Positions 1-64,000 of a stretch of DNA of 64,000 nt are shown in pieces. The notes below the pieces were generated by a model, which was not told the origin of the DNA, made no database searches, and saw only the letters and a list, made by a program, of their open reading frames with translations. The translations under genes were made by a program, and so were the position numbers. The stretch's first letter is position 1; each line of letters begins with the position of its first letter. The DNA comes from Dehalococcoidia bacterium. Its GTDB lineage: Bacteria > Chloroflexota > Dehalococcoidia > UBA6926. The stretch spans positions 160,001-224,000 of the forward strand of contig CAXXET010000004.1 of assembly GCA_963666115.2 (NCBI GenBank), given 5' to 3'.

Positions 1-1457
1 ATGCCAATGGCGACGATGAACGCGATGAGCAGCCCGCCCGCCGCCATTTCCACGCGCGACGCGTCCGTCAACCCCTGCCACCGCGGGCTGACCGGCCCGA
101 AGAAGACCTTGCCCAGCAGCCGCAGCACGTACACCGCCGTGATCGCCGCCGCGAACACCCCCAACACGCCCACCAGCGGATACGTATTGAACGCGCCGAT
201 GAACACCAGCAGCTCCGCGACGAATCCGCTGAGGCCCGGGAGCCCCAGCGAGGCTAAGCCTGCTATCGCGAAGAACGTCGCCGTCCCGCCCATCCGTTTG
301 GCCAGCCCCTCCAGCACGCCAATGTCCCGGATATGCGCGCGGTCGTACACCGCGCCGACAAGCACGAAGAAGAGAGCAGTCATCACCCCGTGCGAGAACA
401 TCTGGAGCACCGCCCCGTTCACGCCCAGCGGGTCCAGCGTCGCCAACCCCATGATCACGTACCCCATGTGGCTGACGCTGGAATACCCGATGACGTACTT
501 GAGGTCGCGCTGCCCCAGCGCGGATATCGCCCCGTACACCACGTTGACCGTCGCAAGGATGATCAGGACGGGCATCCACGCCTGCGCTCCCTCCGGGAAC
601 AGGTCCATCCCGATCCGCAGGATGCCGTACGCCCCCAGCTTCATCAGCACGCCCGCGTGAAGCATGCTCACGGACGTCGGCGCGGCGACGTGCCCGTCCG
701 GCGACCACGTGTGGAACGGCCACAGCCCGGCCAGCACGCCGAATCCGATGGCCACGAGCGGGAAGAAGATCAACTGGAATTCGCGTGAGTACTCCTCGTT
801 GTCGCGCAGGCTCAGGAAGTCGAACGTCGGATTGTCCGCGAAGATATACAGCGCGATAATCGCCACCCACACCAGGACGCTGCCGAGGCTGAGCATGATC
901 GTCAGCTTCATCGCGCTGTATTCCTTGGTGCGGCTGAACAATAAAGGCGGCACGTAGGAGCGGAAGTCCGTCGAGCTGCCCCACACCCCAATCAACAGGT
1001 ACATCGGGATGACGGCCAGTTCATAGAAGAAGAAGAAGAAGAACAGGTCAAGCGCGACGAAGACGCCGTACACCCCCGCGATCAGCAGCAGGAACAGGAC
1101 GAAAAACTCCTTGGAGCGCTCCGGGATGCGCCACGCCACAAGCGTCCCCGCGAACGCCACCACGCCGTTCAGCAACACCATCAGCACGGAGATGCCGTCC
1201 ACGCCCAGCGTGAAGCCAATGCCAAGGCTCGGCAGCCAATCGACGCGCGTCAGCGGCCAGAACTCCTCCCCCGCAGGCGCGCCCAGGTAGTGCCGCAGAG
1301 TCAGGTAGATGGACAGCGCGAAGGTGAAGCCCGTGACGGCGGTGGCGATGCTCCGAATCGCGGTGGGCCGGCTGCCCGGAACGAGAATAAGCGCCAGGCC
1401 GCCCACAAACGGCGCGAGAACCAACAGGCTTAAGACCAGTTCGTCCGCTTCAGCCAC
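1..1457 (-). CDS. nuoM: NADH-quinone oxidoreductase subunit M (3' end outside window)
   Basis: Manual minus-strand translation from GTG 1457 (GGAGG upstream): LGVDGIS, FFFFYELAVIPMYLLIGVWG, LWPFHTWSPDGHVAAP, IGYSSVSHMGY, QMFSHG, LASLGLPGLSGFVAE; frame open to the window edge. Confidence 0.93.
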   Translation of the reverse strand, partial: MAEADELVLSLLVLAPFVGGLALILVPGSRPTAIRSIATAVTGFTFALSIYLTLRHYLGAPAGEEFWPLTRVDWLPSLGIGFTLGVDGISVLMVLLNGVVAFAGTLVAWRIPERSKEFFVLFLLLIAGVYGVFVALDLFFFFFFYELAVIPMYLLIGVWGSSTDFRSYVPPLLFSRTKEYSAMKLTIMLSLGSVLVWVAIIALYIFADNPTFDFLSLRDNEEYSREFQLIFFPLVAIGFGVLAGLWPFHTWSPDGHVAAPTSVSMLHAGVLMKLGAYGILRIGMDLFPEGAQAWMPVLIILATVNVVYGAISALGQRDLKYVIGYSSVSHMGYVIMGLATLDPLGVNGAVLQMFSHGVMTALFFVLVGAVYDRAHIRDIGVLEGLAKRMGGTATFFAIAGLASLGLPGLSGFVAELLVFIGAFNTYPLVGVLGVFAAAITAVYVLRLLGKVFFGPVSPRWQGLTDASRVEMAAGGLLIAFIVAIG

Positions 1458-1545
1458 TCATCCCCTCCAACGGCAAAGCGCCAACCTCCGGCGGCAAAAG
1501 GCCAACCACCACTACCCGCCAATCATAGCCACACCCGCCGCCGTC

Positions 1546-1572
1546 TGTCATTCTGAGCGTAGCGAAGAATCT
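1546..1572 (+). repeat. REP-like palindrome, subtype A1 (TGTCATTCTGAGCGYAGCGAAGAATC)
   Basis: Near-identical copies at 24267-24293 and 37193-37219; intergenic. Confidence 0.85.
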
Positions 1573-1593
1573 CACGTCGGCTACACTCATCAC

Positions 1594-1968
1594 ATGGACT
1601 TCTTCAACGTCGGAGGACTTGAGCTTCTCTTTCTCGCCGGCCTCGCCATCATCATCGTCGGCCCCTCACGCGCCGCGGAGATGGCAGGCCAGATTGGCCG
1701 GCTCATCGCCAGCGCCCGCCGCACCATCAACTCCATGACCGAGGATTTGCGTACCCAGGCCCGCGAAGACACGGAGCCGCTGCGCTCCGCCCGTGACTCC
1801 CTCCGCGACGTTGAATCCAACCTCCGCCGCCCCTTCGACCTGTCCGAACCCCGCCCCAACACAGGCCGCGCCGAGCCGCCCCCGGAGGACGCGCCCCCGC
1901 CCGACGCGCCATCCGCTGATGAAAACGAACCCCCCGCCGAAGAGCCGCCGACGGAGGAAACCAGGTGA
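1594..1968 (+). CDS. tatB: Twin-arginine translocase TatB-like subunit
   Basis: MDFFNVGGLELLFLAGLAIIIVGP TM helix + GP hinge, amphipathic helix, acidic Pro-rich tail; overlaps tatC start. Confidence 0.85.
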   Translation: MDFFNVGGLELLFLAGLAIIIVGPSRAAEMAGQIGRLIASARRTINSMTEDLRTQAREDTEPLRSARDSLRDVESNLRRPFDLSEPRPNTGRAEPPPEDAPPPDAPSADENEPPAEEPPTEETR

Positions 1969-2711
1969 CAACGCCTGAGCCGGAGGGCGTGTCCGAAGCG
2001 ACAATGCCGCTGTCCGCCCATCTGCGGGAGCTGCGAACGCGCCTCATGTGGACGTTCATCGTCGTCGGCATCGGCGCCGTCGGCGCATTCGCCATCGGAA
2101 ACCGGCTCATTGACGTGCTGCTGATTCCATTCCCGGACGACATCGAAGTGGTCCAGATCGACGTGCTCGAGGGCGTCCGCGTCCGCATGAAGATCGCCAT
2201 CCTGGGCGGACTCATCGTCGCATTCCCGATGATCCTCTACCAGACGATCATGTTCATCCGTCCCGCCCTGACCGGCTCCGAGAAGCGTTTCGTCTATCTC
2301 GCCTTGCCAATCGTGAGTGTGCTGTTCGCGGCAGGAATCACGTTCGCGTTCTTCGTGCCGATACCCGTGATGATGCAGATACTCCCTCAATTCCTCGGGG
2401 ATGACATTGAGCCTCAGATTCGCATCGACAGCATCGTCGGGACAACCGTCTGGCTTATCTTTGCGATGGGGCTGCTCTTTGAGCTACCAATCGTCATGTA
2501 CCTGCTTGCGCGGCTGGACATCATCGACCCGGCAAGCCTGCGGACGAAGCGCAAGGGGGCAATCCTGCTCTCATTCGTCGCCGCCGCAATCATCACCCCC
2601 ACAGGCGACCCCATCAACATGGTCATCTGGGGCATCCCAATCTGGATCCTCTACGAAATCGGCCTCCTAATGGCCCGCCTCGCCGCCTGGCAGCGCAAAC
2701 GCGGCAGCTAG
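1965..2711 (+). CDS. tatC: Twin-arginine translocase TatC
   Basis: MPLSAHLRELRTRL, FIRPAL, GLLFELP, AAIITPTGDP, LYEIG motifs; multiple TM segments. Confidence 0.95.
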   Translation: MTTPEPEGVSEATMPLSAHLRELRTRLMWTFIVVGIGAVGAFAIGNRLIDVLLIPFPDDIEVVQIDVLEGVRVRMKIAILGGLIVAFPMILYQTIMFIRPALTGSEKRFVYLALPIVSVLFAAGITFAFFVPIPVMMQILPQFLGDDIEPQIRIDSIVGTTVWLIFAMGLLFELPIVMYLLARLDIIDPASLRTKRKGAILLSFVAAAIITPTGDPINMVIWGIPIWILYEIGLLMARLAAWQRKRGS

Positions 2712-2724
2712 GCCCTAAGCGCAG

Positions 2725-3195
2725 TCAGGCCCCCGCGCGAGAGTCCCCGTCGTCCCACAGATCCTCATCATCCAGCCAACCATTCTTCTGCGCCAGCCGG
2801 ATCCAAAGCCGCTGCGTATGCCGGGAATCCCGCCGCAGCTCCTCCAGGTTTTCATCCAGCCTGCGCATAATTTCAGCGAGGGTCTCCATCAGTCCGCTGT
2901 GGTCAATCAGCCTCTGCTCATGATCCCTAAGCATCGCGCGATTCTCACGCATCATCGCTTCATGCTCCTTGAGCCACGCGCGATGCTCGCTCATCGCCGC
3001 CTCATGCTCCTTGCGCCACGCGCGATCTTCGATCGCCGCCGCCTCATGCTCCCTGCGCCACGCCTCATGATTCGCGCGGTCTTCCGCAAGCGCCATCTCC
3101 TGATTCCGGATAATCGTGTCATGATCCTGCGACATGTTCATGAGCCGCATCAGCGCCTCTTCAAACATCTCCGTGCGGCTCTTTTCGTCAGTCAT
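2725..3195 (-). CDS. Hypothetical coiled-coil protein with 14-aa internal repeats
   Basis: 156 aa ORF; repeats HEAxxxExRAWxKE encoded by 42-bp tandem units at ~2959-3070. Confidence 0.7.
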   Translation of the reverse strand: MTDEKSRTEMFEEALMRLMNMSQDHDTIIRNQEMALAEDRANHEAWRREHEAAAIEDRAWRKEHEAAMSEHRAWLKEHEAMMRENRAMLRDHEQRLIDHSGLMETLAEIMRRLDENLEELRRDSRHTQRLWIRLAQKNGWLDDEDLWDDGDSRAGA

Positions 3196-3228
3196 GCCCG
3201 CTCCCCTCTCGCGCCCCGGGACGGCAGC

Positions 3229-3432
3229 CTACGACTTCCCAGCAGTCGAATCCGATTCCGCGCCATCCTTGGCGTCCTCGGACGTCTTGCCCTCCTCCAA
3301 CTCCGCCCCCTTGCGGAACTCCCGGATCGAGCTTCCCATCGAGCGCGCAAGCCCGGGCAGCTTGGCGCCCCCAAAAATCAACAGGATAATCGCCAGGATC
3401 AGGATCAGTTCGAGTCCGCTTGGAATGGTCAT
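3229..3432 (-). CDS. tatA: Twin-arginine translocase TatA/TatE subunit
   Basis: GLELILILAIILLIFGGAKLPGLARSMGSSIREFRKG; GGAGG RBS. Confidence 0.93.
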   Translation of the reverse strand: MTIPSGLELILILAIILLIFGGAKLPGLARSMGSSIREFRKGAELEEGKTSEDAKDGAESDSTAGKS

Positions 3433-3505
3433 GCTGCCTCCCTGCTCATGCCCACAGTATACGCGATGATGCTACTCGATACGCGATGATGCCGCCCGCG
3501 CCGCC

Positions 3506-4153
3506 CTACTCAAGGATCAGCGTGCCGAACGCGAAGACGAAGAACGTCGCAATAGCCAGCAGCCCCGTCCCAAGCGGCACCATCAGCATGGTCAAAATAG
3601 CCTGCGTGCCCACGAATCGGTTTGCCTCCCGAATCGCGATATACGTCAGGCGGATCGCCGTCACCGATGTCAGCGCCACGCCCAGCGTCATCACCCACGG
3701 TCGCGCCCCGTCCGCCACGAGCCATAGCAGCGCCGTCGGCACAAGGAGCCACACCGGCAGCGCGGCATACGTCATCGCCGCAAGCTCCTCCGCAATGCTC
3801 GCCTCCCCCTCGAACGCCTTGCCGATCAAGTGCAGCAGCATCATCGAAAACAGGAACGCCGCGTACCCGCCCCCAACAAACCCCGCCGCCCCAACCACGG
3901 CCCCCACAAACCCGTCAAAATCCCCAACCAGCCCCCCGGCGCCAAACAACGCCCCCGCCACCGCCAAACCAACGACCAGCGCCCCCGTCCCCCGCAGAGT
4001 CGGCTGATCGATAGCAATATCGCTGAACGTCCACGTAGGAGTCCGCACAATCCCGCGCAGATAAAACGCCAAGGGCCGCCTCCGCCGCTGCGGCCCCGGC
4101 GCCCCAACGCCGGGGTTGTCCCCGCTTACCGATGAGTTCGGATCGATGAACAT
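3506..4153 (-). CDS. Yip1-family multi-pass membrane protein
   Basis: GIVRTPTWTFSDI N-terminal motif, LLHLIGKAFEG loop, ~5 TM helices, AIREAN near C-terminus; start MFIDP at 4153. Confidence 0.7.
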   Translation of the reverse strand: MFIDPNSSVSGDNPGVGAPGPQRRRRPLAFYLRGIVRTPTWTFSDIAIDQPTLRGTGALVVGLAVAGALFGAGGLVGDFDGFVGAVVGAAGFVGGGYAAFLFSMMLLHLIGKAFEGEASIAEELAAMTYAALPVWLLVPTALLWLVADGARPWVMTLGVALTSVTAIRLTYIAIREANRFVGTQAILTMLMVPLGTGLLAIATFFVFAFGTLILE

Positions 4154-4177
4154 GGAGGCACGCCACAAGTCAGTTCT

Positions 4178-4960
4178 TCAGTTTCCAATTCTTACTTCCT
4201 GCCCCAATAGGAGCGCAATGACAATCGAGACGACAAGCAAGAGCATCGCTGCCACGTACCCTAGGATGACCGTCGGCAAAAGGCTTAAGGCAACCGTCAG
4301 GGCAGCTTTCGCTGGATGGAGGCCATAGTTCTCCTTGACCATTATGACCGCCAGTGAACCAATCAAGAGGAGTCCGGTTAAGACAAGCCCCAACGCAACA
4401 TTAGTTGCCGCGTGGAAGGCATCGTAGAAGATACTGGGGCCTCCAGGGCTGATGAACAGGGAAGCTGCTAGGATTCCGCCAGAAAATACCGCGTAGCCTA
4501 TCGCCGAAATCACTGACAACGCGGAAAAGGTCCTCAGGAACCCTGCGCGGCGCCCGAACCGTTCGGCTATCCAATGAAGATTCAGTGACCACGCGCCAAT
4601 GACGCTGATGGCGATGCAGCAATTCAAGGGGTTGACAGCTCCAATGGCGTCAACTTCACCTGATTTGAATTGATCAATCGACAGAGACCCATACTCGAGC
4701 AGGTGATAAGCAACAAAGAATGCTGCGCCACACACCGCGATGCCTACGCTAGCCGTCCCTACCCCGGCCAGCAACGGCCGCCGCTCCAAAATCTCCCGCA
4801 CAGTCGCCCCAGGCCGAATCACAAGCCCCACATACCACCGCAACACCGTCCGCAGCCAAAACTCCGACGGATAGCCCCCACCTGCAACAGGAGCATCCCC
4901 GCCCGAAATCGGCGGCTGGCTCGCACTCTCTTCTCCGTTCATCGCATCGCTCCCCGCCAC
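4178..4960 (-). CDS. Yip1-family membrane protein (array member, long leader)
   Basis: SEFWLRTVLRWYVGLVIRPGATVREI, HWIAERFG, KENYGL; alternative ATG start at 4942. Confidence 0.75.
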   Translation of the reverse strand: MAGSDAMNGEESASQPPISGGDAPVAGGGYPSEFWLRTVLRWYVGLVIRPGATVREILERRPLLAGVGTASVGIAVCGAAFFVAYHLLEYGSLSIDQFKSGEVDAIGAVNPLNCCIAISVIGAWSLNLHWIAERFGRRAGFLRTFSALSVISAIGYAVFSGGILAASLFISPGGPSIFYDAFHAATNVALGLVLTGLLLIGSLAVIMVKENYGLHPAKAALTVALSLLPTVILGYVAAMLLLVVSIVIALLLGQEVRIGN

Positions 4961-4991
4961 GCAGTCTACCCGTTAAACGCCAAGCATCGAT

Positions 4992-5699
4992 TCACACGGA
5001 TCCCATCCCGATCAAGAGTGCGATCACCAGCAGCGCAAGCGCAACAGTCAACGCAATGGGCAGCGCCGCTAGGCCAACGAGGAGTGCTACCCCCGAACGG
5101 ATTGGACCCAATTCATAGTTAGCCCTAATGATGTAATAGGTTAGGAAAATCGTCCAGGCTGTCGGGGCCACGCCAATTGCCGTAAGGATTCGCGGTCCCG
5201 TCGAGAAAGCCAGACTGACGCCGGCCACTTCCAGCAAGGCAGCTATGGCGATTGCCAGTATCCCAGTCATGACCGCCACGGCCGAGAGGTTGAGCAGCCC
5301 AACGTACATTGCAGACAGTTCTCCCCATCCGCGCATCAGACTCGCAACTAAGTGGAATACGACCGCAAGTACGCCTATAGATATGACGGCTATGAAGCTG
5401 ATTATGACTATCACTATCAGGCCGCCTACATTTGTGGGGAAACCGCCGCTGGGCTCCAGTGAATGTGACAGACCTCCGGAACCCGTATAGACGTTCCAAA
5501 GGAACAGCCACAGATACGAGCCGATGCACGCGGCGATCGCCCCTGCCCAAAACGGCCGCCGCTCCACAATCTCCCGCACCGTCGCCCCAGGCCGAATCAC
5601 AAGCCCCACATACCACCGCAAAAGCGTCCGCAGCCAAAACTCGCTCCGCACAGATTCTCCGGCAGCATCACTCGACGTCATCGCATCATCCCTCGCCAC
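4992..5699 (-). CDS. Yip1-family membrane protein (array member, short leader)
   Basis: Same conserved N-terminal block; HLVASLMRG; RANYEL. Confidence 0.75.
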   Translation of the reverse strand: MARDDAMTSSDAAGESVRSEFWLRTLLRWYVGLVIRPGATVREIVERRPFWAGAIAACIGSYLWLFLWNVYTGSGGLSHSLEPSGGFPTNVGGLIVIVIISFIAVISIGVLAVVFHLVASLMRGWGELSAMYVGLLNLSAVAVMTGILAIAIAALLEVAGVSLAFSTGPRILTAIGVAPTAWTIFLTYYIIRANYELGPIRSGVALLVGLAALPIALTVALALLVIALLIGMGSV

Positions 5700-5856
5700 G
5701 CAGTCTACACGTAAACGCTAAGCGCGGGCCCGCACCCGCCGCTGCGGCCCCGGCGCCCCAACACCGGAGGCATCCCCCCCCCGCCAAAGGATCAATAAAC
5801 ATCAACCCATACTATGGCATGGAGCCTGCAAGCGGCCTGGATTCTGAAGAGCCTTA

Positions 5857-6640
5857 TCAGGACGGCCACATTGCCGAAACCATCGACACAACAGCGAACA
5901 AAGTCAAAACCCACCCCGCAAAGGCCGCAAAGCCAAGGACGAGAGTAGGAATGATGCAGGCAGCGACAACTAATGCCGCCTTGCGTGCGCCGAGGTCATA
6001 GTTTTCCTGTATCAGAACGTATGCGATCACGTGGGCCCAGACGAGGACTCCTATGATGGCAAGGAGTGTCCCCGTGAGCAGCGCATTAACCGCGTCAAAG
6101 CCTGACGTGTTGAAGTAGACAAGCCCAAAACCAATAATCACCAGGCCGAACGCGCAAAACGCGACCGTAGAGACCAGCATCATGGAAACGATCGACGTCA
6201 AGTACCTGCCCTCGCCGCCTAGGTTGCCCCCAAGCACGTGCATCACAAGTACCCAGAGACCCAGGAGAGCGGAAGCCGTGGCGCAGTACCCGGCCAGTGC
6301 CAGGGGGGGCCACGATCAACGCTCTCACCGCCTCCGAGTCCTCCATGGCCATGGCAGCCACGTCAGGCCCCCCGTCGGCAAGGAAGATTCCGGCCATTGT
6401 GCCGATATACGAACCAAGAATGCCCAAACACAGCGAACCAAGCCCCAGCCAGAGTGACGGCCGCCGCTCCACAATCTCCCGTATCGTCGCCCCAGGCCGA
6501 ATCACAAGCCCCACATACCACCGCAAAAGGGTCCGTACCCAAAACTCCGACGGATAGTCCCCTCTGGTGACAGGAGTATCCCCGCCTGATGACGGCTGGC
6601 GCGCAATCTCATCCTCGTTCATCGCATCGTTCCCCACCAC
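5857..6640 (-). pseudogene. Yip1-family membrane protein, +1 frameshift in C7 tract
   Basis: ORFs 6095-6640 and 5857-6246 join into a close paralogue of 7544-8323 if one G of the G7 run at 6303-6309 is removed (IVAPLALAGY vs IVGPLAIAGY). Confidence 0.75.
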
Positions 6641-6757
6641 GCAGTCTACCTGTTAAACGCTAAACGCAGGGCTGCGTCGTGCTGCCAGCCTGCTGCTCCG
6701 CTCAACCCCGTTGCCGGATCAATGAACATGGCCTAATGAACCGCCCATACGTCGCAG

Positions 6758-7504
6758 CTATTCAAAGTGGGAGACGCCCATTAGGGCTGTGAGCCCCAGG
6801 ATAACCAGAACCCACGGAATATACGCGAAGAATATCCCAATGACAAAGGTTGATATCACGCTTGCCGCAACAGCCGTGGCCGCCTTCAGGGTTCTAATCC
6901 CATGCGTGCTCCGCAGAAGCAATGTCGCCAGAACGGCAACCCACAGGAGGCTCATCGGGCCTATAGCAAGAGTGGCGAAGCCAGCCACGTTCTCCGTCCC
7001 CGTCCTGTCGGGGTCAATGATCGGATACGCAATGCCCACAACAAGCATGCCTGCCGAAAGAAGCGTGAATCCGGCCAATAGGATGAACATCATCGAGCTG
7101 AAAGTTGTCTCCCAGTACTCACTGCGTCCAAACATCTTCCCGGTCCAGTGCAGCGAGACTCCCCATATAGCCGCATAAGTCACCACTAAACCGCAGTATC
7201 CTGTTAGCTCGACTACGGCAACAAGCCAGCCATTGTCTTCACCGACCATTGCCAAGTGGAAGCCTTCCCTGCCATCCAACAGCCACACACTTGCTGCAAC
7301 TGCCTCAAACGAGACAAGCGTCCCGACAATTGCCGTTAGCAACCCATATCGTAACGGCGGCTCCCTCAATACGATCTCCCGCACCGTCGCCCCAGGCCGA
7401 ATCACAAGGCCCACATACCACCGCAAAAGCGTCCGCAGCCAAAACTCGCTCCGCACAGATTCTCCGGCAGCATCACTCGACGTCATCGCATCATCCCCCG
7501 CCAC
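6758..7504 (-). CDS. Yip1-family membrane protein (array member, short leader)
   Basis: Leader nearly identical to 4992-5699 (MTSSDAAGESVRSEFW) but a different TM body; HWTGKMFG. Confidence 0.75.
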   Translation of the reverse strand: MAGDDAMTSSDAAGESVRSEFWLRTLLRWYVGLVIRPGATVREIVLREPPLRYGLLTAIVGTLVSFEAVAASVWLLDGREGFHLAMVGEDNGWLVAVVELTGYCGLVVTYAAIWGVSLHWTGKMFGRSEYWETTFSSMMFILLAGFTLLSAGMLVVGIAYPIIDPDRTGTENVAGFATLAIGPMSLLWVAVLATLLLRSTHGIRTLKAATAVAASVISTFVIGIFFAYIPWVLVILGLTALMGVSHFE

Positions 7505-7543
7505 GCAGTCTACCCGCTAAACGCCAAGCGCAGGGCTGCATCA

Positions 7544-8323
7544 TCAAACCACCCCCATCGCCGCAAGCATCGGCACAACGGCGAATAGAGTCCATATCCA
7601 CCCCACAAAGGCCGCAAGCCCAAAGATGAAAGTAGGAATGATGCAGACAGTGACCGTAATTATCGCCATACGTGTATCGAGGTCATAGTTTTCCCGCACC
7701 AGGACAGTTGCCGCCACATGACCCCAGACCAGGCCGCCTACGACGGCTATGAGCACCGTCATCAGCATCGCATTAATCACGTCAAAGCCTGACGTGTTGA
7801 AGTAGACAAGCCCAAAACCAACAATCATCAGGCCAAACGCAGAGAACGCGACCGTGCAGACCAACATCATCGAAACTAGCGACGTCGAATAAATGCCCCT
7901 GCCGCCCAGTTGAAGGCCGAGCGCGTGCATCACAAGTACCCAGAGACCCAGCAGAACGGGGGCTGCGGCAAAATATCCGGCTATTGCGAGGGGGCCGACT
8001 ATCAATGCTGTCACTGCCTCTGAGTCGTCCAAGGGAACGCCGTCAGGGCCGCCGCTTGCAAGCAAGATGCCCGCCACTGTGCCAATATACGAAGCAAGGA
8101 TGCCAAACCACAGGGAGCCAAGCCCCAACCAGAATGAAGGCCGCCGCTCCACAATCTCCCGCACCGTCGCCCCAGGCCGAATCACAAGGCCCACATACCA
8201 CCGCAAAAGCGTCCGCAGCCAAAACTCCGACGGATACCCTCCGCCTGCAACAGGTGCATCCCCACCCGGCATCGTCGGCTGGCGCGCAGTCTCATCTCCG
8301 TTCACCGCATCATCCCTCGCCAC
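7544..8323 (-). CDS. Yip1-family membrane protein (array member, long leader)
   Basis: Conserved N-terminal block; HALGLQLGG; RENYDL. Confidence 0.75.
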   Translation of the reverse strand: MARDDAVNGDETARQPTMPGGDAPVAGGGYPSEFWLRTLLRWYVGLVIRPGATVREIVERRPSFWLGLGSLWFGILASYIGTVAGILLASGGPDGVPLDDSEAVTALIVGPLAIAGYFAAAPVLLGLWVLVMHALGLQLGGRGIYSTSLVSMMLVCTVAFSAFGLMIVGFGLVYFNTSGFDVINAMLMTVLIAVVGGLVWGHVAATVLVRENYDLDTRMAIITVTVCIIPTFIFGLAAFVGWIWTLFAVVPMLAAMGVV

Positions 8324-8536
8324 GCAGTCTACCCGCTAAACGCCAAGCGCGGGGCTGCGTCATGGTGCCGCCCTGTTGCTCCACTCAAACCCGCCAAAGG
8401 ATCAATAAACATCAACCCATACTACGGCTCAACACAACCCAACAGCTCATTCAAAAGAGACGAGGCCACTGAGAGGTCATATTGTTTATCAACCACTATG
8501 GCCGCCTGGCAGCGCACACGCAGCAGCTAGGCCTCG

Positions 8537-8626
8537 TCACGCCAACCGTTCGATGTCGGAAATTAACTTGTTCGGATGATCATCACCCACCAAGTACATC
8601 GGCACGTTTGAGTCAACAAAGATCAC
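8537..8626 (-). pseudogene. VapC/PIN toxin remnant (29 aa)
   Basis: GTG start overlaps antitoxin stop (GTGA); MIFVDSNVPMYLVGDDHPNK is a PIN N-terminus, followed directly by LISDIERLA*. Confidence 0.7.
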
Positions 8627-8868
8627 GAGAGATTACGGCCCACCTCAATCTCGCTGAGCATCACATCGATGTCCGCCGTAGGATGCTTGTGACGATATGC
8701 TTTCGCAATGGCACGAAGCTTGGTCTCAACCGCATCAGGCCGGTCATTTCGTGCGCGGCGGAGAACCTGCCGAACCCACTCCGCGACGGTCATGCGTTGC
8801 CCCCGGGCGATACTTTGAATCTCCCGATACTCCTCGTCATCGAACAAGACTTGCAGTCGCTTTGCCAT
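8623..8868 (-). CDS. Ribbon-helix-helix (VapB/CopG-like) antitoxin
   Basis: MAKRLQVLFDDEEYREI..MTVAEWVRQVLR RHH pattern; PTADIDVML C-terminus; coupled to PIN remnant. Confidence 0.75.
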   Translation of the reverse strand: MAKRLQVLFDDEEYREIQSIARGQRMTVAEWVRQVLRRARNDRPDAVETKLRAIAKAYRHKHPTADIDVMLSEIEVGRNLS

Positions 8869-8969
8869 AACAGAAGTCTATCTTACTCATGGAGCTGTAG
8901 CCACGCAATAAACGCCTACCTGGTCTCAGTACTCTACGTCTTCGCAGCAGTCTACCCATTAAACGCCAA

Positions 8970-9001
8970 GCGCGGGGCTGCGTTATGACGCAGCCCCGCG
9001 C
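8970..9001 (-). terminator. Perfect 14-bp-stem hairpin after Yip1 gene 9043-9681
   Basis: GCGCGGGGCTGCGT-TATG-ACGCAGCCCCGCGC; followed on the minus strand by TTGGCGTTT (weak U-tract). Confidence 0.55.
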
Positions 9002-9042
9002 CCCTTTCAAAACTCTCCGCCAGAACGGCGGCCCCTCGCCTC

Positions 9043-9681
9043 CTACGTCGCGACGCCCAGCGCGATGATCAGCGCCACCCAAATGATGATGACCATGAAG
9101 ATCACAATGACGGTCACGAAAATCGAGACCAGGAATGACGCAATGCCGCTCAGCACGGCCAACAGCGTGCTCAACTGGTAGTTCTCACGAATGAGGAGAA
9201 TGCCCAAGATGGCGTACCAAATTAACACGACAATGCTGACCGCTCCGGCAATCACCGCGAACACGGACGAATCGCCTTCGCCCCTGATGAGAACGTCGAT
9301 CAGGCCCGGCACGACGGGTATTAGGCTCAGGGCCGAGAGCAGCAACAGCCCCGAAAGCATCCCGGTGTACGCTCCGACCCCGCCAAACAGCTTCGATATC
9401 AGGTGGACGATCAGGGAGGAAATGCCGGTCGCAAATGCGGCGAAACCGACGAACAGGATTGCGCCGATGATGGCGGCGACCGGCCCGATGGATATCTCCT
9501 CATCGCTGAATTGCTCAAACGTGCCGGGGTCGATCCCCAGGCCAAATCGGATGATCCCGTTCGCGATGAACACGATCAGCAGCGTCACCAGCCCAAGCCC
9601 CACCGGCCGCTCTGCCACAATCTCCCGTATCGTCTCGATGGGCCGCAGAATCAGCCCAACGTACCAGTTCAATAGCGTCAT
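9043..9681 (-). CDS. Yip1-family membrane protein (probable founder of the array)
   Basis: WYVGLILRPIETIREI, HLISKLFGG, RENYQL; GGAGG RBS before ATG 9681. Confidence 0.8.
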   Translation of the reverse strand: MTLLNWYVGLILRPIETIREIVAERPVGLGLVTLLIVFIANGIIRFGLGIDPGTFEQFSDEEISIGPVAAIIGAILFVGFAAFATGISSLIVHLISKLFGGVGAYTGMLSGLLLLSALSLIPVVPGLIDVLIRGEGDSSVFAVIAGAVSIVVLIWYAILGILLIRENYQLSTLLAVLSGIASFLVSIFVTVIVIFMVIIIWVALIIALGVAT

Positions 9682-9798
9682 CTCGTTTTCCTCCGCTGCT
9701 TGTCGCCCCGTGCCGCTCGTCAATACCGCCCCTTAATTTTACGCCACCACGCAATCAAACCCTCCCGCCGCCCCCGCCGTGTGCGCTACAATGACCGT

Positions 9799-10701
9799 AT
9801 GACAGACGCCCTGCTTGAAACACAACTCCCCTTCCCCATGATCCATCGCGGCAAGGTCCGCGATACATACGACCTCGGCAGCGACACGCTCCTGCTGGTC
9901 GCCACCGACCGCGTCTCCGCGTTTGATGTCGTCCTCCCCACCGGCGTCCCCGGGCGCGGCATCGTCCTCTCGGAAATCTCCGCCTTCTGGTTCCGTCGCT
10001 CCGGCCATGAGTTCCCCAACCACTTCATCGGCATGGCCCATGAGCCGGAGGTCGCCAACGAATACAAGCTCGGCGACCTCGATGAGCCCGTCGCGCGCCG
10101 CGGAATGGTCGTCAAAAAGGCGGAGCGCATCGACATCGAGTGCGTCGTGCGCGGCTACATCACCGGCTCCGCGTTGGCCGAATACCGCAAGTCCGGTACG
10201 GTGCAGGGCTATGACCTGCCCCCGGACATGGTTGACTCGCAGGCCTTTGAGTCCGCGCTCTTCACCCCCACCACCAAGGAGGAGACGGGGCACGATATTC
10301 CCCTGACGGTTGACGAACTCTGGAAGCAGGTGGGCGGCAACATCGCCTGGCCCCTTGAAGAGCACAGCCTCGCCCTCTACCGCATGGCGTCCGACTATGC
10401 CCGCGCGATGGGTGTCATCCTTGCGGACACCAAGTTCGAGTTCGGCATCATAGACGGCAAGATCTCGGTGATCGACGAGCTGCTGACGCCGGACTCCTCC
10501 CGCTACTGGGACGCCAACATCTATGAGGCGGGCAAGCCCCAGCCCAGTTTCGACAAGCAGATCATCCGCGATTGGCTGACGGAATCCGGCTGGAATCGCG
10601 AGCCGCCCGCGCCGGAACTGCCCGACGACATCGTCCAGCAGACCATCGACAAGTACCGCGACGTATACCAGCGGCTAACGTCACAGGAGCTCGTCCTGTG
10701 A
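9799..10701 (+). CDS. purC: Phosphoribosylaminoimidazole-succinocarboxamide synthase
   Basis: HRGKVRDTY, ATDRVSAFD, ECVVRGYITGS, ADTKFEFG, DELLTPDSSR, SFDKQ; TACAAT 7 nt before ATG. Confidence 0.97.
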   Translation: MTDALLETQLPFPMIHRGKVRDTYDLGSDTLLLVATDRVSAFDVVLPTGVPGRGIVLSEISAFWFRRSGHEFPNHFIGMAHEPEVANEYKLGDLDEPVARRGMVVKKAERIDIECVVRGYITGSALAEYRKSGTVQGYDLPPDMVDSQAFESALFTPTTKEETGHDIPLTVDELWKQVGGNIAWPLEEHSLALYRMASDYARAMGVILADTKFEFGIIDGKISVIDELLTPDSSRYWDANIYEAGKPQPSFDKQIIRDWLTESGWNREPPAPELPDDIVQQTIDKYRDVYQRLTSQELVL

Positions 10702-10913
10702 GCATCGGCCGCATCGTCGGGAGCGCGCTCATCGGACTCGCGGCGGCGGTCATGCTGTACACCATCGTCGGCGCAGTCAGCACCGTCTGGGGCGTGGCGC
10801 AATTCGATGAGATGCCCATCACGGTCAAGCTCTTCCTGCCCGTCATATTCGGCACGCTCGCCGGAACGCTTGGCGTCATGGCCGTCCAACGCCTCCGCCA
10901 ATCCCGCAGATGA
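10698..10913 (+). CDS. Small two-TM hypothetical membrane protein
   Basis: GTG start overlaps purC stop, stop overlaps purS ATG; two hydrophobic segments. Confidence 0.65.
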   Translation: MSIGRIVGSALIGLAAAVMLYTIVGAVSTVWGVAQFDEMPITVKLFLPVIFGTLAGTLGVMAVQRLRQSRR

Positions 10914-11185
10914 ACTACCTCGCCCGCATCTACGTCACCCCAAAGCCCGGCGTCGTCGATCCCCAGGGCCTCTCCATCCTGGGCGGCCTCAAGAACCTCG
11001 GCTACGATTCCGTAACCGCCGTCCGCGCGGGACGCTACCTTGAAGTCCACCTCGGCGAAGCCCCCTCAAAACAGGACGCCGAAACCCGCACAACGGAAAT
11101 GTGCCGCCAACTGCTAGCCAACCCCGTAATAGAAGACTACCGCTTCGAAGTCACAGAGTTCCCTCTCCCTGAGGGAGAGGGCTAG
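10910..11185 (+). CDS. purS: Phosphoribosylformylglycinamidine synthase subunit PurS
   Basis: KPGVVDPQG, VRAGRY, MCRQLLANPVIEDY. Confidence 0.95.
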   Translation: MNYLARIYVTPKPGVVDPQGLSILGGLKNLGYDSVTAVRAGRYLEVHLGEAPSKQDAETRTTEMCRQLLANPVIEDYRFEVTEFPLPEGEG

Positions 11186-11193
11186 GGTGAGGG
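11159..11193 (+). repeat. CCCTCTCCC-N-GGGAGAGGG type palindrome between convergent purS/hisB
   Basis: TTCCCTCTCCCTGAGGGAGAGGGCTAGGGTGAGGG; single copy in window; supplies the last purS codons. Confidence 0.55.
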
Positions 11194-11201
11194 GGACCCC
11201 C

Positions 11202-11816
11202 CTACCCCGTCAGCGTCCCCTTCGTAGACGGCGCCACTCCCGCAAACCTCTCATCGCGCCGCGTCGCCGCATCCAACGCCTTCGCCAGCGCCTTGAACGC
11301 AGACTCCGCAATGTGGTGATCGTTGACCCCGGCATGTTGCACGACGTGCAAGTTGATCCGCGCCTCCCGCGCCATCGACTCCAGCAGGTGGCCGATTAGC
11401 TCCGTTCGCAGATCGCCAACCATCGCCGATGTGAACGTCAGCCCGATGGCGGAATAGCCCCGCCCGCCTAGGTCGATTGCCGCCGTCGTCAGCGCGTCGT
11501 CCAGCGGCGCGGTCGCGTGGGCAATCCGCATGATGCCGGTTCGGTCCCCAAGCGCCTCTCCCAGCGCGCGCCCCAGCACGATGCCCACGTCCTCAGCCGT
11601 GTGGTGCCCGTCAGGATCGTTCAGCCCCTCGGCGCGAACGGTCAGGTCAAAGCCGCTGTGCCGCGCAAGCTGGTCCAGCATGTGATCCAGCATCCGGTAG
11701 CCCGTGCTGACCTCATAGTTCGCCCGCCCGTCGATGTTGATGGACACCTCCACCACCGTCTCGCCCGTCTCGCGGCGGGCGGTCGCCTGGCGCGGCGACG
11801 CTTCCTGACTTGTCAC
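11202..11816 (-). CDS. hisB: Imidazoleglycerol-phosphate dehydratase
   Basis: RETGET, LDHML, DGHHTAED, NDHHIAESAFKA, PSTKG. Confidence 0.96.
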   Translation of the reverse strand: MTSQEASPRQATARRETGETVVEVSINIDGRANYEVSTGYRMLDHMLDQLARHSGFDLTVRAEGLNDPDGHHTAEDVGIVLGRALGEALGDRTGIMRIAHATAPLDDALTTAAIDLGGRGYSAIGLTFTSAMVGDLRTELIGHLLESMAREARINLHVVQHAGVNDHHIAESAFKALAKALDAATRRDERFAGVAPSTKGTLTG

Positions 11817-12934
11817 CTCTGGGCCTCCATTTCCTCGCGCATGGCCGCCAGCAGGCGCTCATGGTCGCGCGGCCGCCCCACCGTGATGCGGATGCAGTCG
11901 CTCAGTCCCGGCGTATTGAAATGCCGCAGGGCGACGCCGCGGCGCAGCAGTGAGGCGTGCAGCGCCTTGGCGTCGTGCTCCAGGAACCGCACCAGCAGGA
12001 AATTGGCGTCCGACGGAAACACCTGGACGCTCGGCAGCAACCGCAATTCCCTCTCCAGCACGGCGCGCTCCTGCACGATGAGATTGACCGTCGCCAGCGC
12101 GGCGTCTATGTCCTCGATGGCCGCGACAGCCGCCGCCTGCGCCAGCGTGTTCACGTTGTACGGCGGCTTGACCGTCATCAGGATTCCGGCAAGGTCCGCG
12201 GGGAAGATGCCGTAGCCCACGCGCAGCCCCGCCAGCCCCGCCCACTTGCTGAACGTCCGCAGAAAAACAACGTTGGGGTACTCGTCCGCCAGGTACATGA
12301 GCGATTCCCCGGAGAACTCCGCGTACGCCTCATCGACAATCGTCAACGCCTGCGTCTCCGCGACGGCGCGAATCTCCTCCTCAGTAACGCTGTTGCCCGT
12401 CGGGTTGTTCGGCGTCGAAAAGAACACAATCGACGCCTCCCGCGCCGCCTCGACGAGACGCGGCAAGTCAATCGAAAAATCATCCTGGCTGCGCGGCACG
12501 CCGACAAACCGCGCGCCGGCAAGATCGGTCTCCACCGCGTACATGCCGAAAGTGGGCGGCGTCGCGACGACCGTGCCCTCCGGCCCCACGAAGAGCCGCG
12601 CCAAAAGCGCGATCAGTTCGTCGCTGCCCGACCCTGCGACGATGCGCTCCGCGTCAAAGCCCGTGTACCCCGCAAGGCAGGCCCGCAGCGCGGCGTGGTC
12701 GGGGTCAGGGTAGATGTTGGCGGCGTCGAACGACTCGATGAGCGCCCGCACGCGGGGCGGCGGCCCGTAGGGATTCTCATTGGCATTGAGACGCACGATG
12801 CCGTCTTCGCCCACCCCGCTCTCTGCCTGCAAGCGCTCAGGCGGCGCAACAGGCTCATACGGCTTCATATCCCGGAAGCGGGGCACCAGCCGATCCAAAA
12901 GAGGCACAGCAAGACGATCACGCGGCGTCACCAT
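11813..12934 (-). CDS. hisC: Histidinol-phosphate aminotransferase
   Basis: LNANENPY, YPD, GSDELI, PNNPTG, DEAYAEF, RTFSKWAGLAGLRVGY. Confidence 0.95.
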   Translation of the reverse strand: MVTPRDRLAVPLLDRLVPRFRDMKPYEPVAPPERLQAESGVGEDGIVRLNANENPYGPPPRVRALIESFDAANIYPDPDHAALRACLAGYTGFDAERIVAGSGSDELIALLARLFVGPEGTVVATPPTFGMYAVETDLAGARFVGVPRSQDDFSIDLPRLVEAAREASIVFFSTPNNPTGNSVTEEEIRAVAETQALTIVDEAYAEFSGESLMYLADEYPNVVFLRTFSKWAGLAGLRVGYGIFPADLAGILMTVKPPYNVNTLAQAAAVAAIEDIDAALATVNLIVQERAVLERELRLLPSVQVFPSDANFLLVRFLEHDAKALHASLLRRGVALRHFNTPGLSDCIRITVGRPRDHERLLAAMREEMEAQR

Positions 12935-12956
12935 AACAACCCCATTATCGCACGCC

Positions 12957-13667
12957 CTACTCCTCCACAGACACCGCCGTAATACTCGCCGCCTCCAACA
13001 CATCCTCATCGGGCCCGGGCACAGCCGCGACCGTCACCCGATCACCGACGGCCAAATCATCGATCTCGCCCGGCTGCGTGACAGTGATTCGCGTTCCGGC
13101 AATGGTCGCTATCCGCTGCGGCCCCGCCGGCGTCATCAGCGTAATCGTATCCCCGTCGATGGATTCAATCGTCCCGGCCATGCGCGTGCCGATTGCCGCA
13201 TTATCCGCATCCCCCGTCCCCACCGCGAACCCGGGCCTCCCCCGGGGGAATCCCGCTCCCTCGCCGCCCTGGAACTCCCTGATATCCAGGCGCATTTGCG
13301 CGAGGTCCGCCTCCGTGACGCCCTGCTCCCGCATCGCCTCCACCACTTCCGGCGGAATCTCCCCGTCGCCGTCCGGCCCAAACGTCACCGTCTCAATCTC
13401 TGCGTCGTCCCCGTCAAGCTCCACGACGCCCGGTTCCTCAGCCGTTATCGCCAGCGGCGGAACCTCTTCGACGTCCGCTTGCTGCCCCTGCCCGACCTGC
13501 ACGCCAACCGCGAACGCGCCGCCGATGCTCAGCCCCACCGCCAGCACGACTGCGGCAATGCCCATGAACGCGCGCCCGCTCAGCCCGCCGCCCTCCTCGT
13601 CGTCCGCTGCCGTTTCGTCCGCTGCCGTTTCGTCCGTCACCGCCGATTCAGTCGTTTGGTCGTCCAT
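12957..13667 (-). CDS. Membrane-anchored hypothetical protein with C-terminal OB-like (DUF5666-like) domain
   Basis: One TM helix; GTIESIDGDTITL...DLAVGDRVTV; last gene of the ABC exporter operon. Confidence 0.65.
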   Translation of the reverse strand: MDDQTTESAVTDETAADETAADDEEGGGLSGRAFMGIAAVVLAVGLSIGGAFAVGVQVGQGQQADVEEVPPLAITAEEPGVVELDGDDAEIETVTFGPDGDGEIPPEVVEAMREQGVTEADLAQMRLDIREFQGGEGAGFPRGRPGFAVGTGDADNAAIGTRMAGTIESIDGDTITLMTPAGPQRIATIAGTRITVTQPGEIDDLAVGDRVTVAAVPGPDEDVLEAASITAVSVEE

Positions 13668-13680
13668 GTCGCCTCATCTC

Positions 13681-14898
13681 CTATTCGTACCGCAGCGCCT
13701 CGATTGGATGGAGCGACGCCGCCCGCATCGCCGGATAGATGCCGAACACCAGCCCGATGAGCATCGAAACCCCCAGCGCCAGCGCCGTAATGTCCGTGCT
13801 CACCACCGTTCGGATGTCCTCATTCGCAAGCAGCGTCATGTTCATCCCCTGCGCGATGAGCATCCCAAGCAGTACGCCGATGATCCCGCCGCCCAGGCTC
13901 AGCAGCACCGCCTCCAGCACGAACTGCGAGAGAATGTCCCACCGCCGCGCCCCAACCGCCTTGCGAATGCCGATCTCCCGCGTCCGTTCCGTCACGGACA
14001 CGAGCATGATGTTCATAATCCCGATCCCGCCGACAATCAGCGAGATGCTCGCGATGGAACCCAGGAACAGCACGAAAGCCCGCGTCGTGTCCTGGAACGC
14101 CTCCAGCGCCTGCTGTTGATTCCGAACCTCAAAATCGTCCTCGTCCGTGATGCGGTGCCGCAGGCGCAGAATCCTGCTGACCTCCCCCTCCGCCCGTTCC
14201 ATGTTGGTGACATTGCCCACGAGGACGCTGATCGTATTGACGGTCACCGCCCCCTCCACTGACCGGTCCGCGCTGAACCGGCGGTACGCCGTCGTAATCG
14301 GAATCAGGATGCGGGTGTCCTCAAAGCCGAACGCCCCGCCGCCCCTGCTTTCCAGCACGCCGATAACCGTCATCTGCCGTTCGTTTACCTTGATGCTCTG
14401 CCCAATCGGATCGCGCCCCAGGAAGAGGTCCGCCGCCGTCTGCGAGCCGAGAACCGCCACGTCCGACGCCCCGGATACGTGCGGAATGCTGATGAAGCTG
14501 CCGCTGCCGACTGCGTAATCCCGCACGTCCTGGTACTCCGGTGTCACGCCCGTGATCTCAGTCGAAACAGACCGCGCGCCAAACCGGTTGGTCACGCTCG
14601 CCGTCCCGAACGCGTTGACCTCCGGCGCAACCATGTCCACCGATGGCGCGAGCAGCGGGTCCATCAGCGCGTAGGCGTCATCTAGCGTCAGCGTTCCGTA
14701 GTCTGAATTGACGAAGAGGATATTGGTGCCAAGCTCCTGGATGAACGACGTGACCGACTCCTGCACCCCGCGCCCGATGGACATCAGCGAAATCACCGCC
14801 GCCACGCCGATCACGATGCCCAGCAGCGTCAGCAGGCTCCGCAGCTTGTTGGCTCCGACAGACTGGAGCGCCGAAAGCAGCGTCCGTTGCGGACTCAC
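13681..14898 (-). CDS. MacB/FtsX-like ABC transporter permease
   Basis: [52 protein letters not shown]. Confidence 0.93.
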
Positions 14899-15578
14899 GC
14901 CGCGCCCCCGGTTTTCTCATCGCTGACGATTTCCCCGTCCCGCATCAGGATGACCCGCTCCGCAAAACGCGCGATGTCCTCCTCGTGCGTAACGATGATC
15001 ACCGTGATCCCCGATGATCGGTTAAGCTCTCGGAGCAGCTCGATGATCTCCAAACTGGAGCGGGAATCCAGGTTGCCCGTCGGCTCGTCGGCGAGCAGGA
15101 TGGACGGCTCGTTGACCAGCGCCCGCGCGATGGCAACTCGCTGCTGCTGTCCCCCGGACATCTCCGTTGGCCGGTGCCCCGTCCTGTCCGCAAGCCCCAC
15201 GCGCCCCAGCGCCTCCCGCGCCAAACGCGCGCTGCCGCCCTTTCGCGCGTACAACAGCGGCAGTTCCACGTTCGCCTCCGCCGTGAGGCGCGGCAGCAGG
15301 TTGTAGCTCTGGAACACGAACCCGATCTTACGGTTTCGGATCGCCGCCAGCCGTGAATCGGACAGCCGCCCCACGCCCACCCCATCGAGCGAATACCGGC
15401 CTGACGTGGGAACGTCCAAACAGCCCACGATATTCATCATGGTGGACTTGCCGGAGCCGGACGCGCCCATGATCGCGACCATCTCCCCGTCCCCGATGGT
15501 CAGGCTCACCCCGCGCAGCGCTGCAATCTCTACCTCGCCCATCCGGTAGATCTTCCGCACGTCCGCCAGCTCGATCAC
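14895..15578 (-). CDS. ABC transporter ATP-binding protein (MacB/LolD type)
   Basis: [31 protein letters not shown]. Confidence 0.95.
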
Positions 15579-15612
15579 GATGCCGCCTCCGCAGCCGCCG
15601 CGCCCAACGGCG

Positions 15613-17300
15613 CTACCCGACCCGCCTCACGGTCGTTGTCGTCGTCTGCCGCCGGATGCCGGGGCCGCCGAACATCCCGAAGTCCTCGGCCTCGGACACG
15701 TGCATGATGACCTCTTCGCCCTCCTCCACGCCCGACTCCACCACGACCCAGAAGTCGTCGTTGTTGCCCAGCGTCACGGGGCGCGGCTCTATCGTGTCGT
15801 CCGCCATGACGCGCAGCAGTGGCTCCTGGAACGTGCCGTAGATCGACTGCACGGGAACCAGCAGGACGTCGAACTCTTCCTCCACGGCCATCCGCGCAGT
15901 CGCGTTCATGCCCTCCCGCAGGTCAACGCCCGGCACAATGTCGATGCGGACCATCACGGAGAAAACGGCGATGCCCTGTTCCAGCTGCGCCCCGGACGAT
16001 ATGGACGATATTGACCCGGTGAACACCTGCCCCGGCATCGCATCGAGGGTAATTTCTGCCGCATCGCCGTAGCTGATCTGCAGCACGTCGGTCTCATCCA
16101 CCTGCCCCTGGAGTTCCACGACGGACGTGTCAATGATCTCCACGGCAATACGTGATTCCACCTGGATCGCCTCGCCCGCCACCGCGTTCAGGACTGCCAC
16201 AATCCCGTCGATTGGCGCGCGAACGGTCGCGTCCTCCCGCCGTTGCAGCGCGTCATCCAGCGCGACCTGCGCCGTGACAAGCTCGGCCTCCCGCAGGCTC
16301 CGCGTGTACCCCGCCGGCCCGCCGGAGGCATCGTCAACGGCCTGCCGTGCCTGCTCATGCCTGTCCCGCGCCGCGTCCAGCTTGTCCTGTGCGTCTCGAA
16401 TTGCGCTGTCCCTGGCCGTTATCGCGCCGTCCAGCGCGTCGCGGGCAGAGATAAGGCCGTTCCACGCGTCATCAAATCCCTTCTGTAAACAGTGTCCATT
16501 AAGAGGATGCGCGTCCGTGCTCTCACACGCGGCGACGACCTCTCCCGGATAAAAATTGACGACGCCGTACACAAGCGTCTCCGACCATCTGGTGGCCGGG
16601 TCGTCCTGCGGGGCGCCGCTCGAATAGATGCCCCGCCCCGTGTCGTCCCCAACGGCCTCGATGAGCAGTTCTTCCAGGTTCACTCCCCATGCCGTCAACA
16701 AGTCCTTCGGGGCCGTCCCCAACTCATCCGCCCCCAGCGTGACGCCCAGCCAAGCCGAGAAAATATTCCGATAGTCGTCTTCCCCTTTACCAACGTCATC
16801 CTGCGCAGTGTCGATCTTGTCCCGGTGTTCCTTTTCCATATCTGCGAGGGCCCGCTCGGCATCCGAAACATCCGCCTCTGCGGTAACCAGGCCGGACTGC
16901 GTGTCCGCAAGCAGGTTCGCAAGCGCATCCTCAGCGTCGCGCAGGGCAATCTGCGCCTTCGCAACGTCCATGTCGTGCCGCGCCACCGTCGCGTCATCCA
17001 GCGTCAGCAACGCCTGCCCTTCAATGACGGCCTGCCCCTCTTCAACCAACACGTCCTTGGACGATTGAATCCGCGCTGAGACGTATCGACTCCCGCCGCG
17101 GCAGCGTGAGCGTGCCGCCCGTCTGTATCTGGTTGACCAGATCCCCCGCGCGTCACTGCCACCAGTTGCTCATTCTCGGTGAGCCCGCCGGCCGCTTGGT
17201 CGTTCGAGAGCTGCCCGCCAACGAAGACGACCGCCCCCGCCGCGCCCGCAATCAGCACGCCGATGATCACGATGAATTGCCACGGACGAAGACGTCGCAT
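15613..17300 (-). CDS. HlyD/MacA-like periplasmic adaptor (two apparent +1 frameshifts near 5' end)
   Basis: N-terminal TM (17300), VLVEEGQAV, coiled coils, VRAPIDG, VDETDV, GMNATA; frame restored by removing one base at ~17145 and one at ~17059. Confidence 0.8.
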
Positions 17301-17401
17301 TGTCGCCACTAGACCCACACCTCAACTTGTCTCGAATGTCCCACGCAGAGCGCGCACAGTTAAGTCAACGCTATCACGCCCCCCGCGCGTTAGCAATGGG
17401 A

Positions 17402-17436
17402 CAAAAAGAAGAGGCGGGGCGCATGTGCGCCCCGCC
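17402..17436 (-). terminator. Intrinsic terminator after thioredoxin-family gene
   Basis: GGCGGGGCGCA/TGCGCCCCGCC stem followed on the minus strand by TCTTCTTTTT. Confidence 0.75.
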
Positions 17437-17456
17437 CCTTTCGGCTCAAAGAAATC

Positions 17457-18041
17457 CTAGAGCGAAAGCCGCTGCGCGAGCAGCTCCCGCAGCTCCCGCA
17501 CAGTCTCCACCTGCCACGCCGGATAGCGGGCCTGCGTCTTGTCGCGGATCGCGCGGCGGAACTCCTGCTCGTCCGCGTCCGGCATCGCCGCCTTCGTCTC
17601 CTCGTTGATCTTGGGCATCTCCTCGTTCGCGGACACCGGGGCGCTCATGCCAGTGCCCGATCTCGTCCATGTCGTCCGTGTAGAACACCGGCACGGGGAT
17701 GGACATGAACTCGCCCCCCTTGAGGAACTCGTTCATGATGTCGAGGTTCTCGTCGCGCGGGAAACACGCTGACCCTCCATCCCGGCCGCCTCGGCGATCT
17801 TGGCCAAGACCGGCATCCCGCGGAACACGTCCGGGCACCAGTCCTCGCCCAGGATCAGCATCCTCGTCGCCCCCGCCTCTTTCGCGCGGCGGAAAAACGC
17901 GACGTCGTCGTCCGAGAGCCGCGCGCTGGCGTAATACTGCTCGAACTTGTCCTTGTTCACCTTGATCTGCGCGATGTAGTCGTCGTACGTGAATCCCGCT
18001 CCAAAGCGCTCGGGCGTCACCACGGTCGTCTTCTCAGCCAT
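17457..18041 (-). CDS. Thioredoxin-family protein (WCPD type), split by three apparent +1 homopolymer insertions
   Basis: EDWCPDV, FPRDENLDIM, SIPV, HWHERP segments lie in successive frames. Confidence 0.75.
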
Positions 18042-18085
18042 GTCACATTCCCCCAATGCCGCGTACAGCGGCCCCGTTCGACTCT

Positions 18086-18326
18086 CTATCCAATGTTACA
18101 ACTGATCATGTCCTTGTAGCCCATCGTGACCTTGCCGTCCGGATACACGACGATTGGCACCACGTCGCCCGAATTCGCGCGCCTCATCGAGCCACGCCTG
18201 GTTCTCATCCACCTGGCGCTCCTCGAACTCGATGCCCTGCTTTGTCCAATCCTCTTTCATCACCACGCACGCCGGGCACGTCGTCAACGTGTACACAACC
18301 GGCTTTGCGCCAACCCCTGTCGCCAC
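18086..18326 (-). CDS. Glutaredoxin-like protein (one apparent +1 frameshift)
   Basis: VVYTLTTCPAC, GIEFEERQVD, then GDVVPIVVYPDG after removing one base at ~17 codons from the end region (~18169); GGAGGT RBS. Confidence 0.75.
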
Positions 18327-18452
18327 AAACACCTCCACCGAGCCTTCGGCTGCGGCTGTAAGTCCTCTTCCGTCTCCAACTTGATTCTACAACCAGTCTC
18401 CCGACGATGAAACCAAACAACGCTCCCGCCCCGCCCGTGTCATCATAGAGCC

Positions 18453-19731
18453 ATGGTTGGCCAAAACAGCATCGCCCTCGAACTCGGGCAAAACCTCCCC
18501 CCTGACCTCCTCGAAACATGCCGGACGCTCGGCGACATCGCCGAACCCGGCACGCTATTCATCGTCGGCGGGCGCAATCCGGGACATCCTGCTTGGCAGA
18601 CAGCCCGATGAAGTCGATCTCGTCATCCAGGGCAACGCGGAAGAACTGGCCCAAAGAGCAGTCCAATTCCGCCTTGCCCGCCGCACCGCCGCCTCCCAGT
18701 TCATGACCGTCAAGCTCACCATCGGCGCCCGCGACATAGACCTCGCCACCGCCCGCGCCGAAACCTACGCCTCGCCCGGCGCCCTGCCGGACGTTGCTCC
18801 GGCGGACATCGAGACGGACCTGCGACGCCGCGACTTCGCCGCAAACGCCATCGCCGTCTCCATCGGCTCCATGGATTTCGGCCGCGTCATCGATCCCCAC
18901 CATGGCGTCAACGATGTGCAGGCAGGCGTGCTCCGCGCCCTCCACCCCGCATCATTCCGCGACGACCCCACGCGCATCATTCGCGCCGCCCGTTACGCCG
19001 CCCGCCTCCGGTTCAAGCTCCACACCGAGACCGAAGCGTGGCTCAAGAACGACGCCCCGCTCATCAGAACGGTAGGCCCCGACCGCCTCCGCAACGAGCT
19101 CAACCGGCTCTGGCGGGAAGAAAAGCCCATCGAAGGGCTGCACTTGCTCCAATCATGGGGCGTTCTGGACAACCTCCCCACGGCATCCCAGTGGGTGACC
19201 GGCCTCTACAGTATCTCGCTGTCCGATCGGGAAGAGGCGGCCAGGCCTGATGACGCCGGTGTTGCCGACATCCATTGGGCGCTCATTGCGACGACCATTG
19301 GCAATGAATACGAAACGCTCACCGACGCCTTCCATCTCGCCGGCAGCGCGCAACGCGCCGTCGATGACATCCGCCTCTGGAAAACGACCGGCGCGGCGAG
19401 ATTCCGCGAAGCCTCCGAATCGAATCGCCCAAGCCACGTCGCGGACATCCTCGCCCTCTTTGAGCCCGCCGCCCTCGTCGCCCTCTACCTCACCGGCGAC
19501 GCCCCGGAGGCCCGCGCCATCGCCTCGTATCTCGGCGCGTGGCGGCACGTCCAACCGGAACTGAACGGCAACGACCTTCTTGAAATGGGCGTCCGTCAGG
19601 GCCCGCTCATCGGCAAGTTCCTTGACCGGTTGCGGAAAGACCGCATGGACGGCCTGGTCATGAACAGGGACGGCGAAACGCAGTTGGTCAGGCAGTGGAC
19701 GGGGCGCGGTTCTGCCGCCGCCGGCGGATAG
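18453..19731 (+). CDS. cca: CCA-adding tRNA nucleotidyltransferase (apparent +1 frameshift at ~18572)
   Basis: FIVGG-AIRD, EVDLV, DLATARAETY..PGALP, DLRRRDF..NAIA, SFRDDPTRIIRAARYAAR. Confidence 0.85.
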
Positions 19732-20665
19732 CCACGCTCCCCGGCAGCCCCCGCTCCCGCATCGCGACCTCACGCTCCTCCTGGAACAGCAGTTGCTGCG
19801 CGTACGCCGCGTATCTGCCGAATCGCTCCCGCCCCCACGCCGCAATCGCGTCCTCCGGCGTCTTTGCCCCATCCAGGTACAAGCGCGTCACCGCCCGGCT
19901 CACCCACCGGTCAACCGCGAACGCCTCCGTGTGGTCCAGCGAAAACGCGAGGATGCAGTCGGCAATCTTCGGCCCAATCCCCTTGAATGCCAACAGCCCC
20001 GCCTTGGCCTCCTCGTAGGACGATGACCGCAGCGCGCCGAAGTCTATCTCCCCCTCCGCGATGCGGACAGCCGCCGACGCCAGGAACGGCGCGCGAAACC
20101 CTAGCCCGATCTCGCGCAAGCGCCCCTCCCCCAACCGCGCCACCGCGTCCGGCTCGGGAACGCGGTACACCGTCTGCCCCCACGCCGCGCCGCTCACCCC
20201 GCACGCCTCCGCCAGGTTCTGCATATTCCTCTTAATGCGAGGCAAATGGCACTGCGCGCTGATGATGAAGCTCGCAAGGCACTCCCACGGCTCCTGCCGC
20301 AGCAGGCCAAGCCCCGGCCACCGCTCCATCACCTCCGCCAACGTCGCATCTGCCGATAGCGCCCGGCGAATAGCCGTCCGGTCGTCGTCCAGCCTCAGGT
20401 AGCGAACCACCATCCCCGCCGCCGCGCCATCGGACAGCCCCGCGTCGTGCGCCTCAACCTCCAGCGCGCCCCGGCCGTCACCGCCGTCGTCGATATGCCG
20501 GATGCGAACCGGATGCCCATAAACCGTCCCAATCCACCAGCCGCCGTCCTCGCCCTCCGGCGCACTCCAGCCGAATGCCTGCCCCTCATCCAGCGACGCC
20601 GGCAGGTCGAGCGGTGAATCCAACTCGATCCGCGCTGCCTCCCCGCCCGCCGTGTCATCCCCCAT
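19688..20665 (-). CDS. 8-oxoguanine DNA glycosylase (OGG1-like, HhH-GPD)
   Basis: GQAFGW, LRQEPWECLASFIIS, GLGFRA, KGIGPKIADCILAF, FAVD, YAQQLLF. Confidence 0.9.
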   Translation of the reverse strand: MGDDTAGGEAARIELDSPLDLPASLDEGQAFGWSAPEGEDGGWWIGTVYGHPVRIRHIDDGGDGRGALEVEAHDAGLSDGAAAGMVVRYLRLDDDRTAIRRALSADATLAEVMERWPGLGLLRQEPWECLASFIISAQCHLPRIKRNMQNLAEACGVSGAAWGQTVYRVPEPDAVARLGEGRLREIGLGFRAPFLASAAVRIAEGEIDFGALRSSSYEEAKAGLLAFKGIGPKIADCILAFSLDHTEAFAVDRWVSRAVTRLYLDGAKTPEDAIAAWGRERFGRYAAYAQQLLFQEEREVAMRERGLPGSVAIRRRRQNRAPSTA

Positions 20666-23501
20666 CGGCGCTGAACCAATCCCGCACCTCGTCGCCCAGT
20701 CGATCGAGCGTCGGCGTCTGCACGTTGGACGTGGGAAGCGCGTCGATGAACGCCGCCCCGTACGCGCGATTCAACACCCGTGAATCTAGCACGATGATCA
20801 CGCCCTGGTCCTTCGTGCTCCGAAGCAGCCGCCCAACGCCCTGCTTGAACCGTAGCAGCGACCGCGGAATCTGGAACTCGCTGAAAGCGTTCTCATACGT
20901 CTCGCCACGCGCCGCGATAATCGGGTCGGACGGCACGTCAAACGGAAGGCGCGTAACGATGAGCGCTTTCAAAGCGTCGCCCGGCAAATCGACCCCCTCC
21001 CAAAAAGCCGCCGCCCCCAGGATGACAATTCCCTTGCGAAGCCGCGCAATCTCCGCCAGCCGGTCAGGCGCCCCGTCGATCCCCTGCCCCAGCACGCTGA
21101 TGTCGCGCTCCCGCAGCACGGAACTGACCGTCGTGTACGTTTGGCGCAGGGAGGCGTGCGACGTGAACAGCGCAAGCACGCCGCCCCCCGTCGCCGTGGC
21201 AACATCCATGATCGCCTGCTGAACCGCCTTGCCGTAGGCGTTGTTGTTCGGGTCCGGCACGTCGGCGGGAACCATCGCCGCCGCCGCATCCTCCGGCCCC
21301 AGCGCGATTCTCACCTGTAGCGTTGCCGGCTCATCGAGCCCCAGCCGGTCGCTGATGAATCCAAAGGAATCGTCCGTCGTCAGCGTCGCGCTTGAAAGCA
21401 CAACCGACTTGCGGTCGGCGAACGGGCCGCTCGCGAGGTGCGGCGCGACGGACATCGGCGCCCAGTGCAGCGAGATGCTGCCCCGCTGATCACGCGGCGT
21501 TTCAAGCCACGTGATGTCCTCATCCTGGTTCACGTCCCGCATGACGGACTGGAGCCGCGCCCTCACGTCGGATAGACGCCGCATCACGTCGTCCACGTCC
21601 GTAGACGGCCCCTGCCGGCCTTGCGCCGTTTGTAGCGCCGATCTCAACCGCGAATCGACTAGGTTGCCGACTGCCGAGAGCGCCGCGTCCAGTTCCTCCC
21701 ATGCTTTCGCGGTCTCCCGCCACTCATCCGTTTCCCGTGCCCGTTCCGTCAACCGCACGGCTTGATCGCCTCCCCGATCCGAGCGCGCCCCCGCGGCCAA
21801 CGCGCCCACGGCCCGGAAGAACTGCCCGGACCGGCTCGTCCCGTTTCGCGCCGCCGCCGCAACCTCCGCGCCCGCCGCCTCGATGGTGGCCCGCTGCGAA
21901 CCCCCAATCTCCTCAGATCCGTTGAGCGCCGCCGCCACAAACCGCGATCCGCCGTCGTCCGAATCCGCCCCAAGCAAGTTGAGCAGCTCGTTCACGTCGC
22001 TGTGAGAGATGCTGAGGCCGTAGTGGTCCGTCGCCTCACGTTCGAGATTATGTGCCTCGTCCAGAATCACGTGGGGAATCTCACCAAGAACATTCCCGCC
22101 GGAAGACGAGTCCGCCAGCAAAAGAGCATGATTCGTGATCACCAGGTGCGCCGCCTGCGCGGCCCTCCGAGCCCGCCCAATGAAGCACAGCCCCTCACGC
22201 TCATACGCGCAGTTGCCGTGCCCCTCCTCCGATCCTGCGGACAGGCTTGACCAGCGCGCCGCCTCCTGCTGGCCCATCGGCAGCTCGCCAAGATCGCCGC
22301 TTTCCGTCGATTCCAGCCAAACCGCAAGCCGCGCATAGAACGCCGCATCGCCGGTTCCCACCTCAAGAGTAGGGTTCCCCAGCCGCGACAGCAGCCGCGT
22401 GATGCAAAGATAATTCCCCCTGCCCTTCAGCACCGCCACTCGCACCTCGTCCGGCGACAGCCCAAGCGCCCGCAACGCGACCGGCACGTCCTTGGCAGCA
22501 AGTTGCTCCTGCAAACCGCGCGTGGACGTGGCCACGACGACCTGCTCCTCGTCCGACTGCGCCCGCCGGATAGCCGGTATCAGGTAGCCCAGTGATTTGC
22601 CCGTCCCCGGCGGCGCCTCCAACAGGAGCGTTCGCCCCGCCTCCTGGATGGCATCCACCGCCCGCGCCATCTCCAACTGCTGCCCGCGCGGCTCATACGC
22701 GCTCCCAAGCGCCAGGGCAAGCCCGCCGCCGGCTGCAAACGCCGCCGCAACCGCTGCGCTCCCGTCCTGGGTTATCGTCATCCTCCGTTGGCGCGTCTCG
22801 GACTCCACGCTCGGCTTGCCAAGACGCTCGGTCAACTGCCGGACAACCCGCTCAGGCCCGTCGCTCGCAATGCCCTGCTGCTGCGCCGCCAACGCGAAGA
22901 CCTGCCCCGCTCGCCACTCCCCCGGCGCGCGCTCCGAAAGTGACCGGATCATCGCCAGCGTGGCCGGCTCAAGCGCGAGAATCCTGTCCCAAAACGCGAG
23001 AAACACCTGCGCCGTCGCCTCCGCGTCCGCCAGTGCCCGGTGCGGGCTCTCGTTCACAACGCCCAGCTCCTCGATGAGCCACGCAAGCGAATGGCTGGCC
23101 GCCGACGGCCGCATGATTCGGGAGAGGTCGAGCGTATCGAACACGGCGCCGCTCGGCGTCACCCCGTTCGCGTTAAGGAAATTAAGATCGAACTGGTAGT
23201 TCTGCCCCACCATCGGCAAGTCGCCGATGAACGCCGCAAGCTCATCCGCAATCGCGGTGAACGGCGGCGCGCCAACAAGATCGGCATCCGTAATGCCGGT
23301 CAGCACGGACACGAAATCAGGAATCGCATGGCCCGGATTGACCAGCCGCTGAAAGCTGTCGACGATCCTCCCGCCCTCGACCTTCACCGCCCCAACCTCG
23401 ATGATGCGGTCGTTCTCCGCGTTCAGCCCCGTCGTTTCCAGGTCAAGGGCAACGAACGCCAGCGGAAACGCCGCCGTGTCGGACGCGCGCGCCGCAGTCA
23501 T
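20655..23501 (-). CDS. dinG: DEDDh 3'-5' exonuclease-DinG helicase fusion
   Basis: DLETTG..HRALADA exonuclease; APPGTGKS, KGRGNYLC, DEAH, SATL, FWEGVD, QGVGRLLR. Confidence 0.9.
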   Translation of the reverse strand: MTAARASDTAAFPLAFVALDLETTGLNAENDRIIEVGAVKVEGGRIVDSFQRLVNPGHAIPDFVSVLTGITDADLVGAPPFTAIADELAAFIGDLPMVGQNYQFDLNFLNANGVTPSGAVFDTLDLSRIMRPSAASHSLAWLIEELGVVNESPHRALADAEATAQVFLAFWDRILALEPATLAMIRSLSERAPGEWRAGQVFALAAQQQGIASDGPERVVRQLTERLGKPSVESETRQRRMTITQDGSAAVAAAFAAGGGLALALGSAYEPRGQQLEMARAVDAIQEAGRTLLLEAPPGTGKSLGYLIPAIRRAQSDEEQVVVATSTRGLQEQLAAKDVPVALRALGLSPDEVRVAVLKGRGNYLCITRLLSRLGNPTLEVGTGDAAFYARLAVWLESTESGDLGELPMGQQEAARWSSLSAGSEEGHGNCAYEREGLCFIGRARRAAQAAHLVITNHALLLADSSSGGNVLGEIPHVILDEAHNLEREATDHYGLSISHSDVNELLNLLGADSDDGGSRFVAAALNGSEEIGGSQRATIEAAGAEVAAAARNGTSRSGQFFRAVGALAAGARSDRGGDQAVRLTERARETDEWRETAKAWEELDAALSAVGNLVDSRLRSALQTAQGRQGPSTDVDDVMRRLSDVRARLQSVMRDVNQDEDITWLETPRDQRGSISLHWAPMSVAPHLASGPFADRKSVVLSSATLTTDDSFGFISDRLGLDEPATLQVRIALGPEDAAAAMVPADVPDPNNNAYGKAVQQAIMDVATATGGGVLALFTSHASLRQTYTTVSSVLRERDISVLGQGIDGAPDRLAEIARLRKGIVILGAAAFWEGVDLPGDALKALIVTRLPFDVPSDPIIAARGETYENAFSEFQIPRSLLRFKQGVGRLLRSTKDQGVIIVLDSRVLNRAYGAAFIDALPTSNVQTPTLDRLGDEVRDWFSADGG

Positions 23502-24199
23502 CCCACGCCCACGGCATGGAGGTCGTCGGCCCGCTCCTCCCAATACGAAATCGTGCTGCCCCGCAGCAATGAGCCGGTCGGATAATAGCGCCCCGCGCGT
23601 ATCTCCTCGATGAACTCCTCCACGTTGGACACGTCCCGCTCCGTCACAATCGCCCCGGAGCCGATGCCGGACGTCGAATGCGCGTCCCCGCCGCCGACCC
23701 CAATGCGCCCCAATCGCTCCGCCACCTGCAGCGCGAACAGGTTCTCCTGCGCGTTGTTCGCCCCGTTCACAACCTCCAGCTCGTCCGTCAGCTTGAAGAT
23801 CGGGAGATCGGCCGCCTCCTCCAGGCTGTACTGCTTCGACCAGCCGTTGATCCGCGGATCATCGAACATGCGGCGAAAAGGATGTGCCGCGATCATGATG
23901 CCGTCGGACGCCTGCACCACCCGCCGCAGGATCTCAGCGCGGTGAATGCCGGACGAATACCCCGTCAGGCCGAAGCACGTGATGTGCCCCAAATCCGTGG
24001 CCACCTCCATGCCGGGAATGACCAGGAAATCATGCTCGGCGGAGAACCGCTCCATCTGGTAGGAGTCCCAGACCGTGCCGTGCTCCGTCACGCACACACC
24101 GTCCAACCCAACGGCCTTGGCAACCGTCACAAGGTCCTGTGGCGAGAGGCCGCTGTCGGATGAGCCGACATGCGTGTGTACGTGAAGATCCAGTTTCAT
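23498..24199 (-). CDS. PHP-domain metal-dependent phosphoesterase
   Basis: DLHVHT, VTEH, GMEV, GH, AHP, GGDAH. Confidence 0.88.
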   Translation of the reverse strand: MKLDLHVHTHVGSSDSGLSPQDLVTVAKAVGLDGVCVTEHGTVWDSYQMERFSAEHDFLVIPGMEVATDLGHITCFGLTGYSSGIHRAEILRRVVQASDGIMIAAHPFRRMFDDPRINGWSKQYSLEEAADLPIFKLTDELEVVNGANNAQENLFALQVAERLGRIGVGGGDAHSTSGIGSGAIVTERDVSNVEEFIEEIRAGRYYPTGSLLRGSTISYWEERADDLHAVGVG

Positions 24200-24266
24200 G
24201 ATGACTAAGACGACATTCGCATTCTACCCCATCCCCGCCCCTATCTGTCATTCACCCTGCCCCACA

Positions 24267-24293
24267 TGTCATTCTGAGCGCAGCGAAGAATCT
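24267..24293 (+). repeat. REP-like palindrome subtype A1 with a truncated head upstream (24246)
   Basis: TGTCATTCTGAGCGCAGCGAAGAATCT. Confidence 0.85.
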
Positions 24294-24357
24294 CACCCCG
24301 CCCCACCAAAATCAGTTACCCTGTCCATACTGGCTACGCTCGCCCCGGAGGCCCAAA

Positions 24358-24609
24358 ATGTACCGCATCACCATATCGACGCAGGAACACGGAACCATCC
24401 TGGACCAGGAGCTCATGGGCTTCGTCCTGATCCGAAAGATGCTGTGCGAGCACGAAGACCCCACGCACGAACCGGTGATGAGCATGGAATCAAGAGGCGT
24501 CAACGGCTACGAGCAGATCGGCCTCCTCGAATGGGCCAAAGCCGTAACAACGGCAGACATGCTAACAGACATGGAAGAAGGCCCCGGCCTGGCAGACTAC
24601 CCCAACTAA
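24358..24609 (+). CDS. Hypothetical protein (83 aa)
   Basis: GGAGG RBS, host-like codon usage; immediately upstream of the Gabija pair. Confidence 0.6.
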   Translation: MYRITISTQEHGTILDQELMGFVLIRKMLCEHEDPTHEPVMSMESRGVNGYEQIGLLEWAKAVTTADMLTDMEEGPGLADYPN

Positions 24610-24637
24610 GGTGGGATGGTGGTAGCCTAGAACCTCG

Positions 24638-26635
24638 ATGAGAATCGAACAGATAACCCTAACCTCGTTCCAGTGCTTTGGTGCCGATCCGGTTTCAATC
24701 GACCTTTCCGGCGGCCTGACAGCGTTTATAGGCGAGAATGGCTCCGGCAAGACAGCCGTCATGCAGGCATTGCAGCGGATGTTTGGCACCTCGACCGGCC
24801 AGCGCCAGATTCGGCGATCAGACTTTCACGTGGCCAATGATAAAGAGGCACTGGAGGACGGTTCCAAGCTATCCATTGAAGTGAGGTTGGGGTTCCCGGA
24901 ACTGCTCCGCGAAAACGAAGCGAATGGGAATCCCGCCGATCGCTCTGCAATCCCGGAATTCTTTGACCAGATGGCAGTTGGTGAGGACGGGGGAAGCCCG
25001 AAGTGTCGTCTCTTGCTTGAAGCCACGTGGACGGATAACGGCACGATTGAGGGCGATATCGAGCAAGGCTATTGGGCCATCACTTCTCTCGCCGACAACT
25101 ATCAGGAGGACGACCGGAAGCGAGTGTCTGCGACAGATCGCGCCCGAATCCAAATGGTTTACCTGCCGTCAAATCGAGACGCGACCTCTGAGGTCGCCTC
25201 GTTCCTGCGAGGGACAATTTGGAGGGCGATCGAATGGAGCGAGGATTTCCAAGAAGGAGTGAGGCAGGCGACCAAAAGTCTGTCCGCTGACTTCGCCCGT
25301 GAATCGGGCGTGCGTTACATTACGGCGTCCCTGTTGGGCAAGTGGTCAAAACTATCGGACGGAAACCCGACGGCAAATCCTGAATTTTCTCCGCTTGCCC
25401 AGCACTTCGAGGATTTCATTCGACGCGCAGAGGTTTCATTCAAGCCAGGGCATGACGGCCGTCCTTTGGGACTACAGGAGCTTGGTGACGGCCAACGTGC
25501 ACTGTTTCATATCGGAATGACACTGGCCACCCTGGACCTGGAATCAAAACTCAGGACGGGAGAGGCTCAGGGGTTCAAGGATAATCACGTCCATTTGCCG
25601 GCCCTTACCCTCTTGGCCGTCGAAGAGCCCGAGAACAATCTAGCACCCTTCTACTTGTCTAGGATCATTGACGAAATTCAGCAACTCGCGAGCGATTCCG
25701 AACATGTTCAGGCAGTGATCGCAAGCCATTCGGCAAGCCTGCTTGGCCGTGTAGACCCTGGCGATGTACGCCATTTCAGATTGAGGCAGCCAACTCGAAC
25801 AACAGTGGTCAATGCCATTAGGCTGCCTGCTGAGCCTGAGAATGAGAGCAAGTTCGTGCGAGAAGCAGTGCGGGCATATCCGGAGCTCTATTTCGCTCGG
25901 TTCGTGGTTCTCGGTGAAGGGGCATCCGAACAAATCGTGATTCCTCGAATCGCTGCGGCGCTTGACATCAATATCGACCGATCTTTTGTCGCCGTGGTGC
26001 CCTTGGGTGGCCGACACGTGAACCACTTTTGGCGCCTCCTAGAGGATCTGGACATCCCCCATGCAACCCTGCTTGACCTGGACACAGGCCGCTTCGGCGG
26101 TGGCTGGGGGCGCGTGAAATATGTCTGCCGAGAGTTACTCCAGGGTGGTATCAATCCCAGTGAGTTGCTCGGAGAGAATCCCAAGGAAACTAGTTGGAAT
26201 GAGGTCCTTGAGGCTTTCGATAGACGCCCCTTGGACAAGTCCATACAAGAGTGGATAACTCGGCTACGAGCCTTTGGCGTCTACTTCTCGGAACCGCTTG
26301 ATCTCGACATGATGATGCTGGGCACTTACCCGGAAAACTACTGCGTTGTCCCGGCCAATCGAAGCGGTCCTCAGGGCGGAGCAGAGGAAGAAGCACGAGC
26401 AAAGAGAGCGGTATTGGGAGAGCAGCACCAGACTACTCCTCTCCACGATTCCGGGGACGGGCTATTCGCATGGTACCGGTACCTGTTCCTTGGGCGAAGC
26501 AAACCAGATACACATCTTCGCGTGCTCAGTCAGATTGAGGCCGATACAATTCGCAGCAACGTCCCTGATGTTCTCAGAGCACTCTTGGACCGGGTTCAGA
26601 ATCAACTAAGCAGATCGAATGAGGAGCAGCAATAG
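24638..26635 (+). CDS. gajA: OLD-family ATPase/TOPRIM nuclease (Gabija GajA)
   Basis: GENGSGKT Walker A, LGDGQ, AVEEPENNL, ASHS, FARFVVLGEGASE TOPRIM, DLD; paired with a UvrD helicase. Confidence 0.85.
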   Translation: MRIEQITLTSFQCFGADPVSIDLSGGLTAFIGENGSGKTAVMQALQRMFGTSTGQRQIRRSDFHVANDKEALEDGSKLSIEVRLGFPELLRENEANGNPADRSAIPEFFDQMAVGEDGGSPKCRLLLEATWTDNGTIEGDIEQGYWAITSLADNYQEDDRKRVSATDRARIQMVYLPSNRDATSEVASFLRGTIWRAIEWSEDFQEGVRQATKSLSADFARESGVRYITASLLGKWSKLSDGNPTANPEFSPLAQHFEDFIRRAEVSFKPGHDGRPLGLQELGDGQRALFHIGMTLATLDLESKLRTGEAQGFKDNHVHLPALTLLAVEEPENNLAPFYLSRIIDEIQQLASDSEHVQAVIASHSASLLGRVDPGDVRHFRLRQPTRTTVVNAIRLPAEPENESKFVREAVRAYPELYFARFVVLGEGASEQIVIPRIAAALDINIDRSFVAVVPLGGRHVNHFWRLLEDLDIPHATLLDLDTGRFGGGWGRVKYVCRELLQGGINPSELLGENPKETSWNEVLEAFDRRPLDKSIQEWITRLRAFGVYFSEPLDLDMMMLGTYPENYCVVPANRSGPQGGAEEEARAKRAVLGEQHQTTPLHDSGDGLFAWYRYLFLGRSKPDTHLRVLSQIEADTIRSNVPDVLRALLDRVQNQLSRSNEEQQ

Positions 26636-26636
26636 G

Positions 26637-28517
26637 TTGGCTTCCACAGTGAACCCAGATGCATGGCACCCCATCGACGTCGAAGATCTTGAACCAAACG
26701 CTTGGGAGGCCCTAAGGCGCGAAGGCTCAACCTTGGTGCTTGCAGGGCCCGGAGCTGGCAAGACAGAGTTTCTTGCTCAGCGAGCCGCCTACCTCCTGCA
26801 GACAGGGTTGTGCCCCGCTCCATATCGAATCTTGGCCATCAGTTTCAAGCGTGACGCAGCTGCGAATTTGAAGCGGCGAGTGGATTCGCGTTGCACCGTA
26901 AGCGAGGCAAGGCGCTTTGTATCCATGACGTTCGATGCGCTCACCAAGGCAATCGTCGATCGGTTCTGGAATGCTCTTCCAGATGCATGGCGACCGACGA
27001 ATCCTTACGAAATCTACTCCCCTCGGGTGACAGCTATCCGTGGAGTACTCCAGCTAGCTCTGGCCAACGTCGACTCTGCCTGGCAGGCTCAGATTGCAGA
27101 ACTCCAAGAGGGGAGCTTTGAGCAGAGGGCAATTGGCCAGACTAGGATGAATCCTGAACGCCGTGTGCCACAAGATGGCCACGAGTACGCCATTGAACAG
27201 TGGTGGAAGGAAACCCTTGATCGTGAACCATCTTCACTCACTTTCACGTCCTTGAACCGGCTTGCCGAGCTTATCTTCCGGGTGAACCCTGAGGTCAAAC
27301 GCGCTCTGCTTGAGGCCTACCCTTTCGTCTTCCTTGACGAGTTTCAGGACACGACCTATGCCCAATATGGCTTCCTCGAATCTGTGTTCTCTGGCTCAGA
27401 CACCACGGTCACGGCAGTTGGCGACGACAAGCAACGAATCATGACGTGGGCAGGCGCTCACCCAGAAGCGTTTGACGCCTTCCAAAAAGACTTTGAGGCG
27501 GAAAGGGTCCCTCTTCTGATTAACTTCAGGTCTTCCCCTGCCCTCGTCCATCTTCAAACAGTGGTTGGCAGGGCAATCGACCCCAACGCTCCTACACCCG
27601 AATCCAAGGCTCCAAGTCATATAGACGGAGACGTTGCAGAGATCTGGCGATTCCCGACGGATGATAATGAGTCCGAACATGTCGCCGAGTGGCTGAAGAA
27701 CGACATGCGAGACAGAGGACAAATGCCGCGGAATTACGCCCTGCTAGTACGCCAGAAAGCCGACGATTACGAAGCGCAGCTCAAGTGGAACTTCAACGCA
27801 CGTGGTCTGGGTATAAGGAACGAGAGCCATTCGCTCGGTCACACGACGCTACAAGATCTTCTGTCTGAAGACGTCACCGCCTTGGCCCTTTCGCTCCTGA
27901 AGCTGGCCGTCTACAGGCGAGACCCTGACGCATGGGCCATTGTGAATCAGGCATTGCCAGTCCTCCGTGCATTTGATAACGACAATATTGCCGCGCAACG
28001 CACCGCTCAAGATGAATTGACCAGTTACATCAAACATCTGCGGGGTACAGTTGAAGGTGCCCCCGACAGCAAAGCGGTGGAGGGTATCGTTAACAGCCTC
28101 TTTGGTTTCCTCGGCATGGACGCCCTGCTGACGGCTACCACCCGACACCAGGAGACGGAGCAACTGGAAATCATCGTGGAGGCATTCAAGGAGCATCTGA
28201 CCAACTGCGCAAACGAAAGCAAGGATTGGGCTGAATGTATCGACCTCTTCGAGGGCACTCACTCCGTACCCTTGATGACCGTACACAAGAGCAAGGGCCT
28301 CGAATACGACACCATCATCTTCCTGGGACTAGACGATAAGAATTGGTGGAGCTTCGATAGGAATGTCATGGAGGGCCGAGCAACATTCCTCGTTGCGCTC
28401 TCCAGAGCCGAACAACGAGTTATTTTCACTTACGTAGAAGACCGGGCGCGCTCGAAGATCAACGAATTGTATGACCTTTTGAGGGAGGCTGGCGTGCCAG
28501 AGAAGGTCATACCTTAG
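26637..28517 (+). CDS. gajB: UvrD/Rep-family helicase (Gabija GajB)
   Basis: AGPGAGKT, DEFQD, VGDDKQRI, NFRS, MTVHKSKGLEY, VALSRA; start may be 26619 or 26637. Confidence 0.85.
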   Translation: MASTVNPDAWHPIDVEDLEPNAWEALRREGSTLVLAGPGAGKTEFLAQRAAYLLQTGLCPAPYRILAISFKRDAAANLKRRVDSRCTVSEARRFVSMTFDALTKAIVDRFWNALPDAWRPTNPYEIYSPRVTAIRGVLQLALANVDSAWQAQIAELQEGSFEQRAIGQTRMNPERRVPQDGHEYAIEQWWKETLDREPSSLTFTSLNRLAELIFRVNPEVKRALLEAYPFVFLDEFQDTTYAQYGFLESVFSGSDTTVTAVGDDKQRIMTWAGAHPEAFDAFQKDFEAERVPLLINFRSSPALVHLQTVVGRAIDPNAPTPESKAPSHIDGDVAEIWRFPTDDNESEHVAEWLKNDMRDRGQMPRNYALLVRQKADDYEAQLKWNFNARGLGIRNESHSLGHTTLQDLLSEDVTALALSLLKLAVYRRDPDAWAIVNQALPVLRAFDNDNIAAQRTAQDELTSYIKHLRGTVEGAPDSKAVEGIVNSLFGFLGMDALLTATTRHQETEQLEIIVEAFKEHLTNCANESKDWAECIDLFEGTHSVPLMTVHKSKGLEYDTIIFLGLDDKNWWSFDRNVMEGRATFLVALSRAEQRVIFTYVEDRARSKINELYDLLREAGVPEKVIP

Positions 28518-28585
28518 CGGCTAGACAATATGCCCCCGCAACTTGATCAAGCTTCCTCAGTCCTCGCCGCACGAGCACCGAGGTA

Positions 28586-28747
28586 TCACTCCCGATACAG
28601 CGCGGGATCATAACCCTCGTCCCGCAGCTTCCGGATATCGAACGGCGGCGTGCCCGGCTTGACCTTATCCCGCAGCGTGCCCAGCTTCGAGTAATCGATC
28701 TGTGGCTTGGGCTTGACCTGCCGCTTGGGCTTTGCTTTCGCAGGCAC
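28586..28747 (-). CDS. Small antitoxin-like protein (53 aa)
   Basis: AGGAG RBS + GTG; basic, LGTLRDKV..FDIRKLRD; its stop overlaps a PIN-like stub IGSDTSVLVR. Confidence 0.55.
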   Translation of the reverse strand: MPAKAKPKRQVKPKPQIDYSKLGTLRDKVKPGTPPFDIRKLRDEGYDPALYRE

Positions 28748-28771
28748 ATCGTTCTCCTTGTCGCGACATAC

Positions 28772-28847
28772 TGGTGCCCCCAAGGGGACTCGAACCCCTG
28801 TCGGCGGCTTGAAGGGCCGCAGTCCTGGGCCACTAGACGATGGGGGC
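28772..28847 (-). tRNA. tRNA-Glu (TTC)
   Basis: GCCCCCA..TGGGGGC-A-CCA acceptor, GTTCGAGT T-loop, anticodon stem GCGGC/GCCGC with loop CCTTCAA. Confidence 0.92.
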
Positions 28848-28918
28848 AGGGCACAGTCGCCTCCTCCACTATAGCCATAACACGCCATCCTTGCCGCATC
28901 CACGATAATGGATACACC

Positions 28919-29557
28919 ATGAAAAACCGCCCCATCTCCGTCTTCCTACGCTCCCTCGGCGTCTCCGGCGCCGAGCAGCAGACCGTCGCGCGCGCCGTCC
29001 TCGAAGACGAAAGCTTCACCAACCCCCGCAAGACCAACATGGCCGTCGAGAAAGAACCCGCCGCCGAGGACGCCCTCCGCCGCCGTCTCGCATTCCACTG
29101 CGCCACTACCACGTGCAGCGACACGCTCGAACTCGACGAGATCGACGCCGAATCCCCGCGCCAACTCCTCCTCGTCGAGCGCGAAGCCTGCGAAGTATGC
29201 GGCGGGTCCTCCGACCGGCGCGCCCTCAACGAAATGGCAACCGCCATGACCGCCGCCGGTCTCGCGCGTGCAGTCGTCGTTGGCGGCACAGACCAAAAAG
29301 CCGCCCGGATACTCGAACTCAGCCCGCCGTCCCTCCAATGGCGATTCGTCGATGGACTGGGACACGTCAACCAACGCGACGCGGACAGCGATCTCAGGTG
29401 GGGCGACGTCATCCTCATCTGGGCGCGCACTCCTGCCCTCCACCGCGTCACCAATCTCTACGACGGCCCCCGCACCATCACCGTCCCCACAACCGGCATC
29501 ACCGCCCTCGCCCGCGAGGCCGCCGAATTCGCCCGCCGCCAAAACCGCCGGCGCTGA
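28919..29557 (+). CDS. Hypothetical protein (Cys motifs, DUF2325-like C-terminal domain)
   Basis: 212 aa, CxxxxC and CEVC, AVVVGG, WGDVILIW; GATAAT 8 nt before ATG. Confidence 0.65.
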   Translation: MKNRPISVFLRSLGVSGAEQQTVARAVLEDESFTNPRKTNMAVEKEPAAEDALRRRLAFHCATTTCSDTLELDEIDAESPRQLLLVEREACEVCGGSSDRRALNEMATAMTAAGLARAVVVGGTDQKAARILELSPPSLQWRFVDGLGHVNQRDADSDLRWGDVILIWARTPALHRVTNLYDGPRTITVPTTGITALAREAAEFARRQNRRR

Positions 29558-29566
29558 ATTGCCGCC

Positions 29567-30178
29567 CTACCCCGCCCCATCGCCAACCGCAAAAAACGCC
29601 TGATCCCCAACCGCGAACCCGTATTCCGCCGCCAGCCCCGCGTTGATCTCCAGCGCGTACTGCGCCGGCGCCGCGCTCGGATACGTCCGCAGTTCAGAAG
29701 CCGGTACCCCCGGCTGCGGAACCATCGTTTGAATATCCACCACCACGCCTGCCGAATCCATGTACAGGATGTCCAGCGGTATCAGCGTATTCTTCATCCA
29801 GAAGCTGAGCGTGTATGCCGAATCGAACACGAACAGCATCCCCGCATCCTCAGCCAGGCTCTCGCGATGCATCAAGCCGAGCGCCCGCTCCTCCGCCGTG
29901 TCCGCAATCTCCAGGCCAAAGACGTGACCCTTCAATGACATCCGCCGGATTAACGCCGCGTCCTCCACGTCATCAATCGCCAGGAATCCCTCATCGAGCG
30001 GCGACGGCGTGGACGTTGGCGAAGGCGTGGACGTTACGGTCGCGGTAGCGGTCGCCGTCAGCGTGGGGGTTGGCGTCGCCGTAGCAGTCGCCGCATCCTC
30101 CCCCGCACACCCCGAAAACGCCAGCAGCCCAAGCGCCCCCACAGCGCCCACGCCAAAAACCCAACGAAGACCGCTCAT
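29567..30178 (-). CDS. DUF192-family lipoprotein
   Basis: Lipobox FSGC, TP/TA linker, EIADT..RALGLM, GMLFVF, FWMKNTLIPLD, ALEINAG. Confidence 0.88.
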   Translation of the reverse strand: MSGLRWVFGVGAVGALGLLAFSGCAGEDAATATATPTPTLTATATATVTSTPSPTSTPSPLDEGFLAIDDVEDAALIRRMSLKGHVFGLEIADTAEERALGLMHRESLAEDAGMLFVFDSAYTLSFWMKNTLIPLDILYMDSAGVVVDIQTMVPQPGVPASELRTYPSAAPAQYALEINAGLAAEYGFAVGDQAFFAVGDGAG

Positions 30179-30242
30179 CCCCCCAAGCATACAAGCCCCC
30201 CCGCCCCTCCTTTGGTAAACTTGAACCAACCGTCCTCCGCAA

Positions 30243-30317
30243 GCCAGCGTAGCTCAGGGGTAGAGCAGCGGTTTCGTAAACCGCAGGCCATCGGTTCAAA
30301 TCCGATCGCTGGCTCCA
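30243..30317 (+). tRNA. tRNA-Thr (CGT)
   Basis: GCCAGCG..CGCTGGC-T-CCA; anticodon loop TTCGTAA. Confidence 0.95.
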
Positions 30318-30420
30318 CACATCATCTCCCCAACGTCCCTCACCCCCCGCGAGGCCGCCTCTGTGCCTCACAACGATTGCCCTCAGCATCACGACGCGAA
30401 ATCCTTATGCTAGACTACGG

Positions 30421-31344
30421 ATGGACGCGGCGGGCGCATCCGCCGCGTATCAGCGCGAAAAACGGGATCGGCGCACGTGGGACACCCGGGGGTGGATCGT
30501 TAATACTGACAGCAATGGTATGGCCTCCGCCGACGGCAACGGCGGAGGCGGGCAGCGGCGCAAGAGGGGCACGTTCGTTTCCGTAGAACAGCACGTCCAG
30601 AAAAGCGTCATGGACGGCCTCATTGAACTCGTCCCCCTCCTCGTGACAATCGGCGTCATCGCATTCCTCGTCGGCTACGCCGACGCCCTGATTCGGCCGA
30701 TCATCCAACTGTTGGACCTGCCGACGCTCACCGTCACAGTCGGAGAGTCGGACTTCACCCTGGGCCTTGATTTCTGGGGAATCGGCGCAATCGTCCTTGC
30801 GATCATCTTTTATCTGACCGGCATCCTGATCTCACTGCCGCCTGGCCGCAAGGTAATGAACGGCTTTAGCGCCGTCATGTCCGTGCTGCCCGTTGTCAAG
30901 GTCGTCTTCCGCATGATGAAGCAAGCGATGGCATCCATCGGCAGCAGCAAGACGAACTTCAGCCGCGTCGTCTTCATCGAGTGGCCCCGCGAGGGAATGA
31001 TGGCGCTCGGCTTCGTCACCGGGCGCATCTATTCCCCGGAAACTCATATGACGATGGTCAGCGTCTACATCCCGACGATCCCGAACCCGACGTCCGGCAA
31101 CATGGCCTTCGTCTTTGAGGATGATGTCATCGAAACGAACCTGAACCCCGATGACGCCATGAAGCTGGTCTTCTCCGGCGGCATCGTCCTGCCTGAGACC
31201 GTCAACCTCGCCCGCCTGCCCGCCGACCTTGAGGAGCACCGCGTCTCAGACCTCGTGGGCACATTCAAGACGATGTCCACGCAGGGCGCCGGCGATGAAT
31301 CCGACATGCCCGCAATCTCCCAGGACACGAACCCCAAGTCCTAG
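30421..31344 (+). CDS. DUF502-family membrane protein
   Basis: VVFIEWPREG..LGFVT, VYIPTIPNPTSG, KLVFSGG; true start may be ATG 30520. Confidence 0.85.
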   Translation: MDAAGASAAYQREKRDRRTWDTRGWIVNTDSNGMASADGNGGGGQRRKRGTFVSVEQHVQKSVMDGLIELVPLLVTIGVIAFLVGYADALIRPIIQLLDLPTLTVTVGESDFTLGLDFWGIGAIVLAIIFYLTGILISLPPGRKVMNGFSAVMSVLPVVKVVFRMMKQAMASIGSSKTNFSRVVFIEWPREGMMALGFVTGRIYSPETHMTMVSVYIPTIPNPTSGNMAFVFEDDVIETNLNPDDAMKLVFSGGIVLPETVNLARLPADLEEHRVSDLVGTFKTMSTQGAGDESDMPAISQDTNPKS

Positions 31345-33560
31345 TTGGCCGCGCTCTCCTGCATCTCCGCCATCTCTTCCCCCGTATAGTCCTTCACGGA
31401 CTGTAGCGGGATGTCGATGTACATCTCCGTGTACTCATTCGGCGCTGACTCCACCGAGATCGATCCCCCGTGCCGCTGCACGATGTCGTTCGAAATGGCA
31501 AGGCCCAAGCCCGTCCCCTTCTCAGGCGGCTTCGTCGTGAAGAACGGGTTGAAGATCTTTTCCTTCACCTCGTCCGGCATCCCAACCCCGTTGTCGCGAA
31601 TCGTCACGCGAATCTTGTCCTCCTCGCGCCGCGTCTTGAGCCACAGCATCGGCGTGTAGTCGCCGGTATTCCCTTCCGCAGCCAGGTTCTTGCGGCGCAG
31701 GTCCGTGGCGTAGCACGCGTTCGCCACCATGTTCAGGAACACGCGGCCCAGCTCCTGCGGTATCACCTCCACCGTGCCGATGTTCGGGTCGTAGTCCTCC
31801 TCCGTCGTCAGGTTGAAGTCGGAATCGGTGGCCCGCTGGCTGTGATACGCAAGCCGGTACTGCTGGTCGACAAGCACGTTCATGTCAACCTGCTCCCACT
31901 CGCCCGTGTCCCGCCCAATCTGGAGCATGTCATGGACGATGCGGTTCGCCCGGTCGCCGTGCGACTTGATCCGCCCCAGGTTGTCATGCAGGTCGCCCAC
32001 GACCTCATCGAAGTACGACTTCTGATCATCGGACACCTCCAACTTGGGGTCCTCGAAAATCTCCTTGAGCTCGTCGACAAGCTCCTGTGACGCCTCGGAG
32101 AAGTTGTTCATGAAGTTCAGCGGGTTGCGGATTTCGTGCGCCACGCCCGCCGTCAACTCGCCCAGCGCCGCCAGCTTCTCCCGCAGGACGATCTGTCCCT
32201 GCGCCTGCCGCAGTTCGCCCAGCACCCCCTCGAGCTCCTCGTTCTTGTCCTGCACTTCATTGGCAAGCTGCTCAACGAGGTTCAGGCGTTGAACCTCCAG
32301 CGCGTGCCGCCGGAAGACTTCCAGCGCGGACGCCATGATCGCAACCTCATCCTGCCCCCCGATGTCCACTGACGATTCCAGGTCGCCCTCGGCCATGCTC
32401 TGCATTCGATTGGACAGCGTATTCAGCCGCCGCAGCAGAACCCGGCCAATGAACAGCCAGATCACCAGCAGCGCCCCAACCACGCTCAGCGTCGTAATCA
32501 CCACCAGGAGAATCCGCCCGGTGCGTATTGCCTGCGTGGACGCCGCCGTGGCAGTCACCGTTCCCTCCTGTGACGAGATCACAAGCCCGTCCACCTCGGC
32601 CAGCAGTTCAATCGATAGGGCGCGGTTGCTTTCGAGAAGCTGCCGCTGCGCAACCGCGATCTGGAGCGATTGCTGCACGACGTCATAGATTCCGTCCTCG
32701 CTGAGGCCCAGGGCGGCGAACTCGTTGAGAATCGGTTGGGCCTGGTCGTGGATCTCCGTGCCCACCAGGAAATTCAGGTTGCGGTCGATCCTGCTCGTCG
32801 CCGCCTCAAACTCAGCCCGCAGCGAATCCACGAGCCTCGGGTCGGTCGCGGTGAACGCGCTCGCCAGCTGCTCCCCGCCGATCGTCACGTCTGACTGTAT
32901 CTCCACGAGCCGCCGGTATCTCTCCACCTGCTCTTCCGAAAAATGTTCAAGCCGTTGCGCCTGGTCCTGGTCGATATCGGGAAAGCCCGTCATGATGAAG
33001 AAGAGTTGGTCGTCGATGGCGGGGACAAGGACGCTGTTGAGCTGGATTCCAAGGCTCGTGAGCTCGATTTGGTGGATGCCGCGCAGGTCGATCAATGCGA
33101 ATGTGCCGTCTGTCTGTGCCGCGATGGAATCGATGTTTGAGAGAAGCGTGTTGGCGTAATTCCTGATGACGCGGATGCGCTCGGGGTCAACGCCGGGCTG
33201 CGCCTCCAGCGCCGCCATCTGCCCCTCAAACTCGTCATAGGCCGAGTCGATTTCCCCAACGAGCCTCTGGAAATCCTGCCTGTTGTCCGCCGCCGTCAAA
33301 CTTGGCGCGGCGGCAACCAGGATCTGCCCGTATTGGGCGATGCCGAACGCGGACGCCAGTTCCGGCACGCTCCCCTCATTCACCTGGTCCTGCGCGTCAT
33401 TGATGCTGTTGAATGAGAACCACGCCACCAGGCTCGCCAACAGGGTCAGCATGACCGCGCCGCCGATGCTGATATAGAGTTGCGTCGCAATGCGAATCCG
33501 CCCAAGCACTCGTTCGCGGATTCTTTGCACCGGGGCTGGCAGCGCGATAGTCATGTTCAT
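31341..33560 (-). CDS. Membrane sensor histidine kinase (helical extracytoplasmic domain, HAMP, HisKA, HATPase)
   Basis: GDLES..DEV HAMP, AHEIRNPL, NMVANA, DNGVG, FFTTK, GTGLGL. Confidence 0.93.
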   Translation of the reverse strand: MNMTIALPAPVQRIRERVLGRIRIATQLYISIGGAVMLTLLASLVAWFSFNSINDAQDQVNEGSVPELASAFGIAQYGQILVAAAPSLTAADNRQDFQRLVGEIDSAYDEFEGQMAALEAQPGVDPERIRVIRNYANTLLSNIDSIAAQTDGTFALIDLRGIHQIELTSLGIQLNSVLVPAIDDQLFFIMTGFPDIDQDQAQRLEHFSEEQVERYRRLVEIQSDVTIGGEQLASAFTATDPRLVDSLRAEFEAATSRIDRNLNFLVGTEIHDQAQPILNEFAALGLSEDGIYDVVQQSLQIAVAQRQLLESNRALSIELLAEVDGLVISSQEGTVTATAASTQAIRTGRILLVVITTLSVVGALLVIWLFIGRVLLRRLNTLSNRMQSMAEGDLESSVDIGGQDEVAIMASALEVFRRHALEVQRLNLVEQLANEVQDKNEELEGVLGELRQAQGQIVLREKLAALGELTAGVAHEIRNPLNFMNNFSEASQELVDELKEIFEDPKLEVSDDQKSYFDEVVGDLHDNLGRIKSHGDRANRIVHDMLQIGRDTGEWEQVDMNVLVDQQYRLAYHSQRATDSDFNLTTEEDYDPNIGTVEVIPQELGRVFLNMVANACYATDLRRKNLAAEGNTGDYTPMLWLKTRREEDKIRVTIRDNGVGMPDEVKEKIFNPFFTTKPPEKGTGLGLAISNDIVQRHGGSISVESAPNEYTEMYIDIPLQSVKDYTGEEMAEMQESAAN

Positions 33561-34795
33561 GATGCCGACTCCACTAGGGTTTCAACGGGGTGATAGGCGC
33601 CATCGGTTCCGATCACCGTGAGATAGACGGCGTCTGAACCCTGGTTGTCGCCCTCGCCAAATTGCAGCCTGAATCCATCGATGGTGAGCAGGTGGGCATT
33701 CTGCAGCGAATGCAGGAAGCACTCGCGGTCCAATTCCTCGCGGCAGGCCGCGATGCCCGCGGCAGCCAGCCTGCCTGCGATATACCCTTCAAGCGAGTAG
33801 ACGTTGGCCTCCGCGTTCACGTCGTATGCCTGGAGAGCGTTCTCAAACGCCAGCACGATTTGCTCGGTATCCCGCGTCACCAGCGGCATCACCTGCGTCG
33901 CATAGACCCCCGCCCCTGAGTTCCCCAACTGCTCCAGCAGCCGCTTGTTGCCCGCCACGGACACCGTGAAGAACTGCGTGTGCAGGCCCGTCCGGTTCGC
34001 CCACTTGATCATCGCCACGATGGGCTCAAACGTCCCGATCAGCAGCACCGCCTCCGGGTGAGCCGGCGAAATGTCCAGCAGGGCCGACTTGATCGCATTC
34101 GTATTCGGCGTATAAAGCCCAACGGCAATGGGCTCCATGTTGCGCGACCTCAGCGCCTGCCGCGCTCCTGAGTAGCCGCTCCGCCCATACGCGTCGTCCT
34201 GGTACAGCAGCCCGATGCGCGTAATCCCGCGCCTGTCGACGAGATAGTCGATGACCGCCTGCGTCTCCTGCTTATAGGAGGCGCGAAGGTTGATCACGTT
34301 GTCCGGCGCGCCCTCCCGCAGGAATTCCGCCCCGGTGTATGGCGCGATGATCGGGATTCCCTCCTGCGCCGCGATCGGCAAAACCGCGCCCACCGTCGGC
34401 GTGCCGGCAGAGCCGAGAATCGCGAATATATCCTCGTGCTCGATGAAATGGTCGATATTCCTCAGCGCCTTCGCCGGATCATAGTCGTCGTCCAATGTGA
34501 TGAGGCTGAGTTTCCGTCCGCTCACCCCGCCCCGGGAATTGATCTCATTGAACGCCGCCTCGATCCCGATTTGCAGGCTCGTCCCAATCTCCCCGAAATC
34601 GACGGACTGCCCGAAGACAACCTGGTCGCGCGTCACCCCCGGCGAGTTCACAATCTGATCCGGTGTCGCGACAGGCTCCGGCGTCGGAGTATCCGACTCG
34701 CCCGGCAGTCCAATTTCAGGGATGCAGCCGCCCAGCAATGCTGCCGCTCCAACGGCGGCGGCGAAAATCACTCGGGCCAGCGTGGGTGTTGCCAT
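33557..34795 (-). CDS. Leu/Ile/Val-type (PBP1) substrate-binding lipoprotein
   Basis: Lipobox LGGC, GGVSGRKL..LDDDYDP, GTPT, NLRASY, YQDDAYG. Confidence 0.88.
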   Translation of the reverse strand: MATPTLARVIFAAAVGAAALLGGCIPEIGLPGESDTPTPEPVATPDQIVNSPGVTRDQVVFGQSVDFGEIGTSLQIGIEAAFNEINSRGGVSGRKLSLITLDDDYDPAKALRNIDHFIEHEDIFAILGSAGTPTVGAVLPIAAQEGIPIIAPYTGAEFLREGAPDNVINLRASYKQETQAVIDYLVDRRGITRIGLLYQDDAYGRSGYSGARQALRSRNMEPIAVGLYTPNTNAIKSALLDISPAHPEAVLLIGTFEPIVAMIKWANRTGLHTQFFTVSVAGNKRLLEQLGNSGAGVYATQVMPLVTRDTEQIVLAFENALQAYDVNAEANVYSLEGYIAGRLAAAGIAACREELDRECFLHSLQNAHLLTIDGFRLQFGEGDNQGSDAVYLTVIGTDGAYHPVETLVESAS

Positions 34796-34808
34796 TCCAG
34801 CCTCGCTG

Positions 34809-35219
34809 CTAAATCTTGGCGACCAGTTTCATCCTGTTCTTATTGTCCGTCCGCACGTAGGAAACGTCGTCCATGATCGTTCGGACAATATGCACGCCCC
34901 ACCCCCCGATCCGTCGATCCATCATCGGCCCCTCCAGGTCCGGGGCGGGCGCGTCGCTGATCGGGTTGAAAGGCCGCCCGTCATCGACGATCTCGATGGT
35001 CACGTTTGAATCCTCGGTCTGCACGGACACGTCGATATAGTGGATTTCCTCATCCGTATAGCCATAGTTCATGATATTGAGCGTCAGCTCTTCAAGAACC
35101 AGGTTGATCTTGTAGACCAGTTCCAGCGGCCACCCGCTCTCCTCGCCAAGCTCCTCGATGGCGGCGGTGATGCGGTCCAGTTCATCGTGCTTGGACTCGA
35201 TGGTCATTGAGATGCTCAC
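34809..35219 (-). CDS. Anti-sigma factor / Ser kinase (RsbW-like)
   Basis: LEELTLNIMNYG, DDGRPFNP, GGWG, N..KL. Confidence 0.88.
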   Translation of the reverse strand: MSISMTIESKHDELDRITAAIEELGEESGWPLELVYKINLVLEELTLNIMNYGYTDEEIHYIDVSVQTEDSNVTIEIVDDGRPFNPISDAPAPDLEGPMMDRRIGGWGVHIVRTIMDDVSYVRTDNKNRMKLVAKI

Positions 35220-35228
35220 GGCGCCGTC

Positions 35229-36440
35229 CTAATCGTCCCTGCGCAGCACCAGGCACGTGATGTCGTCATGCTGTGGCGCAGACCCCGCAAACTCTCGAAT
35301 CACGTCGATGACCGCGAGAGCGGTGCTCTCAGGATCGGTGGGCGGCGACGACGCGAAGTAGTCGCGAACGTGCTGGATGCCCATCGGCTCCTGTGCCTCG
35401 TTCATCGCCTCCGTCACGCCGTCCGTCACGAAGATCACGCTGTCGCCCGGCGCAAGGTCAACGCTGTTTTCCATGTAGTCATAGTCCGGCGCGACACCCA
35501 GGACAATTCCCTGCGTAAGCGCAAGCTCCTCGGATGACCCGTCCGGGTGGACCAGCAGGGGAGGATTCTCCCCGCCGCTCGCATACGTCAGCCGCCCGGA
35601 TCGCGGGTCGAAAACAGAATAGAGAACCGTGACGAACATCCCCGTTTCGTTGTCCTCCACCAGGAGGCTGTTCACCTCCGTCAGGACCTCCCCGGGATGC
35701 CCCTTGCCCACCGCCGCGCCCTTCAGCAGCGTGCGCGAGGACATCATGAACAGCCCCGCCGCCACCCCCTTGTCGGACACGTCCGCCACCACCAGCCCCA
35801 GGCGGTCGAACTGGAGCTTCATCAGATCGAAGAAGTCCCCGCCGATGTTTCTCGCGGGCCGCATCGTCCCATACACCGAGTACCCGTCGCCGGTCGGAAA
35901 GACCGTCGGCAGGATGGACTGCTGCATATTCTTCGCGACGTCCAGTTCATTCTGGATGGCGACCAGCCGGTCCCGCACGTTCAGCGCGTCCCGCAGCTCC
36001 TGGATATGCCGCAGCGTTCGGTCAATGGTCACGCGCAAATCGTCGAAGTCCACCGGCTTCGTGATGAAGTCAAACGCCCCGCGGTTCATCGCGGTGCGGA
36101 TATTCTGCATGTCCCCGTACGCGGAGATGATCACGGAGCGGACGTTGGGCTTTGCCTTCGGAATCTCCTGCAGCAGAGTAAGCCCGTCCATCTGCGGCAT
36201 GTTGATGTCGGACAACACCATGTCGATGTCGTCGTCCGCTTCCAATTCCTTCAGCGCTTCAAGCCCGTTGTGCGCGAACACGAAGCTGTAGCGGCCGGAC
36301 CGTATCTCGCGCCGCATCCGCTGCCGAACGAGCGGCTCAAGGTCGGGCTCGTCGTCAACGACGAGAATCTTATAGCTTTGTAGATCGTCCGGCAGCCCGT
36401 CCGCCTGCTCGGTCTCTTCGCTGGAAACGTCAGTGGTCAT
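35229..36440 (-). CDS. Response regulator-PP2C (SpoIIE/RsbU-type) phosphatase
   Basis: ILVVDDE, SDINMP, FITKP; GGDFFD, ADVSDKG, TDGVTEA, DDIT. Confidence 0.92.
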   Translation of the reverse strand: MTTDVSSEETEQADGLPDDLQSYKILVVDDEPDLEPLVRQRMRREIRSGRYSFVFAHNGLEALKELEADDDIDMVLSDINMPQMDGLTLLQEIPKAKPNVRSVIISAYGDMQNIRTAMNRGAFDFITKPVDFDDLRVTIDRTLRHIQELRDALNVRDRLVAIQNELDVAKNMQQSILPTVFPTGDGYSVYGTMRPARNIGGDFFDLMKLQFDRLGLVVADVSDKGVAAGLFMMSSRTLLKGAAVGKGHPGEVLTEVNSLLVEDNETGMFVTVLYSVFDPRSGRLTYASGGENPPLLVHPDGSSEELALTQGIVLGVAPDYDYMENSVDLAPGDSVIFVTDGVTEAMNEAQEPMGIQHVRDYFASSPPTDPESTALAVIDVIREFAGSAPQHDDITCLVLRRDD

Positions 36441-36461
36441 GAGTCTCCCCGCGCAACCCAA

Positions 36462-36803
36462 TCACTTTGAGATAGCTGCGGCTGCCTCGGCCCGCGACTC
36501 GTGGATCGCGATGATGTTGTCGAAGCCACTGATCTTGAAGACCTCCCGGATCGGCTCTGTCAGTGAACACAAAGCCAACTGGCCTCCCTGGCGCTGGAGA
36601 GTCTTGGCCGTCAGCAAGATCACTCGCATCCCTGCGCTGCTGATGTACGACACGTTCTCGAAGTCGATTATCAGAGCCTTGTCCTCAGGCTGAATCACGT
36701 TCTCCAACGCGGCCTGGAACTCCTGCGCGCTTCCACTGTCTATCCTACCCTCCGTCTTGGCGACGACGGTTACCTGATCCCTCTCAGCATCGACTTTCAG
36801 CAC
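36462..36803 (-). CDS. STAS-domain anti-sigma factor antagonist (RsbV-like)
   Basis: GRID, YISSAGMRV, VFKISGF. Confidence 0.9.
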   Translation of the reverse strand: MLKVDAERDQVTVVAKTEGRIDSGSAQEFQAALENVIQPEDKALIIDFENVSYISSAGMRVILLTAKTLQRQGGQLALCSLTEPIREVFKISGFDNIIAIHESRAEAAAAISK

Positions 36804-36964
36804 GGTAACCTCCCACGGTACCCTCTTGTCTGTCGGTAGTATGCCACACTACAGGCAACTCGACTAGCAACCCCCCGCAATTCGCCCCCCGTCACCAAAT
36901 TATCGCATAATGGACGAACCGCCCTCACCCCGAACCTGCCCCATAATGGGCAGGCCGGTCAAAT

Positions 36965-37050
36965 GCCGAAGTGGCGGAATGGCAGACGCGACGGTCTCAA
37001 ACACCGTTGGGGGCAACCCCGTGTCGGTTCGACTCCGACCTTCGGCACCA
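36965..37050 (+). tRNA. tRNA-Leu (CAA)
   Basis: GCCGAAG..CTTCGGC-A-CCA, long variable arm, loop CTCAAAC. Confidence 0.95.
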
Positions 37051-37057
37051 CCCCCGT

Positions 37058-37131
37058 TGCCCGGTGGTGCAGTGGTAGCACAGGGGACTTTGGATCCTCT
37101 GACCCAGGTTCGAATCCTGGCCGGGCAGCCA
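37058..37131 (+). tRNA. tRNA-Gln (TTG)
   Basis: TGCCCGG..CCGGGCA-G-CCA, loop CTTTGGA. Confidence 0.95.
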
Positions 37132-37139
37132 CCCACAGC

Positions 37140-37219
37140 CACCCTAAGCCCCCCATATCACCGAGCCCCACATGTCATCCTGAGCCCCCATATGTCATTC
37201 TGAGCGCAGCGAAGAATCC
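37140..37219 (+). repeat. REP-like palindrome A1 (37193-37219) preceded by three decayed heads
   Basis: caccctaagccc / atcaccgagccc / tgtcatcctgagccc / full TGTCATTCTGAGCGCAGCGAAGAATCC. Confidence 0.8.
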
Positions 37220-37246
37220 AAAATCGTGAATCCACCACCCAACACC

Positions 37247-38206
37247 ATGACCACACAACCAAACCACCCCACCACCCCCACCCGCGCCCTCGTCACCGGC
37301 GGCGCAGGCTTCATCGGCGCCCACCTCGTCCAATCCCTCCTTAAACACGGCCACGATGTCACCGTAGTGGACAACCTCTCCTCCACCCCGACCGCCGGCC
37401 GCCCCCAACCCCCCGCCTCCCTCCACAACCTGGACATCGCCGATCCGTCCCTGGCAGACGTCTTCGCCCAGTTCCGCCCGGAAATCGTCTACCACCTCGC
37501 CGCCCAGGTCTCCGTCGCCCGCTCCATGCGCGAACCCGAGGCGGACGTCCACACCAACATCCTCGGCGGCATCAACGTCCTCCAACAATGCGCCCGCTTC
37601 GGCGTCAAGCGCATCGTCCTCTTCTCAACGGGCGGCGCCCTCTACGGCGAACCCCAATACCTCCCCTGCGACGAGAACCACCCCATCAAACCGCTCAGCG
37701 TCTACGGCGCCAGCAAACACGCCCTGGAGCAGCACACGCGCGTCATCGCCGAGGCGAACGGCATCGAGTACACCATCCTCCGCCCCGGCAACGTCTACGG
37801 CCCAGGCCAGGACCCCCACGGCGAAGCAGGAGTAATCGCCATCTTCACCCAAAAAATGCGAGCGGGTGAAGAAGTAACCATCTACGGAGACGGCACACAA
37901 GAGCGAGACTACATCCACGTCGATGACGTCGTGGCTGCGGCCACGACCACCCCCCACCCCAACACCCCCCCATCAGCCACCTACAACATCGGAACAGGCG
38001 TCCCCACGACGGTCAACCAAATCTTCTCCTTAATAGCGGAGCAAACCGGCTACACCCGCTCCCCCGCCCACGCCCCCGAACGCCCCGGCGACGTCCACCG
38101 CATCTACCTAAACATCGAAAAAGTCCGCGATGAACTAGGTTGGACACCCCAGGTCAATCTACGCGATGGCATCCACCAAACCATTGCCGCCCTCCCCTCC
38201 CCCTGA
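37247..38206 (+). CDS. NAD-dependent epimerase (UDP-glucose 4-epimerase-like)
   Basis: TGGAGFIG, HLAAQ, STGGALYG, YGASK, NVYGP, RDYIHVDD. Confidence 0.9.
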   Translation: MTTQPNHPTTPTRALVTGGAGFIGAHLVQSLLKHGHDVTVVDNLSSTPTAGRPQPPASLHNLDIADPSLADVFAQFRPEIVYHLAAQVSVARSMREPEADVHTNILGGINVLQQCARFGVKRIVLFSTGGALYGEPQYLPCDENHPIKPLSVYGASKHALEQHTRVIAEANGIEYTILRPGNVYGPGQDPHGEAGVIAIFTQKMRAGEEVTIYGDGTQERDYIHVDDVVAAATTTPHPNTPPSATYNIGTGVPTTVNQIFSLIAEQTGYTRSPAHAPERPGDVHRIYLNIEKVRDELGWTPQVNLRDGIHQTIAALPSP

Positions 38207-38220
38207 GCAACCCCCCCCTC

Positions 38221-38245
38221 CGTTCACCCTGAGCCTGTCGAAGGG
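38221..38245 (+). repeat. REP-like palindrome subtype A3 (TCACCCTGAGC-N-GTCGAAGGG)
   Basis: Further copies ~40524, 41200, 45163, 46581 (+) and 49616, 51963, 53746, 56682 (-). Confidence 0.85.
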
Positions 38246-38328
38246 CCCCATATCACAACCGCCCCCAACCCTGTACCATGTAATGTCGTGCATACGCGCG
38301 CTCAAACACCGCACATCCAGGGGGGTAA

Positions 38329-40506
<2,178 letters not shown>

Positions 40507-40594
40507 CCCCAAAAGCCCCCCCCACTCACCCTGAGCGCAGTCGAAGGGCACCCCCCTCCGTCACCCCCCCCCATTCCGTCATTCCCGCCCCCCT

Positions 40595-40647
40595 CCGTCA
40601 TTCCGGCGAAGGCCGGAATCCATCCCGTGCCCCGACAGGGCCACAAC
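40595..40647 (+). repeat. 53-bp direct repeat, left of GIY-YIG gene (contains CGTCATTCCGGC-GAAG-GCCGGAAT palindrome)
   Basis: Matches 41140-41192 with 5 mismatches. Confidence 0.85.
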
Positions 40648-40672
40648 CCCCCCTACCTGCTAAAATCCCAAC

Positions 40673-40969
40673 ATGACCCAATCACGCATACCATGCGTCT
40701 ACGTCATGGCCAGCAAACCGAGAGGAACCCTGTACATCGGAACAACATCCAACCTTCCCGCCCGCGTCTGGCAGCACAAGACAAAGGCAACCGATGGATT
40801 CACGGCAAAATATGATGTCAATACCCTCGTCTGGTACGAAGTCCATGACACCATGAGCGCCGCCATCGAACGGGAGAAAGCCCTCAAGAACTGGAAACGA
40901 CTCTGGAAATTCCGCCTAATCGAAGAGATGAACCCAGAATGGCAGGACCTATACCAAACCATCCTCTAG
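40673..40969 (+). CDS. Small stand-alone GIY-YIG endonuclease
   Basis: CVYVM..TLYIGTT, RVWQH, FTAKY, AIEREKALK.W.R.WK..LIE..NP.W.DL. Confidence 0.92.
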   Translation: MTQSRIPCVYVMASKPRGTLYIGTTSNLPARVWQHKTKATDGFTAKYDVNTLVWYEVHDTMSAAIEREKALKNWKRLWKFRLIEEMNPEWQDLYQTIL

Positions 40970-40981
40970 CCCCGCCCCCCT

Positions 40982-41139
40982 CCGTCATTCCGCCATCCCT
41001 CCGTCATCCCCACCCCACCCCCGTCATCCCCACCCCACCCCCGTCATCCCCACCCCACCCCCGTCATCCCCACCCCACCCCCGTCATCCCCACCCCACCC
41101 CCGTCATTCCGCCATCCCTCCATCATCCCCACCCCCCCT
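40982..41139 (+). repeat. 20-bp tandem repeat CCGTCATCCCCACCCCACCC (5 perfect copies 41001-41100 plus variants)
   Basis: Directly visible; each unit begins with the head of the adjacent REP. Confidence 0.92.
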
Positions 41140-41192
41140 CCGTCATTCCGGCGTAGGCCGGAATCCACCCCGTGGCCCGCTAGGGCCACAAC
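41140..41192 (+). repeat. 53-bp direct repeat, right of GIY-YIG gene
   Basis: Matches 40595-40647. Confidence 0.85.
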
Positions 41193-41334
41193 ACCCTCCG
41201 TCCACCCTGAGCCCAGTCGAAGGGTGCACACCCCTCCCCCCAACCATCGTGCTATCCTAAGACAACCGTTCGCTACCAAAGAACCGAACCCAGGAGCCCA
41301 CAATGCGAGTCACTGCTAGCCTAGCGAGGCAATC

Positions 41335-42537
41335 GTGAAGGTTCACAAGACAATCCAGCGGCGAGTCTACCTGCGGCGCAACGGCCATGAGCGCCTCAAC
41401 GACGTGATGCGCAACTGTGCCGTGCTTTACAATGCCGCCCTGGACCACTGGAGGGGCGCATACAAGGCCACCCGCCACCAGGCAAAGCCCGATTCCGTCA
41501 ACTACTCCGCGCTGTCAGGGCAGCTGACCGGCGTTCGCGCGGACGACCCTCACGGATGGGGCGCATTGCACGTACAAGTCGGACGCGGAGTCATCAGGCG
41601 GATGGACAGGGCCTGCCAATCGTTCTTCCGGCGGGTCAAGGAGGGCACGAATCCGGGCTACCCGCGCTTCAAGGCCGGCGCCCGTTGGCGCACCATTGAG
41701 ATTGAGGATACGTCGCCCAATATGGTTAGACTCCTTGAAGAGCGCGGCAAGGCGTACGTCCGCGTCAAGGGCCTGCCGACGATGGAGATGCCTCCCCCAT
41801 CGGAAGAGGCCGTCGGCATCGACATGGGCGTGAACAAGCGCATGGCGCTCTCCGACGGCGGTTTCGCGCCGTTCCTGCTGCCCACACGCAGGCCGGACCT
41901 GAAGAAGAACAAGCGCCTGAAGCGCAAGATGGCGCGGCAGCGAGAGATTGCCCGGCACGGAAGGCAAAAGCGGCTGATGCCATCCAAGTCCTATAAGCAA
42001 ACCAGGCGGCAGTTGGCCGTATTGGAATACCGCGAGAAGATTCACAACCGGAACGAGGTTCACCGCGTGACGACCCACATCGTTGCCAGGTACGGCGTCA
42101 TCGCGGTGGAAGACCTCATCATCACGAACATGACGGCATCGGCGTCCGGCACGGTGGACGCGCCGGGGAAAGGAGTGTCGCGCAAACGTGGATTGAACCG
42201 CTCGATTCTCGAGCAGAGTTGGGGGCTGATGCGTCAGCAATTGTCCTACAAGGCAGAATGGGCCGGTAGAGACCTTGTTGAGGTTGCCCCCCACTACACC
42301 AGTCAGACTTGTTTGCGTTGCGGCGTCGTGGATGCCCGCTCCAGGAAAGGCGAGCAGTACGCTTGCCGGCACTGTGGATGGGAGTTCGACGCGGACGTGA
42401 ACGCGGCTGAAAATATCCGGCGAGAGGGCTTAAAAACCCTCGGACGGGAGTGTACTCCCCGTCGTGGCGGCCGGAGGAAGAACAAGGGGATACAAAATCG
42501 AAAGGCTCAACCGCCTCTCGATCCCTTCGCCACGTGA
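41335..42537 (+). CDS. tnpB: TnpB (IS200/IS605) RNA-guided endonuclease, no tnpA nearby
   Basis: LYNAAL, GYPRFK, RuvC-I GIDMG, RuvC-II AVEDL, GLNRSI..SWG, YTSQTC..C, C..CG..DADVNAA RuvC-III. Confidence 0.92.
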   Translation: MKVHKTIQRRVYLRRNGHERLNDVMRNCAVLYNAALDHWRGAYKATRHQAKPDSVNYSALSGQLTGVRADDPHGWGALHVQVGRGVIRRMDRACQSFFRRVKEGTNPGYPRFKAGARWRTIEIEDTSPNMVRLLEERGKAYVRVKGLPTMEMPPPSEEAVGIDMGVNKRMALSDGGFAPFLLPTRRPDLKKNKRLKRKMARQREIARHGRQKRLMPSKSYKQTRRQLAVLEYREKIHNRNEVHRVTTHIVARYGVIAVEDLIITNMTASASGTVDAPGKGVSRKRGLNRSILEQSWGLMRQQLSYKAEWAGRDLVEVAPHYTSQTCLRCGVVDARSRKGEQYACRHCGWEFDADVNAAENIRREGLKTLGRECTPRRGGRRKNKGIQNRKAQPPLDPFAT

Positions 42538-42587
42538 TAGCCGGGCATATCCCTGTACAAGGCAGGCAAATGCCCAGGCAGTACACC
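42440..42587 (+). ncRNA. Putative omega-RNA/tracr-like scaffold overlapping tnpB 3' end
   Basis: Hairpins CGGGAG..CTCCCCG and ATCGAAAGGC/GCCTCTCGAT (42497-42522); GCCGGGCAT (42540-42548) complementary to the repeat; position is typical for TnpB; boundaries uncertain. Confidence 0.5.
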
Positions 42588-42719
42588 TGACGAACAAGCG
42601 GGCGTTCAACGAGATGCCTGTACAAGGCAGGCAAATGCCCAGGCAGTACACCCATAACAGGCTAGGGTGGGTGCCCTACCTCTCCCGTACAAGGCACGCA
42701 AACGCCCAGGCAGGCGGTG
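42552..42719 (+). CRISPR. CRISPR-like mini-array: 3 repeats (36 bp) and 2 spacers
   Basis: CCTGTACAAGGCAGGCAAATGCCCAGGCAGTACACC identical at 42552-42587 and 42617-42652; degenerate third copy from 42684; unique spacers of 29 and 31 nt. Confidence 0.72.
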
Positions 42720-42812
42720 GCCACGACAATGCAGGGGCTCAAGACCCTAGCCGAGCGCAAGATTGAGGAGTAGTAATATCAAATTCCTGTGCGCCGCCCA
42801 GCCGAATAGCAC

Positions 42813-42838
42813 CATCATTCCCGCGCACGCGGGAATCT
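42813..42838 (+). repeat. REP-like palindrome subtype A2 (ATTCCC-N8-GGGAAT)
   Basis: Other copies 45200-45225 (+), 51924-51949 (-), 57424-57449 (-). Confidence 0.8.
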
Positions 42839-42996
42839 GGCACTCATCCATGCTGATCATCACGAACGCAGATTGGCGACAGGAAGCTCAAGCCGCACAC
42901 AAGGGTGTCCGCCGTCAAGGAATACTGGGAATTGACGACTCAGTACGAGTGTGCTATTCTCACCTCAAAAGGGAAACGACGATCTAGGGGAAGACA

Positions 42997-43512
42997 ATGG
43001 CAAAGGGACTTCTGTTTGGGCTGGCGACATTCGTGGTAATCACCGTCGTCGCATGTGGTGGCCAGGCGACTCCCACACCCATCCCCACACCCGTCCCCAC
43101 AGCATTTGTCACGACAGTGGTTGTGACCGCCACTCCAACACCGACGCACGCATCCGAACCCATAATCGCGCAAGGGCAAGGCACTGAGTTTGTCTCCACT
43201 TCCATCGTACCGCGCGGGCATTACATCGCCACAGTTGAGGTTAGGACCAATCGAGAGGCCAAGTTCAGCTTGTCTGTGGATGACTTTGGCGATCTGAAAC
43301 ACGAAATAGAAATTGCCAATTCGAGCGCCGGAGGGCTGACTCAATATGATGAAGGCAATTCAGTGTGGGAGGCAACTGCACGTTTCGACACCTGTGAGTT
43401 GCCAGACGAGAAATTAGTGTTGAGGTCAACCGGCTTGGCGTCGGACGTCGAGTGGTCGGTCACACTAATTTGGCAAAAGGCGTGCGTCACGGAGCAGTCA
43501 AATGCTCAATAG
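42997..43512 (+). CDS. Hypothetical lipoprotein
   Basis: Signal peptide with VVAC lipobox, TP-rich linker, beta-rich domain with two Cys; lower GC. Confidence 0.7.
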   Translation: MAKGLLFGLATFVVITVVACGGQATPTPIPTPVPTAFVTTVVVTATPTPTHASEPIIAQGQGTEFVSTSIVPRGHYIATVEVRTNREAKFSLSVDDFGDLKHEIEIANSSAGGLTQYDEGNSVWEATARFDTCELPDEKLVLRSTGLASDVEWSVTLIWQKACVTEQSNAQ

Positions 43513-43570
43513 TGTCTTCGTGAAGTTCCCCGGTGGCCGAAACGGGGTGCTGGATCCCCCCGCCCCCCAT

Positions 43571-43660
43571 CTACGGCAGCGGCTCAATCTTGCCCAGCGG
43601 CTCCTGCCGCGTCCTGCGTTCCCAAGCCTCGTACAGTTCTTGTTGATACAGTTCAGGCAT
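43571..43660 (-). pseudogene. DUF4160-like toxin remnant (29 aa)
   Basis: MPE fused to LYQQELYEAWERRTRQEPLGKIEPLP*; ATG overlaps DUF2442 stop. Confidence 0.65.
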
Positions 43661-43937
43661 TGGCGGGCGCGCCCTGCTCAACGAGCGCCAGTTCATCCAA
43701 GGTCTTCCCCGTGATCTCCATATAAAGCGCGTCCGCGCAAATATCGATGTCGTCGCCCCGCGCAATCGCCCGGTACTCAGTCAAGCGAACTGATTCAAAG
43801 AAAGAGCAGTCATTCCATGCGGCAAACACGCCCCTCCCCGCCATGTCGGACAGGTCAATCTCGCCGGACGCCCCATCATTGAAGCGCACCCAGATGCGGT
43901 AGCCCTCACGGGCCTCGACTGCTATCGGCTTGAGCAT
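43653..43937 (-). CDS. DUF2442-family antitoxin-like protein
   Basis: VEAREGYRIWVRFNDG..GEIDL, GVF..W, F..V, DIDICADALY. Confidence 0.85.
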   Translation of the reverse strand: MLKPIAVEAREGYRIWVRFNDGASGEIDLSDMAGRGVFAAWNDCSFFESVRLTEYRAIARGDDIDICADALYMEITGKTLDELALVEQGAPANA

Positions 43938-43981
43938 ACTTGTCCTCCACGCGCAGTATACCAACGTTGGGGGACGCGGGG

Positions 43982-44404
43982 TTAGCTGTCTATCACATCG
44001 ATGTAGCCCTCATACCGCCGAAAGTCCGCCCCATTGAAGGTCAACAGCCGCCGCTCCCCATGCGCCAACATAGTCGCCACGATGTTGGCATCGTGAATCT
44101 GGCGCCCGCCGACCGGCACATCACGACACAAGTTGAACAGGAACTCCGAGACCACCGGGCCATCCTCTAGAACATCGAGACTTCCCAGTAGCTGCCGCAT
44201 GTCATCAAGTGCCTCTGTGAGAGTCATTGCAACCGGCCATACCTGTGGTCGTGTGACGACAGCCAGATATTCCCTCATAATCTGCCGACTGATCCGCAAC
44301 GGCTCCTGCCCGTGCATGACTTGCTCCAACAACGCGCTGGCTCGCCCATGGTCCGGAGCGCCCACGATACGTGCGTTTACCCAAATGTTCGTGTCAATGA
44401 ACAT
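43982..44404 (-). CDS. vapC: PIN-domain toxin
   Basis: FIDTNI, QIMREY, IHDANIVATM, TFNGADF. Confidence 0.9.
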   Translation of the reverse strand: MFIDTNIWVNARIVGAPDHGRASALLEQVMHGQEPLRISRQIMREYLAVVTRPQVWPVAMTLTEALDDMRQLLGSLDVLEDGPVVSEFLFNLCRDVPVGGRQIHDANIVATMLAHGERRLLTFNGADFRRYEGYIDVIDS

Positions 44405-44418
44405 CTGGAACCAGGTCT

Positions 44419-44679
44419 TTAGTCATACATGTCCTCTCGCCGAAGGCTCAGCCCCTCGGGCCACACGGCCGTGGGATGAACAGGCCAAATCTCGTCCAAA
44501 CTCAACGGACGCCTACCCTTCTGCCTGCCATCGACGCTCTCGCCATCGGCGGCCTGCCCAGCCACCTCCGCCGACCGCACAACGACTTCCACAGTCTCCC
44601 CCACCGGCAGCCCCGCGTCCGCCACCTCGATCCTGCCCCCCGGCAAAACTTCCGCCGTCAAACGCAATTCCAGCGCCAT
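44419..44679 (-). CDS. Putative antitoxin of the adjacent VapC
   Basis: AEVLPGGRIEV..LPVGETVEVVV (AbrB-like beta pattern), SLRREDMY C-terminus. Confidence 0.7.
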   Translation of the reverse strand: MALELRLTAEVLPGGRIEVADAGLPVGETVEVVVRSAEVAGQAADGESVDGRQKGRRPLSLDEIWPVHPTAVWPEGLSLRREDMYD

Positions 44680-44684
44680 ATCGA

Positions 44685-44719
44685 ACAACCCTCCGCCACC
44701 CATTCTAACGGGTATGGCC
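44685..44719 (-). promoter_or_regulatory. Repeated TA promoter/operator (TAGAAT -10 inside ACCC..GGGT palindrome)
   Basis: Copies at 44685-44719, 45629-45663, 46485-46519, each upstream of an antitoxin gene. Confidence 0.65.
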
Positions 44720-44771
44720 GCTTCGGGCAGGATCGACGGTGTACAGCGCGGGGGCGTAGTAGAATTGATGC

Positions 44772-45128
44772 ATGGGTATGTTCAGGATTCCTCTGCGTAT
44801 CTCCAATCCCGCCGGCGGCGAGGAGCGGGAGACCATGGTGATGCCCGACACGGGCTCGTTCTATACCCACTTGCCGGAATCACTCCTTCGTGAAATCGGC
44901 CTTGCCCCAACCGAAATCGAGCAGTTTGAGTTGGCCGATGGCAGCGTAGTCGAGAGGGGCATCGCCGAAGCGCGCGCCGCCATCAACGGCCGCAGCGTGA
45001 CGACCATCATCGCGTTCGGCTCAGACGACGTTGAGCCGCTCTTAGGCGCATACGCCCTCGAAGGACTAAGGCTAACCGTAGACCCGGTCAACGAGACGTT
45101 ACGCCCCGCCCCCCACCCAACACGCTAG
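44772..45128 (+). CDS. Clan AA (retropepsin-like) aspartic protease
   Basis: PDTGSFYT, FELADG, LLGAYALEGL.L.VDP. Confidence 0.85.
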   Translation: MGMFRIPLRISNPAGGEERETMVMPDTGSFYTHLPESLLREIGLAPTEIEQFELADGSVVERGIAEARAAINGRSVTTIIAFGSDDVEPLLGAYALEGLRLTVDPVNETLRPAPHPTR

Positions 45129-45353
45129 CGCCCTCCCCCCCGCTCACCCTGAGCCCCCCTCCTGTCACCCTGAGCCCAGTCGAAGGGTGCCCCCACCTCC
45201 GTCATTCCCGCGAAAGCGGGAATCTGAAACGTATTGCGTCAATCAAAGCGCAGCCGAAGAATCCAACCGCGAAATGATGCCTTAAACTCCCATGCCTACC
45301 GAATGTTCGCGTCGTGGCATTTATACAGACATTCGCGTCATGAACATCTGAGA

Positions 45354-45623
45354 CTAGATCCTGTCCTCGTACATGTCTTCGCGCCGCATGCTCAGGTCTT
45401 TGGGCCACGACCCCGCACTATGAACAGGCCAAAACTCATCCAAATCCAGCTTCCGCCTGCCCTTCTCCCCGTCCTGTTGCTCTCTATCCTGCACGGCCTG
45501 CCCAACCACCTCCGCCGACCGCACAACGACTTCGACAGTCTCCCCCACCGGAAGCCCCGCGTCCGCCACCTCGATCCTGCCCCCCGGCAAAACCTCCGCC
45601 GTCAAACGCAATTCCAGCGCCAT
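45354..45623 (-). CDS. Antitoxin paralogue of 44419-44679
   Basis: 170-bp near-identical duplication (45494-45663 vs 44550-44719); followed only by a PIN stub. Confidence 0.7.
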   Translation of the reverse strand: MALELRLTAEVLPGGRIEVADAGLPVGETVEVVVRSAEVVGQAVQDREQQDGEKGRRKLDLDEFWPVHSAGSWPKDLSMRREDMYEDRI

Positions 45624-45665
45624 ATCGAACAACCCTCCGCCACCCATTCTAACGGGTATGGCCAT

Positions 45666-46109
45666 TTAGCGTGGCACCGCCCACTCGCCAATCAAGTGGA
45701 CGTTGCCTGCGCTTTCTGCTGCGCGGTGGAACCTCCGGTCCGCAGTCCACAGTTCGCAGCCGAACTCTTCGGCCAGCGCCAGGTAATGGGCATCGTAGGA
45801 TGCGCCCTGCTGGAGTTCGCTTGCCAACTCCAGGGCTCTTAAGTGAAGCTGCGCCGACTGATACAGTTCAAGCGGTGGCCCAAGCAGCTGCGCCATCATG
45901 TGGTCGGTTTCGCTGAGCCTCAGTTGGCCGCGCACGACCCTCCTATGAAGTGTGTTGGTCACCTCAAACGGCATAAGATACGGGGCTGCAAGCCGTATAT
46001 CCTGATCTTCCCAAGACCGGAGGAGCGCGTGGGCCTTGTCGGAGTCTTCTTCCTCAATCAGCCACTTAACCGCCAAGCTCGCATCGACGACGACGACCCC
46101 GTTCATCAC
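45666..46109 (-). CDS. vapC: PIN-domain toxin
   Basis: VVDASLAVKW, EVTNTL, YDAHYLALA, WTAD. Confidence 0.9.
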   Translation of the reverse strand: MMNGVVVVDASLAVKWLIEEEDSDKAHALLRSWEDQDIRLAAPYLMPFEVTNTLHRRVVRGQLRLSETDHMMAQLLGPPLELYQSAQLHLRALELASELQQGASYDAHYLALAEEFGCELWTADRRFHRAAESAGNVHLIGEWAVPR

Positions 46110-46396
46110 CAGTCCGCGCTCTCGGCCTCTCGGATCGCGCGGGCCTCGTGGAGCAAATCGACGGAGTTTCCAGGGAGGGGCTTGCCGCCAAAGTACTTCT
46201 GCCGCAGTTCCGCGAACCGCACATGGGCGGGACGGTCGTCAATTTCGCCTTTCGCCTCGTCTTGCGCCAGGGCGTTGTCTATCGCGGCCTCGCAGTACTG
46301 GCGCATGCTGACGCCCTTACGCGTCGTAACGGCTTTCAGCCGCTGCTGGAACTCGGCGTCCACGTCCAGGGAGAGTCTCTTTTTCTTGGTGGTCAT
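46106..46396 (-). CDS. RHH-type antitoxin
   Basis: KRLSLDV..RLK....KGVSMRQY; stop overlaps vapC start (GTGA). Confidence 0.75.
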   Translation of the reverse strand: MTTKKKRLSLDVDAEFQQRLKAVTTRKGVSMRQYCEAAIDNALAQDEAKGEIDDRPAHVRFAELRQKYFGGKPLPGNSVDLLHEARAIREAESADW

Positions 46397-46554
46397 CGTC
46401 TTTAGCGCTCCTATGTGGACAGTGTAGCAGGGTTTTACGGCTTCGCCCTTCGACGGGTGCCTGCCCTCCTGCCCGCCATCATGCACAACCATCCACCACC
46501 CATTCTAACGGGTATGGCCACTTCAAGGGGGGCTGACGGCGACACCCAAAACCT

Positions 46555-46579
46555 GTAGGGGCGGTTCGCGAACCGCCCC
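46555..46579 (+). repeat. GTAG-type REP (GTAGGGGCGGTTCGCGAACCGCCCC)
   Basis: Second, fully palindromic copy at 57459-57486. Confidence 0.8.
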
Positions 46580-46702
46580 CCCGCTCGTCCTGAGCCTGTC
46601 GAAGGATGCGGGGCGTGCGCGCGAAAGCGAGAACGTTTATCGTGAATCACACACAACCGTCAACACGCCTGCCAGCATCGAGAATGGAGCGCGCCCCCTG
46701 CC

Positions 46703-47632
46703 ATGCCCCCAACCGCCCTGCCCGCCCCCCCGTCCCCCACGGCCCTCTTGCAGAAACTGCGCGACGGCGAGTTCGTCACGACGGTGGAGGTCCACCCGCC
46801 GCGCGGATTCGCCTTTGAGCGGACGCTGGAGAGCCTCAACAACCTTTTAAAGCGCGTTCGCGTCGATGCGTTCAACGCCACCGATGTTCCCCTCGCGCAG
46901 GCCCGCATGAGCGCAATCGCCCTCAGCGTCCTCCTCCAGCGCCAAACCGGCGTCGAGGCAATCCTCCACACCGGCACCCGCAACCGCAACGTCCTCGCCC
47001 TCCACTCCGATCTCATCGGCGCCCACGCCCTCAACGTCCGCAACGTCTTCGTCTTCCACGGCGACAACCCCGCAATGGGCGACTACCCCCACGCCAGCAG
47101 CCTGTCCGACATCACGTCATCCCGCCTGATCAACATCCTGAGCCGCCTCAACGCGGGCGAGGAGGTCGCGGGACACACGCTGCCGGAGCCTGCCTCATTC
47201 GCCATCGCCTGCGCCCTCACCCCGAACACGCCCCGCGTGGACGATGAGCTTGCCAGCCTGAACCGCAAGATCGACGCGGGCGCGCACTACATCATCACCC
47301 AGACCGTCTTCGATGCCGGGCCCGTCCGCCGCTTCCATGACCTGCTCGGCGGCTTCCCGCTGCCCGTCGTCCTCAGCGTCCTGCCCCTGCAGAGCGCGCG
47401 CCACGCGGAGTTCCTCCACAACAATGTCCCCGGCATGATAATTCCCGAATCCGTCCGCCGGCGTCTGCACGGCGCGGGAGAGAACGGACGCGCGGAGGGC
47501 GCAGCCATCGCGCGGGAGCTGATCGAGGAAACGCGCGGCATGATCGCCGGCGTCTACATGGTGCCCTCGTTCGGACGCTACGACGTCGTCGCGGACGTCC
47601 TGGACGGCGATGCGCCGGTTACAGGTGCATGA
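46703..47632 (+). CDS. Methylenetetrahydrofolate reductase-family protein
   Basis: VEVHPPRG, NATD.P....MS, H...RNRN, GDNP, KIDAGA.YIITQ.VFD. Confidence 0.85.
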   Translation: MPPTALPAPPSPTALLQKLRDGEFVTTVEVHPPRGFAFERTLESLNNLLKRVRVDAFNATDVPLAQARMSAIALSVLLQRQTGVEAILHTGTRNRNVLALHSDLIGAHALNVRNVFVFHGDNPAMGDYPHASSLSDITSSRLINILSRLNAGEEVAGHTLPEPASFAIACALTPNTPRVDDELASLNRKIDAGAHYIITQTVFDAGPVRRFHDLLGGFPLPVVLSVLPLQSARHAEFLHNNVPGMIIPESVRRRLHGAGENGRAEGAAIARELIEETRGMIAGVYMVPSFGRYDVVADVLDGDAPVTGA

Positions 47633-48134
47633 GCGCGTGGATCGGATAATCGCCCAGTTTGTCGCGCCCGTTGAGGTCCGTCAGTTCGATCAGGACCGTC
47701 GCCCCAACCGTCACCCCGCCCGCCTTGTGAACCAGGTCTTCCGCCGCCTTGAGCGTCCCGCCCGTCGCGAGCAGATCGTCAACCAGGACGACGCGCTGCC
47801 CCGGCTGGATGCCGTCCTCATGAATCTCGACCGCCGTTGATCCGTACTCCAGCGCGTACTCCACGCTGATTGTCTTATGGGGCAGCTTGCCGACCTTGCG
47901 AACGGGCGTGAACGGCACGTCCAGCGCCCGCGCCATCGGCGCGCCGAACAGGTAGCCCCGCGCCTCAACGGCAACGATCACGTCCAGCGGCATCGTTCCC
48001 GCAGCCTGTGTCATGCTGTCGATGGCCCAGGCGAACGCATCCGGGTCATGGAGGAGCGGCGTGATGTCGCGGAACAGGATTCCCTCCTCGGGAAAATCCG
48101 GTACCTCGCGAATCAGGCGCTCATAGCTCGTCAT
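47619..48134 (-). CDS. apt: Adenine phosphoribosyltransferase
   Basis: PDFP..GILFRDIT, EARG, RK.GKLP, YALEYG, VDDLLATGGT. Confidence 0.97.
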   Translation of the reverse strand: MTSYERLIREVPDFPEEGILFRDITPLLHDPDAFAWAIDSMTQAAGTMPLDVIVAVEARGYLFGAPMARALDVPFTPVRKVGKLPHKTISVEYALEYGSTAVEIHEDGIQPGQRVVLVDDLLATGGTLKAAEDLVHKAGGVTVGATVLIELTDLNGRDKLGDYPIHALMHL

Positions 48135-48263
48135 GCGTCCCCCCCTGTATCATCTATCCTGTCACGACTTGGATTCCGCTAACAAGGCTTAAAATCGCTT
48201 AAACTCCGATAACAACGTCTACAATGTGATTTTTGTAACAGCCAAGTGAGTGGGGGTGCGGCC

Positions 48264-49637
48264 ATGACACAGATAGCGCAAGACGACACGAAGTGGGCTG
48301 CGGCGGTGCTGGCAGCCGGCCGGGGGACGCGAATGCGCACAACCCTCCCAAAGCCCCTCCACCCCATAGCCGGCCTCCCCATCATCCGGCGAATCCTGGC
48401 CGCTGTTGCTGACGCGGGCATTGACGACACGACGATTGTTCGCGATGCCTCCCCCGCCCTGCCCTCCGCTCTCGGCCTTATCCACCGCTACGTCACCCAG
48501 CCCGTGACCAACGGCACAGGAGGCGCATTAAAGGCGGTGCTAGCCGACGCCAACCACGATTTCCGCTCTCTGCTCGTCCTTAACGCCGATTTGCCTCTGA
48601 TTACTTCTGAATCCCTAACGATTCTCAAAAATGCTCATGAATCAGTCGACGCCGCCGCCGTCACATTCCTGACGACACAGACACCCCCAACCAACCAAAC
48701 AGGCCGCGTCCTTCGAGGTCCGGACGGCGCGCCGCAGGACATCGTAGAACCCGCCGACCCCCGCCACGCGGACGCCCCGCCGGAGGCCAACGCGGGCGTC
48801 TACGCCCTGGACGCCGCATGGGCGCGAACAGCCGCCAACCGCCTCCCCCTCCATGAAAACGGCGAGTATTACATCACGGACCTCATCAAGCTCGCCGTAG
48901 CAGACGGACACGCCGTGCAGACACTCGCCATCGACACCGAAGAGGCCATCGGCGTGAACACCCTAATTGACCTCGCCCAGGCGGAACAGCTCGCGCGCCG
49001 CCGAACGCTGGAAAGGCTCATGCTCTCAGGCGTCATCATCCGCGATCCGGCATCAACCTACATCGATGACACCGTAACCATCGCCCCGGACACCGTCATC
49101 CACCCGAATACGCACGTCTACGGCGCATCCGCCATTGCGGGAAGCTGCGAGATCGGGCCAGATTCGCGCGTGGTTGACTCGGTGATCGGAGAGCGGTGCG
49201 TCGTGCGGGGCTCGTGGCTGGACGGCGTGACAATCGAGGCGAGCGTGAGCGTCGGTCCGTTCGCTCGACTGCGCCCCGGAACCCACGTCGGCGCGGACGC
49301 CCATATTGGCAGCTTCGGGGAAATCAAGGAGAGCCGGATCGGCAGCCGCACAGCGATGGGTCATTTCGGCTACGTGGGCGACGCCAACATCGGCGAGGAC
49401 GTGAACATCGGCGCGGGCGCGGTGACGTGCAATTTCGACGGCCAGGACAAGCACAGGACGATAGTCGACAACGGTGCATTCATCGGGAGCGGGAGCATGT
49501 TGGTTGCGCCGGTGCAAATCGGGGCGCAGGCGTACACGGCGGCGGGGGCCGTCGTCACGCGCAACGTGGCAGAGGGAACAACGGTTGCGGGCGTTCCGGC
49601 GAAGGCGGTCAGGCGCCCTTCGACAAGCTCAGGGTGA
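48264..49637 (+). CDS. glmU: Bifunctional UDP-GlcNAc pyrophosphorylase/acetyltransferase
   Basis: LAAGRGTRM...PK, GTG, NAGVY, EYYITD, GPFARLRP, NIGAG..TCNFDG..K hexapeptide repeats. Confidence 0.93.
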   Translation: MTQIAQDDTKWAAAVLAAGRGTRMRTTLPKPLHPIAGLPIIRRILAAVADAGIDDTTIVRDASPALPSALGLIHRYVTQPVTNGTGGALKAVLADANHDFRSLLVLNADLPLITSESLTILKNAHESVDAAAVTFLTTQTPPTNQTGRVLRGPDGAPQDIVEPADPRHADAPPEANAGVYALDAAWARTAANRLPLHENGEYYITDLIKLAVADGHAVQTLAIDTEEAIGVNTLIDLAQAEQLARRRTLERLMLSGVIIRDPASTYIDDTVTIAPDTVIHPNTHVYGASAIAGSCEIGPDSRVVDSVIGERCVVRGSWLDGVTIEASVSVGPFARLRPGTHVGADAHIGSFGEIKESRIGSRTAMGHFGYVGDANIGEDVNIGAGAVTCNFDGQDKHRTIVDNGAFIGSGSMLVAPVQIGAQAYTAAGAVVTRNVAEGTTVAGVPAKAVRRPSTSSG

Positions 49638-49642
49638 ACGGG

Positions 49643-50416
49643 TTAGGCGAGGAGGGTGATTAGGGCGCCGGCTGTTATGGCGATTCCGGCGGCGGCGACG
49701 AACGGGGCGAGGGTGACGCGGCTCGCCCATGCAAGGATGGCGCGGATGACAACGGCGCCGACGGCCGCCGCCGTCACCACCGCGACAACAGCAGGCCAGC
49801 CGCCGATCGTGTCGGACGTGCTCGCCGCCAAAACCCCCGCCCCGATGCTCGCCGGGATGCCCATGAGCACGCTGAGGACGACGGCCTCGCGGTGGCTGCA
49901 ATCGCGCGCGAGGAGCACGGCGACGGTCAGCCCCGTGCGGCTGAGGCCGGGGATGACGGCCAGCGCCTGCGCGACACCGGCGATGACGGCATCCGCGAGA
50001 GTAACATCATCCCTGCCCCGTTCGCCCTCCCACAGTCCACAGCGGATGATGAATGCGGTGGCAAGCATGGCCACCCCCACAACCAACATCGCCGCACCCC
50101 CCAAGAGATCGGCAAGCTCCCCCAACAAGAAATAGACCGGCACACCAACAACCGCAGTAACCGCCGTGCTTATCCCAAGGAACCGAAGGGGCGCGCCCAT
50201 AGAATCGCGCATCACCGACGTGACCTCCCGCCTCATCGCGATGACCGCAGACAGCGCCGTCCCACCATGCAGCCACAACCCAATCGCGATAGCATCCGAG
50301 GGGGATGCCTCATCGATCCACGTCGCGGCAAGGGCGACAACGCCCTGCGAACTGACGGGAATCCACTCAGTGATTCCCTGGATGATGCCAAGAAGAAAGG
50401 CAGACGCGTTGGACAT
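49643..50416 (-). CDS. uppP: Undecaprenyl-diphosphate phosphatase
   Basis: QGITEWIPVSS.G, HGGT, AQALAVIPGLSRTG. Confidence 0.88.
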   Translation of the reverse strand: MSNASAFLLGIIQGITEWIPVSSQGVVALAATWIDEASPSDAIAIGLWLHGGTALSAVIAMRREVTSVMRDSMGAPLRFLGISTAVTAVVGVPVYFLLGELADLLGGAAMLVVGVAMLATAFIIRCGLWEGERGRDDVTLADAVIAGVAQALAVIPGLSRTGLTVAVLLARDCSHREAVVLSVLMGIPASIGAGVLAASTSDTIGGWPAVVAVVTAAAVGAVVIRAILAWASRVTLAPFVAAAGIAITAGALITLLA

Positions 50417-50489
50417 GTAGGCACTAGATGATTGTAGGAGGCTTGGTGAGCCTGTCCGGCATTACAGAGGCAGGCATTTGGCAGTTGGG

Positions 50490-51800
50490 CTAAGCCGTGT
50501 CTGGCGGAATTGGCGGTGCCCAAAGCCCCAGTTGGGCGTTCACAAGACTATCGACAACTGTTTCGGAACCAAGCTCGCCTCTTGCAACAAGCAAGTGTTG
50601 GCGCAGGAGTTGATGCAGATCTACATAAACTGCTCCAGCAATCTCGGCAGCCTCTCTAACGTTGGAGTCCGGCTTAGGTCGGATGGCCGGGTCTAAATTG
50701 CGGTGCGGATTGGCAACCCACAGAGTCAGTTGCGGCGGATGGCCCTCCTCGCTGCTGTACCGATCGCGGTATTCCCTGATTTGGCGGGTGTCACTCGTCC
50801 TCGGACCATTCACATAACCCTTAACTTCGACTATAGCTTCCCAATTCGGAACTCCATTGTGCGTGAGCCGCAGGTCTTCACGTTTAGGTTTTCCCACTTT
50901 CAAGTCCGCATCCATGTCTCGGACATTGAAGCCAATGCCGGATAGAATCTCATTGACTGCGGATGTCAGCGCCTCTCCGTCTTCCCAAAGAGCGCTCCGT
51001 ATCCCTTGGTCAGCTCTTTGAGTTTCCGCAGCCAGCAAAGTTTCAATCTCATCGCGTTCGGCAATCAGAGCGGCGATACTTGAATCGATGTCCATAATCC
51101 GGTTCGCAAGATTGTGTTCTTCTGGTGTGTGCAAGTCCACCTGCTTACTGAGGCGAGGCGGCGTTTCAGGAACCCGGGTGGGGTCACTCTCATGTACATC
51201 TGCGAGGAATGCCCGAAACCATGCCGCGAGGCTGGAGACTGTTGGAAGTAGGAGCGCAACCGGTTGAGCCGAAATACCTGCCGGTGCGTCATTCCGCTTA
51301 GGTAATGCGATCCTCATTGCCACAGCGTTCCCAGAAGTTGTTATTATCAGCGGGCTTGAAAGTTTCCTAGATGTCCTGATGATTCCCGGTGGTATGTTGG
51401 ATGCCCTGAATTTGCTGACTAGCTCAGTAGCCAACTCGTTGTACGGATCCGGGCATGAGTCACTAATTGACATCTCACGCTCTGTATTGCGTCCGAGAGA
51501 AGCCTGATGGTTCAGCTCGCTAAGTCCCGTGCTGTCTCGGTACTTGTCCTCCCAGGCGAAATTCCACCCTTCAACCGCCAGCATGCTGACACCTGGACTA
51601 ACGTAACTCGTCTGCGATCTATCGGGCAACCGCAAGAAGTTCTTAACTAACAACACGTCCGTCTCTTTCCAGCTATACTCACTCAGGTAGGCATCCAAGC
51701 TGGCTGCCCGCCGGGGCGTCCCACAGAGCGCCATGATCGACTCCCATTCAGAGTCATCCAGCCCGATCACAGCTACTCTCGGCCGCTTTACTGTCGCCAC
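50490..51800 (-). CDS. Hypothetical protein with coiled coil and C-terminal PD-(D/E)xK-like nuclease motif
   Basis: Low GC; GTG 51800 with GGAGA RBS; REDLRL...AIVEVKG...DTRQI after coiled coil. Confidence 0.65.
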   Translation of the reverse strand: MATVKRPRVAVIGLDDSEWESIMALCGTPRRAASLDAYLSEYSWKETDVLLVKNFLRLPDRSQTSYVSPGVSMLAVEGWNFAWEDKYRDSTGLSELNHQASLGRNTEREMSISDSCPDPYNELATELVSKFRASNIPPGIIRTSRKLSSPLIITTSGNAVAMRIALPKRNDAPAGISAQPVALLLPTVSSLAAWFRAFLADVHESDPTRVPETPPRLSKQVDLHTPEEHNLANRIMDIDSSIAALIAERDEIETLLAAETQRADQGIRSALWEDGEALTSAVNEILSGIGFNVRDMDADLKVGKPKREDLRLTHNGVPNWEAIVEVKGYVNGPRTSDTRQIREYRDRYSSEEGHPPQLTLWVANPHRNLDPAIRPKPDSNVREAAEIAGAVYVDLHQLLRQHLLVARGELGSETVVDSLVNAQLGLWAPPIPPDTA

Positions 51801-51993
51801 AATGATTCTCCACTTTCTTTCGCTTACCCCACACGCCACATCAGCATTTTACTCAATATTGGCCTTTGCCGCAGAAGGGGGGAGGGTTCTGGCGAATGGT
51901 GCTTCCGTCGCTTGCGCAGATCAAGATTCCCGTTTTCGCGGGAATGATGGAGGAGGTTATGACCCTTCGACACACTCGGGGTGAAACGGGCGG

Positions 51994-53634
51994 CTAGAGG
52001 AGGGGGCTCGGAACGGCGAGATTGGGCACGCCGTTGCCGCGGCGCGCGGCGGAACGTGGGGGACTGGGAGAGGCCGAGCTGGGGGATGGCGGGGCCGTTG
52101 CCGTTCAGGATGTCCTCAACGGTGGCGATTTGGACGCGCGGGAATTGGCGATCCGGGAATGCCTCCGGCACGTAGAATCCGGCGGCGGTGGCTTCGTCGG
52201 TCATTGGCCTGGTGGGCGGCTCTAGGGTGATGAGCAGGCCCATCTCCGCGTTCTCACGCTCCATGTCGCCCTTGAGGGTGGCGATGACGTTGCGGCCAAC
52301 CTGCCCGCTCTTGACCTGGACAATGACGGTTTTGGCCTTGCCGGAGTTATCGTCGAAGAAGTTGATGTAGCCGTCGACGCCGGAGTCTGCGCCCTTGCGC
52401 CGCTCATTTGCGGGACGCGCCCTCTACCAAGCCAAGCGCCCAATACTCGAACTGGTAGCGGCCCGTGTTGCCGCCCTCAAGTGAGAGGGCGCGGGCGCTC
52501 TCCGTGTCTGCGGGCGAGCCAACGACCTCATAGTCGGACAGGTCATCGCCGAACGAGTCGCGCAGGCGGCTCTTCATCAGGGATATGGCGAGATGGGTAA
52601 CGTCGATGCCGATCCATTTGCGGTTGAGCCGCTCGGCGACAGCGATGGCGGTGCCGCAGCCGCAGAACGGATCAAGGACAACATCGCCCTCGTTGCTGGA
52701 CGCGGAGATGATGCGTTCAAGAAGAGCCTCGGGCTTTTGGGTGGGGTAGCCGAGGCGTTCTTTGGCTTGTGGATTAATCGGTGGAATGTCCGACCACAAC
52801 TCATGCGCAGCTTGGCCGTCTAGCTCATCAAGAAACCGCTTCAGTTGCGGAATCCTACTACCAGTGTAGATGCGCCCTTCTTGCTCCAACTGAAGCATCC
52901 GCTCCTGAGTGAATCGCCATGGCTTGGTGATTCCGTGAAACTCATACACAGGCCCTCGGCCTGCAGGCGGATTGAGGTTGTCCAACCTGAATTGGCGACC
53001 ATCTTCGTCAGAGTGCCGGAACTTTGAGTTCACATACTCATCTGAGAATGGCACGCGTTGCTGGTTAAAGACGTGTTGGCTGCTGCGGCTGTAGTACAGG
53101 ATCCTGTCGCTGACCCTGCCGAATCGCTTAGCATCCGCATGAAAATTGAATCGCTTCCACGTAATCTCGTTGCGGAAATTATCTTGCCCGAAGACGGCGT
53201 CCATGAGGAGCTTGAGGTAGTGGGCTGGCGGTGGGGTCGCAGTGGAGGTAGATGCTGCCCGTCGGCTTGAGGACGCGGTGCAGCTCCACCATCCGCGGGG
53301 CCATCATGGTCAGGTAAGCCATCATGTCGTTCTGGCCGAGGAACGTCCGCATGGCCTGGAGCATGTCCGCGAGACGCTTGGGGCCGCTCGTGACGACCTG
53401 CTGGTAGGCCCATTCGGCCTCCGTGCTCCAGTGCCACGTGTCGTCGAATGCCTGGATTTGGGCGGCGGACTCGCTGCTGTCGTGCTCGCGGAAAAGGACG
53501 TTGTACGTCGCGTTGGAGTTGAACGGCGGATCGAGGTAGATGAGATCGACGCTCTCATCGGGGACGTGCTCCCGCATGATGGGGAGGTTGTCTCCGAAGT
53601 GGAGGCGGTTGCGCCAATCGGTTGGGGTGGTCAT
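51994..53634 (-). CDS. N6/N4 DNA methyltransferase fused to Mrr-like domain (apparent +1 frameshifts at ~53223, ~52421, probably ~52004)
   Basis: [35 protein letters not shown], then FEYW, DSGVDG, VQVKSG; uncorrected last frame runs to 51824. Confidence 0.85.
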
Positions 53635-53779
53635 GGGGTAATGATAACGGGCTGAGAGACGGCGGCGCTATACGCCGTGACGGCCCCCGCCTACGCAGGG
53701 GAGTCGGAGGGGGCGGGGTATGATTGAAGGAGTCGGAGAGAGGTACCCTTCGACAGGCTCAAGGTGAACGGGGGAGGTG

Positions 53780-55624
53780 ATGTGCGGGATTATGGGATAT
53801 ACCGGGGATCGGCAGGCGATGCCGATTGTTTTGGACGGGTTGTCCCGGATTGAGTACCGCGGGTATGACTCCGCAGGCATCGCGATTCTTGGGCCGTCCG
53901 GGGTGTTTGGGACGAATAAGGCTGTCGGCAAGCTGGATGCTTTGCGCGCCGATTTGGAGGGGTCGTTCGTCTCGGGGTCGCTCGGGCTGGGGCATACGCG
54001 ATGGGCCACGCACGGCGCGCCCTCCCTGGCCAACGCACACCCGCACATGGACTGCACCGGACGGGTGGCCGTGGTGCAGAACGGGATCGTCGAGAATTAC
54101 AGCGAGCTCGCAGCGCAACTCGTCTCGCGCGGGCACCGGTTCACGTCGCAGACGGACACGGAGGTGCTGCCGCACCTGATTGAGGAGGCACTGGATCGCG
54201 GCCTTGATCCCGTCGACGCGGTGAAGTCGATCATGCCGGACATGCACGGGGCGCTGGTGTTCCTGGTGGCGTGCTCGCAGGAGCCTGAGACGCTGATTGC
54301 GGTGCGGGCGGGCAACGCGGGGGGGCTGGTGATCGGCGCGGGAGAGGGTGAGACGTACGCGGCGAGCGATCTGCCGGCGCTGGCGCCGCTGACGCGGCGG
54401 GCGATGCCGCTGAACAACGGCGAGATCGCGGTGCTGCGGCCGGGCGGGGCGGAGGTGTCCACGCTGAACGGGGAGCCGGTGGCGCGGGAGTTCACGGAGG
54501 TGACGCGGGACCCGCTGCGGGCGGCGAAAGGCATGTACAAGCACTTCATGCTGAAGGAGATCATGGAGCAGCCGCAGGCGCTGACGGACGCGCTGCGGGG
54601 TCGCATCGATTTGGGATCAGGGCGGCTTGAGCCGGACTACGGGCCGGGGCTGTCCGAGCGGCTGGCCAAGGCGCGGCGCATCATCCTGACGGGGTGCGGG
54701 TCAAGCTATCACGCGGCGCTCGTGGGTCGGCATTATTTTGAGACGCTCGCCGGGGTTCGCGTGGAGGCGGAAGTGGCCTCCGAACTGCGGCACCGCAACG
54801 CGCTCATCGGCGAGGGCGACCTTCTCATCGCGATCACGCAGTCGGGTGAGACGCTCGATACGCTCGCCGCGCTGGACTATGCGTCACAACGGGGCGCGGA
54901 CTGCGTGGCGGTGACGAATGCGCTGGACAGCGAGGCAGCGCGAATCGCCTGCGAGACGATGGACATGCGGTCCGGGCTCGAGGTGGGGGTGGCGGCGACC
55001 AAGAGCTTTACGTCCGCGATCCTGTGCCTGTATCTGCTGGCCATCGACGCGGCGGCAGGCCGCGGCGCAATGAGCGAGGATGAGGTGAGCCGCCATCTGC
55101 TTGACCTGGAGCGCCTGCCGGGAATCGTGAGCGAGATGCTGGAACGGGGAGACGTGATCCGGGCCGTCGCGGAACGGTTGACGGCGAATGAGAATTGCCT
55201 GTTGCTGGGGCGTGGGCCGCTCTACCCCATCGCGCTGGAGGGGGCGTTGAAGCTGAAGGAGGTCGCGTACATCCACGCGGAGGGCAGCGCGGGGGGCGAG
55301 ATGAAGCACGGCCCAATCGCCTTGATTGACCAATCAATGCCGACAATCGCGCTTGCCTGTGAGGGTGGTCTCCGTGACCGCATGGCCATCAACATCTCAG
55401 AGATCAAGGCCCGCGCCGGCCACGTGATCGGCCTGCTAACAGACGGCGACGATGAGCTTGAGGGCCAGGCGGACGAAGCAATCTTCACCCCCAAAACACC
55501 GGAGCACCTGGTTCCCATTGCGGCGACGGTGCCGCTACAAATGCTGGCCTACGAAATCGGCCTCCTCCGAGGCGCAGACATAGACCAACCGCGCAACCTC
55601 GCAAAGTCAGTAACGGTGGAATGA
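53780..55624 (+). CDS. glmS: Glutamine-fructose-6-phosphate transaminase
   Basis: MCGI, EYRGYDSAG, GHTRWATHG, QSGET.DT, KLKE, PRNLAKSVTVE. Confidence 0.97.
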   Translation: MCGIMGYTGDRQAMPIVLDGLSRIEYRGYDSAGIAILGPSGVFGTNKAVGKLDALRADLEGSFVSGSLGLGHTRWATHGAPSLANAHPHMDCTGRVAVVQNGIVENYSELAAQLVSRGHRFTSQTDTEVLPHLIEEALDRGLDPVDAVKSIMPDMHGALVFLVACSQEPETLIAVRAGNAGGLVIGAGEGETYAASDLPALAPLTRRAMPLNNGEIAVLRPGGAEVSTLNGEPVAREFTEVTRDPLRAAKGMYKHFMLKEIMEQPQALTDALRGRIDLGSGRLEPDYGPGLSERLAKARRIILTGCGSSYHAALVGRHYFETLAGVRVEAEVASELRHRNALIGEGDLLIAITQSGETLDTLAALDYASQRGADCVAVTNALDSEAARIACETMDMRSGLEVGVAATKSFTSAILCLYLLAIDAAAGRGAMSEDEVSRHLLDLERLPGIVSEMLERGDVIRAVAERLTANENCLLLGRGPLYPIALEGALKLKEVAYIHAEGSAGGEMKHGPIALIDQSMPTIALACEGGLRDRMAINISEIKARAGHVIGLLTDGDDELEGQADEAIFTPKTPEHLVPIAATVPLQMLAYEIGLLRGADIDQPRNLAKSVTVE

Positions 55625-55630
55625 GTCAAA

Positions 55631-55705
55631 TGGAGCGGGGGACGGGAATTGAACCCGCGACAACCTGCTTGGAAGGCAGGAGCTCTACCACTGAGCTACC
55701 CCCGC
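55631..55705 (-). tRNA. tRNA-Gly (TCC)
   Basis: GCGGGGG..CCCCCGC-T-CCA-type acceptor; loop CTTCCAA. Confidence 0.95.
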
Positions 55706-55731
55706 GTGCTTTCTATTGTATGTGTACGGGG

Positions 55732-56613
55732 TTACTCGCGCGGCCTGGAGCGGGGGCCGAAGGGCTCCGGCTGGAAGGGGCCGTCGCGGAGTTGGAGGAA
55801 GGCGCGCAGGCCGCCCTCCTTCTGCGCGTCCATCATGTCCTTCTTGAAGTCGGCGCGCTGCGAGCTCTGCACGTGGGCGGACAACTCATCGTTCAGCACG
55901 AGGGCGTTGCGGAGTCCCATCATCTCCAGCCCCATCGTCGCCACGTAGAGGTTGATCTTGACCGTCTCCGGAGAGACCAACGCGATGCGCTCCACCACGC
56001 GGAAGCAGTGCTCCAGCAGGTCATCGCCCGGCACCACCTCGTTCACGAGGCCGATGCGGAGGGCTTCCTGGGCGTCAATGTGGTCGCCCGTCAGGCCATA
56101 GCGGAGGGCGTGCTTGTAGCCGGCGTTGAGCGTCCAGAAGAAGTTGGTGTTGGAAATCATGCGGATTTCGGGCTGGGCGAAGACTGCTTCCTCCGCCGCG
56201 TACGTCATGTGCGACGCCAGCGCGTACCACGATCCGCCGCCCATGCACCAGCCGTTGACTGCCGCGATGACAGGCTTGGTCAGCTCCCAGATTTGCAGCA
56301 GCTTGGCCGTCTCGCCGCGTGAGCGGTCACGCCAATCATCCAGCAGCGCCGCCGCGCTCCACCCCTCCGGCATCCCATACGGCCACACCGTCTCGGGGCG
56401 GCCGCCGCCGATGTCGTAGCCGGAGGAGAACGCCCTGCCCGCGCCCGTCAGCACAATCGCCCGCACCTCGGGATCATTCTCCGCCTCGGTCAGCGCCTCG
56501 GACACGTCATGCTCCAGTTGGCGGCTGATGGCGTTCAGCGTTTCGGGCCGGTTCAGCGTGATCAACACGCCGTTGCGCTGCTTCTCATAGAGGACGGTTT
56601 CATAATTGGGCAT
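55732..56613 (-). CDS. Enoyl-CoA hydratase/isomerase-family protein (paralogue 4)
   Basis: TLNRPE.LNA, GRAFSSGYD, KPVIAAVNGWCMGGG, QPE. Confidence 0.9.
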   Translation of the reverse strand: MPNYETVLYEKQRNGVLITLNRPETLNAISRQLEHDVSEALTEAENDPEVRAIVLTGAGRAFSSGYDIGGGRPETVWPYGMPEGWSAAALLDDWRDRSRGETAKLLQIWELTKPVIAAVNGWCMGGGSWYALASHMTYAAEEAVFAQPEIRMISNTNFFWTLNAGYKHALRYGLTGDHIDAQEALRIGLVNEVVPGDDLLEHCFRVVERIALVSPETVKINLYVATMGLEMMGLRNALVLNDELSAHVQSSQRADFKKDMMDAQKEGGLRAFLQLRDGPFQPEPFGPRSRPRE

Positions 56614-56716
56614 GGGTTTGCTCGCTTTCTTGTGTGGGGTCGCTGTGCATATGGTAGCAAAGGTGAGGGGGGGTGGGGTGACCCTTCGATTACGCTCAGG
56701 GTGACAGGAGGGTGGC

Positions 56717-57385
56717 TCAGGGTAAACGAGGGGCAGAGAGGGCGAGGGCTTCTATGATTTCGCCGGTGGCGGCAGTGCCGCCGAGGATTAGATCGATGAT
56801 GCGGAGCGTCGGCCCCTGTAAATCAGGCGCCCACGACGCCGTGCCGTCTGCGGCGACGATCACGTCCAGGTCGCGCACGTTGGCGTCGAATGCCGTATGG
56901 AGAACGCAGGCGTAGGTGATTGTGCCTGCGAGGATGACGGTGCGAATGCCGCGGCGGCGCAGCGCCGTCTCCAAATCGGTGCCAAAGAATGCGGAGAAGC
57001 TGCGCTTGGTGACAACGTATTCGCCGTCTTGCGGGACGAGGGCATCGTGGATTTCCGCGCCCCACGTGCCGGGCATGAGGGCCGGGCCGCCGGGCGCGTC
57101 CGCCACTGCCCCAAACGTCTGCGCCACCACTTTGTGGATCAGGTGGACGGCGTCCGGTGAATCGTCACGCTCGATTCGCGTATGGACGATGAATAGGCCT
57201 GCCTGCCGCGCCGCCTCCAGCAGCGCCGCCATCGGCGGAATGCCGTCCGTCACCAGTTGGGGGTCAAGGCCGAGGGGTTCGACGCGGTCCGCGGCGCGGG
57301 CGTAGAAGCCGTCAGGGTGGCAGAAATCGTTCTGCATATCGACGACGATGAGGGCGGCGGTTTGGGGGGTGATTTGGAGGTTCAT
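56717..57385 (-). CDS. Isochorismatase-family cysteine hydrolase
   Basis: VDMQNDF, KRSFSAF, T..CV..TA.DA. Confidence 0.9.
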   Translation of the reverse strand: MNLQITPQTAALIVVDMQNDFCHPDGFYARAADRVEPLGLDPQLVTDGIPPMAALLEAARQAGLFIVHTRIERDDSPDAVHLIHKVVAQTFGAVADAPGGPALMPGTWGAEIHDALVPQDGEYVVTKRSFSAFFGTDLETALRRRGIRTVILAGTITYACVLHTAFDANVRDLDVIVAADGTASWAPDLQGPTLRIIDLILGGTAATGEIIEALALSAPRLP

Positions 57386-57515
57386 GGGTTTGCATTACTT
57401 GATTGGGTTGCACAATGGGGTTTAGATTCCCGCTTTCGCGGGAATGACGGAGGGGGATGTAGGGGCGGTTCGCGAACCGCCCCTACCGGTTTCCGAATCC
57501 GTGCCGCTTTGACGA

Positions 57516-58397
57516 CTAGCCGCCTCGCGCGGCGGCGGAGCGGGGGCCGAACGGCTCCGGCTGGAATGGGCCGTCTCGCTGCTGGAGGAACCCGCGCATC
57601 CCGCCTTCCTCGCGCGCCTGCTCCAGCGGGCGCATGACGTCCTCGCGCTTGGAGGCGTGGGCGAAGGCGGAAAGCTCGCCGTTGAGGATGAGCGCGTTGC
57701 GGAGGCCCATCATCTCCAGCCCCATCGTCGCCACGTACAGGTTGATCTTCACCGTCTCCGGCGACACCAGCGCGATACGCTCGCCGATCTTGAAGCACTC
57801 CTCGATCAGGTCGTCCTGCGGAATGATCTGGTTGATGATCCCAATCCGCAGCGCCTCCTCGGCGTCGATGTGGTCGCCGGTGAGGCTGTAGCGCAGCGCG
57901 TGCTTGTAGCCCGCGTTGAGCGTCCAGATGAAGCTGGTGTTGGAGATCATCCGAACCTCAGGCTGCGAGAAGACCGCGGCCTCAGAGGCGTAGGTCATGT
58001 GGGAGAACAGCGCGTACCACGACCCGCCGCCCATGCACCAGCCGTTGACCGCCGCGATGACCGGCTTGGTCAGCTCCCACAGGTGCATGAACCGGTCCGG
58101 CTTGTCGCGCGTCCGCCAGTCATCCAGCATCTGCGCGATGTTCGAGCCCTCCGGCAGGCCATACGGCCACACCGTCGGCGCGCGCCCCCCGGCAATGTCG
58201 TAGCCCGCCGAGAACGCCCGCCCCGCCCCGGTGAGGATGATGTACCGGACCTCGGGATCGGCCTCCGCCTCATCCAGCGCGACGTGCAGTTCGTCCTCCA
58301 GGTCACGGCTCAGCGCGTTCAGTGCCTCCGGACGGTTCAGCGTGATCAGCACGCCTTTCCGCTGCTTGTCATACAGGATATTCTCATAGTCGGCCAT
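57516..58397 (-). CDS. Enoyl-CoA hydratase/isomerase-family protein (paralogue 3)
   Basis: Same motifs; C-terminus RDGPFQPEPFGPRS shared. Confidence 0.9.
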   Translation of the reverse strand: MADYENILYDKQRKGVLITLNRPEALNALSRDLEDELHVALDEAEADPEVRYIILTGAGRAFSAGYDIAGGRAPTVWPYGLPEGSNIAQMLDDWRTRDKPDRFMHLWELTKPVIAAVNGWCMGGGSWYALFSHMTYASEAAVFSQPEVRMISNTSFIWTLNAGYKHALRYSLTGDHIDAEEALRIGIINQIIPQDDLIEECFKIGERIALVSPETVKINLYVATMGLEMMGLRNALILNGELSAFAHASKREDVMRPLEQAREEGGMRGFLQQRDGPFQPEPFGPRSAAARGG

Positions 58398-58417
58398 TGC
58401 TTTCCTCCTTTTGCTGC

Positions 58418-59308
58418 TCAGTCTCGTATTTTGGAGCGCGGCCCGAACGGTTCCGGTTGGAATGGGCCGTCGCGGGTGGTGAGGAACGACCTCAGCCCGC
58501 CCTGCTGCAAACCGTCGAACATGTCCTTGCGATAGTCCTCCCGTCCAGACGAATGCGCCAACGCGGACAATTCGCCGTTCAACTTGAGCGCGTTGGCCAG
58601 CCCCATCATCTCAAGCCCCATCGTCGCAACGTACAGGTTGATCTTCACCGTCTCCGGCGACACCAGCGCGATGCGCTCAACCAGCTGGAACGCCTCGTCC
58701 AGCAAATCGTCATGCGGCACGATCTTGTTGACGATGCCGATTCGCAGCGCCTCCTCCGCGTCGATGTGGTCGCCCGTCAGCGAATACCGCAGCGCGTTCT
58801 TGTACCCTGCCGACAGCACCCAGAAGAAGCTGGTGTTGGAGATGTGGCGCACCTCCGGCTGGCCGAACACGGCCTGATCAGACGCAAGCGTCATGTGCGT
58901 GGCGGTGGCGTACCATGACGCGCCGCCCATGCACCAGCCGTTGATTGCGCCGATGACGGGTTTGGTCAACTCCCACATATGGAGGAGCTTGCGCACGCCG
59001 TCGTTGTCGTTCGTGCGCCAAGAGTCCAGTAGCTCCGCGACGTTCTGGCCGGGCGCGAGGCCGTACGGCCAGACGAACTCGCGCATCGGCGCGTCCGGCG
59101 CGCCCAGGTCGTAGCCGGCGGAGAACGCCCTGCCCGCTCCTGTGAGAACGACGGCGCGAACCTCCGGGTCGGCCTCCGCCTCATCAAGCGCCAGGTGCAG
59201 TTCGTCTTCCATCTGCGGACTGATCGCGTTCAGGGCTTCGGGGCGGTTAAGGGTGATCAGCGCTCCCTTGCGCTGCTTCTCATAGAGGACCTGTTCGTAG
59301 TTGGGCAC
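58418..59308 (-). CDS. Enoyl-CoA hydratase/isomerase-family protein (paralogue 2)
   Basis: Same motifs; GTG start with GGAG RBS. Confidence 0.9.
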   Translation of the reverse strand: MPNYEQVLYEKQRKGALITLNRPEALNAISPQMEDELHLALDEAEADPEVRAVVLTGAGRAFSAGYDLGAPDAPMREFVWPYGLAPGQNVAELLDSWRTNDNDGVRKLLHMWELTKPVIGAINGWCMGGASWYATATHMTLASDQAVFGQPEVRHISNTSFFWVLSAGYKNALRYSLTGDHIDAEEALRIGIVNKIVPHDDLLDEAFQLVERIALVSPETVKINLYVATMGLEMMGLANALKLNGELSALAHSSGREDYRKDMFDGLQQGGLRSFLTTRDGPFQPEPFGPRSKIRD

Positions 59309-59355
59309 TTGCTCTCCTCTCTCTGTTTCTCTCGGTTGTTCGGTGTAAGGCAGCG

Positions 59356-60234
59356 CTACTCCCGCGGCCTCGACCGCGGCCCGAACGGCTCCGGCTGGAA
59401 TGGCCCGTCCCGCGCCTCCAGGTAGCCCCGCAGGCCGCCCTTCTCCTGCGCCTCCACGAACGGGCGGCGGCCCTCTTCGCTCACGGACGTGTGCGCGTGC
59501 GCCGACAACTCCGCGTTCAGGTTAAGCGCGTTGTGCAATCCCATCATTTCGAGGCCCATCGTCGCCACGTACAGGTTGATCTTCACCGTCTCCGGCGACA
59601 CCAGCGCGATACGCTCAACGATCTTGAACGCCTCATCCAGCAGGTCATCGGCGGGGACAATGGTGTTGACGATGCCGATGCGAAGAGCCTCTTCGGCGTC
59701 GATGTGGTCGCCTGTCAGCGCGTAGCGGAGGGCGTTCTTGTAGCCGGCGTTGAGCACCCAGAAGAAGCTGGTGTTGTCCATGTGGCGGACTTCCGGCTGC
59801 GCGAAGACGGCGTTGTCCGCCGCGAGGGTCATGTGGGCCGCGTTGGCGTACCAGGAGCCGCCGCCCATGCACCAGCCGTTCACCGCCGCGATGACCGGCT
59901 TGGTAAGCTCCCACAAGTGCAGGAAATAGCGCATGTTCTTGCGGTCCGACGTGCGCCAGTGATCGAGATGCGCCGCCACGCTCGTGTTCTTGGGCAGCGC
60001 GTACGGCCACTCAAACTCGGCCTCGCCGGAGATGTCATAGCCCGATGAGAATGCCCTGCCCGCCCCGGTGAGGACGATGGCGCGAACCTCGGGATCGGCC
60101 TCCGCCTCGTCCAACGCTTCATGCAGCTCGCGCTCCAACTCCGGGCTGATGGCGTTGAGACGCTCCGGCCTATTGAGGGTTATCAGAACTCCCTTGCGCT
60201 GCTTTTCGTACAGGATGTTGTTGTAGTCGGCCAT
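59356..60234 (-). CDS. Enoyl-CoA hydratase/isomerase-family protein (paralogue 1)
   Basis: Same motifs; GGAGG RBS. Confidence 0.9.
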   Translation of the reverse strand: MADYNNILYEKQRKGVLITLNRPERLNAISPELERELHEALDEAEADPEVRAIVLTGAGRAFSSGYDISGEAEFEWPYALPKNTSVAAHLDHWRTSDRKNMRYFLHLWELTKPVIAAVNGWCMGGGSWYANAAHMTLAADNAVFAQPEVRHMDNTSFFWVLNAGYKNALRYALTGDHIDAEEALRIGIVNTIVPADDLLDEAFKIVERIALVSPETVKINLYVATMGLEMMGLHNALNLNAELSAHAHTSVSEEGRRPFVEAQEKGGLRGYLEARDGPFQPEPFGPRSRPRE

Positions 60235-60389
60235 GAATCAGCCCTCCCCCGTTTATCCCTTATTGGCGCGCAGGCGTACCCCCGCACGCGGCGAGAATAG
60301 CATTGCGGGAATGGCAGGGGCAAGGCGGGAGGCACAAGCGCGTACACTTGCAGTAGCGGATAGTTTCGGATGCGGCGGAGGAGATTCGG

Positions 60390-61412
60390 ATGCGCGTTAC
60401 AGTTTTAGGCGGCGCGGGGTTTGTGGGGCGGCATCTTGTGGCGACGCTCGTCGCGGCGGGGCATGGGCCGATTCGCGTCCTGTCCCGTTCGCCGGAGAGG
60501 GTTTTCTCTGATGCGCAGCGTTCGCTGGCGGTTGGCTTTGAAGCGGTGGAGACACTGGCAAGCATCCGCAAGCTGACTCGCGATGACGTTGTCGCTGCGC
60601 GGGATCGGGCGGACCGGGGCGAGGCCGTGCTGCGTGAGTCCGTCGAGGTCATCACTAGCGACGCGCGCGATTGGGGCGCAGTCCGGGAGGCTGTCTCCGA
60701 CGTGGACGCGGTCGTTCACGCGGTGGGCATCATCCGCGAGACGGAAGGGCGCTCCTTTGGGGACACGAACGTCGGCACAACACAATCCCTCATCGATGCG
60801 ATGAAGGACGTCGGGACGAAGCGGCTGGTCTACGTAGGCATCCTGGGCGCGTCGGACGATCCGGAGATGCCCTACGGGCGGTCGCGCTGGCAGGCGGAGG
60901 CGGTGGTGACGAGCAGCGGGTTGGAGTGGACTGTCGTCAAGCCGTCGCTGGTGCTCGGGGTGTCGGACGCCGTCTCCCGCCGCACGGTCAAGCTGCTGCG
61001 GACGGGGCCGGTGGCGGTGCTGCCGTTCCCGGACGGGGGGCGCGCGCTGCTGCAGCCGATGTACGTGAGCGATCTTGCGGCTGTCCTGACGCTGTGCGTG
61101 ACGGAGCCGGAGCGGGCGGGGCAGGTCTACGAGATCGGCGGGCCGGATCAGATTGCGCTGGTGGACATTGCGCGGGCGTTCGCGGCTGAATTGGACATCA
61201 AGCGGGTCTACAGCATGCCGGTGCCGCGGTTCGCCGCACGGTTGGGGGCGGCAGTGATGGGGCGCGCGCTAAAAGACCCGCCGATCACTGCGGCGGAATT
61301 GAGCCAACTGCGTGTGGACAACGTGACGGCGCTTCATTCCGTTGGGCGGGATTTCGGGTTCGCGCCGCGCCGGTTCAGCGACTACGTGTCCTACATTAGG
61401 GACGTGAGCTAG
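60390..61412 (+). CDS. NAD(P)-binding SDR protein (NDUFA9-like atypical epimerase)
   Basis: GGAGFVG, HAVGIIRE, Y..SRW.AE, QPMYV.D, YEIGGP. Confidence 0.85.
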   Translation: MRVTVLGGAGFVGRHLVATLVAAGHGPIRVLSRSPERVFSDAQRSLAVGFEAVETLASIRKLTRDDVVAARDRADRGEAVLRESVEVITSDARDWGAVREAVSDVDAVVHAVGIIRETEGRSFGDTNVGTTQSLIDAMKDVGTKRLVYVGILGASDDPEMPYGRSRWQAEAVVTSSGLEWTVVKPSLVLGVSDAVSRRTVKLLRTGPVAVLPFPDGGRALLQPMYVSDLAAVLTLCVTEPERAGQVYEIGGPDQIALVDIARAFAAELDIKRVYSMPVPRFAARLGAAVMGRALKDPPITAAELSQLRVDNVTALHSVGRDFGFAPRRFSDYVSYIRDVS

Positions 61413-61708
61413 TTGTCGCGGGTTTTGGCGAGTTGGGCGATGAACTGCTCAATGGGGAACGCGGGGAGGGAGACGATCTGGACCGTGCCGCGCGCCCCCA
61501 GCTCCAGTGAAACGCGGGCTATCGTCTCGTTGTCCGGCGCCTCAACGATGTTGACGAAATCGTAGTTGCCGAGCACGGCGTATTGGGCCGTGACCTTCGC
61601 GCCCCACGCCTCGATCTCCCGATTCACTTCCTGGATGCGCTCCGGGCGGTGCTTGACGGTCTTGCGTCCCTCATCCGTCAGCGTGCTGAGCAACACGTAC
61701 GTCCCCAT
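61409..61708 (-). CDS. GYD-domain protein
   Basis: T.EG.K, LGNYDFV.IVEAPD. Confidence 0.85.
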   Translation of the reverse strand: MGTYVLLSTLTDEGRKTVKHRPERIQEVNREIEAWGAKVTAQYAVLGNYDFVNIVEAPDNETIARVSLELGARGTVQIVSLPAFPIEQFIAQLAKTRDN

Positions 61709-61777
61709 CTAGTTGTCCTCCCTGCTGTGTCCTCGTAGGGGTCTCACGTCAAAGCGTAGGTATGGGGGCGGGTTGTG

Positions 61778-62467
61778 TCAACGTAAAGTCATCATTTCTT
61801 CCAGGAAGGAGGCGGTCGCTTCGGCGAGGGCGGGGCGGCTTGTCTGCCATGCGCGGTCCGCGCCCTCAAGCGCCATCGCGGTCACGTCGCCACGTCCCAT
61901 ACCATCGACCCAGCCGCCCAGGTTCTCCGGCGTTGTGAGGCTGTCATTGCCTCCTATCAGGAATCTCACGGGCACGCCTACTCCCGACAGCCCGTCCTCC
62001 GTCGGAATGCCGATCAGGGGAATATCCAGTATGGGCGATACCGCGACGACGGCCCTCAACCCTTTCGGCGCGCTCGCCGCGACGTGCACTGCGATGCTCG
62101 CGCCGAACGAATAACCGACGACGGCCATACGGCGGTCGTCAACTCCCGGCCATTCCCGCAGCATGTCAAAGGCCGCCAGTGCATCCGCCCTCTGCCCTTC
62201 TCCTACGGCGTTCTCGCCCTGGGATTCGCCAACGCCCCGGTAGTTGAATCGGAACGACACGAACCCGCGCGTCGTCACCTCGCGGGTCAACGACTCGATA
62301 ACCGGACTGAGCATCGTGCCGCCCAGGCGCGGCTCCGGCGAGCAAAACACGACGCCGGGCAGGCCGCCGCTGCCACCTTCGGGAATCTCGTCGCTGGTCG
62401 GCTCAGCGATGATGCCCTCCAGCGTCAGGTCATCCGTCGAGAAGAAATTGAGAGCCGTCTGCCGCAC
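61778..62467 (-). CDS. Alpha/beta hydrolase-fold protein
   Basis: GGTM, RFNYRGVGES.G, GYSFGA, G.ND. Confidence 0.85.
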   Translation of the reverse strand: MRQTALNFFSTDDLTLEGIIAEPTSDEIPEGGSGGLPGVVFCSPEPRLGGTMLSPVIESLTREVTTRGFVSFRFNYRGVGESQGENAVGEGQRADALAAFDMLREWPGVDDRRMAVVGYSFGASIAVHVAASAPKGLRAVVAVSPILDIPLIGIPTEDGLSGVGVPVRFLIGGNDSLTTPENLGGWVDGMGRGDVTAMALEGADRAWQTSRPALAEATASFLEEMMTLR

Positions 62468-62478
62468 GCCGGCGCGCC

Positions 62479-63234
62479 TCAGAGTCCGTAGGCGAGACGC
62501 TCGGCCAGGCTGGAAGGCAGGCCGGCGGCCCTGATGTGTTCCTGCGCCGATTCGACATCGTATTGGACGCGGAACTGCGTTAGTGTGCGCGCATCCGAAT
62601 CGAGGATTGCATACGCGGCGCGGGGGTCACTGTCACGGGGCTGTCCCACGCTGCCGGGGTTGATGATGAGGCGCACGTCATCGGGCAGGCGGATGAGGGA
62701 GCCGTGGTTGAGGCGTCCAACGGCGTGAACGCGGGGCGGGGCGTCCGAGGTGACGTGGATTTCCTCAAAGATGAGAGGCAAGTGCGAGTGCCCTACGAGC
62801 AGGAACTGCGTCTCCAGGAGGGCGAATGAGGCGCGCGCGGCCTCTTCATGAATGAGGTATTCCCAGACGGGATCACGGAGCGAGCCGTGTGCCAACGTGA
62901 ATTCGCCCTGGCTGACAACTCTCGGCAGGCCCTCGATGTACGCGCGATTGTCCGCCGTCAACTGTTCGCCGTTCCATTCGCAAGCGATTGCCGCGTCCTC
63001 GTTGAACATGCCGAGATAGATGTCGCCGATTGAGCCGAGGTCGTGATTGCCGGATACGCTCACGTGCTCGAAGCCGCGCAGGGTGTCCAGGCACTCATTG
63101 GGATGCGGGCCGTATCCGACGATATCCCCCAAAGACCAGATGTTGTCGACGGGCCCGCGCGCATTGGCGTCACGGAGGACGGCGTCAAACGCGACGATGT
63201 TCGAATGAATGTCCGAGATAATGAGAGTACGCAC
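62479..63234 (-). CDS. Calcineurin-like metallophosphoesterase
   Basis: SDIHSN, GDIVGYG, GNHD, HGS, GHSH, NPGSVGQPRD. Confidence 0.92.
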   Translation of the reverse strand: MRTLIISDIHSNIVAFDAVLRDANARGPVDNIWSLGDIVGYGPHPNECLDTLRGFEHVSVSGNHDLGSIGDIYLGMFNEDAAIACEWNGEQLTADNRAYIEGLPRVVSQGEFTLAHGSLRDPVWEYLIHEEAARASFALLETQFLLVGHSHLPLIFEEIHVTSDAPPRVHAVGRLNHGSLIRLPDDVRLIINPGSVGQPRDSDPRAAYAILDSDARTLTQFRVQYDVESAQEHIRAAGLPSSLAERLAYGL

Positions 63235-63262
63235 GGCGCTGTGTTCCCACTGGTGAGGGTGA

Positions 63263-64000
63263 CTATATTGCCGACTGCGGAACGTACGTGTTTTGGCCGG
63301 CGGTGAGGTCTGCGAGGAAGTTGTCGGCCCACGCCTTGGCGGTGTTTTTGCGGACGCCTTCGTACAGGTTCTGCCAGCGCAACTGCCGTTCGCGATGACT
63401 CATGCCGAGAGCGGTGTGCATGGCCTCCGCAGTGCCCTCGATGTCATAGGGATTGACGATCAGGGCTTCACGCATGGTTTCCGCCGCCCCGCAGAAACGG
63501 GACAGAACGAGGACTCCCGGGCTCGGCCCCTGCGACGCCACGAACTCCTTGGCAATGAGGTTCATGCCGTCGCGGAGGGGAGTCACGAGGCAGACGTCCG
63601 CCTCGCGGAAGAAGCGCGACAGTTCCTCCTGGCTGTAGGCGCGGTAGAGGTAGTGGACGGGCACCCAATCGGCCTCGGCAAACCGGCCGTTGATTCGACC
63701 GACGAGCCTGTCCACACGTTCGCGCTCCTCAACGTACTCCGGCACGCGGCTGCGGGAGGGCGCGGATATCTGGATCAACGTGACCTTGCCGCGGACAGCG
63801 GGATAGCGGTCCAACAGCGCTTCGAACGCCCTGAGCCGCTGGGGTATTCCCTTGGAGTAATCGAGCCTGTCCACGCCAAGAACGACTCTCTTGCGCTCGA
63901 CGGAGCGGCGCGGCAAGAGTCTCTGCAACAGGCCCCCGTCTTCCGTATCGTCCGCTTCAGCCGTCCACCGGCGGAACTGCTCAGGGTCGGTGCCGATGGG
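63263..64000 (-). CDS. otsA: Trehalose-6-phosphate synthase (5' part outside window)
   Basis: PIG.D, GVDRLDYSKGI, PSR, TPLRDGMNLIAKEFVA, LSRFCGAA, VNPYD; frame open to the window edge. Confidence 0.9.
   Translation of the reverse strand, partial: PIGTDPEQFRRWTAEADDTEDGGLLQRLLPRRSVERKRVVLGVDRLDYSKGIPQRLRAFEALLDRYPAVRGKVTLIQISAPSRSRVPEYVEERERVDRLVGRINGRFAEADWVPVHYLYRAYSQEELSRFFREADVCLVTPLRDGMNLIAKEFVASQGPSPGVLVLSRFCGAAETMREALIVNPYDIEGTAEAMHTALGMSHRERQLRWQNLYEGVRKNTAKAWADNFLADLTAGQNTYVPQSAI

Follow-up and report, generated by a model that had tools for sequence, protein, structure and literature searches.

A TnpB-like gene with regularly spaced repeats directly behind its stop codon raises the question of whether the repeats are a guide array that belongs to the gene, and if so, whether the pair is still a working system. 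Such a gene was found in the 64,000-nt stretch of DNA analysed here (the window). We propose a miniature type V CRISPR locus of TnpB descent, with an architecture of the type known from Cas12n, V-U and TranC systems, and we give this reading a probability of about 0.72. That the array is a true CRISPR-type guide array and belongs to the neighbouring TnpB-like gene, as the earlier note had suggested, is supported by relatives in which the same geometry occurs with different spacers.

The effector gene lies at 41335..42537 on the forward strand, as do all features below. The open reading frame encodes 400 aa, with a GTG start and a TGA stop at 42535-42537, and profiles and alignment place its product among the TnpB-family or Cas12n-like RuvC nucleases. 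For instance, the protein matched the Pfam profiles OrfB_IS605 (E = 1.8e-11) and Cas12f1-like_TNB (E = 2.1e-23), and it scored 185.8 bits with the NCBIfam guided_TnpB model (cut-off 100). It fell below the curated cut-offs of three NCBIfam exception models, type V-U2 (C2c8; 102.1 bits vs 350), Cas12f2 (65.8 bits vs 450) and IS607 TnpB (100.5 bits vs 350). The three RuvC acidic residues that had been noticed before are all present, as D163, E259 and D354, and they occupy invariant columns in a 15-sequence alignment, as do the four cysteines of the CxxC...CxxC zinc finger. The best relative of solved structure is RdCas12n (9j09_A, E = 2e-30, residues 159-371). An AlphaFold2 model built with a 15-sequence alignment was poor (mean pLDDT 54), and the N-terminal 153 residues were mostly below 50.

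The array begins 14 nt downstream of the stop codon. It consists of repeat 1 (42552..42587, 36 nt), an exact copy of CCTGTACAAGGCAGGCAAATGCCCAGGCAGTACACC; spacer 1 (42588..42616, 29 nt); repeat 2 (42617..42652, 36 nt), identical to repeat 1; spacer 2 (42653..42683, 31 nt); and a degenerate terminal repeat (42684..42719) with 27 of 36 positions identical. The identical positions of the last copy are 27 of the first 30 and none of the last 6, and its identity is 69% when a 39-nt register is used. When up to 3 mismatches were allowed, the repeat CCTGTACAAGGCAGGCAAATGCCCAGGCAGTACACC matched twice, and at least 2 matches were found in 0 of 100 shuffles, which agrees with the earlier description of two perfect copies and a degenerate third. 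The two spacers are likewise unrelated, as had been stated; a similarity at least as high as the observed one was reached in 305 of 500 shuffles. Only two units of the window array are usable, and a promoter and terminator scan found none near the array. A match to the Rfam family psaA in 40000-44000, the only one obtained in a scan at E up to 1, was rejected as a chance hit (17 bits vs a gathering score of 50).

When the whole 2.07-Mb genome was searched, the 36-nt repeat was found at this locus only and is thus neither a REP element nor a dispersed repeat. The best non-self match of spacer 2 in the genome is 15 nt, and spacer 1 had no match elsewhere in the genome, nor in the phage or plasmid collections. 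In the search for spacer targets that the earlier note had proposed, the window array region found none: the best E values were 2 (phages) and 0.5 (plasmids), with hits mostly outside the spacers. The arrays of two relatives (L004 and L181) also had no phage match at E up to 1. Meanwhile, the absence of tnpA, cas1 and cas2, first remarked for the window, extends to the whole genome as far as Cas1 (PF01867), Cas2 (PF09827) and the Y1 transposase (PF01797) are concerned, each with 0 matches; in positive controls, the three profiles matched in 7, 6 and 6 of 14 named genomes, respectively. The lack of spacer targets and of a Cas1 or Cas2 that could account for spacer acquisition both speak against the proposed reading. 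The effector is also the sole TnpB-family gene in the genome. Candidate empty-site junctions at 40510/42815 (run X1) and 40991/42815 (run X2) were rejected, with sides of only 20-21 nt beside repeat elements.

The same anatomy was found in relatives. The sister lineage with readable DNA (L004) encodes a protein with 52% identity to the window protein; its stop lies at 5383, and six 36-nt repeats follow from 5396 with a period of 64-67 nt, the last copy being degenerate. Its repeat GCTGTACGGCGGGGGCGAACGCCCTGAGCACTCACC resembles the window repeat. In the tree, the window protein groups with L004 and 14 database proteins (SH-aLRT 99). In addition, gene-adjoining arrays are present in L009, L010, L018, L038, L177 (4 repeats after the gene) and L181 (29 repeats from 2 nt past the stop, with no cas genes alongside), and the array starts 2-33 nt past the stop in every array-bearing lineage examined. 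In a survey of the fetched relatives, an array signal was detected in 8 of 140 loci (3 borderline) vs 1 of 119 control regions. The relatives' repeats in genomes G402 and G668 are also confined to the TnpB-adjacent array. More distant relatives have 28-29-nt repeats with a 61-nt period, a geometry typical of type I-E, and Cas1 is encoded elsewhere in their genomes. Of 21 further genomes from the genus, one (G003) yielded a related protein, as a fragment at a contig end where no array was seen. A class-level search at E up to 1e-70 gave no match in 400 other genomes, and in a scan of a metagenome collection no relative exceeded 51% identity and the sister clade was not represented.

Homologous loci with different spacers, for which the earlier note had proposed to look, were found in two cases. 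L009 and L010 have near-identical genes, and their first spacers differ. Furthermore, in a contig from run X1 (249 nt, depth 14.8), 33 other letters lie between repeat 1 and the terminal repeat. We read this insert as a 31-nt spacer that resembles neither spacer 1 nor spacer 2, a variant represented by this single short contig.

Directly upstream of the array, the DNA coding for the C-terminal tail (residues 373-400, 42451..42537) is a putative guide-RNA scaffold, as judged from pLDDT and fold. Tail residues 371-400 have a pLDDT of 30-33 in a model that is poor overall, and the region 42400-42587 folds with z = -3.95, a stability reached by 0 of 200 shuffles. A hairpin in the tail-coding DNA, at 42443..42463, is a candidate anti-repeat or pseudoknot of a tracrRNA or omega-RNA. 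In the pseudoknot model, it has 6 outer pairs and a 9-nt loop, in which GTGTACT complements AGTACAC at repeat positions 29-35; when folded alone, the segment reaches -9.8 kcal/mol and gains two apical pairs that close a UGUA tetraloop. Within 200 nt upstream, the loop match is the only complement of at least 6 nt that touches the repeat 3′ end (27 of 1000 shuffles). Loops complementing the last 6-7 nt of the own repeat lie at -102 in the window, -100 in L004 and -105 in L009, and shuffles gave such a match in 27, 34 and 20 of 1000, respectively, in a search window (-115 to -90) that was set after viewing the data. Because the last 6 nt of the terminal repeat are changed, the loop complementarity is lost there. 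The linker (42538..42551, 14 nt) carries GGGCAT, which can pair with ATGCCC at positions 19-24 of repeat 1, and L004 has AGGGCGT and ACGCCCT at the same place, with one compensatory A-T to G-C change.

The tails differ in length between relatives. Beyond the NAA.NI motif, they are 28-58 aa long in array-bearing relatives and 7-31 aa in relatives without a detected array, except for L031 with 47 aa. L004 and L009 share a conserved 37-nt tail element, which lies in a different codon phase in each (z = 6.5); the nucleotide similarity between the window tail and the L004 tail is not significant (z = 0.5). Duplex scans of both flanks for a long anti-repeat found nothing above the GC-rich background, and in a 7 x 7 matrix of repeat and tail duplex energies own pairs were no better than cross pairs. 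In wider context, the minimum-energy folds of L004 and L009 take other structures, and a MAFFT scaffold alignment of the window, L004, L009 and L010 was structurally inconsistent. Nevertheless, the scaffold-like fold and the loop and linker pairing favor the earlier idea that the repeat derives from a duplicated omega-RNA end: the scaffold plausibly has the repeat as its 3′ end. Repeat 1 with about 100 nt upstream looks like a single omega-RNA-like scaffold, of which the later repeats would copy the last 36 nt only.

On this basis, we suggest the following mechanism. The nuclease gene would be transcribed through its own 3′ end, and the tail-coding DNA, the 14-nt linker and repeat 1 would give an omega-RNA-like scaffold with spacer 1 as its guide. 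Since the later repeats reproduce no more than the final 36 nt of the scaffold, their crRNAs would have to pair in trans with the tail-encoded part, which would act as a tracrRNA; the predicted contacts are those of the hairpin loop GTGTACT with AGTACAC and of the linker GGGCAT with ATGCCC. The complex would then cut DNA that matches the 29-31-nt spacers beside a 5′ motif, possibly in defence. The locus is a single copy, in a genome without a Y1 transposase and in a lineage that appears to renew its spacers.

It is a separate matter whether the window copy is still able to do this. An in-frame deletion of about 35-37 codons, with its junction at 41783..41791, removes the last WED-domain strands before RuvC-I. 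The segment from PTMEM to AVG has 14 residues in the window protein vs a minimum of 48 and a median of 50 across 254 aligned relatives, and the NCBIfam profile match jumps over positions 105-185. Because about 35 residues found in all 254 relatives are missing, the effector may not bind RNA or DNA. The window copy might then be an inactive relic of a CRISPR-type lineage, its binding abolished by the deletion and its two-unit array drifting, and we rate this at somewhat under even chances. A relic would also suit the long terminal branch of the window protein in the tree (0.49 vs a median of 0.1), the degenerate last repeat, the mere two spacers, the lack of adaptation genes in the genome, and a near-identical metagenome variant that appears, from a single short contig of run X3 with about 111 extra letters exactly at the deletion site, to keep the full-length WED segment. 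However, the reading frame is uninterrupted for 400 codons and retains all catalytic and zinc residues, and repeats 1 and 2 remain identical. Furthermore, one contig of run X1 spans the deletion site without extra letters, so that the deletion allele also exists at about 95% identity, and this variant retains the same degenerate terminal repeat. Over 512 nt, the window and X1 alleles are separated by 9 synonymous and 9 non-synonymous changes, giving a dN/dS of about 0.32 based on these 18 changes. Taken together, the odds that the deletion-bearing copy is still active are about even. The stronger claim, that the WED-shortened protein is a working guide-dependent effector under selection in a lineage that renews its spacers in genomes without Cas1-Cas2, seems improbable to us.

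Other explanations concern the array itself. The gene could be an ordinary TnpB of IS200/IS605 type whose right end, that is, the omega-RNA 3′ end, was tandemly duplicated by chance and has no multi-guide function. Its TnpB-like size and its passing of the guided_TnpB cut-off would agree with this, as would a repeat that is plausibly the scaffold 3′ end and the small share of relatives' loci with an array signal. Nevertheless, we consider it very improbable: the spacers are mutually unrelated and match nothing else in the genome, near-identical loci differ in their spacers, the sister lineage carries six repeats and other relatives up to 29, and the gene is single-copy in a genome without Y1 TnpA, with its one counterpart in the genus being a fragment. 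It is also conceivable that a TnpB gene landed beside an orphan CRISPR array of another system, to which it is functionally unlinked. Altae-Tran et al. 2023 (PMC10691335) leave such a route open in general, and the repeat geometry and separately encoded Cas1 of the distant relatives are in line with it. For the locus studied here it is extremely unlikely, for the array keeps its place next to the stop in every array-bearing lineage examined, the repeat changes together with the protein lineage, the upstream loop complements the own repeat end lineage by lineage, and in the window genome, G402 and G668 the repeats occur only at the TnpB-adjacent array.

The miniature type V reading can be compared with known systems. 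As far as sequence can tell, the architecture of the locus matches that of Cas12n (type V-N, formerly V-U4 or C2c9; RdCas12n, PDB 9J09, and AcCas12n), a likeness that comes from architecture and the best PDB match. Both have a TnpB-like, monomer-sized RuvC effector, an array right behind the gene, and no cas1 or cas2. The disordered C-terminal tail of Cas12n, with the tracrRNA in its coding DNA, may have a counterpart in the low-confidence tail of the window protein, whose coding DNA is proposed to carry a tracrRNA. However, the match spans only the RuvC/TNB half (residues 159-371), and Chloroflexota TnpBs in which no array was detected come closer to the window protein over its full length (41-44% identity in the eight closest). 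Cas12n proteins average 544 aa with expanded REC and WED domains, whereas the window protein has 400 aa and a shortened WED, and its predicted repeat-scaffold pairing differs in consisting of two short stretches, 7 and 6 bp long. Cas12n uses the PAM 5′-AAN.

As related in preprints that build on the original work, TranC likewise combines a TnpB-grade protein with an array, and its first unit is contiguous with an omega-RNA-like scaffold while later units need the scaffold in trans. They also describe a "functional RNA splitting" by which tracrRNA and crRNA arise from the right-end RNA and, as TnpB-sized members, TranC clade 9 with a mean of 414 aa and repeats of 38 bp. The similarity between LaTranC (9jfo) and the window protein is weak (E = 1.3e-4). 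The V-U6 to V-U45 candidate type V variants (PMC10691335) are branches of the TnpB tree in which a downstream array is conserved and further cas genes are missing, many of them from metagenomes only, and V-U arrays are there thought to arise through serial duplication of omega-RNA segments. With IS200/IS605 TnpBs such as ISDra2, the locus shares effector size, domain order, the catalytic triad and a scaffold RNA, here predicted, that overlaps the gene 3′ end and has the guide at its own 3′ end. It differs from them in the absence of Y1 TnpA from the genome, in the single-copy gene, and in several unrelated guides that are split by 36-nt repeats and differ between strains.

TnpB-sized effectors with downstream arrays and without cas1 or cas2 are already in print as Cas12n (V-U4), V-U6-45 and TranC, and the published sets may already include the Chloroflexota clade of the window. 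The novelty claimed earlier is not supported, and because the kind is already described, the label "nascent" is unsupported. In addition, with six repeats in L004 and 4 to 29 in distant relatives, the window copy, having a short array and an effector shorter by about 35 residues, looks reduced, not newborn.

The current picture of type V origins is unchanged by the locus, which adds a Chloroflexota-centred lineage to the intermediates between TnpB and Cas12. Its protein family offers a natural series from no detected array to 2-3 units, 6 units in the sister lineage and 29 in a distant one, a series within one family and not along a single line of descent. Moreover, the data hint that spacers are replaced at a locus for which the genome supplies no adaptation genes. 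If the shortened effector works and the spacers are renewed, guides would be exchanged independently of Cas1, for example by omega-RNA-end duplication or recombination, and a working core of about 370 aa plus tail would be among the smallest CRISPR-associated nucleases known. The deletion allele and its apparently full-length near-twin form a natural pair that bears on the requirement for the WED domain. The runs that hold the locus are labelled marine or sponge metagenomes.

The 36-nt repeat follows the TnpB-family ORF (41335-42537, + strand; 400 aa, with the stop codon ending at 42537) in two exact copies (42552-42587 and 42617-42652, + strand) and a degenerate third copy (42684-42719, + strand), in which 27 of the first 30 letters and 0 of the last 6 are retained. 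Two matches were found in 0 of 100 shuffled sequences, and the spacers of 29 and 31 nt resembled each other no more than shuffled sequence did. In addition, neither array period (65 or 67 nt) is a multiple of three, so the array is not a coding repeat. The repeat-spacer array that the earlier note had claimed behind tnpB is confirmed, and the finding as a whole is real.

The genome of the window (2,067,757 bases in 9 contigs, 100% complete) carries the exact repeat at these two sites only (control pattern, 0), so the repeat is not one dispersed over the genome. A k-mer scan of this genome (repeats of at least 20 nt at 45-95-nt spacing) found no other array-like structure and otherwise returned only REP-like elements of type TCCGTCATTCCGGCGAAGGCCGGAATCC. 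Furthermore, the ORF is the only TnpB-family gene in the genome, and Cas1, Cas2 and Y1 transposase had no match there, in searches that were positive in 7, 6 and 6 of 14 control genomes, respectively. The absence of tnpA and cas1/cas2 first noticed in the window thus holds genome-wide for Cas1, Cas2 and Y1 transposase.

The effector contains OrfB_IS605 and Cas12f1-like TNB domains (Pfam). It scored 185.8 bits with the NCBIfam guided_TnpB model (cut-off, 100) and fell far under the cut-offs of the NCBIfam C2c8, Cas12f2 and IS607 TnpB models. In the family alignment, its catalytic triad and zinc finger are intact. Meanwhile, the segment between PTMEM and AVGIDMG has 14 residues in the window's protein versus at least 48 (median 50) in 254 of 254 other aligned members, and the NCBIfam profile match has a gap at positions 105-185. 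By its position, the RdCas12n description and the alignment to the solved structure, the missing segment would correspond to the final strands of the WED domain, just before RuvC-I; the published description places the RdCas12n WED domain at residues 1-20 and 182-267.

Logan contigs from four metagenome sequencing runs were mapped on 40400-43600, and one run (X2) was identical to the window at every letter and may be the sample it came from. A single 216-nt contig of run X3 (depth 5.5) agrees with the window at 53 of 57 letters on one side of the deletion point and at 52 of 53 on the other, and has about 111 extra letters at this point, the size of the missing segment. A 113-nt contig of run X1 crosses the deletion point without insertion; both the short and the full allele seem to exist in nature, on one contig each. 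The X1 variant differs from the window at 18 positions in 512 nt (9 synonymous and 9 non-synonymous; dN/dS about 0.32), a weak indication that selection still acts on the short allele. The window's copy is reduced, and from the WED loss alongside intact catalytic residues, the coexisting alleles and this dN/dS value, we put the odds that it would be active at roughly even. The X3 variant also has 94 letters in place of 4 at window positions 41974-41979, which adds a net 30 codons to the helical region between RuvC-I and RuvC-II.

Run X1, which comes from a separate study, also gave a single 249-nt contig (depth 14.8) that starts in the end of the gene, crosses repeat 1 and 33 letters absent from the window, and continues into the terminal degenerate repeat. 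We read it as a two-repeat array with a single 31-nt spacer, which is unlike spacers 1 and 2 in a letter-by-letter comparison. Homologous loci with different spacers, for which the earlier note proposed to look, are thus represented by this variant, on one short contig.

The fold of 42400-42587 was stabler than 200 of 200 shuffles (z = -3.95). Within 200 nt upstream of the array, the sole complement of at least 6 nt touching the 3′ end of the repeat was GTGTACT at -102, which would pair with AGTACAC (repeat positions 29-35). A pseudoknot model puts GTGTACT in a 9-nt loop closed by the 6 outer pairs of a hairpin (42443-42463); folded alone, this hairpin has two added apical pairs and a UGUA tetraloop. 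Such matches were also found in two relatives' loci, GGTGAG at -100 versus CTCACC in L004, where the hairpin that presents it has another stem sequence, and GTTGAG at -105 versus CTCAAC in L009. Shuffled upstream sequence yields them in 27, 34 and 20 per 1000 (window, L004 and L009), for a distance window picked after the data were seen. The linker would also pair with repeat positions 19-24, and the window and L004 differ by one compensatory change in this second contact. Furthermore, L004 and L009 share a conserved 37-nt tail element that stands in a different codon phase in each (z = 6.5), which points to a constraint on nucleic acid and not on protein; the window's tail was not alignable to that of L004. 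Duplex energies between the repeat and the upstream sequence were not distinctive, and the minimum-energy folds of L004 and L009 in wider context pick other pairings. Taken together, the shared loop match, the linker contact, the fold stability and the tail element support a predicted omega-RNA-like scaffold of about 140 nt ending in repeat 1. The later repeats would be copies of the last 36 nt of this scaffold and would need trans pairing with its upstream part.

The protein database yielded 4356 relatives, the nearest just 50-54% identical. A quick maximum-likelihood tree (69 rows) placed the window's protein, on a long end branch (0.49 versus a median of 0.1), as sister (SH-aLRT 99) to a clade of database proteins P0002-P0015 and L004, of which DNA was read for L004 alone. 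The L004 ORF stops at 5383; its array starts at 5396 and comprises six 36-nt repeats that recur every 64-67 nt, the last one degenerate. This repeat, GCTGTACGGCGGGGGCGAACGCCCTGAGCACTCACC, resembles that of the window in starting with CTGTAC, in its short central hairpin and in ending with ACC, and within its genome (G402) it was found at that array only. In L009 and L010, an array with a 66-nt period stands directly behind the gene; the two genes are near-identical and the first spacers different. Arrays also stand right after the gene in L018 and L038 (61-nt period; 6 and 5 repeats) and in L177 (4 repeats). In L181, a 28-nt repeat occurs 29 times between 33-nt spacers, first at 2 nt past the stop; this array is flanked on both sides by housekeeping genes, and no cas gene adjoins it.

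A mismatch-tolerant scan gave a repeat signal just past the stop in 8 of 140 fetched loci (three borderline and five clear, the latter including a duplicate record) and in 1 of 119 control regions, and the scan undercounts, as L010 was missed. The majority of relatives look like plain TnpBs. The tail beyond the conserved NAA.NI motif measures 28-58 aa in array-bearing relatives and 7-31 aa in those without a detected array, except L031 (47 aa).

In L018, L038, L182 (genome G470) and L181 (genome G668), the repeats are 28-29 nt long with a strict 61-nt period, a geometry typical of type I-E arrays. Cas1 is present elsewhere in G668, G470 and G402, the last being the genome of L004 with its 36-nt repeat; in G668 and G402, the repeat is nevertheless confined to the side of the TnpB-like gene. 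One of the 28 L181 spacers (9498-9530) matches its own genome at L196 1501-1531 (29/31 letters, E = 1.7e-5; 30/33 by eye), within the 5′ portion of an ORF of 476 aa whose product looks like a membrane protein. Inside a 576-aa ORF of L068 (4809-5143), six tandem units of 60 nt follow one another in frame, each made up of a variable part and a core of about 28 nt that is conserved; this stretch is array-like but coding. Some relatives are broken: L071 is split into ORFs of 177 and 209 aa, and L176 and L179 have one internal TAG each.

Among solved structures, the best match was 9j09_A (E = 2e-30, residues 159-371), ahead of ISDra2 TnpB (E = 1e-20) and LaTranC (E = 1.3e-4). 9J09 is RdCas12n (preprint). 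Cas12n is described as a TnpB-like effector of 400-700 aa with a C-terminal tail that is disordered and dispensable, a tracrRNA encoded within the 3′ end of the ORF, a CRISPR array and a 5′-AAN PAM, and no adaptation genes are described in these sources (PMC12216341, PMC11641405, preprint). Altae-Tran et al. (2023) report 40 further TnpB-like branches with downstream arrays (V-U6 to V-U45), mostly without other cas genes, and propose that such arrays stem from serial duplication of omega-RNA segments. TranC systems are presented in two preprints as TnpB-to-Cas12 intermediates of TnpB size, with the right-end RNA split into tracrRNA and crRNA and arrays of 3-20 repeats of 32-38 bp. Judged from its sequence, the window's locus would work like Cas12n, V-U6-45 and TranC. 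However, the window protein lacks the expanded WED and REC of Cas12n, and in full-length comparison it is nearer to Chloroflexota TnpBs in which no array was detected (41-44% identity for the eight nearest). We therefore do not place it in Cas12n proper.

Array-bearing TnpB-like loci are thus an already published kind (Cas12n, V-U6-45 and TranC), and the locus belongs to an established lineage of this kind. The mechanism proposed earlier was largely right, in that an array of repeats derived from the omega-RNA end is supported. The word "nascent" does not hold: the lineage is established, with six repeats in L004 and up to 29 in relatives, and it is this copy that is reduced.

Within the genus, the protein matched in 1 of 21 other genomes (E ≤ 1e-20), as a fragment at a contig end, and 0 of 400 other genomes in a class sample matched it (E ≤ 1e-70). 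The upstream gene (38332-40506) is syntenic throughout the genus at 74-79% identity, and 40520-41240 consists of repeat elements dispersed over all genus genomes. The intergenic region 5′ of the gene (40518-41260) is made up of REP-like dispersed elements with copies across its own genome and the searched genus genomes; 40518-40651 recurs at 41133-41224, and 40950-41150 holds C-rich 20-nt tandem units. Forms lacking the whole locus could be marked by read joints at 40510/42815 and 40991/42815, whose sides measure just 20-21 nt. About 90 nt 3′ of the array, a further hairpin-type repeat element, TTCCCGCG..CGCGGGAA, is located at 42800-42850.
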